From positions 776,989-840,988 of the forward strand of contig MTMF02000009.1 in NCBI GenBank assembly GCA_002011125.2: a stretch of 64,000 nucleotides of DNA, given 5' to 3'. Below, piece by piece: positions 1-64,000 of this stretch (positions within the stretch are counted from its first letter, which is position 1; each line of letters starts with the position of its first letter). Made by a program: the position numbers and the translations under genes. This DNA comes from Candidatus Hydrothermarchaeum profundi. GTDB taxonomy: Archaea > Hydrothermarchaeota > Hydrothermarchaeia > Hydrothermarchaeales > Hydrothermarchaeaceae. The notes under the pieces were generated by a model. That model ran no database searches. It saw nothing but the letters and a program-made list of their open reading frames with translations, and had not been told where the DNA came from.

Positions 1-2
1 GG

Positions 3-212
3 TCTAAGGGCTTGAATATATGCGAAATCGACGAGATATGCCAGGCCAGGCTTGCGGCGGCCCTTGGTAATATGAGAGATATTGATTCGTCAATAGATTT
101 TGCCAGAAAAAAGGGACTCATAAAGGTCCGAGAGATTGATGTCGGGGGAGAGAAAAGGCGGTTTATAAAGATTACGGAGGAGGGAGAGGTTCTCTTCGCC
201 CTTATGAAGTAA
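3..212 (+). CDS. 5'-truncated protein, C-terminal winged-helix-like segment
   Basis: Frame is open from the window edge; KGLIKV...RRFIKITEEG resembles a wHTH wing. Confidence 0.5.
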   Translation, partial: SKGLNICEIDEICQARLAAALGNMRDIDSSIDFARKKGLIKVREIDVGGEKRRFIKITEEGEVLFALMK

Positions 213-238
213 CGCAGGGTTATTGGGCGTGGCAATGT

Positions 239-1087
239 ATGAAGGCGGGTCCTGAGTGTCTCCAGTGTTTAAAGGAGCAGGCTAAGCGCTCTCTGAGTTT
301 TTCTGGTGTAAACGGCGAGATCCTGGAGAGCATGATACGTTTCGTAGATGAAATCTTCGGTGAGGATAAGATACCTGCCAACCTCGGAACTATTCTTCAC
401 CGAAGGATAATGGAGATAATCGGAGGCGATCCTTATAAGGAGAAAAAGAGAACCTCCAATAGAGAAGCTTTGAAGCTAGAGGGATATGCGAGAGAACTTA
501 TAAGGAGGGCTGAAAACCCTCTCTTACAGTCCTTTAAGGTAGCGTTGGCGGGGAACCTCCTGGACTTCAGCATATCAGATGTCAGGGTTAACGTTGAAGA
601 GCTTAAGAAAGCCTTAAACGATGGCTTCGAGGTTGATGATAGTGGAGAGCTATTAAAATTCTTGGAGAATGCTAGCACCGTGTTGTACCTCTGTGATAAC
701 GCAGGTGAGATAGCCTTCGATAAGCTATGTATACTTGAGTTGCAGACGATGGGCCTAGAAGTAACAGCAGCTGTGAAGTCCGGTCCGATACTAAACGATG
801 CTACTATGGAAGACGCTTTGGCAGTGGGATTACCAGAGGTTTGCGAGGTTATAACGATTGGCTCTAACTGTGTAGGAGTTAACCTTGAAGAAGCCTCAAA
901 GGAGTTTATACAGAGGTTTAAATCATTTGACCTAATCATTGCAAAAGGCCAGGGTAACTATGAGACCTTGGGTGATGTAAATAAGGATATCCTATTCCTT
1001 TTGAAAGCAAAATGCCTGCCGGTAGCAAGAGCCCTTGGGGTGGGTTTAAAGGGTAGTGTCCTGTTTTTTAATCGAGCTTGTTTATAA
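239..1087 (+). CDS. DUF89/ARMT1-like damage-control phosphatase
   Basis: N-terminal CxxC, DPY..K, GNLLD, DNAGE, KGQGNYE and KAKC motifs. Confidence 0.9.
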   Translation: MKAGPECLQCLKEQAKRSLSFSGVNGEILESMIRFVDEIFGEDKIPANLGTILHRRIMEIIGGDPYKEKKRTSNREALKLEGYARELIRRAENPLLQSFKVALAGNLLDFSISDVRVNVEELKKALNDGFEVDDSGELLKFLENASTVLYLCDNAGEIAFDKLCILELQTMGLEVTAAVKSGPILNDATMEDALAVGLPEVCEVITIGSNCVGVNLEEASKEFIQRFKSFDLIIAKGQGNYETLGDVNKDILFLLKAKCLPVARALGVGLKGSVLFFNRACL

Positions 1088-2309
1088 CCAGTCCGGTGAG
1101 GGGCTTGGGATAGAAATAGGTTGCTTTTCCAGGCATCCTCTCGCCGTTTAGAGCCACATCTCTAACCTCTTCCACTCTAGTTGGGTTTACAAAAAAGACC
1201 ATCTTATATTCTCCTCTGTCGACAGCTCTTATCGCCTTCTCCGCGTCAATCTCGTAGTTTATATGTCCCTCGTCGTTTAATCCAAGCACGTTTTCAATAA
1301 CCAAGTAACGGAGTATTGTAACAGCGAGGTTCTTCCATGCCTTGGATTTAGTGTTTCCGAATATCTCGTTCATCAGATTTTTTTGGAGCTTCAAATAATA
1401 ATAGCTTCCATTATAAAGCCCATAGGAGTGGCGGTTTCTCCTCATTTCCTCGAACATCTCCTGCTTACTCGCTCTTGTTATGCTGAAGTTTTCTTCAAGC
1501 TGTCTGAGAAATCTATTAAAATCGAGCTCCTCTAGGTCAGCTATCAAGCGATGGGCAGGCAGTATCGTTACTCCTCCGCAGTCCATATTTGCCATGTACA
1601 TCAGGGTGTAATCGTAGTTCAGTCCCTTTTTCCTCATCTCATCCCTAAATATCAGGGCGGTAGTGTACCTGTGGTGTCCATCAGCAATGAACAGCTGCTT
1701 TTCCTTCATAATGGACTTGACCTTCTCTATGGTGCTTTTATCGCTTATTTTCCAGAGCCTATGTCGTACTCCGTCAACGCTGATATCGATGAGTGGTTCT
1801 TCAAAGCTCTTTTCAAGTAAGTCTTCGATTCTTTTCTCTGGGTCGGAATAGAGAGTATATATTTGGCTGAAGTTGGCTCTACATGCCTTCAAGAGTTCAA
1901 ATCTATCCTCTATTGCCCTGCGCAGTGTCTCTTCATGGGGGAGTATCACTTTTTTCTCGAATTCCTCCAGCCTGCAGAGAGCTATGAATCCCTTCAAAAC
2001 TTTCCGCTTGCCATCATGAAGATAGTCCATGTAGTATGCATAGATAGAAGGCTCCTCGTCTCTGACTAGGGTCCCGTCTTTAAGCCAACTCTCCAAGTAC
2101 TCTCTCGCCCGTATATACTTATTATTAGATTCGTTGTCTCCCTCTTCATCCTTCCCCAATATAAGACGGATCACATTTTTTTCATGCCGGCTATAATACT
2201 CGTCACGCTCTTCTGGAGAGATAACATCGTAAGGGGGGGAAACTACCTTCTCGATTTCATCGAGAGCATAGCGTATACCCTTAAAGGGAAGGATGTCAAC
2301 CATGAACAA
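1068..2309 (-). CDS. DUF1015 family protein (ParB/Srx-like fold)
   Basis: SPPYDVI, PHEET, IADGHHRY and MPGKATYFYPKP motifs. Confidence 0.9.
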   Translation of the reverse strand: MFMVDILPFKGIRYALDEIEKVVSPPYDVISPEERDEYYSRHEKNVIRLILGKDEEGDNESNNKYIRAREYLESWLKDGTLVRDEEPSIYAYYMDYLHDGKRKVLKGFIALCRLEEFEKKVILPHEETLRRAIEDRFELLKACRANFSQIYTLYSDPEKRIEDLLEKSFEEPLIDISVDGVRHRLWKISDKSTIEKVKSIMKEKQLFIADGHHRYTTALIFRDEMRKKGLNYDYTLMYMANMDCGGVTILPAHRLIADLEELDFNRFLRQLEENFSITRASKQEMFEEMRRNRHSYGLYNGSYYYLKLQKNLMNEIFGNTKSKAWKNLAVTILRYLVIENVLGLNDEGHINYEIDAEKAIRAVDRGEYKMVFFVNPTRVEEVRDVALNGERMPGKATYFYPKPLTGLVINKLD

Positions 2310-2356
2310 CCCATGAAGAAAAATGAAATATAATACTTTCTATATGTCACCTTTTC

Positions 2357-2437
2357 TTATCTACGTCTATCTAGCTCTTCCTCTCTAGCTATAATAGCGA
2401 TTTCTTTTGGAACCCGTGTTGTTATAGTGACTCCCAT
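2357..2437 (-). pseudogene. Truncated ribbon-helix-helix antitoxin-like remnant (26 aa)
   Basis: MGVTITTRVPKEIAIIAREEELDRRR*; RHH beta-strand start, premature end. Confidence 0.4.
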
Positions 2438-2449
2438 TTTTATTCCATC

Positions 2450-2482
2450 TTTGTATTAAAATTGTAATGCATTTAATACAAA
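2450..2482. promoter_or_regulatory. Inverted repeat, putative operator of the RHH remnant
   Basis: TTTGTATTAAA-N11-TTTAATACAAA directly upstream of the ATG at 2437. Confidence 0.5.
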
Positions 2483-2515
2483 AAGTTACTACTCTATCGT
2501 AGAGAAAATATTTTC

Positions 2516-2929
2516 TTATTTAAGAACCCAGATCAACTTTTTTCCAGCATGGTACATTGCTTTAAGACCATATTCCTTTGCAAGAGATAGGCCTGCTATA
2601 GTAAAGAGTTTTGTGAGAGGGGTGAGGTCTATTATAATATCGTAGCTTCTCAGATTTGCTTCTATTGCTTTCTTTAACGCCTCTCTTACTTTGTCCATCT
2701 CATGTTGATATACTTCGAACTCAAAAGTAATCTCTTCATCTCCGTAAGTATAGCCGGCGTCTCTTATCTTCTCTTGGGCAAGAGGTGTCGTAAAAGCAAT
2801 ATGTTTCTTGATCTTTATATTTTCTTTTTCAAGGAAGCCCAGAGCATCCTCAAGCATCTCAAGAGTCGTAGAGTCTGGCTTATTCGGGTCGTAAGTGTAT
2901 CCTGATATCAGTAAAATAGGAGCCTTAAT
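2516..2929 (-). CDS. Stand-alone CARF-domain protein (ring nuclease or sensor candidate)
   Basis: IIDLTPLTK resembles the CARF D-x-T-x-G-x-K motif. The frame extends upstream of ATG 2857 to give KAPILLISGY (CARF beta-1); probable ATT start at 2929 behind AGGCGTGA. Confidence 0.65.
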   Translation of the reverse strand: MKAPILLISGYTYDPNKPDSTTLEMLEDALGFLEKENIKIKKHIAFTTPLAQEKIRDAGYTYGDEEITFEFEVYQHEMDKVREALKKAIEANLRSYDIIIDLTPLTKLFTIAGLSLAKEYGLKAMYHAGKKLIWVLK

Positions 2930-3127
2930 CTCAAACTCACGCCTGAAATATTGGATTTTTTGGGGGGTGACGCTATTAGAGATCTCTTTTCCTTTTTTAT
3001 CTTTTAATGAAAATAGAAAAAATATAAATAAAAGTTTTTAAAATATAAACTTGGAGGCAGTTAGTGGGATTAAAGGAGGTTTACTCATGCTCTTTTGCAT
3101 ACTTGGGGAAGTTGTCTGGTGAGTGAG

Positions 3128-4864
3128 ATGAATGAATTAATACCTGAGCTTCATGACATTGGAAAATTACAGAAGAAATATAAACATAATTTTGAAGATG
3201 CTGGATATACATTTGAATCTAAAACTTGGAGAGGGATTTTAGAACATCACTGTTCTCGTAATTTTGAAAAATATCCCTTAAGTTTAGATACTTTCAAATT
3301 AAAAATAGCAGACAAATTAGCATCTGCGGTATCGAGAGAGTATCGTGAAGATGGATGTCCTATTTATAATGTTTATAAGCTATGGAATCCAACGCGCGAG
3401 GAGATAACTATTCCGCCTCTTAGAACTGAGAAAGATATCAAGGAATTAATTGAATTTACTGTTAGCGTATCTACTTTTGAAGATTTTGTAATAAGATATG
3501 AAAAGCTGTTGAAATATCGGACAGAAGATGCGCATCCAAAGTCTAACTTAACTAGTCTGTATACTCATATGTTGCTTACTGGAAAATTATATAGAATATT
3601 GTCCGCGATAGATGAGTATACGGTCCACCAAGAAATTTTTCAAAATAAGGATGCTGTTTGTAGAGCGATTAATGAAAAAATGAACGAGTGGAAACTACGA
3701 GTTGTGCGATGTAAAATAAATTTTTCTCAGAGTCCGATACGTGCAAAAGATATGAATGTTTTTGTGGCATTAAACACTTCTAACGATGAAATTAAGCACA
3801 AATTTAAGGACAATATTTTATTTTCATTTTCAAATGAACTTTTTTTAATCACTGTTCCTAGAGAGGACATTGTTGGCAAAATCTCTGCTCTAATAAGTAA
3901 AAATGGTTTTTGGATAGAAGTATATGGAGAAGATGATATAAAATTGAGCACGATTGCAAATAGAGGTACTAATATATTTGAAAATTTAAGGAATCCAAAG
4001 GTCGTACATTACCAGCTTGAAAAAGAAATCGCGCCTCCAATATGTGAAATATGTCAAATGAGAAAAGCTACTCCTGAAACTAGGTGGGTGGATGAAGAAA
4101 GTGGCATTATCGAGGAATTATGTGAATATTGTTTTAAAATAAGGCAAATACCTGAAGTAAGACTTAAGAAACTTGTAAACTGGTCGAGCGAGGCTGAAAT
4201 TAAGGTTGTCTATCTTAAAATTTCACTTTCGACAGAACAACTTATGCATACTCTCAACCAACTTTATAGAAACTACACTGGAAGCAATGAACATGTTTCC
4301 TTGTCAATAATCTCAGAATTTCAATGGGATTATGAAGAATTTCTTAAGGAATTTGTAAGGAGAATAAGTATCGCGTTTAATGAAGAGGACATTCAATTAA
4401 TTTTAAATGATTTTTTAGGGATAAAAATAGAAAGAACCTCTGATATTAAAAAAATATTAGAGATATATAGCCAAATTTTTAAACAATACTTTCCTGAATT
4501 TATACAAAAATCTCCGATAAGACTTTCGATTAGTTGTTCGAGTGCCAAATTTCCATTTTTCTGGCACTGGAGGATTTTAAACGATACAAAGGACGAAATA
4601 AATGTAAGCATGATCGGAAAGGGTGAGATGCATCTTAAATTTTCTAAACTTGATGAGTTGCTTAGCATAGATTTACCAAATACCCGCATGTTACACAACT
4701 TAGATAGAATATCGCAGATTTCTAAGAAATTAGCATGGATAATGCTTAATGATAGAAGTGACCGGAGAATGTATAAAGAGTTTGAGGGGTTAAAAAGAGC
4801 GGTACTGGCGACAGGGATTAGCTATTCGAGCATATTAACCTATGCAAAGATTATGGGTGATTAG
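3128..4864 (+). CDS. cas10: Cas10-like large subunit, HD nuclease intact, cyclase (GGDD) degenerate
   Basis: LHDIGK, EHH, IADKLAS and SLYTH motifs; Zn finger CEIC...CEYC; palm-2 GGDD position reads ILND; cas context. Confidence 0.85.
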   Translation: MNELIPELHDIGKLQKKYKHNFEDAGYTFESKTWRGILEHHCSRNFEKYPLSLDTFKLKIADKLASAVSREYREDGCPIYNVYKLWNPTREEITIPPLRTEKDIKELIEFTVSVSTFEDFVIRYEKLLKYRTEDAHPKSNLTSLYTHMLLTGKLYRILSAIDEYTVHQEIFQNKDAVCRAINEKMNEWKLRVVRCKINFSQSPIRAKDMNVFVALNTSNDEIKHKFKDNILFSFSNELFLITVPREDIVGKISALISKNGFWIEVYGEDDIKLSTIANRGTNIFENLRNPKVVHYQLEKEIAPPICEICQMRKATPETRWVDEESGIIEELCEYCFKIRQIPEVRLKKLVNWSSEAEIKVVYLKISLSTEQLMHTLNQLYRNYTGSNEHVSLSIISEFQWDYEEFLKEFVRRISIAFNEEDIQLILNDFLGIKIERTSDIKKILEIYSQIFKQYFPEFIQKSPIRLSISCSSAKFPFFWHWRILNDTKDEINVSMIGKGEMHLKFSKLDELLSIDLPNTRMLHNLDRISQISKKLAWIMLNDRSDRRMYKEFEGLKRAVLATGISYSSILTYAKIMGD

Positions 4865-5452
4865 ATGGAGTTTCTTGAATATAGGATAACTTCAGATATC
4901 CTTTGTATGGGGGAAAGAATAAAGAAAGGTACATTTAGGCCGTGTATTACTACAATTCCATATAGTCAAATTACTGGTGCTCTAAAAGCAATACTAGGTA
5001 GAGAAATTGCCGCTACTGGATGTTTAATTCGAGATGGGATACACAATAATGTAGAATATCTGATTTATTCGCCTAGAGATAGAAGTACTGAAACCAGCAA
5101 ATTGCCGCTAACGATACAAATTTTAACTAATGTTCTTGGAAGAGTCTTTATACCAAAGAATGATTCGAGTGAACTACCAGAACAGCTTTCAATAACTATG
5201 GGAGCACTTAAATCAAAAGGTATAGGAAGATGTAAATTAAAGAAGATTAGGAAAATTAAAAATCCTCGATTTAAGCGAGGAATGTTGAATACTCGTATTC
5301 CTCTCGATTTGAAAGAAAACTTTGGAATTAGAAATGTTATAAAACCACAGTATGGTTATTTATTTAGACCAACTTCTTCTACAAGCGGCGTTTATGTACT
5401 TTCTCTATTTGAAAACTCAGAAATTTACGGACCAGAATTTCTGATGAGGTGA
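4865..5452 (+). CDS. Cas5-group RAMP protein
   Basis: IPYSQITGAL and G-rich loop MGALKSKGIG; position after cas10. Confidence 0.7.
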   Translation: MEFLEYRITSDILCMGERIKKGTFRPCITTIPYSQITGALKAILGREIAATGCLIRDGIHNNVEYLIYSPRDRSTETSKLPLTIQILTNVLGRVFIPKNDSSELPEQLSITMGALKSKGIGRCKLKKIRKIKNPRFKRGMLNTRIPLDLKENFGIRNVIKPQYGYLFRPTSSTSGVYVLSLFENSEIYGPEFLMR

Positions 5453-5456
5453 GTAA

Positions 5457-5744
5457 ATGGATGAAATTGAGCAACTTCTTGAGGAAATAAAAAATGATTC
5501 GAATTTTAAAAAAACGAGATTTACCGCAAATTTTGTAAATGATGTAGCCGATGTCTTTGAAAAATATGGATTTGGAACTACAAGGACGTTCCTAATGGAT
5601 AAAAAAAGTCGCAGAGATTTGCACTTGCAAGCAGTAGCAATATTATCAATTTTAGAAAAATTTGAGAAAATAGAGAAGATTAAATTAAACAGAAGTATTG
5701 GGCGGTACATAATAAAAACATTAAATACATTAAAGAGGGGTTAA
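5457..5744 (+). CDS. Small helical subunit (Cas11/Csm2-like)
   Basis: 95 aa, predicted all-alpha, lies between the Cas5-like and Cas7 genes. Confidence 0.6.
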   Translation: MDEIEQLLEEIKNDSNFKKTRFTANFVNDVADVFEKYGFGTTRTFLMDKKSRRDLHLQAVAILSILEKFEKIEKIKLNRSIGRYIIKTLNTLKRG

Positions 5745-5745
5745 A

Positions 5746-6522
5746 ATGAAAGTAGAGCAGAAATATAAAGTGATTTTAGTTACTGAGGAGCCTTTTAGAA
5801 TTGGCGGACCAAAAGATCCACTTTCAGGAGCGGATAATCCTGTAGCTATCGTAGGAAGCAAACTAGTAGTGCCCGGACCTTCCTTAAAAGGAGCATATCG
5901 AGCAGAAATAGAGAGATTTTTAATAGACAGATATTATGACAAAATAAATAAAAGGTGGGTTCAGGAAAAAGAAAGCTTAATGCCTTGTATACCTGCGACT
6001 AAACTATCAAAGGATGAGGAGAAGCTAGTGAAAAATAGATTATATAGAAGTGTTGCCTGTCATTACCCTTGTGATAAAAGACGAGATAAATGTGGAAATA
6101 CGGAGCATTCTATTTGTCCAGCTTGCTATTTATTAGGCTCCCAGGGATTGAATGGATTTCTTAGGGTACCCTTCTTGTTTTCAGAGGCTTCAGCTAGCGA
6201 GTTATACTCAGCGAGGATAGATCGAGCAGTTAGTACAGTTGCGCAAGGTACAAACAGACCTTATTCGCTAGTACCGGATGGAACTACATTTGAAGGGACA
6301 TTGACGGTTTTAATCAAAGATGATATCCTCGGTTGGGAGCTGGGAAAACCTAGGCCTCTTAGCGATATTTCAGGCAAAGACATATGGTTACCAAGTCAAG
6401 AGTGGACTCAGGAGAGGATACTAAGTGAAATGATAGTCCAAAGACTTCAGAACATTAAAATCCTTGGCGGATATAAATCAAAGGGTTGCGGTAAGGTTAA
6501 AATAACAATTAAAGAAGTATAG
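5746..6522 (+). CDS. csm3: Cas7-group RAMP (Csm3-like) with Zn insertion
   Basis: PFRIGG..GADNP, PGPSLKGAYR, CPACYLLG and LGGYKSKGCG motifs. Confidence 0.85.
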   Translation: MKVEQKYKVILVTEEPFRIGGPKDPLSGADNPVAIVGSKLVVPGPSLKGAYRAEIERFLIDRYYDKINKRWVQEKESLMPCIPATKLSKDEEKLVKNRLYRSVACHYPCDKRRDKCGNTEHSICPACYLLGSQGLNGFLRVPFLFSEASASELYSARIDRAVSTVAQGTNRPYSLVPDGTTFEGTLTVLIKDDILGWELGKPRPLSDISGKDIWLPSQEWTQERILSEMIVQRLQNIKILGGYKSKGCGKVKITIKEV

Positions 6523-6564
6523 ATAAAAAAGAGCTATAGCTCGGTCCTTAAAATTTTTATATAG

Positions 6565-7263
6565 ATGAGATTCAAGACAACTTATTTAGTTCTTAGTACA
6601 GATAGGCCAGTCAAAGAAGAGGCTTCTAAGCTTAGAGGCTATATTGGTAACAAGTTTGAGGAGTATCCCATCCTTCATCATCATATAAGGGAAGTCGGCT
6701 ACTTATACACTTATCCTCGAGTGCAATACAAGGTGCTTGAAGGAACGCCTCACATCCTAGGGATAGAGGAGGGTGCGAAGGTATTGAAGGAGATATCAGG
6801 CGGCTTAAATGAGTTGGTATTGGGCAGAAGCCATTATACGGTTAAACAGAAAATACTCTATGAGCAGGAGGTAGAGCTTAGATCTTCTAGGAAGAAGCAG
6901 TATAGGTTTATAACACCTTGGCTGGCCTTAAATCCTGATAACTATAGAACCTATCAGAATATTGAAAATTGGAAGGAAAAGAAGGAGTTTCTAAACCGCA
7001 TACTGGTGGGCAACATACTCTCGATGTGCAAGAGCCTTGGTATAGTAGTGGAAAAGCATTTATATGCCCACACCCATCTTTATTCAAGAAAAGTAAATTA
7101 TAAGAATGCCCCATTAATGGGCTTCACAGGCGAGTTTAGAGTGAACTTTATTATCCCCGAGTTCTTCGGCTTGGGGAAGGGGGTAAGCCAGGGGTTTGGC
7201 GCAGTTAAAAATGAAGGTCGTGATCGACGACTACGGGGCCTACCTGAAGAAAAAAGGCAATAG
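6565..7263 (+). CDS. cas6: CRISPR endoribonuclease Cas6 (Cas6b-like)
   Basis: KLRGY, LHHH, YPRVQYK, TPWLALN and GLGKGVSQGFG motifs. Confidence 0.92.
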   Translation: MRFKTTYLVLSTDRPVKEEASKLRGYIGNKFEEYPILHHHIREVGYLYTYPRVQYKVLEGTPHILGIEEGAKVLKEISGGLNELVLGRSHYTVKQKILYEQEVELRSSRKKQYRFITPWLALNPDNYRTYQNIENWKEKKEFLNRILVGNILSMCKSLGIVVEKHLYAHTHLYSRKVNYKNAPLMGFTGEFRVNFIIPEFFGLGKGVSQGFGAVKNEGRDRRLRGLPEEKRQ

Positions 7264-8209
7264 GTTCATAGTATCCTCAGAGGAGAAGAGCGAGGAGTTT
7301 GCATCTGATAAGGTAACGCAGGTCATTATACTAAAGGGATCGGCGATCACTACTGATGCAGTAAAATTGGCAGCAGAGAAATGCATAGACATAATATGCT
7401 TGGATAGAAGCGGAAAGCCTTACGCTAGAATATACCCGTGCAAGCTAGGTGGCACCACGTTAACTAGAAGAAATCAGCTGGCAGCATATTCAACCTCTAA
7501 GGGAGTCTTTCTGGCTAAAGCTTTTGTAGGCGCTAAAGTTGAAAACATGTCTTATTTTCTTAAGTCACTAGCAAAGAGTAGAGGAAATAGTGTACTAAAA
7601 GAAGCAGGGAATTTGATCTTGAAATTTTCTAAGAATATAGATGATGTAGAGGGAAATATCGATACCGTGAGAAACAGGCTTCTAGGCATTGAGGGTGAAT
7701 GTTCTAAGACTTATTTCTCTGCCTTAAGCGAGGTATTACCTAAAGGGCTCTACTCTGGGGTAAGAACAAGGAGGCCTCCTAGGGATGCGTTTAATGCGAT
7801 GATAAGCTATGGATATGGTGTTTTATATTCTGAGATTGAGAAGGCGTGTATAATTTCTGGGCTAGACCCATATTTAGGCTTCTTGCATACGGATAGATAC
7901 GGTAGACCTTCGCTGGTAATGGATTTGATAGAGGAGTTTAGGCAGCCAGTGGTTGATAGAGCAATGGTAACTCTGGTTGCAAGAGGTCAAGTAGAGAAAG
8001 ACTGCGTTAAAAGAGAGGAGGGAGTGTATCTGAACAAGAAAGGAAGGAAAATGGCTATTGAAGCGATGATGTCTCGCTTGGAGTCAAAAATAAAGTATAA
8101 GGGCAGAAGAATCTCTATGGAGGATATCATATTGAAGCAGGCTAGGGAGTTAGTGGGCTTTCTTAACGGTGACCGTAGGTCATATAAGCCATTTGTCTAC
8201 AGGTGGTGA
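7211..8209 (+). CDS. cas1: CRISPR integrase Cas1
   Basis: GIEG..SKTYF, NAMISYGY, GLDPYLGFLH and DLIEEFR motifs. Confidence 0.97.
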   Translation: MKVVIDDYGAYLKKKGNRFIVSSEEKSEEFASDKVTQVIILKGSAITTDAVKLAAEKCIDIICLDRSGKPYARIYPCKLGGTTLTRRNQLAAYSTSKGVFLAKAFVGAKVENMSYFLKSLAKSRGNSVLKEAGNLILKFSKNIDDVEGNIDTVRNRLLGIEGECSKTYFSALSEVLPKGLYSGVRTRRPPRDAFNAMISYGYGVLYSEIEKACIISGLDPYLGFLHTDRYGRPSLVMDLIEEFRQPVVDRAMVTLVARGQVEKDCVKREEGVYLNKKGRKMAIEAMMSRLESKIKYKGRRISMEDIILKQARELVGFLNGDRRSYKPFVYRW

Positions 8210-8210
8210 A

Positions 8211-8513
8211 ATGCTAACTTGGGTGATATATGATATCTCTGATAATAGGCTGCGAACCCGTGTTTCTGAGAAGTGTAAAGACTACGGTATGGAGAGGTTA
8301 CAGAAAAGCGCCTTCCTCGGGGATCTCAGCAGGAATAACTCTGAGATGCTCGCTATAGAGATAGAGAAAATATTGGATGATGAGAATACTGTGGAAGAGG
8401 ACTGCGTATTCTTTTTGCCTATGTGTAGCTCCTGTATAAGCAAGAAGATAACGATTGGCAGAGGATTTGATGAAGAAGAATTTAAGGACAAATTCTACAC
8501 ATTCTTCGAGTGA
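8211..8513 (+). CDS. cas2: CRISPR-associated Cas2
   Basis: VIYDISDNRLR and RLQKSAFLG motifs. Confidence 0.95.
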   Translation: MLTWVIYDISDNRLRTRVSEKCKDYGMERLQKSAFLGDLSRNNSEMLAIEIEKILDDENTVEEDCVFFLPMCSSCISKKITIGRGFDEEEFKDKFYTFFE

Positions 8514-9100
8514 ATATAATGGACAAAGAGGGCTATTTCTCCGCAAGAGATATAGTAGACTACGCATACTGTCCTAGAACAATATACTTCCGCTACTGTA
8601 TAAAAGCAGGGAAAGAAAAAACGCCAAAAATGAATAAAGGGCAGGAGTTGCATGAGTCTTTCACAGACAAGTCTAAAAGAACAAAAATCGTGAGAAAGTT
8701 GCCAAGGCTCCCTAAGAGATACAGCGTCAGGCTATCCTCAAGAAAGTATCATTTCAATACGATGGTAGATTGCATTATTTTAGATAACTCTAAGGCTTAT
8801 CCAATAGAATTCAAATACTCTTTAAAGCCAAAATACCTATACAATACTCATAAGTATCAGCTTGTCGCGCAGGCAATGGCAATAGAAGAAGAGCTAGGTA
8901 AGATAGTGCCTTACGGTTACATAAAATATGTAGATGGTTCTACAGCCAGGGTTTCAATTACTCAAAAGTTAAAGGAGAAGGTAGCTAATATTCTCCTTGA
9001 GATGGAAGACATAATAAGGTTCGAAAGGCTCCCGAAAGAAACGTCATCGAAGAAGAGATGCAATTCGTGTTTTTACATAAACCTATGTAGAAGACTGTAG
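8510..9100 (+). CDS. cas4: CRISPR-associated exonuclease Cas4
   Basis: YCPR, PIEFK, QL..A and C-terminal CxxC...C Fe-S motifs. Confidence 0.93.
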   Translation: MNIMDKEGYFSARDIVDYAYCPRTIYFRYCIKAGKEKTPKMNKGQELHESFTDKSKRTKIVRKLPRLPKRYSVRLSSRKYHFNTMVDCIILDNSKAYPIEFKYSLKPKYLYNTHKYQLVAQAMAIEEELGKIVPYGYIKYVDGSTARVSITQKLKEKVANILLEMEDIIRFERLPKETSSKKRCNSCFYINLCRRL

Positions 9101-9229
9101 AAAGCCGAAAAATATAAATTCTCGGTAGGTCTTTATAAAGGATGGTGCAAAAAGGAGACTCACCTGAGAAGCCTTCTGAAAGGAGGAAAATCAGGCGAGT
9201 TTAGGCGAAAATAAGGAATTTTATAGCCT
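9101..9229 (+). promoter_or_regulatory. CRISPR leader
   Basis: Non-coding stretch between cas4 and the first repeat, with TATA-like boxes (AAAATATAAA, CTTTATAAAG). Confidence 0.7.
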
Positions 9230-11733
9230 GTTGCAGAAGTCGATCTAGTAAAACAAGGATTGAAACAGTCTACAGGGTCGCTAGTAGTTAAGGATACTAA
9301 TAGTTGCAGAAGTCGATCTAGTAAAACAAGGATTGAAACATGTTCCACAATCTAGAATATGAGCGAGAAATTCTTTGTTGCAGAAGTCGATCTAGTAAAA
9401 CAAGGATTGAAACCTTATACATCAGGCCATGTTCAACAAAATTACTGCACGTTGCAGAAGTCGATCTAGTAAAACAAGGATTGAAACAACTCAAACGAGG
9501 CACGTGCTTTGGCGGCCTCGTAGTGTTGCAGAAGTCGATCTAGTAAAACAAGGATTGAAACATCGAAGACGGAGTTGACAAAAACTCCAGCCTTTTCGTT
9601 GCAGAAGTCGATCTAGTAAAACAAGGATTGAAACCATAATATACCGAGATATACGAGGATATATAAAAACTTGTTGCAGAAGTCGATCTAGTAAAACAAG
9701 GATTGAAACTCCCAGACGAGATAGACGATACCGACTCTCTATACGTTGCAGAAGTCGATCTAGTAAAACAAGGATTGAAACCACCGGCACAGGCATGGCA
9801 GCCGCCAGGGGATACAGGTTGCAGAAGTCGATCTAGTAAAACAAGGATTGAAACGGGGTATACGTGCACCTCAGCGGCAGGGACGTCGACGAGTTGCAGA
9901 AGTCGATCTAGTAAAACAAGGATTGAAACGTTTCCAAGACTTGATATTTATGTAGATTCCTAGCAGTTGCAGAAGTCGATCTAGTAAAACAAGGATTGAA
10001 ACGTCTCAGTGAGCAGGCGGATAGACTTTGAAGACTACGGTTGCAGAAGTCGATCTAGTAAAACAAGGATTGAAACATGTTGATAGCGATAGTGATTTTG
10101 AGAGCGGATTAAAGAGTTGCAGAAGTCGATCTAGTAAAACAAGGATTGAAACTCTTGAACGGATGCATCTCTCGCCAGTCCCTTATCTCTGTTGCAGAAG
10201 TCGATCTAGTAAAACAAGGATTGAAACACCATAAAGCTATTGTTCAATATTCCGAGTGTAAACAAGTTGCAGAAGTCGATCTAGTAAAACAAGGATTGAA
10301 ACTTGCATTTACCGAGGAGCCTTATCTCAGTGCTTTTACCGTTGCAGAAGTCGATCTAGTAAAACAAGGATTGAAACAATTGCCGGAATTCCAGCCAGTT
10401 CTTTTCTATACGTACAAGTTGCAGAAGTCGATCTAGTAAAACAAGGATTGAAACCACTACGCAAAGGCACTAAGCGTAGGCTTCCAGAGGTAAGTTGCAG
10501 AAGTCGATCTAGTAAAACAAGGATTGAAACACCTTAACCTCTTTTTTTGCCTCAACACTATGAGACTTGTTGCAGAAGTCGATCTAGTAAAACAAGGATT
10601 GAAACTGTGACATACGGTCTTGATATATACACATTAAAGCCTGTTGCAGAAGTCGATCTAGTAAAACAAGGATTGAAACTCCTTAATAGTCTTTCCAACT
10701 CAAAGAAATTATCTTCAGTTGCAGAAGTCGATCTAGTAAAACAAGGATTGAAACATATTTATCAACAGATATTACCTCAAATTTTCTATCAGTTGCAGAA
10801 GTCGATCTAGTAAAACAAGGATTGAAACTGTGACATACGGTCTTGATATATACACATTAAAGCCTGTTGCAGAAGTCGATCTAGTAAAACAAGGATTGAA
10901 ACTCCTTAATAGTCTTTCCAACTCAAAGAAATTATCTTCAGTTGCAGAAGTCGATCTAGTAAAACAAGGATTGAAACATATTTATCAACAGATATTACCT
11001 CAAATTTTCTATCAGTTGCAGAAGTCGATCTAGTAAAACAAGGATTGAAACATCATATAGAGCGTCTAAGAACTTATTCCAATTTCTGTTGCAGAAGTCG
11101 ATCTAGTAAAACAAGGATTGAAACTCCTCACTTAGCTCGATGCCCGCCTCATACTTATCTATAATAGTTGCAGAAGTCGATCTAGTAAAACAAGGATTGA
11201 AACTGCTCGGCATTACTCAGCTCTTCATACCATTCTGTAGCGTTGCAGAAGTCGATCTAGTAAAACAAGGATTGAAACAGATCCTCAAACATATTTCATC
11301 ACTCCTTACATTTTTTTTGTTGCAGAAGTCGATCTAGTAAAACAAGGATTGAAACAAATAATCCAGGATTAAACCAGTATGCTGTTAGCTCATTAGGTTG
11401 CAGAAGTCGATCTAGTAAAACAAGGATTGAAACGGGATTTTCTGCAACTCTCTGTCTAATATCTTTTGTAAGTTGCAGAAGTCGATCTAGTAAAACAAGG
11501 ATTGAAACTGGTGTAGCTTCGTGTTGTGTCAAATTTAATATCCTCGTTGCAGAAGTCGATCTAGTAAAACAAGGATTGAAACAATTCATTTTTCAATTTC
11601 CAAACTCTTGGCGTCTTTTTGTTGCAGAAGTCGATCTAGTAAAACAAGGATTGAAACCCTGCCAAGCCTTTCAACGTTGCAATCTGAACTGGCAGAGTTG
11701 CAGAAGTCGATCTAGTAAAACAAGGATTGAAAC
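9230..11733 (+). CRISPR. CRISPR array, 34 identical 37-bp repeats GTTGCAGAAGTCGATCTAGTAAAACAAGGATTGAAAC and 33 spacers (about 35-42 bp)
   Basis: Repeats read directly; the 3' ATTGAAAC handle and leader position give + orientation. Confidence 0.99.
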
Positions 11734-11811
11734 GGGTGGAGTAGAGTTATAAGTGTTGGAGTTAATTATCATGAATAGAGTATCTTCTACTCTAGCAGAG
11801 GAGAATGGTAT

Positions 11812-12120
11812 ATGGAGCCTAAAAGAATCAAAGAACTCGTTGAAAATGATGACTTCGTTATTTCGAGCCACGCAAGAACGAGAATGTTCCAGAGGAATGT
11901 CTCTACTGATGAGATTAAAAGCATTATACTCCTCGGTGAAGTAATTGAGGAGTACCCAGATGACGAGCCCTGTCCTTCGGTCCTAATCTTAGGTTTTCTA
12001 AAGGATGCTCCCTACCATGTTGTTGTGGCAGAATGCTTAGACCATGTTAGGATAATAACAGTTTATAACCCAGAAGCGGATAAATGGGTTGACTACCGGA
12101 AAAGGAGGAGCCGAAATTGA
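11812..12120 (+). CDS. DUF4258 family toxin
   Basis: SSHARTRMFQRN, GEVIEEYPDD, PYHVVVA and IITVYNP motifs. Confidence 0.85.
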   Translation: MEPKRIKELVENDDFVISSHARTRMFQRNVSTDEIKSIILLGEVIEEYPDDEPCPSVLILGFLKDAPYHVVVAECLDHVRIITVYNPEADKWVDYRKRRSRN

Positions 12121-12362
12121 AGCCTAGGAAATGTGGCCTGTGTAAGGGAAGACTTCAAAAAGGAAAAACGGAATTCACAGTAAAGGTTGAGAAGACGATC
12201 CTCTCTATTAAGGATGTGCCAGCCTATGTATGTCAGGAGTGTGGAGAGGCCTACTTCACCCCAAGGATCTCGCGGAAGATCGACAAGGTAATGAAGGAGT
12301 TTCACGAAGGCAGACTTTTGGCTTATCCAATCGCTGCTGGAGAAATCAGGCTCGAAGCCTAA
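12117..12362 (+). CDS. YgiT-type zinc finger (MqsA-like) antitoxin
   Basis: CGLC...DVPAYVCQECGEAYF. Confidence 0.88.
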   Translation: MKPRKCGLCKGRLQKGKTEFTVKVEKTILSIKDVPAYVCQECGEAYFTPRISRKIDKVMKEFHEGRLLAYPIAAGEIRLEA

Positions 12363-12403
12363 AAAGTTTTAGCTATTTTTATCTATTGATTCTAAGTATC
12401 CAA

Positions 12404-12590
12404 TTTGCAGGTTAAATACTAGAGGGAGTTATTAGATTGAGGCTATATACTGGGAGGTTATTAATAGCCTCAGTAAGTTCTATGATTCCGTTGCAGAAGT
12501 CGATCTAGTAAAAGGAATTGGAATGCTCTCGTCAACGAAAGCAAACTCCAGTGCTTATTCAGGTTGTAAAAGTTAATTTCGTAATTTTTC
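12404..12590 (+). CRISPR. Degenerate repeats, detached array end or mini-array
   Basis: 12490-12513 is identical to the first 24 nt of the repeat; weaker copies at 12404-12443 and from 12563. Confidence 0.6.
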
Positions 12591-12685
12591 TGTATAATAG
12601 ACTCTAATTTTGATGAAAATAACTTCTTCACTTTCCTTCCAAAAAGGTTTCAATATAGAAATCTAGTTAGACGATATTTTTCTAT

Positions 12686-12707
12686 AACTCTATATATCTA
12701 TAGAGTT
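12686..12707. promoter_or_regulatory. Palindromic operator upstream of vapB
   Basis: AACTCTATA-TATC-TATAGAGTT. Confidence 0.5.
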
Positions 12708-12909
12708 GAAGATTATGTCTACCACAATAATGGTTCGTGAGGATCTCATGAAGATGCTTAACAAATTGAAAAAGGAGACCGGAGCAAAAAGCTATGACGA
12801 GTTGCTAAGGAAGCTACTAAAGAGAGCGAAGAGATTGGAAAAAACCCATTTTGGGACTCTGCCGGATATTAAGAGCTTTGAGAGGGAGGAACTTGACCGT
12901 TTTGATTGA
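12706..12909 (+). CDS. vapB: VapB-type antitoxin (RHH)
   Basis: STTIMV..., KSYDELL; overlaps the PIN gene. Confidence 0.8.
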   Translation: MKIMSTTIMVREDLMKMLNKLKKETGAKSYDELLRKLLKRAKRLEKTHFGTLPDIKSFEREELDRFD

Positions 12910-13267
12910 CTCTTGGGCCTGGATAGAATATTTTAAAGGCTCGGAGGCAGGGGCTAAAGCGAGGAAAATCATCGAGGGCGATGAGGAGTCCATCGTGAGC
13001 ACGATAAACCTGGCAGAGGTCTACCAATGGATTCTCAGGTTTTATGGTGAAAAGACTGCAGATGAGAAGATAGAGGTTATTAAAAAGAGGTGTTTTGTGG
13101 TAGATGTTGACCCAGAAATTGCGATAGCTAGTGCAATGATTAAGCACGATATGGAATTTGGTTTGGGCGATGCTATCGTGCTAGCTACTGCCAGGCGTGA
13201 GAATGCTAAGGTGTTGACAGGCGACCCAGATTTTGAAAACCTGGAAGATGCGGTATGGCTTGGTTAG
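12893..13267 (+). CDS. vapC: VapC PIN-domain toxin
   Basis: LIDSWAWIEY, GDAIVLATA and LTGDPDF motifs; probable TTG start. Confidence 0.9.
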   Translation: MTVLIDSWAWIEYFKGSEAGAKARKIIEGDEESIVSTINLAEVYQWILRFYGEKTADEKIEVIKKRCFVVDVDPEIAIASAMIKHDMEFGLGDAIVLATARRENAKVLTGDPDFENLEDAVWLG

Positions 13268-13320
13268 GCTCCGTTATAGAATCCTGAAGCACTTAAAAGT
13301 TATCTGGAGGTGAGCTAAAA

Positions 13321-13449
13321 TTGAGATACTGTCCGCTACTTAACAAGCCTTGTGATACTAAATGTGAGTGGCGAAGGGAAGATAAGTGCGTACTGCATGT
13401 TATTGCAGACGCTGTCGGAGAGATTGCGTTGTCTTCACCGATAATTTAA
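13321..13449 (+). CDS. Small Cys-rich protein (42 aa), below the ORF-track cutoff
   Basis: GGAGGTGA RBS then TTG; MRYCPLLNKPCDTKCEWRREDKC... Confidence 0.55.
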   Translation: MRYCPLLNKPCDTKCEWRREDKCVLHVIADAVGEIALSSPII

Positions 13450-13454
13450 ATAAA

Positions 13455-13775
13455 TTAAATATACTCTGAATTCTTCAACACTCTTGCTTTATAGGGGCCT
13501 GAAAATATTTCTAAGTTAAGGATTTCTTCCTCACTTATGATTGAAGGGTCATAAATAATGGTCCCAGAGTTATTCTTCTGACTTATTTCTGCTCTCAGTA
13601 TGCCATGCGTATTCGTCAGGTACGCCTGAATGGTAGCAGCGCAACTTGGACAAGTCATACCCTCTATCTCAAGCTCGAGGAGTCTGGCATTCGACGGTAT
13701 CTCCTTAGTCTGGGTTTCTGCAGAGCCGACACATCCTATAAAAAATAGTAGCAAGATTAAGATAACTCTTTTCAT
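13455..13775 (-). CDS. HMA-domain lipoprotein (MerP/CopZ-like, exported)
   Basis: Signal peptide with lipobox FIGC; GMTCPSC. Confidence 0.85.
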   Translation of the reverse strand: MKRVILILLLFFIGCVGSAETQTKEIPSNARLLELEIEGMTCPSCAATIQAYLTNTHGILRAEISQKNNSGTIIYDPSIISEEEILNLEIFSGPYKARVLKNSEYI

Positions 13776-14554
13776 GTCATCACCACAGAAAAAGCTAGGT
13801 AAATCCCAACAACAGCTATTATGATTCCGCTGAATTTCTTTATTCTATTAGTTGAAACAGCTAAATTCCTTATTAAAGTGTCCTTTGAGTATGCTACTAG
13901 GTACGAGACCGTCACCATGAGGATCGCTTTTGCTAGAGCATAGCTTAAAAAAGCTAAGAGTCCAATAGAGAGCATTCTGTTAAACAATGGGTAGATAACC
14001 AATACTAGGAAAATTGGGAGAGTACATCCAAGCGCAGTAGCTCCATAGGCTATCCCAAACAAAAAGAATGGCAATGGTCCACCGTCTTTACTCTTAGAAT
14101 ATAATCTACCAGCAGCAGAGCTAAGATTGTCAAGATAAAATGAGCCAGTATAAAGTAGGACACCTAAAAAGATGAAAATAAAGCCAATAAAAGGCTTAAA
14201 ATACACTAAAAGGGGGCTTATAGCAGACCCTAAGATTGAGAATAGCACTCCTAGAATCAAGTAGAAACAGAGTATCCCAGATGCTGTTGCCAGCCCCAAA
14301 TAAGCAGGACCTATACTCCTTCTTGTATCTAACCCCAAGTAATAGGAAGCATATCCTGGGAGAAGAGCAAAAGCGCAAGGAGCAAAAAAAGATGCTATAC
14401 CAGCGAGGAATGCAAACAAGAGAAAAAAAGCATCACTTTGCTTTATTCTTCCTACCTCATGCAGTACAAAGTTGTTCCATAGATACCAGCCTGCAACCAT
14501 AAGAAGAGCGAAGCCTATGGTGACGTTTAATAAAAAAGTATATTCTCTTTTCAT
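13772..14554 (-). CDS. CcdA/DsbD-like transmembrane thiol-redox protein
   Basis: FFAPCAFALLP and ALGCTLP Cys pair; multiple TM helices. Confidence 0.85.
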   Translation of the reverse strand: MKREYTFLLNVTIGFALLMVAGWYLWNNFVLHEVGRIKQSDAFFLLFAFLAGIASFFAPCAFALLPGYASYYLGLDTRRSIGPAYLGLATASGILCFYLILGVLFSILGSAISPLLVYFKPFIGFIFIFLGVLLYTGSFYLDNLSSAAGRLYSKSKDGGPLPFFLFGIAYGATALGCTLPIFLVLVIYPLFNRMLSIGLLAFLSYALAKAILMVTVSYLVAYSKDTLIRNLAVSTNRIKKFSGIIIAVVGIYLAFSVVMT

Positions 14555-14865
14555 GCTACTATATACCCATGATTGAGGAGGGCCTGCCTAAACTCTGAAT
14601 CTTTGGTCTTGGAGGGATCAAAGGAAACTTCTACAAGCTTTGTTTTAATATCTACCTTAACCTCATAAGCACCATCGAATTCTAGGATAATTTTTTTAAT
14701 GGTTCTCGCGCAGCCCTCACATGCCATATTTTCAACTTTAAAACTAACTGTCTGTAGTGGATAACCTTCAGACAGAGTTTTAGCATCTTCTCTGCTCTCA
14801 CTTGAAGATCGACGCAGAAGGGAAAATAGTTTAGCTAACATCATCATCAGCGGATTAGATAACAT
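14551..14865 (-). CDS. HMA-domain metal chaperone (CopZ-like)
   Basis: NMACEGC motif. Confidence 0.8.
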   Translation of the reverse strand: MLSNPLMMMLAKLFSLLRRSSSESREDAKTLSEGYPLQTVSFKVENMACEGCARTIKKIILEFDGAYEVKVDIKTKLVEVSFDPSKTKDSEFRQALLNHGYIVA

Positions 14866-14883
14866 TTACGAAAATTTTCGTAA
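14866..14883. promoter_or_regulatory. Perfect 18-bp palindromic operator between divergent metal genes
   Basis: TTACGAAAATTTTCGTAA. Confidence 0.75.
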
Positions 14884-14905
14884 CGGTAATAAATTATTTG
14901 TATAT

Positions 14906-15457
14906 ATGGCTGAAATCTTTCAAAAGCCGGTTAAGGTGAAAAATCTAATTGCGTTGGATGTGAGTAAGGCTCGGGCACTAGAAGATCCTCTCCGCATCAG
15001 GATACTTGACTTCCTCATACAAAAACCGATGTCTATCGAAGACCTAGCTAAGGAACTAAAGGAGAGAGGGATCGAAAAAGCTCCAACAACTATTAGGCAT
15101 CATATTGAAATTCTCAAAAAAGCAGGACTCATAGAGCTTACTAGACTAAAAGAAGCAAGGGGAGGCATGTTGAAATATTATGCTTCTAACACCAAAATAC
15201 TAAACTACAAAATTCCAGAAGACTTCGATGATAGGCTGAAGACATCTATTGAAAAAGCTAGAGAGGAAGTTAAACACCTGCTGGCAAAACTGCTTCAAGA
15301 ACATGGTGAAGAAATAAAAGCAGTTGCAGAGGACCTGAAACCGTGCCCTTATTGCAGCACCCAACACTTTATTGAGTACGTGTTAATCCAAATCCTAAAT
15401 AGGGCATTGGTGGAAGCTCTCCAGGAGCACAGATATCCTGCTCTAGAGGGAATGTGA
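14906..15457 (+). CDS. ArsR-family transcriptional regulator with C-terminal CPYC metal site
   Basis: ALEDPLRIRIL, TIRHHIEILKKAGLI and PCPYC..QH motifs. Confidence 0.85.
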   Translation: MAEIFQKPVKVKNLIALDVSKARALEDPLRIRILDFLIQKPMSIEDLAKELKERGIEKAPTTIRHHIEILKKAGLIELTRLKEARGGMLKYYASNTKILNYKIPEDFDDRLKTSIEKAREEVKHLLAKLLQEHGEEIKAVAEDLKPCPYCSTQHFIEYVLIQILNRALVEALQEHRYPALEGM

Positions 15458-17859
15458 TGGAAAAACATCACATAAGGATAGGAAGGATGTCCTGTTCGTT
15501 TTGTGCAGAGACCATCAAGAAAGCTCTTACCAGGGTAGATGGAGTAAGCAAAGTGAATGTAAGCCTTGCCCATGAAGAGGCTCTTATAGAATACGATCCA
15601 GAGAAGGTTGACGCTGGGAGATTGGATGAGATATTGATGCAACTTGGGTATACTGTCCGTGACCCAAGGAAAATGAGGACTTTTGAAGAGGAAGAAGTTG
15701 AAATAAAACGAGAGAAACAGAGGCTTCTTATATCGGCTGTTTTTACTGGCGTAGCAGTGGTATTGATGATCCTCATGCGGTTAGGATACCAGCACCTCTG
15801 GTTCAAGTGGCTGATGATGGGGCTGGCACTAATGACAGTATTTGGCCCGGGATTTTACATTTTGAAGATGGCACTTTACTCTCTCCGCAGAGGAATATTG
15901 AATCAGCACGTGCTATTAGAGTTTGGAGCGTTTGCGGGACTAACGGGTGGATTCGTGGGATTCCTCATAAAGGACTTCCCAATTGCTGACTTCTTCGCCG
16001 TAGCTGTTTTTATTACAACTTATCATATTCTCTCAGGTTATACATCGTTGATCGTCCGTACCCGCGCCTCGCAAGCCGTGAGAAAATTGCTGGATCTTCA
16101 GCCACAGAAGGCTAGAGTAATCAGAGACGGTAAAGAGAAAATGGTGCCGATTGAGGGGGTAGTGAAAGGAGATTTGGTGAGCATACGTCCGGGTGAAAGA
16201 ATCCCTGTCGATGGAGAAGTAATAGACGGTTATTCTGCTGTAGATGAGAGCATAGTAACTGGTGAATCTATTCCCATTGATAAGAAACTAGGTGACGAGG
16301 TAATCGGAGGATCATATAATCAGCTAGGAAATCTCTTAGTGAGGGTTTCACGGATAGGCGAAGAAAGCTTCCTCCAGCAAATTGCCAGACACATCGAGGA
16401 AGCCAGGGCAATGAAGCCAGGAATTGTTCAAGTAGTAGACAAAGTACTCAAGTATTATGTTCCAGTAGTACTATTATTTGCTGCTGCAGGCATGGTAATC
16501 TGGACAGTAGGAGCATGGCTAATCAAAGGAGAGACAAACCTTATCCGGGGCACTTTTGCTGCACTCGCCGTTTTAATAATGGGCTATCCATGTGCTCTTG
16601 GAATGGCTACGCCTCTAGCGATGATCCGTGGGGGCGGATTAGCTGCGGAAAAAGGGATCTTAATGCGCTCTAGCAACGCATTTCAGGCTTTTAAAGAAGT
16701 CAAAAAGCTGATACTCGATAAAACAGGCACTATAACGAAGGGAAAGCCGGAGGTAACTGAGGTTGTATCTTTAAGTAAGATTCCAGATAGGGAGATAATT
16801 ATGATGGCAGCATCAGTTGAAAAGCATTCAGAGCATCCTCTTGGCAAGTCTGTAGTGGAGCACGCACAGAGCCTAGGCGTTGAGTTAAAGAAAGTCAAAA
16901 AATTTTCAGCTGTTCCAGGCGAAGGCGTACGAGCAGAAATGGGTGGGAAAGTTATCCGAGTAGGAAGTCTAAGGTATCTAAAAAAGGAGGGAGTATTAAT
17001 ATCTAGAGGTTCTCAGGAGGCTAAAGCTCTCGAACAGCAAGGGAAAACCGTAATAGCAGTTTCAGTAGGCAGAGAACTTGTAGGTCTCATAGCAGTAGCT
17101 GATGCATTGAAGGAGGATGCGGTAGAAGCCATTCGCAGAATAAAAGAAGCCGGTTTAGAGCCTGTGATGATAACTGGGGATAATCAGCTGATAGCACGTG
17201 TAGTGGCAAATGCTGTCGGCATTGAAGAGGTGATAGCTGAAGTTTTGCCCGAGGAAAAGGCGGAGAAAATAAGAAAGTTGCAGGAAGATGGCTACCGAGT
17301 AGCTATGGTGGGAGACGGAATAAATGATGCTCCTGCTCTTATGCAGGCAGATATTGGCATTGCTATTGGAACTGGGACAGATATAGCTATAGAATCTGCA
17401 GATGTGGTCTTAATCGGTGGAAGTTTAAACGCTATTGTGGATGCCTATTATATTGGAAAAAACTCCTATAAGAAGACGGTTCAGAATCTTATCCTCGCCT
17501 TTAGTTTTAACGGCATAGGTGTGCCAGCAGCTACTACAGGGCTAGTACACCCTGTCTGGGCGATGGTTGCAATGGTAGCTAGCGTGAGCACAGTGTTATT
17601 GAACTCCTTTGGCGGTAGACTATTGCCTACCCGGAGAAAATTTAATAAAGAACTTAGAAAAGTCACTTTCAGAGTCCCGACTATGCACTGCGAGAAATGT
17701 CTCTCTACTATCGCAAAAAGATTATCCGAAATAGAGGGAGTAAACGACATCAAAGGAAGTGTATTAGAGAAGACAGTTACAGTAACCTGTGATGGTAAGA
17801 GAGGTCTAGAGAAAAAACTAAGAGAAGAAATAACAAAACTAGGCCATGTAGCTGGCTGA
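15454..17859 (+). CDS. copA: P1B-type heavy-metal-translocating ATPase (CopA-like)
   Basis: N- and C-terminal HMA, TGES, YPCALG, DKTGT, SEHP and GDGINDAP motifs. Confidence 0.92.
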   Translation: MMEKHHIRIGRMSCSFCAETIKKALTRVDGVSKVNVSLAHEEALIEYDPEKVDAGRLDEILMQLGYTVRDPRKMRTFEEEEVEIKREKQRLLISAVFTGVAVVLMILMRLGYQHLWFKWLMMGLALMTVFGPGFYILKMALYSLRRGILNQHVLLEFGAFAGLTGGFVGFLIKDFPIADFFAVAVFITTYHILSGYTSLIVRTRASQAVRKLLDLQPQKARVIRDGKEKMVPIEGVVKGDLVSIRPGERIPVDGEVIDGYSAVDESIVTGESIPIDKKLGDEVIGGSYNQLGNLLVRVSRIGEESFLQQIARHIEEARAMKPGIVQVVDKVLKYYVPVVLLFAAAGMVIWTVGAWLIKGETNLIRGTFAALAVLIMGYPCALGMATPLAMIRGGGLAAEKGILMRSSNAFQAFKEVKKLILDKTGTITKGKPEVTEVVSLSKIPDREIIMMAASVEKHSEHPLGKSVVEHAQSLGVELKKVKKFSAVPGEGVRAEMGGKVIRVGSLRYLKKEGVLISRGSQEAKALEQQGKTVIAVSVGRELVGLIAVADALKEDAVEAIRRIKEAGLEPVMITGDNQLIARVVANAVGIEEVIAEVLPEEKAEKIRKLQEDGYRVAMVGDGINDAPALMQADIGIAIGTGTDIAIESADVVLIGGSLNAIVDAYYIGKNSYKKTVQNLILAFSFNGIGVPAATTGLVHPVWAMVAMVASVSTVLLNSFGGRLLPTRRKFNKELRKVTFRVPTMHCEKCLSTIAKRLSEIEGVNDIKGSVLEKTVTVTCDGKRGLEKKLREEITKLGHVAG

Positions 17860-18069
17860 GCTCCTTATATACGAAAAATACAGTTAACATTTTCAGACCA
17901 TGATGAACGAATATTCTAGTGCTAGCTAAATTAGGGTTATCTTAAAACCTAAAGACAAATAGACCCAAGTAAGTCTTACTAATCCTCCTAAATATTTTTT
18001 AATTGTTTTTTAGTAAAGAATGATATTATTATAATTAATTATTTTATTGTTAAATAATTATACAATTAT

Positions 18070-18264
18070 ATGCCCACAACAATTACAATAAGCGAAAGCA
18101 CAAAACAGGTGCTTAAAAATATCAAAGGCAAGAAAAAATGGGACATCCTTCTTAGGGAACTTGCAGAGGAGTATATGAAGATTAAGAGGGAAAGAGTGAG
18201 AAAGGAACTCAAGAAGTTGCTTATAGAAGAGACGAGGGTTAGGAAATGGGCGAGGGAGTACTAG
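18070..18264 (+). CDS. VapB-type antitoxin
   Basis: MPTTITIS...KWDILLREL; upstream of a PIN gene. Confidence 0.75.
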   Translation: MPTTITISESTKQVLKNIKGKKKWDILLRELAEEYMKIKRERVRKELKKLLIEETRVRKWAREY

Positions 18265-18608
18265 TTGATACAGATGTTTTGATCGATTTTGTAAATGAAA
18301 AAACTGAACTTCCAAATAGTCCCTTATATATAACTGAGGTAACCCTCTATGAGTTTATACGGGGATCTCGGGACATCTCAAAATCAAAAGCTCTTCTTGA
18401 AGAGGCATTCTCCGTCATATACCATGAGAACCCCATAATCCAAAAAGCATCAGAAATTTGGGTTACACTCAGAAGGGAAGGGGAAATCTTGGACGATAGG
18501 GACATCCTTATCGGGGCAGCCGCTATGATTAAGAACATTCCTTTATTAACCCGCAACAAGAAACATTACGAAAAGCTCAAAGAATTCGGCATAACTTTTT
18601 ACAAATAG
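18246..18608 (+). CDS. vapC: VapC PIN-domain toxin
   Basis: LVDTDVLID, DILIGA and LLTRNKKHY motifs. Confidence 0.9.
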   Translation: MGEGVLVDTDVLIDFVNEKTELPNSPLYITEVTLYEFIRGSRDISKSKALLEEAFSVIYHENPIIQKASEIWVTLRREGEILDDRDILIGAAAMIKNIPLLTRNKKHYEKLKEFGITFYK

Positions 18609-18618
18609 TGCAAAAGGA

Positions 18619-19287
18619 TCAGAAATACTCTTCTAAATCCTTCTGGGACGGCTTCTTCTTTTTTTCTTCCCAAGAGCTAATAGCCCTACCGACTTTCCTC
18701 CTAACCGCGGTTTGAACCTCCTCTATAGATCCGGTGGCATTGATGATTGAGATTACCTCATACTCTTTTGCGAGGTCTAGATATATGTCCCGCACCTTGG
18801 CGAGAAACTCTTTCTTCTCGAAGTACTCTCGCTCCCTAACACTACTCCGCAGGCTGTTCTTCGTTGATATTCTTTCGATGGCAACCTCCGGCGGAATATC
18901 TAGCAGTAAAACTAGGTCAGGCATTGGCGCAAACCTATTTATCTCCCTAAGCCATTCAAGGCTAAGACCAGATGCGCCCTGGTAAGCCATAGAAGAAAAA
19001 AAGTACCTCTCAGTAATAACCACCTTACCCTCTCCAAGCTTTTCTGAGATCACCTTAACATGCTCGCTTCTATCAGCCGCGAACAATAGGGCCTCCGTCT
19101 TTGAGTCGAGCTCGCCTTTTTTCAAGGCTTCTCTAATGAGCTTACCGACAGGCCCATCTGTGGGTTCCTTGGTGAGGAAAGTATCATAACCCTTATCCTT
19201 GACCCACCTGTTCAGGAGCTTACAGTGAGTTCCTTTCCCAGAGCCGTCTATACCCTCTATAGCTATGAACATGCCTCTTACACCCAA
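18619..19287 (-). CDS. tmk: Thymidylate kinase
   Basis: FIAIEGIDGSGKGT, KEP, LLFAADR and SSMAYQG motifs. Confidence 0.95.
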   Translation of the reverse strand: MGVRGMFIAIEGIDGSGKGTHCKLLNRWVKDKGYDTFLTKEPTDGPVGKLIREALKKGELDSKTEALLFAADRSEHVKVISEKLGEGKVVITERYFFSSMAYQGASGLSLEWLREINRFAPMPDLVLLLDIPPEVAIERISTKNSLRSSVREREYFEKKEFLAKVRDIYLDLAKEYEVISIINATGSIEEVQTAVRRKVGRAISSWEEKKKKPSQKDLEEYF

Positions 19288-19325
19288 TGCTTATCTCTTT
19301 TTTCTGCCTAATAAGGGCTTTGTAA

Positions 19326-20258
19326 TCAGATGAAATTGATATGCAGATAAATAAACATCAAATAAAGTGCTATAAGCACCGAGGACTCCTTCCTATTCAG
19401 ATTCATATTATTCCAAAGTAGCAGGAGGGCGATAGCAGTAGCAAAGGCCCAGTATACGAAATCGTAGGAGAGCAGTATAGGTTCAACTGCGAATCCGTAG
19501 AGAGAAGCTCCTATACCTATGGATAAAAGCGGGTCGGTGATATTAGAGCCGATAAGATTACCAAGGCTCAAGGCATGAGCTTTTTTGGAGAGAGCCCTAA
19601 GAGAGACGCTGAGTTCTGGAAGAGCGTTTCCAAGGCCTACAAGTATGCCCATAAAGGCAACCGGTAGACCAAGGTTCTGAGCTATACCTACTCCATTTTC
19701 AACCACAACTCTTGCGGAGAAAACAACTACCCCTATGCCTCCCAGGGTTAAAAAAACATCACCAATAACCCTAGTAGTAGGCGTCTCCTCCCTTGCGATA
19801 GGCTTCTCCTGCTTTATTAGAAAAACCAAGTAGGCTACATATAATAAAACTAGAGTAACGCCGTTTAAGCGGGATATCATTCCATCGCTCGCAGCTAGAT
19901 ACATGACGAATAAAGCTAGTAGCATGGCTATCCCATCCCTCCTCAGCGACCTCTGCTGAATATAGAGATTAGCAAATAACCCAACTATGCCAAGTATTAT
20001 AGTTATCTGACTCATGCATGAACCAATTATATTCCCCACAGCTATACCGCTGGATGGGAGACCCTTTCTAGCCAGCAAACCGGCTGCTATATTAGTAGAT
20101 ATTTCCGGTAAAGATGTGCCAATAGATGTTATAGTTAAACCAATAACCAGCTCAGAGACCCCGAGTCTCAGAGCTATTCTCCGAGCAGCGTTAACTGCTA
20201 TATCAGAAGACCACCAGAGGCCGAGGATACCGGCCAATAAAATTGTAGCTCCTATCAG
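19326..20258 (-). CDS. Na+/Ca2+ antiporter, CaCA (YrbG) family
   Basis: GTSLPE, GNIIGS and GNLIGSN repeats; probable CTG start at 20258 behind GAGGAGG. Confidence 0.9.
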   Translation of the reverse strand: MIGATILLAGILGLWWSSDIAVNAARRIALRLGVSELVIGLTITSIGTSLPEISTNIAAGLLARKGLPSSGIAVGNIIGSCMSQITIILGIVGLFANLYIQQRSLRRDGIAMLLALFVMYLAASDGMISRLNGVTLVLLYVAYLVFLIKQEKPIAREETPTTRVIGDVFLTLGGIGVVVFSARVVVENGVGIAQNLGLPVAFMGILVGLGNALPELSVSLRALSKKAHALSLGNLIGSNITDPLLSIGIGASLYGFAVEPILLSYDFVYWAFATAIALLLLWNNMNLNRKESSVLIALYLMFIYLHINFI

Positions 20259-20267
20259 CCTTCCTCC

Positions 20268-21512
20268 TCAGATAGCACTCTGCAATACAAGCACCACAAT
20301 ACCAACCACGGCCATCAAAGTCGAAGGAAATCCGATGATCTTGAGAAGGTCCTTTGTACCACTTATCCTGACAATTAGAATCTTGCCGAGAGTAGAGCCT
20401 ACTGCAGCAATCACACATCCTGATGCGGCAGTATAAGCGTCAAGGCTGCCGAGAGCTCCTAGCGAAGCTAGAGAAGCAGTAACAGCAGCGCTGCTCACAA
20501 GCCCTCCGAGCATAGCGGTTATATACACTCCTCCGACACCGTAATCCTTAAACGTGTCTACGATAATTGATATGGCTGTAAAAAGTAGTGCAAAGCGTAT
20601 CGCAGGCAGAATCGCAAAAGGTGACTCAACAGGGGTTTCCATCTCTTTAGGTTTCTCCTTATATTTAGCTGTGGCAGAGTATAGGAGTCCTGCGGCTATC
20701 ATTAACACTTGGGGTAGGACCATGAAGCGTAGTACCTCAATGCTTATCACACCGGCTATTACGAGGTTTCTAGCTAGCATTACACAATTCGTATAAACGA
20801 TTGCTGTTTTAGCTGATTGAACTAGCTCTTCATATTTTTTCGCCTTAATGGCGAGAGCACTTGTTGTCGCCTCGCTATTCACAAGCCCTCCCAATGCGCC
20901 CACTATTGGAAGACCCTTTTCAACGCCAACCTGTCTGAGCGCTAGGAATCCAGCGAATCCTATGGAAGTCACTACTATAACGATGAGTACAAGCATCCTT
21001 GGGTTTATTAGTCCGAAGGGATCTACGGGATAGTCTGGCACCACAGGGTAGAGGACAAACGCTATAATACCAAACTCTAAAGCATTAATAATCTCGCTGT
21101 GGGTAAGTGTCTTGGAAAAGCTGGTAGAATACTTCTTAGTTACCAGGATACCTGTTATAATCACACTGCCAGCTACTGCCTCGAAGTACATCTGCATTCC
21201 AGCAAGGACTCCTAAGAGAAATGTTAAGAGAAATGCAACCGGGGTTGTAACACCTATATCCCAGAGGTTTATATTCTTGATAATACCAAGTAGAAGGGTC
21301 ACAAGGAGTATACCGAAAAAGGCTATTATCAGGAAAAGTTCCTCCTCTAATGCATCAGAGATAACCACAGAGAGAGCTCCAAGAATTGAGGCGAGCATGA
21401 AGGTCCGCATCCCAGCTACTACTTTTTCCTTCATCTCCCTCTCTATGCCTACCAGCCCACCTACTAGAGCTGCTATTATAAGCATTTTTATGAATTCGGC
21501 CTGCAAAACCAT
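20268..21512 (-). CDS. MgtC/SapB family membrane protein with DUF4010
   Basis: GLVGIERE, AGMRTF, GVTT and GGLVNSEATT motifs. Confidence 0.9.
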   Translation of the reverse strand: MVLQAEFIKMLIIAALVGGLVGIEREMKEKVVAGMRTFMLASILGALSVVISDALEEELFLIIAFFGILLVTLLLGIIKNINLWDIGVTTPVAFLLTFLLGVLAGMQMYFEAVAGSVIITGILVTKKYSTSFSKTLTHSEIINALEFGIIAFVLYPVVPDYPVDPFGLINPRMLVLIVIVVTSIGFAGFLALRQVGVEKGLPIVGALGGLVNSEATTSALAIKAKKYEELVQSAKTAIVYTNCVMLARNLVIAGVISIEVLRFMVLPQVLMIAAGLLYSATAKYKEKPKEMETPVESPFAILPAIRFALLFTAISIIVDTFKDYGVGGVYITAMLGGLVSSAAVTASLASLGALGSLDAYTAASGCVIAAVGSTLGKILIVRISGTKDLLKIIGFPSTLMAVVGIVVLVLQSAI

Positions 21513-21621
21513 GTCTTTAAGTTATATTGGCGAGTATTTATAATATTTCCAAGATTTCCGCTTTCCTACCCCTAAAAATATAAATAACGATGTACTTATC
21601 CTTTAACCGGAGGTATAAACG

Positions 21622-22086
21622 CTGAAGCTAACTCATGTCTCAGATAAAGGGGTAAGGATGGTTGAAATCTCAGATAAGAAAGACATTAAGAGAACTGCTA
21701 TCGCTAGCGGTAAAATCAGGCTTAGAAGAGAAACCATTGAGGGGATTAAGAAGGGCACTATTGAGAAGGGTAACGTGCTAACCACCGCTCAAGTAGCTGC
21801 AACGCTGGCTGTAAAGAAGACTCCGGAGCTAATACCCATGTGCCACCCACTTCAAATAACCGGCGTAGATGTGAACTTTGATGTAAGAGATGAAGAAATA
21901 GAAGCAGTAGTAAAGGTTACGACGGTGGGCAAGACAGGCGTAGAAATGGAGGCCATTACAGGCGTTGCTACTGCCTTGCTCACGATATGGGATATGGTTA
22001 AATCGGTTGAAAAAAATGAAAAGGGCCAATACCCTGTGACAAGGATTAATGATATAAAGGTGCTGGAGAAGCATAAGAGCGGTTGA
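21622..22086 (+). CDS. moaC: Cyclic pyranopterin monophosphate synthase
   Basis: LTHV...MVEIS, LIPMCHP and TGVEMEA motifs; CTG start inferred (first ATG is at 21658). Confidence 0.95.
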
Positions 22087-22089
22087 AAA

Positions 22090-22626
22090 ATGGAAACCAC
22101 CAAAAAACACAAAGAAGAGGCCCCTAAAGTCCTTAGGGCCGCGGTAGTCACAGTATCAGACTCAAAATACGATTACCTGTGGAGCAAAAACAAGACGCTA
22201 GAGGAGACAGAAGACGTTTCGGGAAAAGAAATTATAAGAACATTAAAAAATGAAGGACATGAGGTAGTTTTCTATACGATTGTCCCTGACCATGCTGGAG
22301 TAATTGTTGAGACGGTTGATCATATAGTAGAAACCTATGCTCCGGATATTGTCGTCACTACAGGGGGAACGGGAATCTCGAGTAAGGATGTCACTATAGA
22401 AGCATTGCGAGATGCCTTAGACAAGGAGGTTGAAGGATTCGGCGAGCTTTTTAGGAAGATCAGCTTTGAAAGGCTGGGTACCGCTGCCTTGTTAACCAGG
22501 GCGATAGCAGGTGTGTGGGGAGAAACTGTAGTTTTTTGTCTTCCGGGATCGCCTGACGCTGTGAAAACAGGCATGGATATAATCATTAAAGAAGCAGCTC
22601 ACTTAGTAAAACATGCGAGGGAATGA
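22090..22626 (+). CDS. moaB: Molybdopterin adenylyltransferase MoaB/MogA
   Basis: VTVSD, TTGGTG, GFGELFR and LPGSP motifs. Confidence 0.93.
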   Translation: METTKKHKEEAPKVLRAAVVTVSDSKYDYLWSKNKTLEETEDVSGKEIIRTLKNEGHEVVFYTIVPDHAGVIVETVDHIVETYAPDIVVTTGGTGISSKDVTIEALRDALDKEVEGFGELFRKISFERLGTAALLTRAIAGVWGETVVFCLPGSPDAVKTGMDIIIKEAAHLVKHARE

Positions 22627-22937
22627 AATTGAGATTTGAAGAAATAAGGAAGAAGCTTTCAGGATTAGATTGCAGGGAATGCGGATTTAACTCCTGCGAT
22701 GATATGGCGAAGGCGATAGTGGAGGGGAAAGTAAAACTCGAGGACTGCGTAGTTTTAGCGGCTGGGAAAAGAGTGGTGCTAAGGGTTGATGGGAGCGAGA
22801 TACCTATGGGAGGGTTCGTTCAGAGCTTCGTGAAAAACACTACCTTGGGTATGGTGAAGACTCTCAAAAAGGTGGATATGAAGCCTGGGAGCTTGGTAGA
22901 ACTCAGGTTTTTGGTGACAGAGGATGATCTACGATAG
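22623..22937 (+). CDS. Fe-S cluster domain protein (like the C-terminal part of archaeal MobB)
   Basis: LDCRECGFNSC...C; IPMGGFVQ. Confidence 0.75.
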   Translation: MKLRFEEIRKKLSGLDCRECGFNSCDDMAKAIVEGKVKLEDCVVLAAGKRVVLRVDGSEIPMGGFVQSFVKNTTLGMVKTLKKVDMKPGSLVELRFLVTEDDLR

Positions 22938-23844
22938 GTATGGTAGACCCCTTAAGAGCATGAGGATATCCATAACTCAGAAGTGCAACTTAGACTGTAT
23001 TTATTGCCACAGAGAAGGGGTCTTTGAAAAAACCTACAAGGAGATGACACCTGAGGAGATCCAGAGGATAACTAGGATTTGCGTCCAAAATGGGATAAAG
23101 AAAGTTAAGATAACTGGTGGGGAGCCCCTTGTGAGGGCAGATGTATGTGAAATAGTAGAGAGAATATCAAGCATAGAGGGGGTAGAGGATGTGTCTATGA
23201 CTACTAATGGCGTGCTACTGGAGAAGTTAGCTGAAGACCTTAAAAACTCCGGGTTAGATAGAATAAATATAAGCCTGGACACCCTCCGTCCTGAGACCTT
23301 CAAATGGATAACTAGGGGGGGAGACTTGGAAAAAGTCGTAAGAGGGGTTGATAAGGCGGTAGAAGCCGGCTTAAGACCTGTTAAGCTAAATATGGTAGTA
23401 ATGAAAGGAGTCAATGATGATGAGATAGAGCAGATGGTTAAGGAGTATTCGAGGGAGGAGGTGGTTATACAGCTTATAGAGTTAGTGGATACCGATAAAG
23501 CGTTTTTTGCCAAGTACTTCTATGATTTAGATGATATCGAAAGGGACCTGCAAAAAAAAGCTAAGAATGTGGTGATAAGGAGGTTCATGCAGGGCAGGAG
23601 GAAATATATTCTAAACGGCTCCAGGGTAGAGGTAATAAAGCCTATGCATAACAGCGAATTCTGCGCTCACTGCACTAGGATAAGGATAACCGCTGATGGA
23701 AAGTTTAAGCCCTGCCTGATGCGCTCCGATAACACTATTGATTTCCTTACTCCCGCGAGGAATGGGGCAACTGATGAAGAGCTTAACCAGCTTTTCCTAA
23801 AGGCTGTTGAAAATAGGGCACCTTATTTTAAGAAGAAAATATAA
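22924..23844 (+). CDS. moaA: GTP 3',8-cyclase
   Basis: CNLDCIYC, TGGEP and FCAHCTRIR...KPCL motifs. Confidence 0.96.
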   Translation: MIYDRYGRPLKSMRISITQKCNLDCIYCHREGVFEKTYKEMTPEEIQRITRICVQNGIKKVKITGGEPLVRADVCEIVERISSIEGVEDVSMTTNGVLLEKLAEDLKNSGLDRINISLDTLRPETFKWITRGGDLEKVVRGVDKAVEAGLRPVKLNMVVMKGVNDDEIEQMVKEYSREEVVIQLIELVDTDKAFFAKYFYDLDDIERDLQKKAKNVVIRRFMQGRRKYILNGSRVEVIKPMHNSEFCAHCTRIRITADGKFKPCLMRSDNTIDFLTPARNGATDEELNQLFLKAVENRAPYFKKKI

Positions 23845-23870
23845 GCCAGAGAGACTCTAAAAAAAAGCTA

Positions 23871-25058
23871 ATGCAGTTTAAGGACTTCAGATTCGATAGA
23901 CGCGAGTTTTCTGGCTCATTAGGGGATATGGGCACATTAGTGCCGTTATCCATAGCTATGATAGTAGTGAACGGCCTTAACGCTACTGCTGTCTTCTTGA
24001 TGGTGGGCCTATTCTATATAGGGACGGGGATATACTTCAGGCTTCCTCTACCGGTACAGCCTTTGAAGGTCGTTGCAGCTATAGCCATAGCTACTCACAT
24101 GGATGCAAGCACAATAGCTGCATCCGGAATACTCTTCGGCGTTAGCCTGATGATACTAGGGTTAACGGGATTAATAGATAAGCTAGCGAGATACTTCACC
24201 AAGCCAATAGTGCGAGGGATTCAGCTTGGCTTAGGCTTAATTTTGCTCCAAAAAGCTATAATTTTCATAACCGCTGAAGACCTGCTTATAAATGTAGAGG
24301 CTCTTCCAACCTTCCCGTCTCACATAACGCTGTCTACGAACCTTGCCATAGGTATAGTTGGGGTCCTGTTAGCATTGCTCTTAATTCAGAGTAGAAGACT
24401 TCCCGCTGCTATCGCCGTATTATCATATGGAATAATTGTAAGCCTTGCATTAGGATCCGTATATAATATCCGAGAATTTTCAATGGGATTCATTCCATTC
24501 TCCCTATATTCTCCTACTAAAACAACGCTCGTAGATGCCTTCTTCCTTCTGGTGATACCTCAAATACCGCTAACCTTGGGTAATGCGGTTATAGCAACAT
24601 CAGATGCGGCTAGGCACTTCTTCGGAGAAGAAAGGGCAAAGAAAGCATCTTTTAAAGCTCTCGCTTCAAGCATGGGGGTAGCTAACATCATAGCTGGAGC
24701 GATTTCCGCTATGCCCATGTGTCATGGCTCCGGTGGCCTAGCCGCTCACTACAGATTTGGAGCTAGAACAGGTGGTTCGAATATAATAATAGGCACCATA
24801 TTCATAATAATCGCAGTAGTATTCGGGAAGATGGCAGTCGCTCTCCTCTCGCTGATACCTAATTCTATCTTGGGTATACTCCTCTTCTACGCAGGAATCG
24901 AGCTGGCTATGCTGGTAAGAGACATTAAAACAAAGAATGATTTCTTCATAGTATTCTCTATTGCCGCAATTGCGCTGGCGACCTCAAATATGGGGATTGC
25001 TTTCATCGCGGGCATCATATTCAAATTCATTCTCGATAGAACAGGAATCGAGCTATAA
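23871..25058 (+). CDS. Molybdate transporter, MOT1 family
   Basis: GSLGDMGT, PVQPLK and PMCHGSGGLAAHYRFGAR motifs; moa operon context. Confidence 0.9.
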   Translation: MQFKDFRFDRREFSGSLGDMGTLVPLSIAMIVVNGLNATAVFLMVGLFYIGTGIYFRLPLPVQPLKVVAAIAIATHMDASTIAASGILFGVSLMILGLTGLIDKLARYFTKPIVRGIQLGLGLILLQKAIIFITAEDLLINVEALPTFPSHITLSTNLAIGIVGVLLALLLIQSRRLPAAIAVLSYGIIVSLALGSVYNIREFSMGFIPFSLYSPTKTTLVDAFFLLVIPQIPLTLGNAVIATSDAARHFFGEERAKKASFKALASSMGVANIIAGAISAMPMCHGSGGLAAHYRFGARTGGSNIIIGTIFIIIAVVFGKMAVALLSLIPNSILGILLFYAGIELAMLVRDIKTKNDFFIVFSIAAIALATSNMGIAFIAGIIFKFILDRTGIEL

Positions 25059-26663
25059 TCTTCCTCGCATAGCCCCGAGATCGATTTTACCCTCTTTGGC
25101 AGGGAAGTCCAGAACTTCGGGAGGGGCGGCTTCAGGCTTTGCGGGAGGAACCTCTTTCCTAGATTTAATCAATACTTCATCTATCCTCAAGATAGCACAC
25201 GCCAAAGAAGTGGCAGACTTAAGGACCTGTTTTTTCGTGCCAGCGTATTCAATAAGCCCACAAGCTCTAGCGTCTTCTAACCGACCATTAATAGCCTCGA
25301 AGGCTGTCATAGTATTACCTTTAGCATGCTCGGACCTAAGCTTCACCATCATGTCTATCGGGTCTAATCCAGAATTATATACGAGAGCCTTAGGTATAAC
25401 TTCTAGAGCTTCAGCGTAAGAGCTTATTGCGAGCTGTTCTCTACTACTCACGCTTGTTGCGTAGTCGCGCAACTTCTTAGCTAGCTCAAGCTCAATCGCA
25501 CCTCCTCCAGCGACCGCACTATTCTCCTTTTTAACCCTAGAAAGAACCGAGATGAGGTTCTCCATCCTCCTCTTTACCTCCATAGCTACATTCTCACTGC
25601 CGCCTCTAACCAAAATACTAGCGGTATTATTCTCTTTGCACTCCGTGATATACATTATCTCCTCTAGCCCGATTTTGCTCTCCTCAACTAAGCCCGCATA
25701 CCCCAACACAGAAGGGCTGACCTCGTTTATATTCCCTACGATCCTTGCACCAGTAGCTTTTTGAAGGAGTTTAAGTGTCTCCCTCTCTACATCTCGAACT
25801 CCCATGATGCCAGCCTTGGAGAGATAATACATGGCGATATCAGCTATATTCTTCTGGCAGAACACCACATTAGCTCCTGCTCTAGCGATCATTTCTACGG
25901 CGACGCGCATTACTTTATCCTTATACTGAGAAAAGGCACGCATCTTTTCAGGGTCATAAATCTCGATCTTAGCGTTCCTTGGGTTCCTCACGTCAAACTC
26001 TTTATCAATCAAGAGTACCCTAGCCCCGCTAATCTTTTTAGGCATATCAGGGTGTACCCTCTTCCCAAGGTCAATCACAACGCCTCGTATAAGAGAGCTG
26101 TCTAGAACTTTGCCGCCAGGGCGATACTCGATCTTGATATTTTTCTCATCTCCAGCTATTTCAACCGCTTCTACTGCTATCCTCGACAGATGCCCGGCCT
26201 CGCTACTTCCGACCTTTCCTCTGAGGATACCCTCGGCGAGGTTAAAGAGTTCTCTTTTAGAAGCAGGAAATGCTAATTCTTCGAGGAACTCGAGAGCCTT
26301 CTCACCAGCCCACATATACCCACGTATAATAGTTGCAGGATGCAAGCCAGAGTCCATGAGTTTCTCGGCATACTTCAACAGCTCACCGGTCAATACAACG
26401 GCAGTGGTAGTACCGTCACCTACCTCTTTCTTCTGCACATTAGCTGCCTCTATCAGCATCTTTGCAACAGGATGTTTAGTGCGTATTAGGGAAAGAATAG
26501 TGTAGCCGCTGTCAGTTACTGCGATATCTTTCGAGGCATCAACTAGTAGCTTATCCATGCCTTTGGGTCCAAGAGCGGTCTTCAGGGTCTCTGCGATTAC
26601 TCTCGCAGCTAGGATATTAGACCTTAAAGCATCTTGCCCTGAGTACACCTCCTTTTCTACCAC
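25053..26663 (-). CDS. Divergent thermosome (group II chaperonin) subunit
   Basis: LGPKGMDK, HPVAKM, GDGTTT, GGGA.E and ILRID motifs. Confidence 0.92.
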   Translation of the reverse strand: MVEKEVYSGQDALRSNILAARVIAETLKTALGPKGMDKLLVDASKDIAVTDSGYTILSLIRTKHPVAKMLIEAANVQKKEVGDGTTTAVVLTGELLKYAEKLMDSGLHPATIIRGYMWAGEKALEFLEELAFPASKRELFNLAEGILRGKVGSSEAGHLSRIAVEAVEIAGDEKNIKIEYRPGGKVLDSSLIRGVVIDLGKRVHPDMPKKISGARVLLIDKEFDVRNPRNAKIEIYDPEKMRAFSQYKDKVMRVAVEMIARAGANVVFCQKNIADIAMYYLSKAGIMGVRDVERETLKLLQKATGARIVGNINEVSPSVLGYAGLVEESKIGLEEIMYITECKENNTASILVRGGSENVAMEVKRRMENLISVLSRVKKENSAVAGGGAIELELAKKLRDYATSVSSREQLAISSYAEALEVIPKALVYNSGLDPIDMMVKLRSEHAKGNTMTAFEAINGRLEDARACGLIEYAGTKKQVLKSATSLACAILRIDEVLIKSRKEVPPAKPEAAPPEVLDFPAKEGKIDLGAMRGRL

Positions 26664-26948
26664 CTGAACACCTAGGTAGGAGATAAGCCAAGGTAAAAAT
26701 AAATATCTTACTGAAAGCCAAGATTATATGTTAGAGGGAGTAGGAATGTTTATTAGGATGATATAAGAGCAACTGTCTAAGAAACGCCCAGATAGAGAGT
26801 TTGATTGGCAACTAGGTATAATATCTATTATCTTTTTTTGGGTTGCGACATAGGAGTAAAAAAAATTGTATATCTGAACACAATCAGAGAAAAGCAGGTA
26901 TGGTTTAGAGTGGAGCATAAATTTGATGTTATTAGGGAGGTGAAGATA

Positions 26949-27588
26949 ATGATAACTGAAAAGGAAGCAGAAGGGATAATGGCATGCTTGATGAAAGGCT
27001 TCCTAAAGACTCTATTAGGGAAAGAGCCGTGGCTATAACAGAATCTGTTAGTTTTTCAACCCCTATAATTGAGGGTATTATCTTAGACCTTCTTGAAATG
27101 GGATGGCAATGCTATGTTTATGGTATCCCATATGGGTGTGTAATTTTCTCTGCTATGAGTGTTGAAAGGGCATTAAGAGTGGAGTTAAAGGATAAAGACT
27201 CGAACTTTAAGTGTTTGATTGAGTTAGCAGAGGCAAGAGGAATTATAACACCGGAGGCTGCAAAGATTGCACACGACCTTCGGAAGAAACGTAATGTATA
27301 TGTTCACGTGGACTCTAGAAAAGTGTGGGCAAATATTTTCTCCACCTACAGGCATACCTAAAAAGCGTTGGTGCTAAGAAAGTAGATTTTCCCGAGTCTT
27401 GGGTTTTTGGAATTAGGGAAGAAGTAGATGCGTTAAAGGCATACAAAGATGCAATACGCATCTTATCGGAAATATATCAAGGAAAAAGGAGGAGCCCCCT
27501 CTTAAAGAGAACCATGAGAATCATAAAATCACCTCCCCCTTATAGAGGATTTAAGGTAAAAACCATTCTTGATATTTCTCATAATTGA
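26949..27588 (+). pseudogene. Frameshifted HEPN (DUF4145-like) protein
   Basis: Three overlapping ORFs in different frames; RBS GGAGGTG; HEPN RxxxxH motif RNVYVH. Confidence 0.65.
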
Positions 27589-27641
27589 GTGTCTGGTATC
27601 AGCGAAATTTTTTTATATTTAGTATCTTAATACTAAGTATC

Positions 27642-29030
27642 ATGTTACTAAAATTTGTGAATAGAGGGGAAGAATTGACATTTCTAGAAGAAAAATGGAA
27701 GGAGAAAAAACCTCAGCTTGTGGTGATATATGGCAGGCGTAGGATTGGAAAGACAGAGCTAGTGAAACAGTTCATTAAAGAGAAACCTTCCTTCTATTTT
27801 CTTGCCAAAAAACAGAAGCTGGAGCTTGAGGTTGAGAGGCTTGCAAAGAGATTTTCAATGAAGTTTAACACCTATGTTGAAGCTGAAGATTTCGAAGAAC
27901 TCTTCGAAAGAATCTCCGGATTCTTCGGCGAAAAAAGACATATAATAGTTATAGATGAGTTTTCCCACTGGATGGAAGAAGACAAAAGAATTCCATCAAC
28001 CTTTCAGCTAATTTGGGATGAGATCCTCAGTGAATCCAAGACTTTTTTAATTCTCTGTGGCTCCAGTGTGGGGATGATGGAATCCCTATTTTCCTATAAA
28101 AACCCTCTCTACGGTAGGCGTACTGGTCAATGGCAAATTGCTCCATTGAAGTTTTCAGATATAGGGGAGTTCCTTCCATCCTATTCTATAGAAGACCTCG
28201 TTAAGGTTTATGCATGCGTAGGGGGGGTCCCTCAGTACTTAGCAGAATTCGCAGAGGAGAGGAGCTTTGAGGAAAACCTAATCAACACATTTTACAGGAA
28301 AGGAAGCATTCTTTATGAGGATGGCGAGTGGTTGCTCAGAGAGGAACTTAGGCAACCTACAGTTTACCTTAACATCTTAACTGCTATTGCTGAGGGCTCA
28401 ACGAGGCTTTCTGAAATAGCTGGGAAAAGCAGGGTGGATATAACGAATATTCCCAAATATCTCAAAGTTCTTTTGACGTTGGGTCTAATTAAAAGGGAAT
28501 TTCCCGTCGGCAAGGTAGAAAGAAAGTCTAGGGATTTTGTCTATAAAGTGAAGGATCTCTACTATAATTTCTGGCTGAGATTCGTTTATCCTTATAAAGA
28601 CGATATTGAGATAGGGAATTTTAAGTTCGAACTCTGCCGTAAGCCCTTTGAAAAGTATCTCGGCGCAGTGTTTGAAGATATAGCTAGGGAGTTGCTAAGT
28701 AGAGTTTTCCCTCTTTACAGTATTGGAAGCTGGTGGCATCGAGGCGAAGAGATAGATCTAGTGGCTCTAAATGAAAGAAAAAAAGAGATAGCCTTTTTCG
28801 AAGTAAAATGGAGCTGTCTTGAGATGGGGGAGGCGAGGAGAATTGTAGAGGACCTTCACAGAAAAGCCGGGCTTATGAAATGGTACAATAGAGAGAGAAG
28901 GGAGAAATACGGGATAATAGCCAGAGAGATAAAAAACAAAAAGAATCTATGGGAGGAGGGAATCTTGGCTTATGACCTTACCGACATCAAAGTACTATTA
29001 AGGACAGCAGGCAGACCTCAAAAACGATAA
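27642..29030 (+). CDS. Archaeal ATPase with wHTH and C-terminal DUF234/PD-(D/E)xK nuclease
   Basis: FVNRGEEL, YGRRRIGKT, IDEF, PLYGRRT and EIDLVA...EVKW motifs. Confidence 0.92.
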   Translation: MLLKFVNRGEELTFLEEKWKEKKPQLVVIYGRRRIGKTELVKQFIKEKPSFYFLAKKQKLELEVERLAKRFSMKFNTYVEAEDFEELFERISGFFGEKRHIIVIDEFSHWMEEDKRIPSTFQLIWDEILSESKTFLILCGSSVGMMESLFSYKNPLYGRRTGQWQIAPLKFSDIGEFLPSYSIEDLVKVYACVGGVPQYLAEFAEERSFEENLINTFYRKGSILYEDGEWLLREELRQPTVYLNILTAIAEGSTRLSEIAGKSRVDITNIPKYLKVLLTLGLIKREFPVGKVERKSRDFVYKVKDLYYNFWLRFVYPYKDDIEIGNFKFELCRKPFEKYLGAVFEDIARELLSRVFPLYSIGSWWHRGEEIDLVALNERKKEIAFFEVKWSCLEMGEARRIVEDLHRKAGLMKWYNRERREKYGIIAREIKNKKNLWEEGILAYDLTDIKVLLRTAGRPQKR

Positions 29031-29210
29031 GCATAATCACCACCATTTGACGCTTTCCTTGAATTTTGTTGGCTTCTCTTTCTCTCCTAGTTTTCTAAAT
29101 ATGTATAGGTGTTCATGGGCTATTAGCAGAAAGTCGTACTTGCGTCCCCTCCATTTTTCTCTAGTAACCGAAAAGTTTAGATCGCATAGAAGAACTGAGT
29201 TAATAAATAC

Positions 29211-29980
29211 ATGGACTTAAAATTAAGACCAGAAATAGCAGCTAACTACAAAAGTTTATCTCAGAAAGCAAGAGTAATGACTGAGACATGGGCTACTGAA
29301 AATATGTACTGCCCCTCTTGTCCGTCAGATAACTTAGACCTGTGCCAACTAGAAAAAAGGTCATCGATTTTACTTGCCCTGATTGTGGGGAAAAATATCA
29401 GCTAAAAAGTCAAAGCTATCCCTTTGGGTCTAGTGTAGCGAATTCTGCATACGAATCTAAGATTAAATCCATATATGAGAGAAGAAATCCGAATTACCTT
29501 TTTCTTCACTATAACCCCAGGGTATACAGAGTCCAAAATCTTTTCTTGGTGCCTAAGCATTTCATCACCCCTCTATAATCAAAAAGCGAAAACCACTTAG
29601 AGAAGGCGCTAGGAGAAGCGGCTGGGTTGGTTCAAACATTCTCTTGCGAAATTTACCGAAGGATGCATATATCTTTATTGTGGAAGATGGATATGAGACT
29701 CCTAAATCTAAGGTAAGAAGAGAATGGAGCCGATTTTTGTTTCTACGTGAGCAAACGATCTACTCCAGTGGATGGTTATCTGACGTACTTGCATGTGTTA
29801 GAGACTTGGAGCGGGAGGAATTCAGTCTCGCTGATGTGTATACATTTGAAAAGCGGTTATCAGACCTCTATCCTAGAAATAAACATATCTGCGCAAAGAT
29901 TCGTCAGCAGTTGCAGGTTTTGCGAGATCATGGTGTTATTGAGTTTTTAGGAAGAGGTAAATACCGTATAAAAAGCTTTA
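29211..29980 (+). pseudogene. DpnI-like (Dam-replacing family) methyl-directed restriction endonuclease, two frameshifts
   Basis: YKS.SQKARV.TE.W...YCP.C, DF.C..C...YQLKS, RKPL...ARR.GW.G and AKIRQQLQ.LRD motifs split across three frames. Confidence 0.88.
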
Positions 29981-29995
29981 ACTCTCGCTTCTGCA

Positions 29996-30223
29996 TTAGG
30001 GATCATCTAGAATATTCTTTAAATCCTCAAGGTCCCCATAAGCTAGATGGAGATATTTGTCATTCTTTGTTAATGTCAAAGTCTCTTCGCCCTGAATGTA
30101 GTAGGGCTCGAAATAAACCTCCCAGCCCAGAGACATCAAAGAAATAATAGCCTCTTTTAATTTCTTTTCCCACTTAGCGTTAAACTCTTTTTCAGGATCG
30201 AAATTTAATTCTCTTCTTGTCAT
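29996..30223 (-). CDS. Hypothetical protein
   Basis: 75-aa ORF with ordinary composition; no motif recognised. Confidence 0.45.
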   Translation of the reverse strand: MTRRELNFDPEKEFNAKWEKKLKEAIISLMSLGWEVYFEPYYIQGEETLTLTKNDKYLHLAYGDLEDLKNILDDP

Positions 30224-30529
30224 AAGATTCTTCTCTTTTGAAATGAAACAGATTTATTAAGCACGGATACATGTGAGAGATAAATCTGATATTCTGGTAG
30301 GTCAATGGTAGCAGCTTTAAATGTACCTCTTTGGTATAGCCCTAACATTATAACTGTTTCTCTACTATTTTTCTTCATCTACTGATGGGATCAAAAAAAG
30401 GAGTATTTATAGATTCTGATCTAAATTACTGGAAAATAGAAATAAAGGAATTTATTTCATCTTTTAGGATATACATCTACCTTTGGAACCGGAAGCATAA
30501 AAAGTCTTTCTAGCTTATCATAGAGTGGG

Positions 30530-31031
30530 CTACCTTGGAATGTATCTAGGATATAGAACTTGGTTGAGAAGCCCGACTAGAATAGCCCCGACTTCTCTAT
30601 CTCGTAGTAGAGTTCTAGTTCTTTTATCGCCTTGTTTATCTTCTTTTTCTCCGGTCTTTAGGGCGTATTTCACAAGTTCTTTAAGTTCTTTTTTGGCTTC
30701 CCCTACCTTCTTGGCTAGGCTCTTGTTTTTTGTTCTCATCTTTTCTTGAGACTATGTCGGAGATCTGTGACTCTATCCCTTTTCTCTTCTTTTTCTTGGC
30801 TCTTTTCAGTCTCTCCCGGGGTATAAGCCCTCTGTCAGCCTTACGGTGGCATGTTGGGCAGAGAACGATGAGGTTATGCGGCCTGTCGCTTCCCCCATAT
30901 TTAACCGGGTAGATAGGAGGGATATCAAGTACTTCAGGGTCATATCTCCCGTCGCATATCTGGCACTTAAACTCTACCTTTAACTTAAGATTCCTTTTTT
31001 GCGCCTCAGTTAGACCTAGGTTTCCCCCCAT
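30530..31031 (-). pseudogene. Degenerate HNH endonuclease, frameshifted
   Basis: CQIC...GG....NLIVLCPTCH; the HHI position reads PPI; continues in a second frame. Confidence 0.7.
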
Positions 31032-31319
31032 CTCTCCACTTCTTTCTCGTTCACGAGATATTAAAAATTCTTCTAATCACGAATTGTATAAACTTTTATT
31101 ATTTTATTATCCGAACTATGTAATGTCATAGTCTCTATATAAAGCTCCTTATGTACGAGCACATTTGAGGAGTGTTAGGTTGGTGATTTTTCTCCATTTC
31201 GCTTATTTAATGGACAGCAATGTTAACATATATTGCAGAGGACAGCAAAGTAAATACTTCCGTATACTTTTAAAAATAAGTGTATATTTAAGGAATGGCT
31301 CCTATACTGTTAAAATAGA

Positions 31320-32435
31320 GTGGGAATGTCCTCTATTAAATCTACTGTTTGGAAACTCGATCCGCACACTAAGGCTAAACATGAAATCCTAGAATACTAT
31401 CTGAAGCAGTGGTTCCCTATTTTAACAAAGTGGTCCGGCAGAGTAGTTTACCTTGACGGGTTTGCAGGTCCAGGAATTTACAGTAACGGCGAAGAGGGAT
31501 CTCCGATTATCGCTCTTAGGACAGCCGTTAACCATGTGCTCCGTGATAGATTTAAAGAGATAGTCTTCTGGTTCATAGAGAAAGACAAAGCCCGTGCTAA
31601 AAAGCTAAAAGAGGTCTTGAAAGACCGATTCCCAGATTTGCCAAGTAATATGGTATATGAGGTTGAAGGTGGAGAGTTTGCTCCTTCCCTTGAAAAAACA
31701 CTAGACAAGCTGGAAGGCGAGGGGACTAGGCTTGCTCCAACGTTTGCATTCCTCGATCCTTTCGGTTTTTCTGGATTGCCTATGGAACTTATCTCTCGGA
31801 TGATGAAAAACCCGAAATGTGAAGTCATGATAACTTTCATGACGGACTTTATAAACAGATTTAATGATGAAGAAAGGGAAAGAGCTCTCAACGAGTTATA
31901 TGGAACAGACAAATGGCAAAAAATAAGAGATATAAGGGACAGTGATGAGAGAACTAGATTTCTCATAGATTTATATCAAGAACAATTGATGGAACTTGGG
32001 GGAGCCAACTATGTAAGAAGTTTTGAAATGATAAGTAAGTTTAACAAGCCATTATATCACTTGGTCTATGGTACCCAGCACTGGAAAGGTTTGAAAGCTA
32101 TAAAAGAAGCGATGTACCGGGTTGATAAAACTGGCAATTACAGATTTTCAGACAGGACTACTCCTTCTCAAACTACAATGCTGGACTATGGTGTTGAAGC
32201 AGTATGGGTCGCTAAAGCTGCAGAACTAATTTTTAAGGCATATAGGAGAGCCCCTAGTCCGATCCCCGTTACTATCATTGAAAAATTTGTCATCACTAGA
32301 ACCCCATATGTTTTTAGAAAATCTATTCTAAGACATCTTGAAGAAAAAGAGAAGATAGTGGATGTAAAAATACCGAAGAGGAAAAGAAGAACGGGATATT
32401 TTCCAGACGACGCTGTAGTAACCTTCGGTGAATGA
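31320..32435 (+). CDS. Three-Cys-motif partner protein TcmP (SAM-methyltransferase-like plus wHTH)
   Basis: HTKAKHEILEYYL..W, YLDGFAGPG, GSP, FAFLDPFG and YHLVYGTQH..G...IK.AM motifs. Confidence 0.88.
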   Translation: MGMSSIKSTVWKLDPHTKAKHEILEYYLKQWFPILTKWSGRVVYLDGFAGPGIYSNGEEGSPIIALRTAVNHVLRDRFKEIVFWFIEKDKARAKKLKEVLKDRFPDLPSNMVYEVEGGEFAPSLEKTLDKLEGEGTRLAPTFAFLDPFGFSGLPMELISRMMKNPKCEVMITFMTDFINRFNDEERERALNELYGTDKWQKIRDIRDSDERTRFLIDLYQEQLMELGGANYVRSFEMISKFNKPLYHLVYGTQHWKGLKAIKEAMYRVDKTGNYRFSDRTTPSQTTMLDYGVEAVWVAKAAELIFKAYRRAPSPIPVTIIEKFVITRTPYVFRKSILRHLEEKEKIVDVKIPKRKRRTGYFPDDAVVTFGE

Positions 32436-32440
32436 GGTTA

Positions 32441-33412
32441 TCAGAGCACGCAGTTACACTTTGGATTCTTATAATCGGTTCCCAGTGCTCGATGCATTTC
32501 TATGGTTTCCTTGCAGATCCCTACTTCTGAATAACTGTAGTGATTTCTCAAGTAGCAGATCAAGGTAGAATATAATTTAAACCTATTTGGGAAGTCTATT
32601 TTTTTACCCCAGCCGGAGGACTCGGTCATATAGGGCACCCAAGACTTGTCTTTGCAGTTATTTATCGTCGTGACAAGTCCTCTTAGCGATCCGAGGGTTA
32701 TCCTCTCAGGTCTGAAGTTCGAGAAAATCATGTCGATTAAATTCTTATAGTGGACATCCCAATTCTTAATGGGAACGATTGGATCGATTCTTACCCTGAC
32801 GGTATAGCCTGCATCATAGCATTTTTTGGCAGCACTGATCCGATGTTCTACTCTAGGAGCTCTTTTTTCCCATCTTTGGGCCACGGGCAAGGCATTAAGT
32901 GTCCAGCTTAAAATCACTTGCCGTGGCATCCTCAACTCCAAGAGATTTTTAACGTTGCAGCCCTTCGTCAAAAAAAGGATCTTATGCTTATTCTGAGAAT
33001 TGAACAGGGGGATTATGAACCTGCTAAACGAATGCCCATTGCCCTCGTATAACAATGAGTCGGCAAGCTCGCCGCTGTTAAGCAACTCAGGTGGTGAACC
33101 ATTATTTAAGAACGCCTCGGTATGCCTCCTGATCACGTCGAAGTCTTTAATATTAGGCTTCCCATTCTTCCACTCGGGATGGAACCTGTAAGTACCCTGA
33201 AGATAACACCAAGCACAGTCATAAAAACACCCATTCGCCCACTTAAATTCGAGGAAATGTGGGCAAACAATGTCTCTAGGATTTTTAGGTGGGCCTGTTT
33301 TTTCAAATCTCTTTATTATGGATCCGTCACCAACCTGTTGGACTAACAGCTTTCTAGAACCATCTAAAGCCTCATATTCTTTCTTTTTAATTCTAATCTC
33401 TCTTACCCCCAT
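32441..33412 (-). CDS. Radical SAM protein, spore-photoproduct-lyase-like
   Basis: GCFYDCAWCYLQ, SGELADSL, LTK, RIDPIVP and ITLGSLR motifs. Confidence 0.85.
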   Translation of the reverse strand: MGVREIRIKKKEYEALDGSRKLLVQQVGDGSIIKRFEKTGPPKNPRDIVCPHFLEFKWANGCFYDCAWCYLQGTYRFHPEWKNGKPNIKDFDVIRRHTEAFLNNGSPPELLNSGELADSLLYEGNGHSFSRFIIPLFNSQNKHKILFLTKGCNVKNLLELRMPRQVILSWTLNALPVAQRWEKRAPRVEHRISAAKKCYDAGYTVRVRIDPIVPIKNWDVHYKNLIDMIFSNFRPERITLGSLRGLVTTINNCKDKSWVPYMTESSGWGKKIDFPNRFKLYSTLICYLRNHYSYSEVGICKETIEMHRALGTDYKNPKCNCVL

Positions 33413-33515
33413 ATTGTTCCCTACCGTAAAAATATTTTGCCTAGAATATATATCTTACCAGTGCGCAGGAAAAGTAGGATAGTGAGATGCACCGGCGTGT
33501 CCTTTCCAGTACTTT

Positions 33516-33980
33516 TTATCTCCATGAAGATGGGTCGAACTCCGATATTGGTATAAACCTCTCGTCTATCTCGGCTAGCCCGTTCTTCAAAAGCTCGGCG
33601 TTAAGGTTCTTACCCTTGCAGTAGACGACGGCTACAACCCGGCCGTATTTATCTCTCGGCTGGCCGTCATCAACATCGATATACGCCGTTGAGCCAACAG
33701 AACATAGGGACGCTGTAAACTGAGCTGCCTCAAAGAAGCCTGACATACCTCTCTCCGGCGTATCCACCAACGCCAGCCTTACTCTTTCTCCATCAACCTC
33801 CAGAGTGTCTCCGTCTATAACCCTAGTGACCGTGCCAGAGTACTCGTAGGTAAAACCCTTCCCTACAATATGTCCCGTGACTCCTGTTTGTACAAAATAC
33901 TCATAGGTAAAGTAGATTCCGGAGATTCCTCCTAGAGCGAAGAAAGTCCCACATAGGAAAAGAGCATGCTTCAATCTCAT
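33516..33980 (-). CDS. Thermonuclease (SNase) with N-terminal membrane anchor
   Basis: RVIDGDT, VRLALVDTPE, DKYGRVVA and NAELLKNGLA motifs. Confidence 0.92.
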   Translation of the reverse strand: MRLKHALFLCGTFFALGGISGIYFTYEYFVQTGVTGHIVGKGFTYEYSGTVTRVIDGDTLEVDGERVRLALVDTPERGMSGFFEAAQFTASLCSVGSTAYIDVDDGQPRDKYGRVVAVVYCKGKNLNAELLKNGLAEIDERFIPISEFDPSSWR

Positions 33981-34587
33981 ATAAAACTCCCTTTCTCCAA
34001 GAGAACTTTATATACGCAGAGGCAAGCGGGTTTTTCACTACTCTATATTGAATCCGAATAGCAGCTCTGAAGTCAATCTGGCATATAGCTCTGTAGCTGC
34101 AGCCATGCTAGGAGCAGAGTGTACTTGAGGTAGTTCCACATCCCGTGGAGGTAGTATCCTGAAAAGAACTCGCTTGTCCCTTCAAGACTCCTCAAATACC
34201 TGTATATTTCCTTCCTTTCTACATGGCTAGAAGCCATATCTCCCTAGGACCCTCCATGCTATTTTTTCCTAAATATGTTCGAAAATCTTTTCTTTAGCTA
34301 AATAAGTCATAATTTCTACATATTTAAATTTTTCTTATCGCACTACTACTTTCTTAATTTTATTTAGGCTTGTTTAGAGAGAAAAAATCCGGAAAGAAAA
34401 CATTATCACCGTAGTCCGACATTTATTATAAAACAAAAGGTGTTTTGAGAGAAATTCCTAGATTTTATTTTCTCTATGATATAAATTACATTAATGTATG
34501 CAAATTTTCATTGAAGAGCTTTATCTATCCTTATCTCAAACTCGGCTGTGGCTGTGATAAAGATTATAGTGAAACAGCTTGGCTCTT

Positions 34588-34917
34588 TTATCTGGGTTTT
34601 CGTATTTCTTTCCCTGTGATTTCTTCTTGGGCTATTTTTTCAGCCATGTAGTCCGCTGCTTCTAAGTCGAATTTAAGCAGCTTCTGAACTATTGGATTGT
34701 CGATGTTTAGGGTATATAGCGTCGCCCTTCCTATAGTTCGTGTCGCCTTAACGAGATTCCAACGCTCTAACTTTTCCCAATGCCTATTCAAAGTGCTCCA
34801 TCCTATACCGGCATGTTCTGCGATCTCTGTCTTCGTATAGTCAAATCCTTTATGATCTATAAGATGGTCTAGAATCTTTATTATAGGCGTCTCTCCAAAG
34901 ATGTCTTTTAATGCCAC
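34588..34917 (-). CDS. Winged-helix DNA-binding protein
   Basis: FGETPIIKILD, YTKTEIAE and TRTIGRATLY motifs. Confidence 0.75.
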   Translation of the reverse strand: MALKDIFGETPIIKILDHLIDHKGFDYTKTEIAEHAGIGWSTLNRHWEKLERWNLVKATRTIGRATLYTLNIDNPIVQKLLKFDLEAADYMAEKIAQEEITGKEIRKPR

Positions 34918-35021
34918 TACATTCCACCAGCTATTAATTTATATATTGGTATATTTAAATCTTATGAATAGAAACTTTTAAATGTCGTCTTATGATATAA
35001 TATAATTTCGCTAGTGATATA

Positions 35022-35267
35022 ATGTTATCTAAGATCGAAAAACATATTCTGTTCAAGCTTTACCGTAATTTTTATATCGGTAGAAGGCACACGTCTGTGG
35101 ATAACATTGTTAAAGGTCTACCTAAACATACGCGTGGTGAAGCAAAAAAGGCGGTTCGATCCCTCATTAAGAGGGGCTATATTCTTTCTAAGCCCACCTC
35201 TTATGGTGCTCAGGTATCTCTTAACCCTAGGATGATTGCAAAAATAAAACAGGCTTTAGAAGATTAA
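35022..35267 (+). CDS. Small basic conserved protein (wHTH-like, possible toxin)
   Basis: IGRRHT, KGLPKH and KPTSYG.QVSLNP motifs; divergent from the wHTH gene. Confidence 0.6.
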   Translation: MLSKIEKHILFKLYRNFYIGRRHTSVDNIVKGLPKHTRGEAKKAVRSLIKRGYILSKPTSYGAQVSLNPRMIAKIKQALED

Positions 35268-35399
35268 AGGCAACAAAAGGATGATAGGCCTAGGAAATAA
35301 ATCCGAAAGAGAGAATTAAGATAAAAACATCAAGAGTAACTTTTGGTTTCTTATTCGAAAATACTTATCTTGAGAAAAGACCTTAAATAAGGATTATCT

Positions 35400-37598
35400 A
35401 TGGAATTCGTTTCTCACCCTCTCATAAAAGAAGATACCTTGGAAGCAAGACTTTATCAGCAGGTTATAGTAGGCAGTGCGATCTCAGATAATACACTAGT
35501 CGTCGCTCCAACAGCATTGGGAAAGACTGTCATAGCTGTTTTGCTGGCCGCACACAGGCTAGAGAAATACCCCGATAGCATGGTACTGATGATTTCGTCC
35601 ACTAGGCCTCTCGTAAACCAGCATGCTGCCAGCTTCAAAAAATTCTTAAATATTAGCGAGGATGATATCAAGGTTTTCACAGGTCATACGCCACCAGAGG
35701 AAAGGAGAGAAATATGGAAAAGCGCAAAGGTGATCTGTGCTACGCCCCAGGTAATCAAGAATGACCTAATCTCGGGCAAGTATACCTTAGAGAATGTAAG
35801 CTTAATAATATTTGACGAAGCTCACAGAACAAGTGGCGATTACCCCTATGCCTTCATTGCAAAGCAGTATGTTAATACCTCTAAGAATCCTTTGATACTT
35901 GGGCTAACAGCATCCCCTGGGGCGGATGAGACTAGAATAAAGGAGGTCTGTGATAACTTATTCATTAAAAACATAGAAGTCAGGACCGAGTCAGATCCTG
36001 ATGTGAGACCCTATATCAAAGGGATGGATATAGAGTGGAGGATGCTTGACCTTCCAGAGGAGTTCTCAAGAATTAAAGAGGCGCTGGAGGAGGCTATGAA
36101 ACAGCGCTTAAAGAACCTGAAGGAAATAGGCCTTATTAGATCCACAGATGTCAGCATACCTAAAAAAGACCTGCTCGCTCTTAGGGGGAAGCTTCAAAAT
36201 GAACTTGCTAAGGGAGAAGCAGCTCCGGAGATATATATTGGAATCTCAAATGTCGCAGCATGTATAAATCTATCCCATGCCCTTGAGCTACTTGAAACCC
36301 AGGGACTAGAGACTCTTCAAAAATACTTTCATAGGCTTAGAAGCCAGTCAACTAAGGCAGCTAAAAATCTCATAAACGATGCGAAGGTAATGCGCGCCAT
36401 TAGGCTCACGGAAAACCTGTCATCGGAGTTACACCATCCTAAGCTCGACGCTCTGGTAGAGATTATAAAAAAGGAGAGGGGAAAGAGGATAATTGTTTTC
36501 ACTCAGTACCGGGACTCCGCTCAAAAGATAACAGAAAAGCTTGGAGAAATAAAGGGCATAAGGGCAGCTAGGTTCGTGGGTCAAGCCTCACGCTCTGAGG
36601 ATAAGGGCCTCACCCAAAAAGAACAGCTCGCCGTGCTAGAGAAATTCCGCTCAGGCGAGTACAATGTTCTTGTAAGTACCTCCGTTGGTGAAGAAGGCCT
36701 AGATATACCTAAAACCGATTTAGTTGTATTCTATGAGCCTATTCCAAGCGAGATCAGATCTATTCAAAGGAGAGGAAGAACAGGAAGGAGCAGAGCCGGA
36801 AAAGTAATCGTTCTTGTTACCAAGAATACCCGTGATGAGGGATTCTACTGGAGTAGCTTCCATAAGGAAAGGAAAATGAGAAAGGTATTAGACGGTCTAA
36901 AAGATAAATACTACAAGCCGAAGTTAGACGTTGCGCAGAAAGAGCTAAGGGATTTCTATGAAAGTTCTTTAGTTGTAGACTCAAGGGAGCTTTCTTCAAA
37001 TGTGCCGAAAGAGTTGCTCGAATTTGGGGTAATATCCAAGCCTAAGATGCTAGAAGTTGGGGACTATATTATAAGTGATAGAACCTGCGTAGAGAGAAAG
37101 ACCGCAGAGGACTTCCTAGGGAGTCTAGTAGATGGAAGGCTCATGCAGCAGATGAAAAGACTTAGAGAGGAATATTCAAGGCCGATTCTCATAATCGAGG
37201 GCGAGGGCATATACTCTAAGAGAGGAATACATCCTAACGCAGTTAGGGGGGCATTAGCAAGCATCGTTCTTGACTTTGGTATCCCTACTCTCTTCACAAG
37301 GGATGAAAAGGAGACAGCAGCCTTCCTAGCAGCCCTATTAAGGAGAGAGGAAAGAGAAAAAAGGGAAATACAGATCAGAGCAGATAAGAGGATATCCACC
37401 CTAAAAGAGCAGCAGGAGTCGGTGATAGCTGGACTTCCTAATATTAATATCATACTGGCAAGAAGGCTGCTTAAAGAGTTTGGATCTGTGTTAGGGGTAT
37501 TCACAGCAAGTGTAGAGGATTTAAAAAAAGTAAAAGGCATTGGAGACAAGACGGCTGAGGAGATACGGAGGGTTCTAACTCAGAGGTACGAGGAGTGA
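35400..37598 (+). CDS. hef: Hef helicase-nuclease (FANCM-like SF2 helicase, ERCC4 nuclease, HhH)
   Basis: PTALGKT, DEAH, TASPG, QRRGRTGR, VDSRE and ERK motifs. Confidence 0.95.
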   Translation: MEFVSHPLIKEDTLEARLYQQVIVGSAISDNTLVVAPTALGKTVIAVLLAAHRLEKYPDSMVLMISSTRPLVNQHAASFKKFLNISEDDIKVFTGHTPPEERREIWKSAKVICATPQVIKNDLISGKYTLENVSLIIFDEAHRTSGDYPYAFIAKQYVNTSKNPLILGLTASPGADETRIKEVCDNLFIKNIEVRTESDPDVRPYIKGMDIEWRMLDLPEEFSRIKEALEEAMKQRLKNLKEIGLIRSTDVSIPKKDLLALRGKLQNELAKGEAAPEIYIGISNVAACINLSHALELLETQGLETLQKYFHRLRSQSTKAAKNLINDAKVMRAIRLTENLSSELHHPKLDALVEIIKKERGKRIIVFTQYRDSAQKITEKLGEIKGIRAARFVGQASRSEDKGLTQKEQLAVLEKFRSGEYNVLVSTSVGEEGLDIPKTDLVVFYEPIPSEIRSIQRRGRTGRSRAGKVIVLVTKNTRDEGFYWSSFHKERKMRKVLDGLKDKYYKPKLDVAQKELRDFYESSLVVDSRELSSNVPKELLEFGVISKPKMLEVGDYIISDRTCVERKTAEDFLGSLVDGRLMQQMKRLREEYSRPILIIEGEGIYSKRGIHPNAVRGALASIVLDFGIPTLFTRDEKETAAFLAALLRREEREKREIQIRADKRISTLKEQQESVIAGLPNINIILARRLLKEFGSVLGVFTASVEDLKKVKGIGDKTAEEIRRVLTQRYEE

Positions 37599-37733
37599 TC
37601 ACTCCTTCAACATCTCTTTTAGACGTTTTTTTTCTAAATTTCGCGCTTTCTCCTCACCCTTCCTCTCCTTCTCCCTCTTGTTCGGTCTTCCCATACTTTA
37701 GTTTTATATCCTCTCCGATTGAAATAACTTTCC

Positions 37734-38216
37734 ATGCATTCAGTGAAAACCTTTGACAGGCCACTAGAGGATATTAAAGAAGCTGTTAAGGACATTTTTG
37801 AGATAATTGGGGACTGCACAATATCCGGTAATATAATCACATGCAAAGGGAAGAATAGGAAATATGTTGCTACATTAAGAGACTTGGGTGAGAGCACAGA
37901 CCTTCATCTCTCTCTAGAGGTAAGAAAAGGAATTTTTAGCATGTTTAGAAAAAAACAACCTTTTGAGGGAGCTGAAGAATTGGAAAGGATATGGAGATAT
38001 CTGGAGCTAAGACTTACAAGAGAAACTACTTCCCTCGACGGCTTTATTGATAAGTTGCTCTTCAGCAGGAGTTCCAAGGTACAAATACCCGGTGGGATAA
38101 AAGTGAACAGTGAGCCAGGCGGCATTATGAGGCTAAAGGGTAAGGACGGAGAAATAAGGGAGATATTACCTCCAAAGAAGTTCCGGGTAGAAAAAGGGTT
38201 TATAATCTTTGAATAA
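37734..38216 (+). CDS. Hypothetical protein
   Basis: 160-aa ORF with host-like codon usage. Confidence 0.6.
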   Translation: MHSVKTFDRPLEDIKEAVKDIFEIIGDCTISGNIITCKGKNRKYVATLRDLGESTDLHLSLEVRKGIFSMFRKKQPFEGAEELERIWRYLELRLTRETTSLDGFIDKLLFSRSSKVQIPGGIKVNSEPGGIMRLKGKDGEIREILPPKKFRVEKGFIIFE

Positions 38217-38366
38217 AAGATTACGTACCATTGAGCATCAAAAATAATCCTTCAAACACACCCTATCAAACTCATATCCGATATTTTTCCATTAATAGCG
38301 TAATATAAAGATTTAATCCGGTTTTTATATGTTTTTTCTTATTTAATGGGCTTTTCTTAGTCTGCG

Positions 38367-38636
38367 ATGGAAATCAGGATTAAGTGGACTAGGAAGGCCG
38401 AGCAGCATATTGCCAAGCATGGGCTAACTAAGTCGCAAGTTGACAAGGCCATTGAAGGAAGATTTGTTATACTCCGAACACGGTATAACCGTTATAAGAT
38501 CCTGTGCAAATATGAAGGCAGGATAATAGCTGTGATCACTGAGCCGTACAAGAGCAGGGAGTTCAACATGAAGGGAATCACGGCAAGGGATGCCGATGAT
38601 AAAGAGAAAAGACTATATAAAAAGAAGGTGAAATAG
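38367..38636 (+). CDS. BrnT/DUF4258-like toxin
   Basis: WT....HIAKHGL, ITARDAD.KE.RLY motifs. Confidence 0.75.
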   Translation: MEIRIKWTRKAEQHIAKHGLTKSQVDKAIEGRFVILRTRYNRYKILCKYEGRIIAVITEPYKSREFNMKGITARDADDKEKRLYKKKVK

Positions 38637-38642
38637 TCTACT

Positions 38643-38795
38643 ATGCCATGTAAAAAGAAAAAAATCACCTGGGAGGATATAGAAAAACTCAAGGTCGGAG
38701 AAAGCTTAGTAGGACCGGCTGGAACATTTGAAAACGTATGGCCTGAAGAAAGGCCTAAAAAGAAGAAGCCCCGGATAGGCATGTCAGATGTCTAA
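38643..38795 (+). CDS. Small putative antitoxin (50 aa)
   Basis: ORF directly after the toxin, preceded by AGGTGA; below the ORF-track cutoff. Confidence 0.45.
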   Translation: MPCKKKKITWEDIEKLKVGESLVGPAGTFENVWPEERPKKKKPRIGMSDV

Positions 38796-39161
38796 AAAAT
38801 TTTTTTGCGATAAGAACATGGCAAATTTCCCATTCATGTTAAAATCATTTTTTATACATTAAAAGGAGCAAGATTTAAGCTTATTTTTTTTATGTAACTA
38901 AAAAACATAGACCGAAAGAAGATGTAGAAAATAGGTAAAAAATGCCCTTTTTCTCTGATAAAAATTAATAAAGATTCTTTATTTAAGTTAAAAGAGCATA
39001 TTACTCCCCATACTCAGTTAGTAGGAACATCCACAGAGGTATTAGAAGTATAACATTCCCATAATTTTCTCTTTTTTGGAGTAGGTCTTTTGTTATAACA
39101 ATACCATCTGTTTTAAATTCTTTACAAAAATTAATTAAGCCTCCATTATGTTGGAAAAAAA

Positions 39162-39746
39162 TTAACTCATATTTAAGGAGGCTATATAAAGCCTGTAAAT
39201 AGCGGTAGCATTTGATATTAGACCGAGAAATATTAGCCCAACATATACCTGATCTAAAAGAGTGAAAATTATAAGCAAAAGCAGGCGCTCAGATCTAGCT
39301 CCGAGACCAACATCAAGATCTAATCCTTCTTTCTCCGCTCTTGCCCTAGTATAGCTCACCATTACGAAGCCTGTAATTGTTAGCATAGCCAGTATATAGG
39401 GGGATATCGGTAAGACCTGTGTCGAGTAGATATCTAGGTATACGGCGGCCCCTAACACTATCGCAGCATCAGCATACCTATCCAAAATGCTATCCAGAAA
39501 AGCACCCCATTCTGACCGGCGTCCACTTATCCTCGCTAGTTCGCCGTCAACGCCGTCTATCAAGCCATTAAAGAAAATAGATAACGCAGCTGGAACTAAA
39601 CTGCCCTTATAGTAAAAGTAGATTGATGAAAAGGCAAAAAATAGAGCGATGAGAGATGCAGCATTAGGCCCTACTCCTATCCTATTTAAAAACAATGCAA
39701 TTAGCCTTACGACCGGATTAAATAGCCCTCTTAATCTAAATCTCAT
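39162..39746 (-). CDS. CDP-alcohol phosphatidyltransferase (AIP-synthase/PgsA-like)
   Basis: DGVDGELAR...GAFLDSILDRYAD; SYTRARAE. Confidence 0.92.
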   Translation of the reverse strand: MRFRLRGLFNPVVRLIALFLNRIGVGPNAASLIALFFAFSSIYFYYKGSLVPAALSIFFNGLIDGVDGELARISGRRSEWGAFLDSILDRYADAAIVLGAAVYLDIYSTQVLPISPYILAMLTITGFVMVSYTRARAEKEGLDLDVGLGARSERLLLLIIFTLLDQVYVGLIFLGLISNATAIYRLYIASLNMS

Positions 39747-40390
39747 AAACCGTCTCCAAAAATTCTCCTCGCGGCTTCAAGATCCTCAGGGGTATCCACA
39801 TCCACTATAGCGTAATCAGATAGCGACACCGCGTTAACCTCGATACCAGTTTTAATGCAATATTCAAGGAAGCCTTTCAGCGAGGAAGTATTTAAAGAAG
39901 CCCTCTTAGCAATATCAAATATCCTTGGATCTAGAACAGCTATGCCAGTAGAATAATATCCTCCACAGCCTATTTTTTTGACCCTGCTTTTATCTATGTC
40001 TACCTCTGTGGAGCTTTCTCTATCTATTACTCCGAGAGTAAAGATTCCCTCAGACTCTGATATCAACTTCTTAATCCCTTGGCTATCTATCAAAACATCA
40101 CATGGGTTAAAAACAAAGGGCTCCGAAATATATTTTTCAACACTTAGTAAGGAGTATAGACTACCTTTATCGTAGTGTGGATTACCGACAAATAATATCT
40201 CTCGACTATCGAGCCGTTTCTTAACATCCTCTGCCCTGAAGCCTACCACTACTGTAATTTTCTCTATTCCAGCTCTTTTAAGCCCTTTTATTACATGAGA
40301 AATCAAAGGCTCGCCTCCGATTTGTGCCAAGGCCTTAGGCGATACGGGTAATCTTCTACCATATCCGGCGGCAGGAATCACAGCTTCCAT
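39743..40390 (-). CDS. Nucleotidyltransferase (IPCT/LicC-like)
   Basis: AAGYGRRL, PKAL and DVDTPEDL motifs. Confidence 0.85.
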   Translation of the reverse strand: MEAVIPAAGYGRRLPVSPKALAQIGGEPLISHVIKGLKRAGIEKITVVVGFRAEDVKKRLDSREILFVGNPHYDKGSLYSLLSVEKYISEPFVFNPCDVLIDSQGIKKLISESEGIFTLGVIDRESSTEVDIDKSRVKKIGCGGYYSTGIAVLDPRIFDIAKRASLNTSSLKGFLEYCIKTGIEVNAVSLSDYAIVDVDTPEDLEAARRIFGDGL

Positions 40391-40440
40391 GAGAATACAT
40401 AATGATAAAATATTATAATCATTTTGGCCAACACTTAACT

Positions 40441-41184
40441 ATGAAATTTAAATGCTTTATTTTAGATCTTGACGGAGTAGTCTACAAGGGTAATGAACTC
40501 ATAGAGGGGGCCGATGAGAGAATATCTAAGATAAAGAAAAAAGCTGAAGTCTACTTTCTAACCAACAATTCTACTCTCAGCAGTGAGGACTATGTCGCTA
40601 AGCTGAGGAAACTAGGAATATCTGCGGAAGAAAAAGAAATCATAACCTCGGGATATGCGGCGGCATGGTACATAAGGAAAAACATTCCAAATCCAAGGGC
40701 CTATGTGATTGGTGAAGAGGGACTAGTTAAAGAGTTGAGAAAACAGTGGATCGATGTTGGGCATAGAAACTGCAATGTCGTAGTAGTAGGTTTAGACAGA
40801 GGATTTACCTATGCAAAACTTGCTTGGGCCATGAAGCTAATATTAGATGGAGCAGAATTTATAGCCACCAACACAGATAGGAGACTTATAACTGAAAAAG
40901 CACTACTCCCTGGGGGAGGGGTCATTGTTAAAGCGGTTGAAGAAGCATCTGGTAAAAAGCCTATTGTCGTAGGTAAGCCCTCTGATATAATGGCTAAAAT
41001 TATTCTAGAAAAAGTTAAAGCAAAACCCGAGGAAGTACTTTTAATAGGCGATAGACTTGAAACTGATATCGCTATGGGTAAAAAGATGGGAATGAAAACA
41101 GCTCTAGTTCTCACCGGACATACTAGGCGAGAGGACGTAGAAAAAAGCAGTATTAAGCCAGACTATATACTTGATAAACTCTAG
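40441..41184 (+). CDS. HAD subfamily IIA phosphatase (NagD-like)
   Basis: DLDGV, LTNNS, GKP and GDRLETDI motifs. Confidence 0.93.
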   Translation: MKFKCFILDLDGVVYKGNELIEGADERISKIKKKAEVYFLTNNSTLSSEDYVAKLRKLGISAEEKEIITSGYAAAWYIRKNIPNPRAYVIGEEGLVKELRKQWIDVGHRNCNVVVVGLDRGFTYAKLAWAMKLILDGAEFIATNTDRRLITEKALLPGGGVIVKAVEEASGKKPIVVGKPSDIMAKIILEKVKAKPEEVLLIGDRLETDIAMGKKMGMKTALVLTGHTRREDVEKSSIKPDYILDKL

Positions 41185-42131
41185 ACCTTAAAGCATGCGA
41201 CATAATGCCCTGCTCCAACTTCAATCATCTCAGGTTCCTCTGTCCTGCATCTATCTGAGGCTTCACTACACTGCGCCCAGAAACGACATCCTTTTATAAC
41301 TCGCCTAGGAATCGCTGGAGGGAAAGTCCTCTTTTTTCTTCTCTGTGGATCTGGAATAGGAATAGCCTCAAGCAGCATCCTGGTGTAGGGATGTAAAGGA
41401 TTTCTAAAGATTTCCTCTGTATCCGTCATCTCCATTACCTTCCCCAGATACATAACGACTACTCTATCACAGGTATTCCTTATCACAGAGAGATTATGAG
41501 CTATAAAGAGATAGGAAAGGTTAAAGCTCTTCTGAAGTTTCATAAAAAGATTCAATACCTGTGCTTGAACAGAAATATCGAGGGCGGACACAGGCTCGTC
41601 AGCAATTATTAGCCTCGGCTTAACTGCCAATGCTCTTGCTATGCCTATCCTCTGCTTCTGTCCTCCACTGAACTCATGCGGATACCTCCTCATGTGCTCT
41701 CGCTCCAAGCCAACTGCATCGAAAAGCTCCTCTACCCGTCTTCTTCTTTCCTCAGGGTCTCTAACTCCATGGATAATCAAGGGCTCCTCAACGGCATCTC
41801 CAACCGTCATCCTAGGATCTAGAGAAGCATGAGGGTCCTGGAATATCATCTGAACTTCTTTTCTATATTCCCTCTCCTCATTTTTGCTCAGGGAGTTTAT
41901 GTCCCTACCACGGTAGATTACCCTGCCACCAGTTGGCTTCTCCAGCTTAACAATGGCCTTTGCAATAGTTGTCTTCCCGCATCCACTCTCACCTACTAGA
42001 CCAAGGCTCTCTCCGTCCATTATTTTAAAACATACTCCATCAACCGCCTTCACTTCTCCAATGCGCTTAGAAAGCAAACCAGAAGTAATCGGATAATACA
42101 CCCGTAGGTTAATGACTTCGAGAAGACTCAT
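41181..42131 (-). CDS. oppF: Peptide ABC transporter ATP-binding protein
   Basis: GESGCGKTT, SGGQKQR, DEPVSALD and HPYT motifs. Confidence 0.92.
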   Translation of the reverse strand: MSLLEVINLRVYYPITSGLLSKRIGEVKAVDGVCFKIMDGESLGLVGESGCGKTTIAKAIVKLEKPTGGRVIYRGRDINSLSKNEEREYRKEVQMIFQDPHASLDPRMTVGDAVEEPLIIHGVRDPEERRRRVEELFDAVGLEREHMRRYPHEFSGGQKQRIGIARALAVKPRLIIADEPVSALDISVQAQVLNLFMKLQKSFNLSYLFIAHNLSVIRNTCDRVVVMYLGKVMEMTDTEEIFRNPLHPYTRMLLEAIPIPDPQRRKKRTFPPAIPRRVIKGCRFWAQCSEASDRCRTEEPEMIEVGAGHYVACFKV

Positions 42132-43114
42132 TTTCCCCCTCCATATAGATAGCATGCCACGGTATGAGTATCCGACACAGGGTATTCTTTGGGTATATCC
42201 TTATCACAGGGCTCGAATTTATATCTACATCTAGGGTGAAATACGCAGCCCTTAGGAGGGTCTATCATGCTAGGAATAGTTCCTGGTATGTATGGGAACT
42301 CTTTTTTAGCTTTCATTGTAGTTGGAAGACACTCAAAAAGACCCCTCGTATAGGGATGCAAGGGCTTATCAAATATCTCGTTAACCACGCCTCTCTCCAT
42401 TATCTTTCCTGCATACATTACCACAACCTTATCTGCTATCTCAGCGACGATTCCGAGGTCATGAGTAATAAAAAGAATAGAGAGGCCCTTATCCTTTAAT
42501 TCTTTGAAAATCTCCAGTATCTGTGCCTGCACCGTAACATCTAGAGCAGAAGTAGGCTCATCTGCGATTATAATCTCAGGACCACAGGATAAAGCCATTG
42601 CTATCATCGCCCTCTGCCTCATTCCCCCTGAGAACTGGTGGGGATACTCGTTTACTCTCCTTTCAGCCTCCGGAATTCCGACATCGTTTAAAAGTTCAAT
42701 GGCTCTCTTCTTAGCCTCACTTTTCTTCATCTTCTTATGTTGGATTATTTGCTCGATAATTTGATCTCCTATTTTTAGCACAGGGTTCAAAGAAGACTGT
42801 GGGTCCTGGAATATCATAGCTATCCTGCCTCCCCTAATTTGTAAAAGCTCTTTCTCTGGTAGGGTTAGCAGGTTTTTTCCATTGAATAATATCTCGCCAT
42901 CAACTATTCTAGCTGGAGGGCTATCCAACAGTCTCAATATGGATAAAGCAACTGTAGATTTTCCAGACCCAGATTCCCCTACTAGGCAGAGACATTCTCC
43001 CCTATCTAGCGTGAAACTAACCCCATCAACTGCCCTAACAATACCGCTCTCCGTATAGAAATAGGCTTTAAGCCCCCTCACGCTAAGCAGCTCATTTGGT
43101 AGGGTCAAAGGCAT
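42128..43114 (-). CDS. oppD: Peptide ABC transporter ATP-binding protein
   Basis: GESGSGKS, SGGMRQR and DEPTSALD motifs. Confidence 0.92.
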   Translation of the reverse strand: MPLTLPNELLSVRGLKAYFYTESGIVRAVDGVSFTLDRGECLCLVGESGSGKSTVALSILRLLDSPPARIVDGEILFNGKNLLTLPEKELLQIRGGRIAMIFQDPQSSLNPVLKIGDQIIEQIIQHKKMKKSEAKKRAIELLNDVGIPEAERRVNEYPHQFSGGMRQRAMIAMALSCGPEIIIADEPTSALDVTVQAQILEIFKELKDKGLSILFITHDLGIVAEIADKVVVMYAGKIMERGVVNEIFDKPLHPYTRGLFECLPTTMKAKKEFPYIPGTIPSMIDPPKGCVFHPRCRYKFEPCDKDIPKEYPVSDTHTVACYLYGGGK

Positions 43115-43994
43115 CCCTCAAACCATCTCCTAAAAAGTTAAAGGCCAGCACCGTTAGAAATAACAGTATACCCGGCTCAACAGCCACCCACCACGTAGTA
43201 TCAAGAGAATCCTGACCAGCATTAAGAATTCTGCCCCAGCTAGCAACCGATGGGTCACCTAGTCCTATAAAGCTTAGTGCCGCCTCTGCAAGTATTACTC
43301 CTGGAATGGATATCGTAGCGGTAACGATAATAATACTCAGAACATTCGGTATTAAATGCCTGAAAATTATACGCTTATTACTACTTCCAAGAACAATTAG
43401 AGCTTGAATAAATTCTCTTGTCCTCAATGAAAGAGCCTCGCTCCTAACCATCCTCGCTGTACCCGTCCACCCGGTTAACCCTATTACCACTATTATGAGA
43501 TTCAAGCTAGGACCGAAAATGAAGACTATTAGAACTAAAAGAAGGAAAAAGGGAAAAGTCATCATAATATCTGTGAACCTCATTAGAGCGTTGTCTACGA
43601 CTCCGCCAAAATATGCTGAAGTGACACCTATCACCGAGCCGATGATCAATGCCAGTCCAGTAGCAAGAATACCTACATAGAGAGAGACTCTAGCACCGCT
43701 CACAAGCATCGCAAGGAGGTCTCTGCCCTTGTCATCAGTACCAAGCGGATGCTTAAGTGAGCCTTTCACAACTACCGTAGTAAACTCGCCGCTTTTAATA
43801 TCGTAAACTGAATGTTCTATAGAAAATCCTACGGGAGGAAGGTTTTTCTCTGCAAAGTTAACAGCGTTAGGGTCTCCCGTGAAAAAAGGTCCGAAAATGG
43901 CTACAATAACGAGAATAATTATATAAACTAGCCCGAAAGCCGCCAGCCTGCTTCTCATGGTTCTTTTCCAATAATATTTCACAAGCCTATTCAT
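43092..43994 (-). CDS. oppC: Peptide ABC transporter permease
   Basis: HPLGTD..GRD, RHLIPN and GDGLRDAFDP motifs. Confidence 0.92.
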   Translation of the reverse strand: MNRLVKYYWKRTMRSRLAAFGLVYIIILVIVAIFGPFFTGDPNAVNFAEKNLPPVGFSIEHSVYDIKSGEFTTVVVKGSLKHPLGTDDKGRDLLAMLVSGARVSLYVGILATGLALIIGSVIGVTSAYFGGVVDNALMRFTDIMMTFPFFLLLVLIVFIFGPSLNLIIVVIGLTGWTGTARMVRSEALSLRTREFIQALIVLGSSNKRIIFRHLIPNVLSIIIVTATISIPGVILAEAALSFIGLGDPSVASWGRILNAGQDSLDTTWWVAVEPGILLFLTVLAFNFLGDGLRDAFDPTK

Positions 43995-44967
43995 ACCTAA
44001 TCCTCGGGTCGAGATAGGTGTATGCGATATCAGTTATCAGGTTAAAGAATAAGGTAACCAATGCGCCAATAAGGGTCACAGCAACAACGACCCCATAGTC
44101 ATCAGCGAATATAGCGTTAAAAGATATCTGGCCTAGACCAGGAATACCAAATATTATCTCAGTAAGGTATGCACCTCCGAAGACTACGCCGCTGAGGTCG
44201 AACATTATTATCGTAACCACAGGTAGCATAGCGTTCCTCAACACATGTTTTCCAATAACAACCCTATCTGGCAGCCCTTTGGCTCTGGCGGTTCTGACAA
44301 AATCCTTTCTAAGATTTTCTAGAGTAGAGGCCCTCACATACCTAGTGTAGGCCGCCATAGAACCTGTGCCCAAGGTAATCACTGGCAATACTAACGCCTT
44401 CAAATTTGCCAATGAGAACATGGGTAAAGAGGTGTCATAATAGGTCTTGAACACCCCTAGCTTAACCGAGAACACAAGGATCAGCATTATACCCAGCCAA
44501 AAGTTTGGTATAGAGATTCCGATGAATGAGAAAAACGTGGCTATGTAATCTGCCTTAGTGTATTGTTTAACTGCAGAGTATACCCCTATTAATATACCAA
44601 GAAAAACAGCGAAAAGCATGCTGAGAAGAATAAGCTGAAAAGAATACTTCCAATGGATCTTTATCAGCTCCATCACCGGCATAGAAGTAGAGAAAGACCA
44701 CCCCCAATCTCCATGAAGTAGGCTATTAATATAATCAAGATACTGGATATAAAGAGGCTTATCAAGTCCCTGCCGTGCTTCAACCGCAGCTATAAGCTCC
44801 TCAACGTTTTCCCCCTTCGCAACTAACGTAGCTAAATACTTATCAGCAGGAGAGCTGGGTCCAATGCGAAGTAAAAAAAAGGTAAGGGTGAAGACCCCCC
44901 ATGCTATGAAAATGGCATATATAACTCTTCTAAGAATATATTCCCGCATTGAAGCCTTTCTCGGCAT
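43987..44967 (-). CDS. oppB: Peptide ABC transporter permease
   Basis: GLDKPLY.QY, TARAKGL and YLDPRIR motifs. Confidence 0.92.
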   Translation of the reverse strand: MPRKASMREYILRRVIYAIFIAWGVFTLTFFLLRIGPSSPADKYLATLVAKGENVEELIAAVEARQGLDKPLYIQYLDYINSLLHGDWGWSFSTSMPVMELIKIHWKYSFQLILLSMLFAVFLGILIGVYSAVKQYTKADYIATFFSFIGISIPNFWLGIMLILVFSVKLGVFKTYYDTSLPMFSLANLKALVLPVITLGTGSMAAYTRYVRASTLENLRKDFVRTARAKGLPDRVVIGKHVLRNAMLPVVTIIMFDLSGVVFGGAYLTEIIFGIPGLGQISFNAIFADDYGVVVAVTLIGALVTLFFNLITDIAYTYLDPRIRYE

Positions 44968-44998
44968 AGTAGAATGATAGAATATTAACTAATGAAGT

Positions 44999-46750
44999 CT
45001 ATGCGAAGAACCACTCATGATAGTTATAACCCATACTTATACCCGGCTCGATACCCATAACATTTTTCTGAAAGCCTACATTGCTAGCTGGGAAGGCCAG
45101 GAAGTCCCCAGGAAGTTCCTCAGACAACAGCCTAGAAAGCTCGCCATAAATCCTTCTCCTCTCCGCCTCATCTAAAGCTTCCCTAGTTTTGACTTTCTGG
45201 AATAAAGAATCCACTTCAGGGTTAAAGTAGCCTTCTATATTCAGGCCTCCCTCAGAGCTGAAGAAGGTGCTACTGCCTGAAGGAGCTAAGGGATCGGTAC
45301 TAAAGCCTATAACCAGCAAGTCCCATGGCTTTTCTGAAACTGCGTCTGGGCCGTTATTAAAGGCAGGGGGCTGATCGCTCCCAGGTACCTTATTTCGTAG
45401 GTACTGATTCAACTCGGTAGCCCAAGGCAAAAATTTCAGCTCTACGTCAATACCGATATCAGATAATTCTTGTTTTACTAAGAAACATATAGACTCTCTA
45501 ACTTTGTTCCCAGAGTTAGTGATAATAGTAAGCTTCAGAGGTTCCCCATTCTTGTCCAAGATCCTACCCCCCTCTTGCTCATAGCCTTCTTCAGCAAGAA
45601 TCTCACTGGCTTTTTCCTTATCATACAAGCCACCTACACCATACATGGAGAGTCCCTCTTCCACATACCATGGCGATGGCTTAGGTATGAAGCTAAAGGC
45701 GGGATCAGCGAATCCAAGGTAGATGGATTGTATTAAGGCATCCTTGCTTATTGACATAGCGAGTGCTTGCCTTATCCTCTTATTCTTAAATCCTTCCCAT
45801 CCATTATTCCTAAGATTCCATAGCAACATAGTATAGCTTGCCGTTGGATTAGTGTACACTTTAATATGCTCCATCTCCTTGAATTTCTTCACTTGCAGAG
45901 GATCAATCACTGTGCTGGTTATATCTCCAGCTTCGAGAGCAGCGTGCCTCGCTGCTGGCGTACCAAGTATCTTTACTATGTACTTCTCAAAGTATGGTGC
46001 TCCTGTCTCCTTTCCTAAATAGTAATCAGGATTTCTTTCTAAGACGAATTTATCGTTTCTAACCCATTCTACAAATCTGTAGGGTCCAAGGTTCCCAGTA
46101 TAAGACAGGTTATTTAACTCTTCAGCCTGAGTGAAAGCCTTAAGGTCCCCCTCATATTTCTTCACAATGTGCTTAGGATACGCCCAGAAATCTGTGATAG
46201 TATACAAAAACTCGGGATCAACCGTCTGCCTAATAAACTGATAGGTCGTTTTATTAACAGCTCTAACCTCGACGAATTCCCTCTTACCATCTACATCCTC
46301 CCTATAGTCATCTTTATAGTTAAAAGGCATCCAGTCTGCAAACATGAGGTTCTTATAAGTATAAACAAAGTCCTCCGCAGTAACCTGCTTACCACCAGTC
46401 CAGTACAAGTCGTCTCTCAAGGTTAAAGTGTACACCAGGCCATCATCAGAGACCTCTATAGGCTTAGCAAGCCAGCGTAGAACTATATTTAGGTCATTAT
46501 CATATGCAATAAGGCCATCCATCGTGTAGCCGACATAGCTGAATGAAGCCTGATCAGCAGCGAAGATCCAATTCAAAGTCTCGGCATCCCCTGCAGACGT
46601 ACCTTCTATAAAGGTTCCCTTAACCTGAGGTATAGCAGGCTTCTCAGTTGAAGGCACAGTCTCCTTCTGTAAGCAGCCTAAACTACCAACCATCGCTAAA
46701 GCTCCCGCCTTAGCGCAAAGACGCAAAAATCTACGTCTCGACAATCTCAT
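44999..46750 (-). CDS. oppA: Peptide/nickel ABC substrate-binding lipoprotein, Tat-exported
   Basis: SRRRFL twin-arginine motif, LGC lipobox, VTAEDF and GPY motifs. Confidence 0.9.
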   Translation of the reverse strand: MRLSRRRFLRLCAKAGALAMVGSLGCLQKETVPSTEKPAIPQVKGTFIEGTSAGDAETLNWIFAADQASFSYVGYTMDGLIAYDNDLNIVLRWLAKPIEVSDDGLVYTLTLRDDLYWTGGKQVTAEDFVYTYKNLMFADWMPFNYKDDYREDVDGKREFVEVRAVNKTTYQFIRQTVDPEFLYTITDFWAYPKHIVKKYEGDLKAFTQAEELNNLSYTGNLGPYRFVEWVRNDKFVLERNPDYYLGKETGAPYFEKYIVKILGTPAARHAALEAGDITSTVIDPLQVKKFKEMEHIKVYTNPTASYTMLLWNLRNNGWEGFKNKRIRQALAMSISKDALIQSIYLGFADPAFSFIPKPSPWYVEEGLSMYGVGGLYDKEKASEILAEEGYEQEGGRILDKNGEPLKLTIITNSGNKVRESICFLVKQELSDIGIDVELKFLPWATELNQYLRNKVPGSDQPPAFNNGPDAVSEKPWDLLVIGFSTDPLAPSGSSTFFSSEGGLNIEGYFNPEVDSLFQKVKTREALDEAERRRIYGELSRLLSEELPGDFLAFPASNVGFQKNVMGIEPGISMGYNYHEWFFA

Positions 46751-46754
46751 TTTC

Positions 46755-47627
46755 TCACCTTACTATCTTAGCAATATCTATCTCCAATATATCCTCCGCA
46801 CCCGCATTTTTCAAGCTCGGGATTAATATATTCACATCTTTTTTTGGCACTACTGTTTCTAAGGCATAGTACCCCGAGTTCCATAGTTTCGAGATAGTAG
46901 GTGTTTTCATCGCTGGGAGCATAGATATAACATCTTCTAATTTATCTTCAGGAACATTCATGCTGAGTAAAACCTTTCCTCTAGCCTCAATTACCCCTAG
47001 AAGAAGGGTTCTTATCTCTTCTATAGCTTTTCTCTTCTCCGGATTAGCCCAGGATTCTTTATTCGCAAGCAACTTCGTAGAAGATTCAAGTATAGTCCCT
47101 ATTATCTTAAGCCTATTCTTCCGCAGAGTTGTACCCGTCTCTGTTAGATCTATCACCACATCCATAAGCTCAGGAACTTTAGCCTCAGATGCACCATAAG
47201 AGTAGTATATCTTAACGGGTATCCCTAGCTCCTCGAAATACTTTTTTGTAAGATTAGGAAACTCAGTTGTAATCCTACTGCCAGGCTTAATATCCTTAGG
47301 GCTATCAATGCTCGAGTCTTCTGGGACAGCAACCACTAATCTAACTACTCCTTCGCCAGTCTTACTATACGGGAGGTCAGCGATTACTTCTACATCTGCG
47401 CCGCTTTCCTGCACCCAGTCCCACCCGGAGATACCTAAATCAAAGTATCCCTCCTCCACGTACTTCGGTATTTCCTGCGGCCTCAGAATCTTCACCTTCG
47501 AAATCCTAGGATCATCTATACTGGGATTATAATCCCTAAACCCAACTTTTACTTCAAGATCTGCTTGCTTAAAAAGTAATAATGTCTGCTCCTCAAGGCT
47601 TCCTTTTGGTAGAGCGATACTCAACAT
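46755..47627 (-). CDS. hisG: ATP phosphoribosyltransferase (long form)
   Basis: LPKGSL, RPQEIP, GASEAK and TETGTTLR motifs; C-terminal regulatory domain. Confidence 0.96.
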   Translation of the reverse strand: MLSIALPKGSLEEQTLLLFKQADLEVKVGFRDYNPSIDDPRISKVKILRPQEIPKYVEEGYFDLGISGWDWVQESGADVEVIADLPYSKTGEGVVRLVVAVPEDSSIDSPKDIKPGSRITTEFPNLTKKYFEELGIPVKIYYSYGASEAKVPELMDVVIDLTETGTTLRKNRLKIIGTILESSTKLLANKESWANPEKRKAIEEIRTLLLGVIEARGKVLLSMNVPEDKLEDVISMLPAMKTPTISKLWNSGYYALETVVPKKDVNILIPSLKNAGAEDILEIDIAKIVR

Positions 47628-47669
47628 CGATTCTTACTTCAAATCCCAAATATAAAAAAGCTTTCCGAT

Positions 47670-48584
47670 TTAGAACCACGCAAACCACTCAGGTATCCCC
47701 TCTAATATGATCTTATCTCTCCAGAAAGTTATCCCCTTAACCTTCTCGCTTCTTTTCCATTCATAGGCGTAAATAATATCCTTTACCTTATCCACCTTCC
47801 ACACAGGAGTAAGCTGAGGCTCGGCCTCTTCTATACTGCTTAAATATTTCATCTCGACAGGCACAACGGAGCGTTTAGAAAATATAGGAGCCAAAGAGTT
47901 CCGGAAAGTAAACCACTCATCCCAGTCAGGTACCTCAAGATCAGTTTCTTTCTTATAGTCCTCATAATATAACTTCTCCTTACCCAGCTCAGATGAATAT
48001 GGAGCCGGAGAAGCCTCGATAAGAGCAGCACCTTCAACAACCCACGGGGCGGTAATAAACCCTGGAGAAGATAATTCTAAAGTGAATTCTTGATACCATC
48101 TCACCACTTTAATGCTTGGATTCTCTTTTTCAATTTTCTGAGGGTCTATAGTCCCGCTCCCTCCTATATCATTAACCGTAACCTTGATGATCGCCCCCTC
48201 ATTAGGCTTCAGCCACCATCCATACCTATCCCCTATCTTAATCACATGCTTTATAGGATTACCCGCTTCCGCTGCTCCTCGGCCAGTAAAAACTTCTCCT
48301 CTTCCAAGTAATGATTGCTTATCGTAGGGTAAGCCATAGATCCTCCAAAGGCCAAATTCTCTTACAGCATAGGACTGAGCAAAAGTACCAGAGGCCTCAG
48401 GAGTCCAGCCAGAGGGCAATGCAATGAAAATCTTATTATATCCCCAGTTTTCGATCTTTGCCTCTATCCTTGTGTTAATTTTGCTAATAGATCCATCAGG
48501 CACTTCCAGCATTTCAAATCCAGATTCTGCAGTAACTATCGAGAAACTTAACAACAACGTTAGGGCGAGAATAATCCATTTCAA
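47670..48584 (-). CDS. Secreted hypothetical protein, pilus-locus associated
   Basis: N-terminal signal peptide, Trp-rich; co-oriented downstream of the DUF515 gene. Confidence 0.7.
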   Translation of the reverse strand: MKWIILALTLLLSFSIVTAESGFEMLEVPDGSISKINTRIEAKIENWGYNKIFIALPSGWTPEASGTFAQSYAVREFGLWRIYGLPYDKQSLLGRGEVFTGRGAAEAGNPIKHVIKIGDRYGWWLKPNEGAIIKVTVNDIGGSGTIDPQKIEKENPSIKVVRWYQEFTLELSSPGFITAPWVVEGAALIEASPAPYSSELGKEKLYYEDYKKETDLEVPDWDEWFTFRNSLAPIFSKRSVVPVEMKYLSSIEEAEPQLTPVWKVDKVKDIIYAYEWKRSEKVKGITFWRDKIILEGIPEWFAWF

Positions 48585-48600
48585 TTCTACCGCCTTAGCC

Positions 48601-49764
48601 CTATTTTTTGGATATAGTCACAAAAATATTCTCCCGCTCAGGTGAAGTAGGAGAAGCCTTCAACACTAGGTCCGGGACTTCGTCTTCACTCACCTCAAAT
48701 AAGATAAGGTACTCTGCCTCGAGGTCACCTATCCCCATTTCGCTTTCTATCCTATTCAATTCGTACCCAAAGTTTCTTAGGCTTTCATCCAAGTCTTCTT
48801 CAGAGACCTTCCCAGCAGCTATAACTTTTTGAATCTCAGAAACATCTACGCTGAAGATTGTTTCAGTTTGCATACTTCTTCCCCCCGCGCTCCCTGCAAA
48901 GCTCCCTGGAAGGGTTCCCCAGCCTCCTGAAGATAATGGTGGTAAAGGAAATGTACTCATTGTCCCTTTTCCTTCTGCTCCTCCACCCGCCTCGGCTTTA
49001 GATTCTCTTTCCGTGAGAGATATCACCCCACTCTCCTTTCCCCTCATAATAGCAGTTACTACAGCATCTTTTGCTAATAAAGTAACATTCTCATCTTCTT
49101 TAAGCCAAATATTCACGATGTTCCCTGGCTCAGCCCATCCTCCAGCTTGTTCTCTGGTTAACCTAATTGGGAAATACTCTCTATAAAACTTGCCCACAGA
49201 TGCATCTTTAAGCTGTATATAGGATAACCGATCTATTGTCTCCAAAACCGTGGTATATCCTCTATAAATCTGTCCCTCGACTTCTATCTTTATATTCTCT
49301 GCGGGCATCAGCTCTTCAACTTTATCTTTCAAATATGACCGCCAAGCCTCTGTGGCAGGAGTGGCGACATCTATTGCACTAATCTGGGCAGTGGTTTTCG
49401 CTTTGTTCAGTTCATCAAGTAAAGACGCTTTTGCGGTAATATATACGGATGGTAAACCCAAGAAGGCGTTATTTATTTCTTTCAGTTTTTCAGACTTAGC
49501 CTGTAAAAAAGCTTGTTCGGCCGCTTTTTTAGCCGCTAGCTCAGCTTCTTTCCCCTCTTGCATTGGCTTATAGAGGAAGGTGTATCCTGCTAGAAACACA
49601 ACTCCTATTATGATAACTATGACTAATATTCCAACCCCCCTCGCCAATCTCCTTCTCCTCTCATCTTCAGGCGACGGTTCTTCGGGAGGAGGCTTTTCTT
49701 CTGGTGCACGCTTCCGTAGGGCCTCTAGTCTACCTACTATATCTTCTGGTTCCTTTTCGGCCAT
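48601..49764 (-). CDS. DUF515-like membrane-anchored pilus accessory protein
   Basis: Single TM, coiled coil, C-terminal beta domain; pilus context. Confidence 0.7.
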   Translation of the reverse strand: MAEKEPEDIVGRLEALRKRAPEEKPPPEEPSPEDERRRRLARGVGILVIVIIIGVVFLAGYTFLYKPMQEGKEAELAAKKAAEQAFLQAKSEKLKEINNAFLGLPSVYITAKASLLDELNKAKTTAQISAIDVATPATEAWRSYLKDKVEELMPAENIKIEVEGQIYRGYTTVLETIDRLSYIQLKDASVGKFYREYFPIRLTREQAGGWAEPGNIVNIWLKEDENVTLLAKDAVVTAIMRGKESGVISLTERESKAEAGGGAEGKGTMSTFPLPPLSSGGWGTLPGSFAGSAGGRSMQTETIFSVDVSEIQKVIAAGKVSEEDLDESLRNFGYELNRIESEMGIGDLEAEYLILFEVSEDEVPDLVLKASPTSPERENIFVTISKK

Positions 49765-49892
49765 CTTTTCCTCCCTACTTCATCAAGGCGATTCTTATTT
49801 CACGCATATATATACTTTGCCCCGGTAATAACATTTTGAGAAACTCTATGGGCAGGTAGGTTATATGAATTATGTACGTAGTATATATATCC

Positions 49893-50648
49893 TTATATAC
49901 TGAAGATTTCTTTGAAACGTGATAATAGAGAATATTTTGGAGAATATCTTTTACCTATAAGGCCTGCAGCCAGCTTCATTACTTCTTGGGAGGACTTGGA
50001 TCTAGGGTATTTTATAACGAAGGGAGTCTCATAATGCAGTGCTTTTTTGACATTCTTATCATAGGGAATCTTACAAATCACATTGACATCCAAGGTAGCT
50101 TCGACTTCATGAACTTTTACCTCTTGGGGTGTATTCTCAACCATGTTCATAACTCCCCCTATAACTTTAGCTCCCATTCTCTCAGCCAGAATTTTCATCT
50201 TTAAAGCATCAGACACTGAACTCACTTCTGGAGATGTTACAATTAAGACCTCTTGTCCAGCGTCCATTACCATAGCGGCATCTCTCCCCGCGGGAGCATC
50301 TACTACAAGTATCTCTATATCCCGTGGAACTTCTTTTAATGCCGCCTTAAGCATTTCCATATTCTCTTCGTTAAACCCATTCAGAGTGATACCGGCCGGT
50401 ATCAGCTTAACCCCTCGCGGACCCTCAAACATAACGTCCTCTATGCTCAACTTATTCTGTAAAACATCTATCAATGCTACAGGAGGATTTTTAAGCCCCA
50501 TTATAATCTCTAAGTTCGCCATCACGATGTCTGCATCAAGCACAGCAACCCTCTTCCCTAGCATCGCTAATGCAACCGCTATATTCGCAGCCAAGGTAGT
50601 TTTCCCAACGCCGCCTTTCCCGCTGGCGACTACTATCACCCTGGTCAT
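49893..50648 (-). CDS. minD: MinD-family ATPase
   Basis: SGKGGVGKTT, DADI.MANL and DAPAG motifs; C-terminal amphipathic tail. Confidence 0.9.
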   Translation of the reverse strand: MTRVIVVASGKGGVGKTTLAANIAVALAMLGKRVAVLDADIVMANLEIIMGLKNPPVALIDVLQNKLSIEDVMFEGPRGVKLIPAGITLNGFNEENMEMLKAALKEVPRDIEILVVDAPAGRDAAMVMDAGQEVLIVTSPEVSSVSDALKMKILAERMGAKVIGGVMNMVENTPQEVKVHEVEATLDVNVICKIPYDKNVKKALHYETPFVIKYPRSKSSQEVMKLAAGLIGKRYSPKYSLLSRFKEIFSI

Positions 50649-51856
50649 TTTCTGCGCCTCAATGCCTCTATTCCGGGAAGCTTTTCCCCGGCCAGAAAAG
50701 ATAAGGTAGCTTTTCCTCCCGTGCTAATGTAGGATATATCATTAATTAGCTTTAATTTCTTTGCTACTGCAGAGAGGTGGCCTCCTCCTAAGACTGAGAA
50801 ACAACGAGACTTCGCAACAGCCTTAACAAGCTCTTCTGTACCTAGAGCAAAGTCGCTTACTTCGAACATACCGCTTGGGCCATTCAATACAGCTATCTTA
50901 GCTTTTTTTATTATAGTTGAATATCTAGCAATAGTCTCAATACCTATATCCATTATTTTAAGGTCTGGAAGCTTATCCATTGGAGCCTCAAACCTCGCTC
51001 CATTTTTTAATAAAGCAAGGTCGACAGGTATCTCTATTTTCTCTCCATACTTTTCTAAAAGTTTTCTAGCTTCATCTACCAGCTCTAATAGACCCTTTTC
51101 CTCCAATATTTTCTTATTTTTACTGCCTATAGTGTATCCCTTTGCTGCTAAGAAAACCGTAGCCACCAGCCCTGCGGTTAATATCTTCTCTACTTTCCCG
51201 TTGTCAAGTAATCTTTCCATCACCTTCAAAGAATCTTTTACCTTTGCTCCCCCAAAGATAAAGACCGGATTTTCACGGTTGTTTAAAATTCTTGAGAGGG
51301 TTTTAACTTCTTTTTCCATGAGCTTTCCAGCGCAGCTAGGAAGGACATATGGGAAAGCAACAATGCTTGGCTGATTGCGGTGGGATACTGCAAAGGCATC
51401 ATTGATATAGAAATCAACATATGAGGAAAGTTTTCTAACCATTAATGTCTTACTTTGCTCCTTAGGGCTTTTTTTTATCACTGTGTCGCTTACTTCTTCA
51501 GAACATAGTCGAACATTCTCGAGCATCAGGACTTCGCCATTTTCTAGTTCAGAGATCGCTTTTCTAGCAGCTGACCCGAAGATATCATCTACGTATCTAA
51601 CTTTTAGTCTACTTATCTCCTGCAGTCTCCTAGCATGAGCCTCAAGAGTAGTAAAATCCTCTAGTCCGGGTCTACTTTGATGTGCAATTAGAATTGTTTT
51701 TCCAATACTCAGGCTTTTTATAGTAGGAATATGACTTCGGATCCTAGTATCGTCCAGTATCTCACTCGTTTTCGGATCGATTGGCGAATTTATATCTACC
51801 CTCACCAGTATTTTTTTATCCTCAAGATCTTGTTCATCAATAGTAGCGAACTCCAA
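50645..51856 (-). CDS. pgk: Phosphoglycerate kinase
   Basis: RVDINSP, HQSRPG, LENVR, GGAK and STGG motifs. Confidence 0.97.
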   Translation of the reverse strand: MEFATIDEQDLEDKKILVRVDINSPIDPKTSEILDDTRIRSHIPTIKSLSIGKTILIAHQSRPGLEDFTTLEAHARRLQEISRLKVRYVDDIFGSAARKAISELENGEVLMLENVRLCSEEVSDTVIKKSPKEQSKTLMVRKLSSYVDFYINDAFAVSHRNQPSIVAFPYVLPSCAGKLMEKEVKTLSRILNNRENPVFIFGGAKVKDSLKVMERLLDNGKVEKILTAGLVATVFLAAKGYTIGSKNKKILEEKGLLELVDEARKLLEKYGEKIEIPVDLALLKNGARFEAPMDKLPDLKIMDIGIETIARYSTIIKKAKIAVLNGPSGMFEVSDFALGTEELVKAVAKSRCFSVLGGGHLSAVAKKLKLINDISYISTGGKATLSFLAGEKLPGIEALRRRK

Positions 51857-51958
51857 GGTTTTCCACCGGAATCGTTTATTTTTTTCCTCTATATTATATT
51901 TTCCTAATAGAGAAGCGAATAATTTAATATATTTTAAGGTTTAATAATAGGGATAGAA

Positions 51959-54900
51959 ATGAATTACGACTTTTTAAGAAAAAAAGGTAAAAACGTCTAC
52001 ACTAATGGTGGAGAAGAAAAGATTGGCGGCCTTCTAGGCAAGCTCATGAAGAGGAGGATGAGGGAAGAAGACACTTTAAGCTCCATAGATATGGAGCTGG
52101 AAACCGAGATAGAGGGCGAGGTCATCGAGAGAGGAAAGGGATATAGTATTGTAAAAAAAGAAGGAGAAAAGACACTTTATTATATAGTCTACTTGCCTGA
52201 AATGGATGAGGAACGTAGAAGAGCTTTGAAAGAGATAGAGAGGCGAGCTATTAGCGAGATAGACATAGAGCCCGAGAGTATAGAGGATCCTTTGGAGAGG
52301 AAAGAGATTTTTACTAGGGAGGTGCGGTCTCTTATCGAAAAAGAATTCTCAGAGTTGCCTGAACATGAAAAAAAGGTCTATGCTAGGCTAATAGTCCAGG
52401 ACATGGTTGGCTACGGCTTGCTAGAGCCCCTGCTTGAAGACGACAATCTAGAAGAGGTGATGATTGTTGGCACGAAGAAGAGGGTTTATGTTTATCACAG
52501 GAAGCACGGTATGTGCAAGACGAACATTATATTCCAAGAAGATAGAGAAATAACCAGTATTATAGAGAGGATAGCTAGATCTGTAGGCAGAAGAATAGAT
52601 TTGAGTGCACCCTTATTAGATGCTAGGCTTCCTGATGGTAGCAGGGTCAACGCAACAATACCTCCTGTTTCTCTCACAGGCCCTTCTCTAACTATCAGAA
52701 AATTTAAAGCAGACCCCTTTACTGTTATTGATATAATGAATTTTAGAACAATGACACCTGAGCTGGCCGCCTTTCTTTGGTTGGTTGTAGAGGGATTTGG
52801 AGTGAAGCCGGCGAATATTTTGGTGTCAGGCGGTACTGGATCAGGAAAAACTACGACTCTGAATTGTTTAGGTTCTTTTATACCTCCTACGGATCGTGTT
52901 ATAAGCATAGAAGATACGGCTGAACTCCAGCTTCCCGTTGCGCATTGGGTAAGGTTGGAGACGAGGCCACCTAATATAGAGGGGAGAGGCGAAGTCAGCA
53001 TGGATATGCTCCTTAAGAATACTTTGAGGATGAGGCCTGATAGGATTATAGTTGGCGAGGTAAGGGGTAGTGAAGCATTAACACTTCTTGCGGCTATGAA
53101 TACAGGCCAGAGCGGGTGTCTAGGTACTCTCCACGCTAATACTGCGAGAGAAACTATTACTCGACTTACGAGTGCTCCTATGAATGTCCCCCTTGTGATG
53201 ATACCTTCTCTAAACTTAATTCTCATGCAAAATAGGTTTACTTACAAGGGAAAGGTAGTTAGGAGAATAACGGAAATCGCAGAAATTTCCGGTATTGAAA
53301 GAGATAGAGTTCAGCTAAACATAATATATGAGTGGGACCCTGTAGATGATACAGTGAAGCCGACAGGTTCTCCAAGCATAATGTTAAGAAAGATTGCTGA
53401 GCTGAGAGGCATTGAAGTAAGCGATGTGATTGAGGAAATAAAGAGAAGAGAAAAAGTATTAAGATATCTAATGAAGGAAGGCATAAGAAGCATTACTGAT
53501 GTTGGAAAATTAGTAAATGAGTATTATATTTCACCAGAGAGACTAATGGCTAAAGTAGAGGGGAGGGAAACAAAAGATAAAGCAAAGCGTAAGAGTAATA
53601 AAGGCTATGAGTTCCTAAGAGAAGTTCTTGAGGAAGAGGAAGAAATTAAGGAAATTGTAGAAGAGGGGGAAACCTATAGGATTGTTAGAGAGGAGGGAGA
53701 AAAAAATCCGAAATATATTGTGCCACTGCCTCACCTTACTTCAAGAGATAGGAGGATACTGGCCGAGATTGAAAAGAAAGCGATTAACGAGATAAAGGAA
53801 GATCCTTCTAATCTCGATAAAGAAGAAGCTCGAGTACTTTTCAGGAATAAGGTACTAGAGGTAATGAAAAGAGAATATCCGGGTATAGGTTCTTCTCGAA
53901 GGAAGGAACTTGCTGAACTTATTGTACAGAACATGGTTGGCTACGGCTTGCTGGAACCACTACTGGAGGAGGATGCTTTGGAGGAGATAATGGTTATTTC
54001 TCCAAACAGACCGGTTTATGTAAACCATAGAAAATATGGAACATGTAAGACTAATGTTTCCTTTAGCAATGATGAAGAAATAATGAGAATAATTGAGAAG
54101 ATAGCTAGCTCTGTGGGTAGAAGAATAGATAAAGCGACTCCCCTCCTGGACGCTAGGCTTCCTGATGGTAGCAGGGTCAACGCAACAATACCTCCAATAT
54201 CCATTATGGGGCCGACATTGACTATAAGAAAATTCAGGAAAAACCCACTAACAGTAGTTGACTTAGTGAAATTTAGAACTATAACATTAGAAGTTGCCAC
54301 TTACCTATGGATTATTGTAGAAGGCCTTGGAATAAAACCTGGAAATATACTTGTTGTTGGTGGGAGTGGTTGCGGTAAAACAACAACTCTAAATGTTCTT
54401 TGCTCATTTGTTCCAGATACAGATCGTGTTATAACCATAGAAGATACAGCCGAGCTTAACTTGCCGATTGAGCATTGTATAAAGCTTGAGACTAGACCAC
54501 CAAATGTAGAGGGGCAGGGTGAGGTTACTATGGATGATCTGGTCAAGAATACTTTGAGGATGAGGCCTGATAGGATTATAGTTGGAGAGGTAAGGGGGCC
54601 AGAAGCTAGAACTCTGTTTACTGCAATGAACACAGGCCATGATGGCTGTATGGGCACTCTTCACGCTAACTCTGCAGAAGAGACGATAATTAGGCTAACT
54701 AATCCCCCAATGAGTGTACCAGAGATTATGCTTCCTGCCCTCGATTTAATCTTGATGCAGAGCAAGATTTACCAAGAAGGCAAAACAATTAGAAGGATTA
54801 CAGAGGTCGCCGAGGTGTCGGGTGGAGAAGAGGGGAAAATATCCTTAAATAATGTGTTTAAATGGGATCCGAAAGCAGACTCTTTAAAAGCTACGGGATT

Positions 54901-55117
54901 GCCTAGCATTATAAAGCAAAGGCTTGCGAAGCTTAAGGGAATAAGTCTAGACGAATTAGAAAAAGAAGTTGAAAATAGAAAGAAAGTTTTGACGTGGATA
55001 GTGGAGAATAATATCAGAGAGGACTCAAAGATATATAACAAATATTACTCTGATCCAGAAGGTTTACTAAAAGAAATAGCAATAAAAGCCACAGCAGATG
55101 GAGGAGAGAATGCCTGA
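51959..55117 (+). CDS. Type IV pilus/Tad assembly ATPase with two tandem CpaF/VirB11 modules
   Basis: Two copies each of DARLPDGSRVNA, Walker A, IEDT.EL and RMRPDRIIVGEVRG. Confidence 0.93.
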   Translation: MNYDFLRKKGKNVYTNGGEEKIGGLLGKLMKRRMREEDTLSSIDMELETEIEGEVIERGKGYSIVKKEGEKTLYYIVYLPEMDEERRRALKEIERRAISEIDIEPESIEDPLERKEIFTREVRSLIEKEFSELPEHEKKVYARLIVQDMVGYGLLEPLLEDDNLEEVMIVGTKKRVYVYHRKHGMCKTNIIFQEDREITSIIERIARSVGRRIDLSAPLLDARLPDGSRVNATIPPVSLTGPSLTIRKFKADPFTVIDIMNFRTMTPELAAFLWLVVEGFGVKPANILVSGGTGSGKTTTLNCLGSFIPPTDRVISIEDTAELQLPVAHWVRLETRPPNIEGRGEVSMDMLLKNTLRMRPDRIIVGEVRGSEALTLLAAMNTGQSGCLGTLHANTARETITRLTSAPMNVPLVMIPSLNLILMQNRFTYKGKVVRRITEIAEISGIERDRVQLNIIYEWDPVDDTVKPTGSPSIMLRKIAELRGIEVSDVIEEIKRREKVLRYLMKEGIRSITDVGKLVNEYYISPERLMAKVEGRETKDKAKRKSNKGYEFLREVLEEEEEIKEIVEEGETYRIVREEGEKNPKYIVPLPHLTSRDRRILAEIEKKAINEIKEDPSNLDKEEARVLFRNKVLEVMKREYPGIGSSRRKELAELIVQNMVGYGLLEPLLEEDALEEIMVISPNRPVYVNHRKYGTCKTNVSFSNDEEIMRIIEKIASSVGRRIDKATPLLDARLPDGSRVNATIPPISIMGPTLTIRKFRKNPLTVVDLVKFRTITLEVATYLWIIVEGLGIKPGNILVVGGSGCGKTTTLNVLCSFVPDTDRVITIEDTAELNLPIEHCIKLETRPPNVEGQGEVTMDDLVKNTLRMRPDRIIVGEVRGPEARTLFTAMNTGHDGCMGTLHANSAEETIIRLTNPPMSVPEIMLPALDLILMQSKIYQEGKTIRRITEVAEVSGGEEGKISLNNVFKWDPKADSLKATGLPSIIKQRLAKLKGISLDELEKEVENRKKVLTWIVENNIREDSKIYNKYYSDPEGLLKEIAIKATADGGENA

Positions 55118-56243
55118 AAATATATTACTAAAGATAATTGACAGGCTTGGCGAGAAAACCTTGACCGAAGCTGAAAGAGCATATAGAAGAGCAGCCGAGC
55201 TTTCTTTAGTCTTTAGGGAGCAAGATGAGGCTGCTAAAACACTATTAGAGAAAAGAAAAAAAGAGGAGGAAGAAAGGAAAAAAGCACTCGAGGATAGATT
55301 GTCAAAGATAAAAGATGCCGTGATTTTTGAAACGGAGGAAGAGGAACCTGAACTTCTGATTGAAAGAGAAGAACTTAAGGTTCCATTTTCAGCAAGGCTG
55401 GTGAACGTGATATCCGATATATTCTCCAAGTACTCAAAAGCACCAGCGTCCTTCTTTAAAGACATTCAAGAAGACCTATATAAGGCAAACATAATTATGC
55501 CGGCATCCAAATACATAGCTTTCTCTTTTGGAATAAGTATCATAGTAGGAATTGGTAGCGCTGTTTTATTCTCAATTTTATTAGGTAGTATAATAGGGAA
55601 TATCTCCGGCTGGCTGTTAGGACTCGTGCTTGGGTTTCCAACTTTTTTGTTCGTTCTTATGTTCTGCAAAATATATCCTCGTTCAAAGGTAAAATCGAGA
55701 TCGGATGCATTTAGCAGAGAATTACCCTTTGCTCTACGACATATGGCAACTCAACTGACATCGGGTTCTGGACTGCTGGAAACAATGCGCTCTGTTTCCC
55801 AAAGTGATTATGGAGTATTAAGCGAGGAATTCAGAAGGGCTATAATGGAAATAGAGAGAGGAGCCACGGTAGAAGAGGCCTATGAGAGAATGAATCTGCG
55901 TATTGACTCACCAGGGCTGAAAAAAGCTTCAAGGCAGATAATTTCTACTCTTAGAACCGGAGGAAACCTTGCGAATACGCTTAAGATCATAGCAGAGGAA
56001 GTGGCGACTGAGATGAGAATGAAACTTAAGGACTTTATTCAGATGCTTAACACTTTTTCGATGATGTATATGTTTATTGTAGTTGTTGCCCCGGTATTGA
56101 TTACAACTCTGATTATCGCAATGGGCATCGCGATGGGTGGGTTACCTATGCCTCCTCAAATGATGTGGCTACTATATATTGTATTTTTTGGCATCTCCCT
56201 CTACATGTCATTTATGGTTAAAAGATTCGAGCCTAAGGTGTAA
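55098..56243 (+). CDS. Type II secretion F-family platform protein (TadB-like)
   Basis: ELPFALRHMA..L.SG, YG.LSEEF and GGNLA motifs. Confidence 0.9.
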   Translation: MEERMPENILLKIIDRLGEKTLTEAERAYRRAAELSLVFREQDEAAKTLLEKRKKEEEERKKALEDRLSKIKDAVIFETEEEEPELLIEREELKVPFSARLVNVISDIFSKYSKAPASFFKDIQEDLYKANIIMPASKYIAFSFGISIIVGIGSAVLFSILLGSIIGNISGWLLGLVLGFPTFLFVLMFCKIYPRSKVKSRSDAFSRELPFALRHMATQLTSGSGLLETMRSVSQSDYGVLSEEFRRAIMEIERGATVEEAYERMNLRIDSPGLKKASRQIISTLRTGGNLANTLKIIAEEVATEMRMKLKDFIQMLNTFSMMYMFIVVVAPVLITTLIIAMGIAMGGLPMPPQMMWLLYIVFFGISLYMSFMVKRFEPKV

Positions 56244-56248
56244 AAAAT

Positions 56249-57190
56249 ATGGCTAAAAAGCTTTCAAACATGCTGAAGAAGATAAGGGTTCCGAAGTTCC
56301 TAGTGCCTGCAAGGTTTGTTAGACGTATGGATATACTCTTACTTAACGCTAAGATATCTTTCTCAGCTCGGGAGTGGATGGGGATATTCGCATTAACATC
56401 TTTTATATTATTCGTTCTAGGGTCATTGCTAGCGTCTCTTTTAGTTGGTGTCATTCTCTTCGGTGTGGGTATGGGGCTTATGATAATCATCCCCAGACTA
56501 CAAGCTGATAAAAGGAAGGGGCAAATAGAAGAATCATTACCAGACGCTCTACATCATATGTCTGTTGCAATAAGGACAGGATTAGTGCTTGAGAGCGTGA
56601 TACAAGAAATATCTGAGGCCGAGTATGGAGCGTTATCTGATGAGTTCTCTCAGATAGTACTGGAGATGCGTAGAGGAAGGCCCTTAAAGGATGCTCTTCT
56701 AGCATTTTCAAAGAGGACGGGTTCTAAAGAAGTTGAGAGGGCGGTTAGGCTTTTATTGGAAGGAGTGGAGTCCGGGGGTCCAATTTCTGAGGTGTTGGAT
56801 GAGGTATCAGAGGATATGAGAGCAGTTAGGATGGTTCAAAGGGAAAGGAAAACAGCAACTTCGCAGCAAGTGTCATTCCTTGCTATGGCATCGCTTATGG
56901 CGGGTCCCTTCGTGATGGGGGTCGTAGCTTCTCTACCGGATATTATGGTTCAATCGACTGCAGGAATAGGAGTTGGATTGAGTCTCCCTATAGATGAGGT
57001 AAATACTGTGGTTAATGCACTATCATTTTATGTGGTGGCGCAGGCTTGCAGTGCTGCAATAATGATGGGTGTAGTTATGTATGGCGACTTTAAGAAGGGC
57101 TTTAAGTTCATGATACCGATGGGGGCAGCAGCGTTTATTGTTTATAACCTTATAAAATTCATAATGCCTGGCATGGTTGCAGCATTTTAA
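56249..57190 (+). CDS. Type II secretion F-family platform protein (TadC-like)
   Basis: LPDALHHM, YGALSDEF and SGG.ISEVL motifs. Confidence 0.9.
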   Translation: MAKKLSNMLKKIRVPKFLVPARFVRRMDILLLNAKISFSAREWMGIFALTSFILFVLGSLLASLLVGVILFGVGMGLMIIIPRLQADKRKGQIEESLPDALHHMSVAIRTGLVLESVIQEISEAEYGALSDEFSQIVLEMRRGRPLKDALLAFSKRTGSKEVERAVRLLLEGVESGGPISEVLDEVSEDMRAVRMVQRERKTATSQQVSFLAMASLMAGPFVMGVVASLPDIMVQSTAGIGVGLSLPIDEVNTVVNALSFYVVAQACSAAIMMGVVMYGDFKKGFKFMIPMGAAAFIVYNLIKFIMPGMVAAF

Positions 57191-57218
57191 GGACCAAAAC
57201 AAATATGTCTATCTTTTA

Positions 57219-57234
57219 TTAACAATTTTGTTAA
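57219..57234. promoter_or_regulatory. Palindrome upstream of the pilin promoter
   Basis: TTAACAA-TT-TTGTTAA upstream of a TTTATTATA TATA-like box. Confidence 0.4.
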
Positions 57235-57304
57235 CAACACCTTTTTATTATAGTTACATCCTAATATATTAAGTCCTCAAAATAAGGGGAAAGGAGGCTG
57301 ATAA

Positions 57305-57511
57305 ATGTTTAGAAAATTTTTAAGAGAGGAGAAAGCTCAAGGAGCCATTGAATACATTCTGCTTGCCGGTGGTATCATTGTGGCTGCGGTAGTTATATTC
57401 GCTATATACTCAAGCATGACGAAAAGCGCAGCTACTAAATTAAATCAGTCTGTTGGAGCCAAAGCTGAAGAAATGGCTAATATAATTAATCAACAGAATT
57501 TAACTGGGTAA
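57305..57511 (+). CDS. Class III signal peptide pilin (DUF361-like)
   Basis: KA/QGAIEY followed by a hydrophobic helix; +1 Gln, +5 Glu. Confidence 0.9.
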   Translation: MFRKFLREEKAQGAIEYILLAGGIIVAAVVIFAIYSSMTKSAATKLNQSVGAKAEEMANIINQQNLTG

Positions 57512-57515
57512 TTAA

Positions 57516-58982
57516 TTACCCAGTTTTCCATTTTATTTTAAGCAGAGTTGCAGTTGCGTTGTTTTGCATAGATATTTTAATGATTTCTAATTCGCTACAA
57601 TTTATAAAAGGAAACATTCTTTCTCCTGTGCTATTCACGATTAGTAAGTAGTTTATGTTATTGTTTAACATTATTTTTTTAGCATTTGTGAAGTTGCTTT
57701 CCTTCATAAGTTTATTAAACAAATCTTTGTTTTGAGTCCATTTTTTTGTATCAGTCAAATCGCTAAGAAAAGTGCTTGCGTTTGAGTAATAAGCTATCGC
57801 ATGGCCTATGTTGGGGTTATTAGTTAGAATTAGATCCTTATCTGTTAATTCAGCGCCTAAAAGGACTTCTTGAACCACAGAGACGTATTTATCAACCTTT
57901 TCTCCATGCATCTCATACGTCATGAGGAGATTTAAAGAGATTAAAGATAAAAAAATAAAGAGGGATAGAGGCATCCCATAACTTATACCTTGTTTGGTTT
58001 TTAATTTATAGATAGAGTATAATGACGTGGCGATCAAAATACAAATCATAAAAACGAAAAGTACAAATAAATTAGCTTTGAAAAAAATCAGACTCAGAGA
58101 AAGAGACGAAAATAGAGCTAGTTGAGTGTTTTTTTTGAAGAAAATGTAAATGCCGTGGAGTATTAATGGAAAATTTGTTAGGTTGAATACGGAGAAATAA
58201 AATAGTAGCACGGAAAAAGCCCACCAAATGTCTACTGATGGGACTTCTCTAAGGGGGGAGATTAGCGGTTTATATTCGGAAGTATATCCGAGGGAAAAGT
58301 TGAGGTAGGGTATAAACCGGGAGTAATATAACGCTGCTATAATAATCGGAATAATTAGGGTTATGAGTATATTCTTTAAATATTTCTTGTCTTTTACACT
58401 TAGAGAGGATACTATGATAAAAACTAAAACTATTATCACAGAGCTATGAGCAAGAAAGTATATAATTTCTATAATCGACGCTACGATTCCCCATTTTATA
58501 TTATCTTTCAGCTTATACAGGGAGTATACAAGGGCAATTGCTAATAGTATCGATAATCCTATCGGTCGAGCCCAAAGTCCTGCTCGTAGTAGAATTACTG
58601 GAGTAACCGAAAATATGGTAGCCGAAATAATGCCAATGTGTCTATTTAGCGTACGACCTAGGCAATACACGAATAAGAGTGCTATAATACCAAATAAGAC
58701 GTTTAATAGACTTCCTATTGTAATATAATCAAACGTAGGGAAAATAAACTTCCCTATCGCAATCCATATGTGGTAAGCAGGAGGATAATAATATGGGATA
58801 CCCCCCAGCTCCTGAGTATCCCATTCGGGAATATTGTAATCCTCATATATACCCTTAGCTATTCTTGCGTGATAAAAGGCATCATAGTCTAAGAGGATAG
58901 GAGAAAAATTTGAGAGCCATATCCTCATAAAAAGAGATATTAAAATTATAAGTAGGAGTGCGAAGCAATTGATTCGCTTCAT
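57516..58982 (-). CDS. GT-C fold membrane glycosyltransferase (STT3/AglB-like, divergent)
   Basis: DYDAFYHAR and YYYPP.YH motifs, about 11 TM helices, soluble C-terminal domain. Confidence 0.7.
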   Translation of the reverse strand: MKRINCFALLLIILISLFMRIWLSNFSPILLDYDAFYHARIAKGIYEDYNIPEWDTQELGGIPYYYPPAYHIWIAIGKFIFPTFDYITIGSLLNVLFGIIALLFVYCLGRTLNRHIGIISATIFSVTPVILLRAGLWARPIGLSILLAIALVYSLYKLKDNIKWGIVASIIEIIYFLAHSSVIIVLVFIIVSSLSVKDKKYLKNILITLIIPIIIAALYYSRFIPYLNFSLGYTSEYKPLISPLREVPSVDIWWAFSVLLFYFSVFNLTNFPLILHGIYIFFKKNTQLALFSSLSLSLIFFKANLFVLFVFMICILIATSLYSIYKLKTKQGISYGMPLSLFIFLSLISLNLLMTYEMHGEKVDKYVSVVQEVLLGAELTDKDLILTNNPNIGHAIAYYSNASTFLSDLTDTKKWTQNKDLFNKLMKESNFTNAKKIMLNNNINYLLIVNSTGERMFPFINCSELEIIKISMQNNATATLLKIKWKTG

Positions 58983-59087
58983 ACTACTTTATTTTTAAAA
59001 AGATTATATAAAATGGTCTATACTTCTTTTACAAAAAATATTTTTTCTTATCTTAACCGCATTTATAAAAGCTTTTCATATTTTCAT

Positions 59088-59792
59088 TTATGCCAGTATC
59101 CTTTCTCTGACTTCTCTGTAAAATTCGAGCACATTACCTAGATCCTTCCTGAACCTATCTTTATCTAGTATCTCTTTTGTTGTAGCATCCCAAAATCGGC
59201 ATGTATCTGGGGAGATTTCATCTGCTAGAAGGAGATTTCCTTCTTTATCCTTCCCGAATTCCAGTTTGAAGTCTACTAGTATTATCCCCTTGTCTTTAAG
59301 AAATTCTGTTAGTATATCATTAACTTTTAGAGTTATCTCTCTCATTTTATCTAACTCTTCTTTTTTTTCTACGGCGCCAAGGGCAATTGCTATCTCGTCG
59401 TTAACCATAGGGTCATGGTACTTGTCATCTTTATATCCAAACTCCACTATCGGTGGCGAGAGTTCTTGCCCTTCTTTAAAAGGATACCTCCTTATCAGAC
59501 TGCCAGTAGCAATGTTTCGACAGATTACTTCTAAGGGTATTATCCTAACTTTCTTTACAAGATGTTTATTTGGAGGTTGAAATTCGATGAAGTGAGTATC
59601 AATACCTTTTTCTTTTAGGATTTCAAAAAACTTAGCTGAGATCTCTGCGTTTAGGGCTCCTTTACCTGCTTTTGTATCTTTCTTTGCCCCATCCCCAGCA
59701 GTTAGGTCATCTCTAAATTCTATCAAATATGTATCCTCGTCTCTCTCATAAACACTTTTTGCTTTCCCCTTGTATAAGAGCTTCATGTTCAA
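59088..59792 (-). CDS. purC: SAICAR synthetase
   Basis: YKGKAK, IPLEVICRN, LVDFKLEFG and DEISPD motifs. Confidence 0.97.
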   Translation of the reverse strand: MNMKLLYKGKAKSVYERDEDTYLIEFRDDLTAGDGAKKDTKAGKGALNAEISAKFFEILKEKGIDTHFIEFQPPNKHLVKKVRIIPLEVICRNIATGSLIRRYPFKEGQELSPPIVEFGYKDDKYHDPMVNDEIAIALGAVEKKEELDKMREITLKVNDILTEFLKDKGIILVDFKLEFGKDKEGNLLLADEISPDTCRFWDATTKEILDKDRFRKDLGNVLEFYREVRERILA

Positions 59793-59842
59793 TGGTTTAT
59801 TGGAATCTAATAAATATTTTTCTAGTTTAATACAATAATTTT

Positions 59843-59876
59843 TTATTAGGTTATCCTAATTAGGTAAACCTAATAA
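59843..59876. promoter_or_regulatory. Tandem DtxR/IdeR-type operator boxes
   Basis: TTAGGTTATCCTAA and TTAGGTAAACCTAA form a 34-bp near-palindrome upstream of iron-uptake genes. Confidence 0.8.
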
Positions 59877-59890
59877 TGAGGTGATGATAA

Positions 59891-60742
59891 GTGATTGCAA
59901 GTTTCATAATAACACTTAGAGAAGGACTTGAAGCTGCTTTAATAATAGGAGTATTGGCCGCTTACTTAGCGAAAATTGGTCGAAGAGACCTTAACAAGTA
60001 CATATACATGGGTACGGGATTAGCGGTCATGGCGAGTATAGTAGTAGCAGGGATATTTGCACTGGTTTATGGAGGATTAAGCGGGGAAGCTGGGGAACTC
60101 TTTGAAGGAATAGCAACTCTTTCAGCTTCTGCGGTTCTAACATACATGATTTTTTGGATGGCTAAACATTCAAAAGAAATAAAAGGAGAATTACAGAGAA
60201 AAGTTGACATAGCTATTTCCACAGGAGCTGTTGCGGGACTAGTCGGAGTAGCATTCATATCAGTGTTCAGAGAAGGAGTTGAAACCGTTTTATTCCTTGG
60301 TGCGATAGCTTTCCAAGACCCTATAGGGACTTTTACAGGATTAATTCTTGGAGTAGCTGTGGCGGTAGGCTTTGCTGTCATGATGTTTAAGGGAGTCTAT
60401 AGGCTCGATATAAGAAAGTTCTTCAAGTATACCAGCATTATATTAATAGTATTTGCAGCAGGACTTACGGCATATGGTGTGCACGAGCTTAATGAAGCAG
60501 GGGTCATCCCCCCAGTGATTGAACATGTTTGGGATATAAATCCCCCTATAAATCCTGATGGAACCTATCCACTGCTACATGAAAAAGGAGCTATTGGTTC
60601 GATTTTAAAATCTCTCTTTGGGTACAATGGGAATCCCTCTCTGACAGAAGTACTTGCCTACCTAGGATACTGGCTCATCATCGGTACTTATGTGATGCGC
60701 TCGTACAAGTATAGTGAAAAAGAAGCTCTAGCTCCGGCATAA
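59891..60742 (+). CDS. FTR1/EfeU-family iron permease
   Basis: Two RExxE motifs (REGLE, REGVE). Confidence 0.93.
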   Translation: MIASFIITLREGLEAALIIGVLAAYLAKIGRRDLNKYIYMGTGLAVMASIVVAGIFALVYGGLSGEAGELFEGIATLSASAVLTYMIFWMAKHSKEIKGELQRKVDIAISTGAVAGLVGVAFISVFREGVETVLFLGAIAFQDPIGTFTGLILGVAVAVGFAVMMFKGVYRLDIRKFFKYTSIILIVFAAGLTAYGVHELNEAGVIPPVIEHVWDINPPINPDGTYPLLHEKGAIGSILKSLFGYNGNPSLTEVLAYLGYWLIIGTYVMRSYKYSEKEALAPA

Positions 60743-60819
60743 TAAAACTAGAAAGAGGAGTCTCCTAAGGCTCCTCAAAGCTTCTATTACATATAGGTTA
60801 ATGGAGAGGAGAGATATTC

Positions 60820-62784
60820 GTGCATCAACACCATAAAGAAGTCATTAAGATAGGGAAAAAAATAGTGCTAGTTGGAAACCCAAATGTTGGTAAAAGCGTG
60901 ATTTTCAGTCTTCTCACTGGAAGATATGTTACTGTTTCTAATTACCCTGGCACCACAGTAGAGCTGGCCCAGGGGTATGCGAAATTTGATAGAGAGATTT
61001 TGATTATTGATACTCCTGGAGTAAATAACCTAATACCGATGTCTGAGGATGAGAAGGTCACGAGGGATATATTACTTAATGAGGAGATTGAAGGGGTTGT
61101 CCAGGTCATAGATGCTAAGAATCTTAGGCGCGGACTTCTAATAACTCTCCAACTATCTGAGATGGGTTTACCTTTTATAATAAACTTGAATATGGAGGAT
61201 GAAGCGAGGAGTAGGGGTATTTTTATTGATTACAAGAAGCTCGAAGAAATCCTTGGAGTAAAAGTAGTTCCAACTATAGCTACCCAGAGAAAAGGGATTA
61301 GTAGCCTTATAAGCGGCATATCTTATTTAAAAAAATCAAAAGTAAAACCTGAATATAGTGCAGATATTGAAGATGCTATCTCTGAGATTGAGGAAATATT
61401 ACCTGAAACTAGAATCTCCAAGAGAAGTTTAGCTGTGATGCTATTAGCAGGTGATGAAAGTCTCCGCAGCTGGCTTCATAGGAATCTGGATTCAAAGGAA
61501 ATAAGTAAGATAGAGGAGATTAGGAATAAGACTCAGAGGGTGTATCCAGATCCTCTGGGTCATTTAATCAATACCCAGCGTATAAGCCAAGCTGACAAAA
61601 TCCTTAAGAGAGTAGTCACAACGACTAAAGTAAAAAGAGAGACATTTTCTCAAAGGATTGGAAACGCCTGTATGCATCCCCTCTGGGGCATACCAATCTT
61701 GTTTATAGTATTGTTTTTGATGTATAAGTTTGTTGGTGAATTTGGAGCTGGTGTATTAGTTGATTTTCTAGAGTCCGTAGTTTTCGGGAGATATCTTAAC
61801 CCGATCTCAATTAGCGTTGTGGAGAAACTAATACCGGTTAAAATAATACAGGAAGTTCTTGTTGGAGAGTACGGGATCATCACCATGGCTTTAACTTATT
61901 CCATAGCCATAGTTCTTCCAATTGTTGGGACCTTTTTTTTGGCGTTTGGAGTATTGGAGGACTCAGGATATTTGCCTAGGCTTGCTATCATGGTAAATAA
62001 AATTTTCAAGTTAATGGGCTTGAATGGTAAAGCTGTTCTCCCAATGGTTTTAGGCCTGGGATGTGATACGATGGCAACCCTGACAACTAGGATTTTGGAA
62101 ACAAGAAAAGAGAGAATAATTGTTACACTTTTACTAGCGCTGGGGGTACCCTGCTCTGCGCAGCTTGGTGTAATCCTAGGAATGCTTTCAAGCCTTTCAG
62201 GAGCCGCTGCGCTAATATGGGGAGGAGTAGTGATAAGTGTAATATTCTTTGTGGGAATGCTAGCGAGCTACATTGTTCCAGGAGAGAGGTCGGATTTTAT
62301 TCTTGAACTTCCTCCTATAAGAGTTCCTCAGTTTTCTAACATAATGGTTAAGACATTGGCGAGAATAGAATGGTATCTTAGAGAAGCTGTCCCGCTTTTT
62401 GTATTGGGCACTTTGGTACTATTTGTTTCTGATAAGATGGGCCTACTAGGATTGCTAGAGGAAGTTGCGTCTCCGGTGGTGGTAGGATTTCTTGGGTTGC
62501 CGGTTAAGGCTACTGAGGCATTCCTAGTGGGATTTTTAAGAAGGGATTATGGTGCGGCAGGGCTCTTTGCTTTAGCAAGAGAAGGCGCTCTGGACCCGAT
62601 TCAAATGGTCGTTAGTTTGGTAGTTATAACGCTATTTGTCCCGTGTATAGCTAACTTTTTGATTATTATAAAAGAAAGAGGATTAAAGACAGCACTAGCC
62701 ATCGTTTCCTTCATATTTCCCTTTGCATTCATAGTCGGAGGGATATTGAATTTCATACTCCGCTATCTCGGAGTAAAATTATAG
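60820..62784 (+). CDS. feoB: Ferrous iron transporter B
   Basis: GNPNVGKS, NYPGTTV, DTPG, LEDSGYL.R and PCSA motifs. Confidence 0.96.
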   Translation: MHQHHKEVIKIGKKIVLVGNPNVGKSVIFSLLTGRYVTVSNYPGTTVELAQGYAKFDREILIIDTPGVNNLIPMSEDEKVTRDILLNEEIEGVVQVIDAKNLRRGLLITLQLSEMGLPFIINLNMEDEARSRGIFIDYKKLEEILGVKVVPTIATQRKGISSLISGISYLKKSKVKPEYSADIEDAISEIEEILPETRISKRSLAVMLLAGDESLRSWLHRNLDSKEISKIEEIRNKTQRVYPDPLGHLINTQRISQADKILKRVVTTTKVKRETFSQRIGNACMHPLWGIPILFIVLFLMYKFVGEFGAGVLVDFLESVVFGRYLNPISISVVEKLIPVKIIQEVLVGEYGIITMALTYSIAIVLPIVGTFFLAFGVLEDSGYLPRLAIMVNKIFKLMGLNGKAVLPMVLGLGCDTMATLTTRILETRKERIIVTLLLALGVPCSAQLGVILGMLSSLSGAAALIWGGVVISVIFFVGMLASYIVPGERSDFILELPPIRVPQFSNIMVKTLARIEWYLREAVPLFVLGTLVLFVSDKMGLLGLLEEVASPVVVGFLGLPVKATEAFLVGFLRRDYGAAGLFALAREGALDPIQMVVSLVVITLFVPCIANFLIIIKERGLKTALAIVSFIFPFAFIVGGILNFILRYLGVKL

Positions 62785-62797
62785 GTAGGGATGTAAA

Positions 62798-62962
62798 ATG
62801 AAGTGTGAACTATGCGGTAATGAATTTGATGAGAATAAAGTCACCTATTGCAAGGGGTGCATGTATTCGAATTGTAGAATGATTTGTTGCCCTTACTGCA
62901 GGTATCAATACGTAGGAGAATCTAAAATTGTAAGTATAATAAGGAGGATATTAAAGTGGTGA
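62798..62962 (+). CDS. FeoB-associated Cys-rich small protein (54 aa)
   Basis: MKCELC...CKGC...C...CCPYC; lies between feoB and the DtxR gene; below the ORF-track cutoff. Confidence 0.75.
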   Translation: MKCELCGNEFDENKVTYCKGCMYSNCRMICCPYCRYQYVGESKIVSIIRRILKW

Positions 62963-63639
62963 GGATGAAGAGCAGGGAAATTGATGAAACTCGGATCGAG
63001 GAAATATTAGAACTCTTATGGACGATGAGGGAGAAAGGAACAGTACTCTTAGAGGATATTATAAAGGCATCTGATGAAGAATGTCCTGAAGATATTTTAG
63101 AAGAAATAGAGAAAAAAGGCTTAATAGTAGTAAGAGAGGGCAGAGTTAGACTTGTTGATGAAGGTGAAAAGAAAGCTGAGGAAATAGTAAGACGGCATCG
63201 TCTTGCAGAAGTACTTCTCTCAGAGGTATTTGAGCTTGAGGAAAAATATGCTCATTCAGAGGCTTGTAAGTTTGAGCACATTTTAAGCCCGGAGGTAACT
63301 GATAGTGTTTGTACTTTTTTAGGACATCCACCTGCATGTCCTCATGGAAATCCAATACCTAGGGGTAACTGTTGCAGTAAGTTTGAAAGAGAGGTTAAGC
63401 CTCTCGTAGTGCCTCTTAGAGAATTAAGCCCAGGGGATGAGGGAAGAATAGTGTTTATTGTACCTAAGGATCATACTAGATTGGATAAGCTAGGCACATT
63501 AGGAGTGACTCCCGGTAGCATTATAAAGTTACATCAGAAGAGGCCGTCATATGTTATAAAAATTGGAGAAACAGAGTTGGCTGTAGAAGATGATATAGCA
63601 AAGGATATATACGTAAAAAAGATTGAAGGTCAAAAATGA
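62956..63639 (+). CDS. DtxR-family metalloregulator with C-terminal FeoA domain
   Basis: RRHRLAE, ACKFEH and CPHGNPIP motifs; LGVTPG FeoA segment. Confidence 0.9.
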   Translation: MVRMKSREIDETRIEEILELLWTMREKGTVLLEDIIKASDEECPEDILEEIEKKGLIVVREGRVRLVDEGEKKAEEIVRRHRLAEVLLSEVFELEEKYAHSEACKFEHILSPEVTDSVCTFLGHPPACPHGNPIPRGNCCSKFEREVKPLVVPLRELSPGDEGRIVFIVPKDHTRLDKLGTLGVTPGSIIKLHQKRPSYVIKIGETELAVEDDIAKDIYVKKIEGQK

Positions 63640-64000
63640 AGGTTTCCGAAAACATCCAAGAGTATCTTGAGATTTTATGGATATTTGAAGAGGAGGGAAA
63701 AAAACCCGCAAAGATAAACGAGATAGCTAATGGCTTAAATATTGCTGCACCTAGTGCCGTTGAGATGCTGAGAAAGATGGCGGATGAGGGATTTGTTGTT
63801 TATGAAGCTAGAAAAGGTATCACCTTAACTAAAAAAGGAAGAGAAATCGCAAGGCAGATAATTAGAAACCATAGGCTTTCTGAGCTTCTGCTTACGAAGG
63901 TTATCAGGACCAAGATAGACGAGGACGCTGTATGCGGATTTGAACATCATATTTCAGAGGAGATCGCTGATGCCGTGTGCACTATCCTAAATCATCCTAA
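63636..64000 (+). CDS. Second DtxR/MntR-family regulator, truncated by the window end
   Basis: ENIQEYLE.L, PSAVEML, RNHRL.E and CGFEH motifs. Confidence 0.88.
   Translation, partial: MKVSENIQEYLEILWIFEEEGKKPAKINEIANGLNIAAPSAVEMLRKMADEGFVVYEARKGITLTKKGREIARQIIRNHRLSELLLTKVIRTKIDEDAVCGFEHHISEEIADAVCTILNHP

Follow-up and report, generated by a model that had tools for sequence, protein, structure and literature searches.

The CRISPR array at positions 9230..11733 (+) of the 64,000-nucleotide stretch of DNA analysed here (the window) undergoes a real switch in composition after its twelve newest spacers. Judged by composition, spacers of the older block appear to run antisense to genes, as is known for type III immunity that depends on transcripts, whereas the newest block carries no antisense bias and is indistinguishable from random orientation. 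New to this analysis are the simultaneous shortening of the spacers, the mosaic composition of the adjoining cas locus and the sense position of spacer 9 relative to a tyrosine-integrase motif. A search of the 97.65%-complete genome yielded a single effector, of type III-F, and none that targets DNA. The likeliest reading of the break is that spacers were recently taken up for a time without selection, and not that targeting switched to DNA.

Anatomy and polarity of the array

Array A consists of 34 identical 37-nt repeats ending ATTGAAAC, which enclose 33 spacers (30 unique) spanning 9267-11696, in agreement with the location given in an earlier note made from the letters of this DNA. Finer readings in that note were also reproduced: its base counts for spacer 20 (9 C, 2 G) and spacer 12 (12 G, 2 C) are correct, 8/8 quoted peptides occur in the orientation assigned to them, and spacer 28, said to be antisense to an RBS plus ATG, is the reverse complement of AGGAG-N9-ATG. 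A leader with a TTTATAAA box (9104..9229, +) precedes the array, and alignment of both upstream regions showed it to be 100% identical to the leader of a second array (B) with the same repeat, the 126 nt upstream of array B being the same as the 126 nt 5' of the first repeat of array A. At the far end lies a degenerate terminal repeat (12490..12526, +) whose first 24 nt are those of the repeat and which diverges thereafter (26-nt exact match). The shared 126-nt upstream region and the degenerate repeat at the opposite end place the leader at the left, so that the newest spacers have low coordinates. Within the trailer end of the array sits a toxin-antitoxin-like pair of DUF4258 and YgiT-type zinc-finger genes (11812..12362, +; Pfam DUF4258 2.6e-25, NCBIfam YgiT_finger 1.4e-11). 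An Rfam search of the 64-kb window gave no match.

Three repeat-spacer units are tandemly duplicated without any change, spacers 19-21 recurring as spacers 22-24 (10569..11014, +; two 223-nt copies, 100% identity), a feature absent from the earlier note. The duplicate was removed for statistics, leaving 30 unique spacers, of which 12 form block 1 (spacers 1-12, the newest; 9267..10115, +) and 18 form block 2 (spacers 13-33, older; 10153..11696, +).

A step in composition and spacer length

The purine fraction is 0.549 in block 1 and 0.406 in block 2, and permutation over the 30 unique spacers places the best split after spacer 12 (p ~0.001). The same split is found for a 4-mer sense/antisense score (change-point permutation, p ~0.001), and a frame-aware score on the same spacers splits best after spacer 17 when ranked (p = 0.036), its raw form giving a non-significant change point (p = 0.16). 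The significant skew change that the earlier note had asked for is present, with a GC skew of +0.059 in block 1 vs -0.309 in block 2 (p = 0.002) and an AT skew of +0.152 vs -0.129 (p = 0.0017). Coinciding with this compositional break is a break in spacer length, from a mean of 38.4 nt in block 2 to 36.8 nt in block 1 (Mann-Whitney p = 0.0038; change-point p 0.009-0.014). GC content averages 0.451 in block 1 and 0.375 in block 2; its best split falls after spacer 17 (0.446 vs 0.352, p = 0.17), with GC in spacers 13-17 still at the higher level of block 1. No trend was found within either block, which disfavours a gradient relative to a step. Three control arrays of the same genome, namely B (which together with array A holds 46 unique spacers) and the orphan arrays C1 and C6 on the contigs so named, gave change-point p values of 0.26-0.83 for purine fraction and 4-mer score, and of 0.21-0.80 for length; array B, with the same leader, shifts in the same direction as array A, non-significantly (p 0.26-0.62; length p = 0.54).

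Orientation relative to genes

Coding strands of the host are purine-rich (0.561), as are those of a resident integrated element (0.559), and each spacer was assigned an orientation by composition, every such call being 76-81% accurate per spacer. The 4-mer classifier (76% accurate, and still 72% accurate on the GC-rich resident element) called 10/12 spacers of block 1 sense vs 2/18 of block 2, and the frame-aware classifier (81% accurate) called 8/12 vs 3/18 (Fisher p = 0.0086), so that antisense calls amount to 16/18 and 15/18 in block 2, respectively, and to 2/12 and 4/12 in block 1. The estimated sense fraction of block 2 has its maximum (MAP) at 0 with a 95% interval of 0-0.37, and that of block 1 at 0.69 with an interval of 0.25-0.93 that spans 0.5. 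Of the strand-polarity switch proposed in the earlier note, the break at 12/13 and the antisense-like character of the older block are thus borne out, but the interval of block 1 does not carry the claim that its spacers are truly sense. Motifs of an RBS plus start were found sense in two and antisense in three of the 30 spacers, too few to be of use, and the first and last four spacer bases revealed no convincing PAM-derived or mirrored motif. Arrays beside six related III-F loci, with 2-12 spacers each, are too short for a test of strand bias.

The mapping of spacers to protospacers advocated in the earlier note yielded none in any collection searched, and orientation therefore rests on composition. 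A blastn-short search of the genome itself with 110 spacers of four arrays gave 26-nt alignments as the best non-array matches (spacer 9, 26/38; spacer B05 of array B, 29/37). The whole array matched 21 records among GenBank phages, all at E >= 0.8, and a plasmid search gave one record (E 0.2), while searches of 61 relatives and of every one of the 35 genomes in the order returned related repeats and weak matches only; of five matches inspected, four cover 22-26 of 35-38 nt in housekeeping-type ORFs and one is an integrase. Exact 25-27-nt words of 6/30 unique spacers (12, 26, 8, 27, 2, 3) had 0 matches in viral_contigs, as did spacer 4 in genome_contigs, spacer 1 in metagenome_contigs and the array A repeat in both of the latter collections, from which records of the source genome may be absent.

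Protein homology placed a single spacer of array A. Spacer 9 (9855..9892, +) is sense to a tyrosine-integrase catalytic-region motif (VYVHLSGRDVD), and when six-frame peptides of 50 spacers from arrays A and B were compared with the genome it alone stood out, with an 11-residue match (10 identities) to each of two integrase genes (E 2.6e-6 each). At the nucleotide level it is identical to its homologues at 26/38 and 30/38 positions, and 3/3 homologues are in the sense orientation. Spacer B05 appeared weakly in the same comparison, sense to a gene of the resident integrated element encoding 649 aa (29/37 nt identical); this protein, used as bait, found no relative in viral_contigs or genome_contigs.

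Effector and composition of the cas locus

Type III-F is a subtype of the 2020 CRISPR classification, and the locus preceding array A belongs to it, combining a Cas10f with HD motifs, a single Cas7, Cas5 and Cas11f with the lack of GGDD and of a working cyclic-oligoadenylate effector. The large subunit gene cas10f (3095..4864, +; PADLOC Cas10a|Cas10f 3e-111) encodes HD nuclease residues H20, D21, H51, H52 and D73 that are invariant in 6/6 aligned Cas10f proteins. This protein is free of GGDD: where a cyclase motif would stand, its conserved C-terminal site has a GKGEM-like sequence, and its central GEDD lacks conservation among the five relatives. There follow cas5 (4865..5452, +; PADLOC Cas5_IIIf 7.1e-61), the small subunit gene cas11f (5457..5744, +; PADLOC Cas11f 8.3e-32) and cas7, encoding the single backbone RAMP subunit (5746..6522, +; PADLOC Cas7_IIIf 9.1e-63; NCBIfam Csx7 1e-12, below cut-off). 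A description of III-F with an HD motif and no cyclase motif, in the relevant part of PMC11229360, agrees with this gene set.

Adjoining these genes are cas6b, predicted to encode the repeat-cleaving endoribonuclease (6565..7263, +; Pfam Cas6b_N 1.4e-29, Cas6b_C 5.5e-43), cas1, which matches an I-B-type model best (7196..8209, +; TIGR00287 2.5e-89, PADLOC Cas1b 7.3e-103), cas2 (8169..8513, +; Pfam CRISPR_Cas2 1.7e-17, PADLOC Cas2b 4e-27) and cas4 (8510..9100, +; TIGR00372 1.4e-31). Judging by its sequence cas4 looks intact, with what we take to be the nuclease-type and C-terminal CxxCxxxxxC motifs of Cas4. The 337-aa Cas1 has a Cas1 domain only and no reverse transcriptase gene lies in 3095-9100, so this is not an RT-Cas1 system. 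Elsewhere in the genome there is no further cas1, the one RAMP match is cas7f, and the four weak matches to cas3 (cas3_core) reach 73 bits at best against a cut-off of 102.45; thus no effector signature of type I, II or V was found. Nor does this look like a type I-B system, as searches of the assembly with cas3 and RAMP models gave no cas3 over the cut-off and no RAMP besides cas7f, and I-B-like character is confined to cas6b and the adaptation genes. By homology to Csm/Cmr complexes, the III-F complex would be RNA-sensing, transcripts recognised through the crRNA activating its nuclease.

In composition the cas locus is a mosaic that falls into two parts, the III-F effector genes being AT-rich and cas6b-cas1-cas2-cas4 GC-rich. 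Effector genes have a GC3 of 0.21-0.31 and the second block one of 0.43-0.49, around a host mean of 0.357, which puts them in the 0.3rd-17th and the 90th-96th percentiles of host ORFs, respectively; the step is seen between neighbors, from 0.305 in cas7f to 0.464 in cas6b. Gene order is conserved through cas6b-cas1-cas2 in the closest III-F locus, to which identity is 54-62% for Cas5, Cas11, Cas7 and Cas6b and 29% and 28% for Cas1 and Cas2. On the opposite strand lies a CARF-like gene fragment of 113 aa (2516..2857, -; PADLOC CARF_m5 1.1e-15, covering only profile positions 95-195 of 195). Its open frame extends to 3037 with no ATG, GTG or TTG, it has no Pfam match and no effector domain, and the locus holds no cognate cyclase; it may be what remains of a former type III system with signalling. 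The mosaic composition and this start-less remnant beside a cyclase-less Cas10 make module exchange at some time plausible.

Origin of the break

We tentatively propose, at somewhat short of an even chance, that the older spacers were selected for transcript pairing and that a later epoch was added without such selection. Array A would then hold two spacer epochs of one transcript-dependent type III-F system. In the older epoch (18 unique spacers) the pyrimidine-rich antisense signature would have been imposed by positive selection, because only crRNAs pairing with invader transcripts would switch on the Cas10 HD nuclease; with an integrase that has no reverse transcriptase, an antisense bias must come from selection. 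In the newer epoch the same cas1-cas2-cas4 module would have added 12 spacers at the leader end with DNA from either strand, and as these were not filtered for transcript pairing no antisense bias would arise. Likely sources are uptake once the cell was already protected and integrase-bearing integrative elements. Spacer shortening at the same site and the mosaic of the cas locus suggest a discrete event between the epochs, e.g., re-assembly or transfer of the locus, with interference presumably RNA-guided throughout.

Experiments on the type III system of Thermus thermophilus, in the relevant part of PMC7515739, provide a precedent, in that uptake without selection drew on both strands and selection created the strand bias; where a read carried two new spacers, those from the 'cold region' were leader-proximal in 98% of cases, i.e., acquired after a protective one. 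Natural type III arrays are biased toward the coding strand (PMC8482600, in the part bearing on strand). The block 1-like GC of spacers 13-17 would fit protective and then unselected spacers taken from the same elements, although the GC split itself has p = 0.17. Several observations sit less well with unselected uptake, which by itself predicts no shortening and a sense fraction of one half, less than the 10/12 called by the 4-mer score. A run of 12 consecutive unselected spacers also far exceeds the one extra spacer of the Thermus experiments (PMC7515739, same part), the shift in array B behind the same leader is non-significant, and orientation calls are composition-based with no protospacer found. 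Even so, recent spacers unfiltered by selection, which the earlier note had offered as its alternative, fit the data and the Thermus experiments better than the effector swap that it preferred, and its interpretation is overall partly supported.

That swap would mean that the present effector, acting at the DNA level or regardless of strand, needs no transcript-pairing crRNAs, and that spacers acquired after it are unbiased. We regard this as very improbable. Direct support is missing: a complete III-F module of full type III architecture (Cas10-HD, Cas5, Cas11, Csm3-like Cas7), RNA-sensing by homology, adjoins the array, there is one cas1, and no cas3 over the cut-off or other type I, II or V signature. 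The unbiased spacers are moreover the newest, those in which the imprint of today's RNA-guided effector would be looked for, and an exchange explains neither their shortness nor their sense lean. The outlying GC3 of the effector genes relative to cas6b-cas1-cas2-cas4 and the CARF-like remnant do speak for an exchange, and a full-text literature search on III-F found no experimental study. In its specific form, to which we give an equally slight chance, the AT-rich III-F block would have been imported recently in place of a type III effector with a cyclase (the CARF remnant being its relic) and would not need antisense crRNAs, e.g., by sensing DNA or by acting whichever strand is transcribed. 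Against an exchange stands also the closest III-F locus, which keeps the same order through cas6b-cas1-cas2, its Cas6b being as similar as the effector proteins. Selection need not be involved if instead the rule of spacer uptake changed, through Cas4/Cas1-Cas2 or host trimming factors or by fusion of two arrays, altering both spacer length and the side that takes the PAM end during integration. Where genes are purine-rich, a pyrimidine-rich PAM occurs more often on their antisense strand, so that a flip in integration would shift a set from leaning antisense to leaning sense: TCC, TCT, CTC, CCC and TTC are 66-69% antisense in host genes, which a flip converts from ~0.33 to ~0.67 sense, close to the 0.69 of block 1. 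Length and composition breaking at one site, the low identity of Cas1 and Cas2 within a mosaic locus, internal duplications showing that arrays recombine, and Sulfolobus Cas4 proteins that set PAM, spacer length and orientation (bioRxiv 10.1101/486738, in the part on Cas4) all fit such a change. It is nonetheless unlikely, since 34/34 repeats and both leaders are identical, which is hard to square with two integrases or a foreign array, Cas4 looks intact, terminal-nucleotide profiles hold no convincing mirrored motif, array B has no length break, and PAM skew alone yields at most ~69% antisense, at the edge of the block 2 interval.

A true difference in orientation might also be absent, the blocks deriving from mobile elements of differing composition or strand asymmetry, or the split being an accident of small numbers. 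With 30 unique spacers, a split picked after looking, non-independence among spacers of one element and a raw frame-aware score lacking a significant break, this gains some support, and spacers 4, 8, 9 and 11 of block 1, at 51-69% GC like the genome's GC-rich integrated elements, indicate that sources differ. It is doubtful all the same: permutation scans over all splits give p ~0.001 for two measures, GC and AT skew both move as gene strand predicts, host and GC-rich resident element alike have purine-rich coding strands, and three control arrays show no break. Conversely, the sense lean of block 1 could be genuine if its spacers came from resident elements such as plasmids or integrative elements, the type III response killing or curing cells with antisense spacers against expressed resident genes so that sense spacers alone survived, a filter akin to the transcription-dependent prophage tolerance by type III systems that Goldberg et al. 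reportedly described in 2014. The sense calls of 10/12 and 8/12, a purine fraction near that of coding strands, the sense orientation of spacer 9 to an integrase motif of the genome's integrated elements and that of 2/2 spacers with a resident homologue (spacer 9 and B05) would agree with this filter. It appears improbable, since matches between spacers and the genome are too poor for targeting (26/38 and 29/37 at best), the block 1 interval includes 0.5, and 2/2 gives p = 0.25.

Significance and comparison with known systems

To our knowledge type III-F is among the least studied CRISPR subtypes. Array A offers a natural test of whether type III strand bias is purely a matter of selection and of how long unselected spacers persist. 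Its old block bears an ordinary, documented type III signature, and its new block is an unexplained, modest deviation on 12 spacers. Were the break due to a change in effector or uptake rule, arrays could serve to date CRISPR module exchange, and under the import reading this one would be a natural before/after record, an antisense-biased old block against an unbiased or sense-leaning new one.

In Pyrococcus furiosus, Cas4 reportedly governs the PAM as well as the length and orientation of spacers. Array A resembles the Cas4 control described for Sulfolobus islandicus (bioRxiv 10.1101/486738, same part) in that length and orientation-related composition change together at a Cas4-encoding locus; it differs in that no PAM can be derived and Cas4 looks intact, and that work defines orientation by the PAM and not by transcription. 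As in type III tolerance of resident elements, a cell carrying integrase-bearing elements would take no harm from sense spacers against them, but here no resident element is closely matched and block 1 has no firm sense bias. The locus shares with type III-F as set out in PMC11229360 (relevant part) the cas10f-cas5-cas11f-cas7 arrangement with a single Cas7, HD motifs, no cyclase motif and no working CARF/SAVED effector, and departs from it in being joined to an I-B-like cas6b-cas1-cas2-cas4 of very different codon composition. Compared with the arrays of the Thermus experiments and the survey, as far as these are described in the relevant parts of PMC7515739 and PMC8482600, array A has a 12-spacer unbiased run, a sharp break and a change in length, its orientation being derived from composition and not from mapped protospacers. 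As in the selection-driven type III bias of those two sources, its older spacers look antisense by composition, and its unselected spacers would lie nearer the leader than protective ones.

CRISPR Arrays of the Genome and Their Polarity

Array A (9230–11733) consists of 34 identical 37-nt repeats ending ATTGAAAC and 33 spacers of 35–42 nt, of which spacers 22–24 are identical to 19–21 through an exact 223-nt tandem duplication of three repeat-spacer units (10569–11014), leaving 30 unique spacers. The usual 8-nt crRNA tag is the repeat end on the + strand, a 126-nt leader with a TTTATAAA box precedes the first repeat on its 5' side (9104–9229) and is 100% identical to the sequence upstream of the sister array, and a degenerate repeat (12490–12526) lies beyond a DUF4258/YgiT gene pair. 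Together these features place the leader at the left and make spacers 1–12 the newest, thus upholding an assumption of the earlier note, whose details on the spacers of this array all proved correct on re-checking. The gene pair itself (DUF4258 and a YgiT-type zinc finger, toxin-antitoxin-like, 11812–12362) sits inside the trailer end, between the last full and the degenerate terminal repeats. Further along, 12851–17859 holds a PIN/VapC-like gene followed by a heavy-metal cluster comprising two HMA-domain proteins, an ArsR-type regulator and a copper-type P-type ATPase.

The sister array (array B; 18 repeats, 17 spacers) is an orphan without adjoining cas genes, located 14 kb upstream of array A and outside the window (L001, a stretch of the same genome, 12732–14041), and shares with array A its repeat and, without any mismatch, its 126-nt leader. 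Its neighbors are an aconitase-X gene and a HEPN/nucleotidyltransferase pair. One spacer occurs in it twice (spacers 7 and 10), which together with the tandem duplicate in array A shows recombination within arrays. Two small contigs, C1 of 2638 nt and C6 of 1959 nt, contain nothing but CRISPR arrays. Their repeats differ from that of array A and end in ATTGAAAG and, read on the reverse strand, in ATTGAAAT, and no cognate cas genes were found in the assembly.

A Break in Composition, Length and Inferred Orientation

Coding strands of the host are purine-rich (0.561, GC skew +0.165, AT skew +0.094 in 1006 long ORFs), and genes of a GC-rich integrated element in the same genome have a purine fraction of 0.559. 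Among the 30 unique spacers of array A this fraction is 0.549 for spacers 1–12 vs 0.406 for spacers 13–33, and a change-point test scanning all splits with permuted spacer order located a break after spacer 12 (p about 0.001), both by purine fraction and by a 4-mer sense/antisense score. A shift in GC skew, for which the earlier note had proposed a test, is likewise present (p = 0.002) and is accompanied by one in AT skew (p = 0.0017). A frame-aware score placed the split after spacer 17 when ranked (p = 0.036) and was not significant when raw (p = 0.16), owing to the strongly outlying spacer 10. Spacer length changes in the same place, averaging 36.83 nt in spacers 1–12 vs 38.44 nt in the 18 older ones (Mann-Whitney p = 0.0038), with a change-point after spacer 11 (p 0.009–0.014). 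Neither block shows an internal trend, and none of arrays B, C1 and C6 showed a break (p 0.26–0.83 for purine and 4-mer score, 0.21–0.80 for length).

Orientation was assigned by a 4-mer classifier (76% accurate on held-out host 38-mers), which called 'sense' 10 of 12 new vs 2 of 18 old spacers, and by a three-periodic Markov classifier (81% accurate), for which the counts were 8/12 vs 3/18 (Fisher p = 0.0086). Corrected for classifier error, the sense fraction is 0 for the old block (95% interval 0–0.37), which therefore reads as antisense-biased, and 0.69 for the new block (0.25–0.93), which lacks this bias and is indistinguishable from random orientation. The polarity switch described in the earlier note thus stands for the antisense-reading old block and for the disappearance of its bias, but the 'sense' reading of the new block is not separable from random orientation. 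Spacers of C1 read as strongly antisense (sense fraction 0.15, interval 0.04–0.37), and those of C6 do not (0.69).

No protospacer was found for any spacer in the genome itself, phages, plasmids and relatives, or, for selected spacers, in viral, genome and metagenome contigs. The sense frame of spacer 9, VYVHLSGRDVD, matches a catalytic-region motif of two tyrosine-integrase genes of its own genome (10/11 residues identical, E 2.6e-6 each) and, in 30/38 nt, one integrase of a related genome, with the orientation of the gene in all three matches. Similarly, spacer 5 of the sister array (B05) is sense to a 649-aa gene of an integrated element on contig C8 (29/37 nt identical). Neither match is close enough to represent the real target. 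The GC content of spacers 4, 8, 9 and 11 is 51–69%, and that of the genome's integrated elements is about 0.46–0.56. The contig C8 element (L029, 115–132 kb, GC 0.46–0.52) encodes a tyrosine integrase, a DnaA-like ATPase and a run of co-oriented genes (156–916 aa) without family matches; searches of viral and genome collections yielded no relatives of it. On contig C16 (L030), a defense island comes after an integrase fragment and includes type I restriction-modification genes (R, M, S) and a Piwi-domain protein adjoining a SIR2-like protein.

The Type III-F Locus

Upstream of array A and on the same strand lie cas10f (3095–4864), cas5 (4865–5452), cas11f (5457–5744) and cas7 (5746–6522), matching PADLOC III-F models at 3e-111, 7e-61, 8e-32 and 9e-63, respectively, followed directly upstream of the array by cas6b, cas1, cas2 and cas4 (6565–9100). 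Cas10f retains its HD motifs (H20, D21, H51, H52 and D73, invariant in 6/6 aligned proteins), and inspection of protein and alignment found no GGDD motif, in agreement with PMC11229360, which describes III-F systems as generally having the HD nuclease but neither cyclase motifs nor effectors. At the sequence level the locus is of type III-F. In the 2.19-Mb genome (19 contigs, 97.65% complete) cas1 has one match, no cas3 exceeded the cut-off (best 73 bits vs 102.45), and neither RAMP proteins besides cas7f nor a PF01881-type Cas6 were found. As there is no second RAMP and no cas3 above cut-off, and the C1 and C6 arrays lack cas genes, no interference module other than the III-F complex was found that could use array A.

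Compositionally, the cas locus is a mosaic. Relative to 1592 host ORFs (mean GC3 0.357), GC3 is 0.21–0.31 in cas10f, cas5, cas11f and cas7 (0.3rd to 17th percentile) and 0.43–0.49 in cas6b, cas1, cas2 and cas4 (90th to 96th), with a sharp step from cas7f (0.305) to cas6b (0.464). The closest III-F locus found, in a Thermoplasmatales MAG, shares this gene order as far as cas6b-cas1-cas2, with identities of 43% for Cas10f and 54–62% for Cas5, Cas11, Cas7 and Cas6b, but only 29% for Cas1 and 28% for Cas2; the histories of the adaptation and effector modules are therefore separate. Divergent from the locus, upstream of the Cas10 lacking a cyclase motif, is a CARF-like fragment (2516–3037, - strand), a 173-codon frame whose first ATG/GTG/TTG is codon 61, so that its N-terminal strand-like stretch lacks a usual start. 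This could be an ancillary gene in decay. In a Bacteroidota MAG (L020, 3734–11438) a III-F effector block lies directly after cas5b and cas3b of a type I-B system, showing that the two kinds of module are neighbors in other genomes.

Possible Origins of the Break

By homology, the III-F complex would carry Cas6b-made crRNAs, pair with invader transcripts and then activate the Cas10 HD nuclease. Domain searches found no reverse transcriptase with the CRISPR integrase, which thus samples DNA of either strand. In Thermus (PMC7515739), strand bias arises only through selection of protected cells; once a protective spacer is in place, later additions are unselected and lie closer to the leader. We tentatively favor a history of two epochs, in which the old spacers were selected and the new block would reflect uptake without selection for transcript pairing, possibly in part from GC-richer integrase-bearing elements, as the GC content of spacers 4, 8, 9 and 11 may indicate. 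Three things weaken this reading: unselected uptake gives no reason to expect a length shift, block 1 leans to sense, and a run of 12 unselected spacers is long. A changed uptake rule would account directly for the length shift. Pyrimidine-rich trinucleotides fall 66–69% on the antisense strand of host genes, so that integration in the opposite orientation could raise the sense fraction from about 0.33 to about 0.67 even in the absence of selection, and Cas4 proteins are known to control length and orientation (bioRxiv 10.1101/486738). However, neither the repeats nor the two leaders show any difference, and Cas4 appears intact, making such a change unlikely.

As the comparison covers 30 spacers, none of them traced to a source, the orientation difference might itself not be real, which we also consider improbable. 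A tolerance filter, by which only sense spacers against resident elements survive, would fit the two sense-oriented integrative-element spacers (9 and B05) and seems quite doubtful. The earlier note had suggested a possible exchange of the effector, with a change to DNA-level or strand-independent targeting, to which the mosaic locus and the CARF relic lend some plausibility; yet the present effector has type III architecture, no DNA-targeting effector was found in the genome, and the closest relative has the same gene order, so that this origin is very improbable.

A sharp loss of bias within one array together with a change in spacer length was not reported in the full-text literature searched, a novelty that rests on 12 spacers and on composition. 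The antisense bias of the older spacers is, by comparison, documented behavior of type III arrays: the coding-strand bias resulting from selection is present in natural type III arrays (PMC8482600), and the old block of array A fully fits this selection-driven bias.
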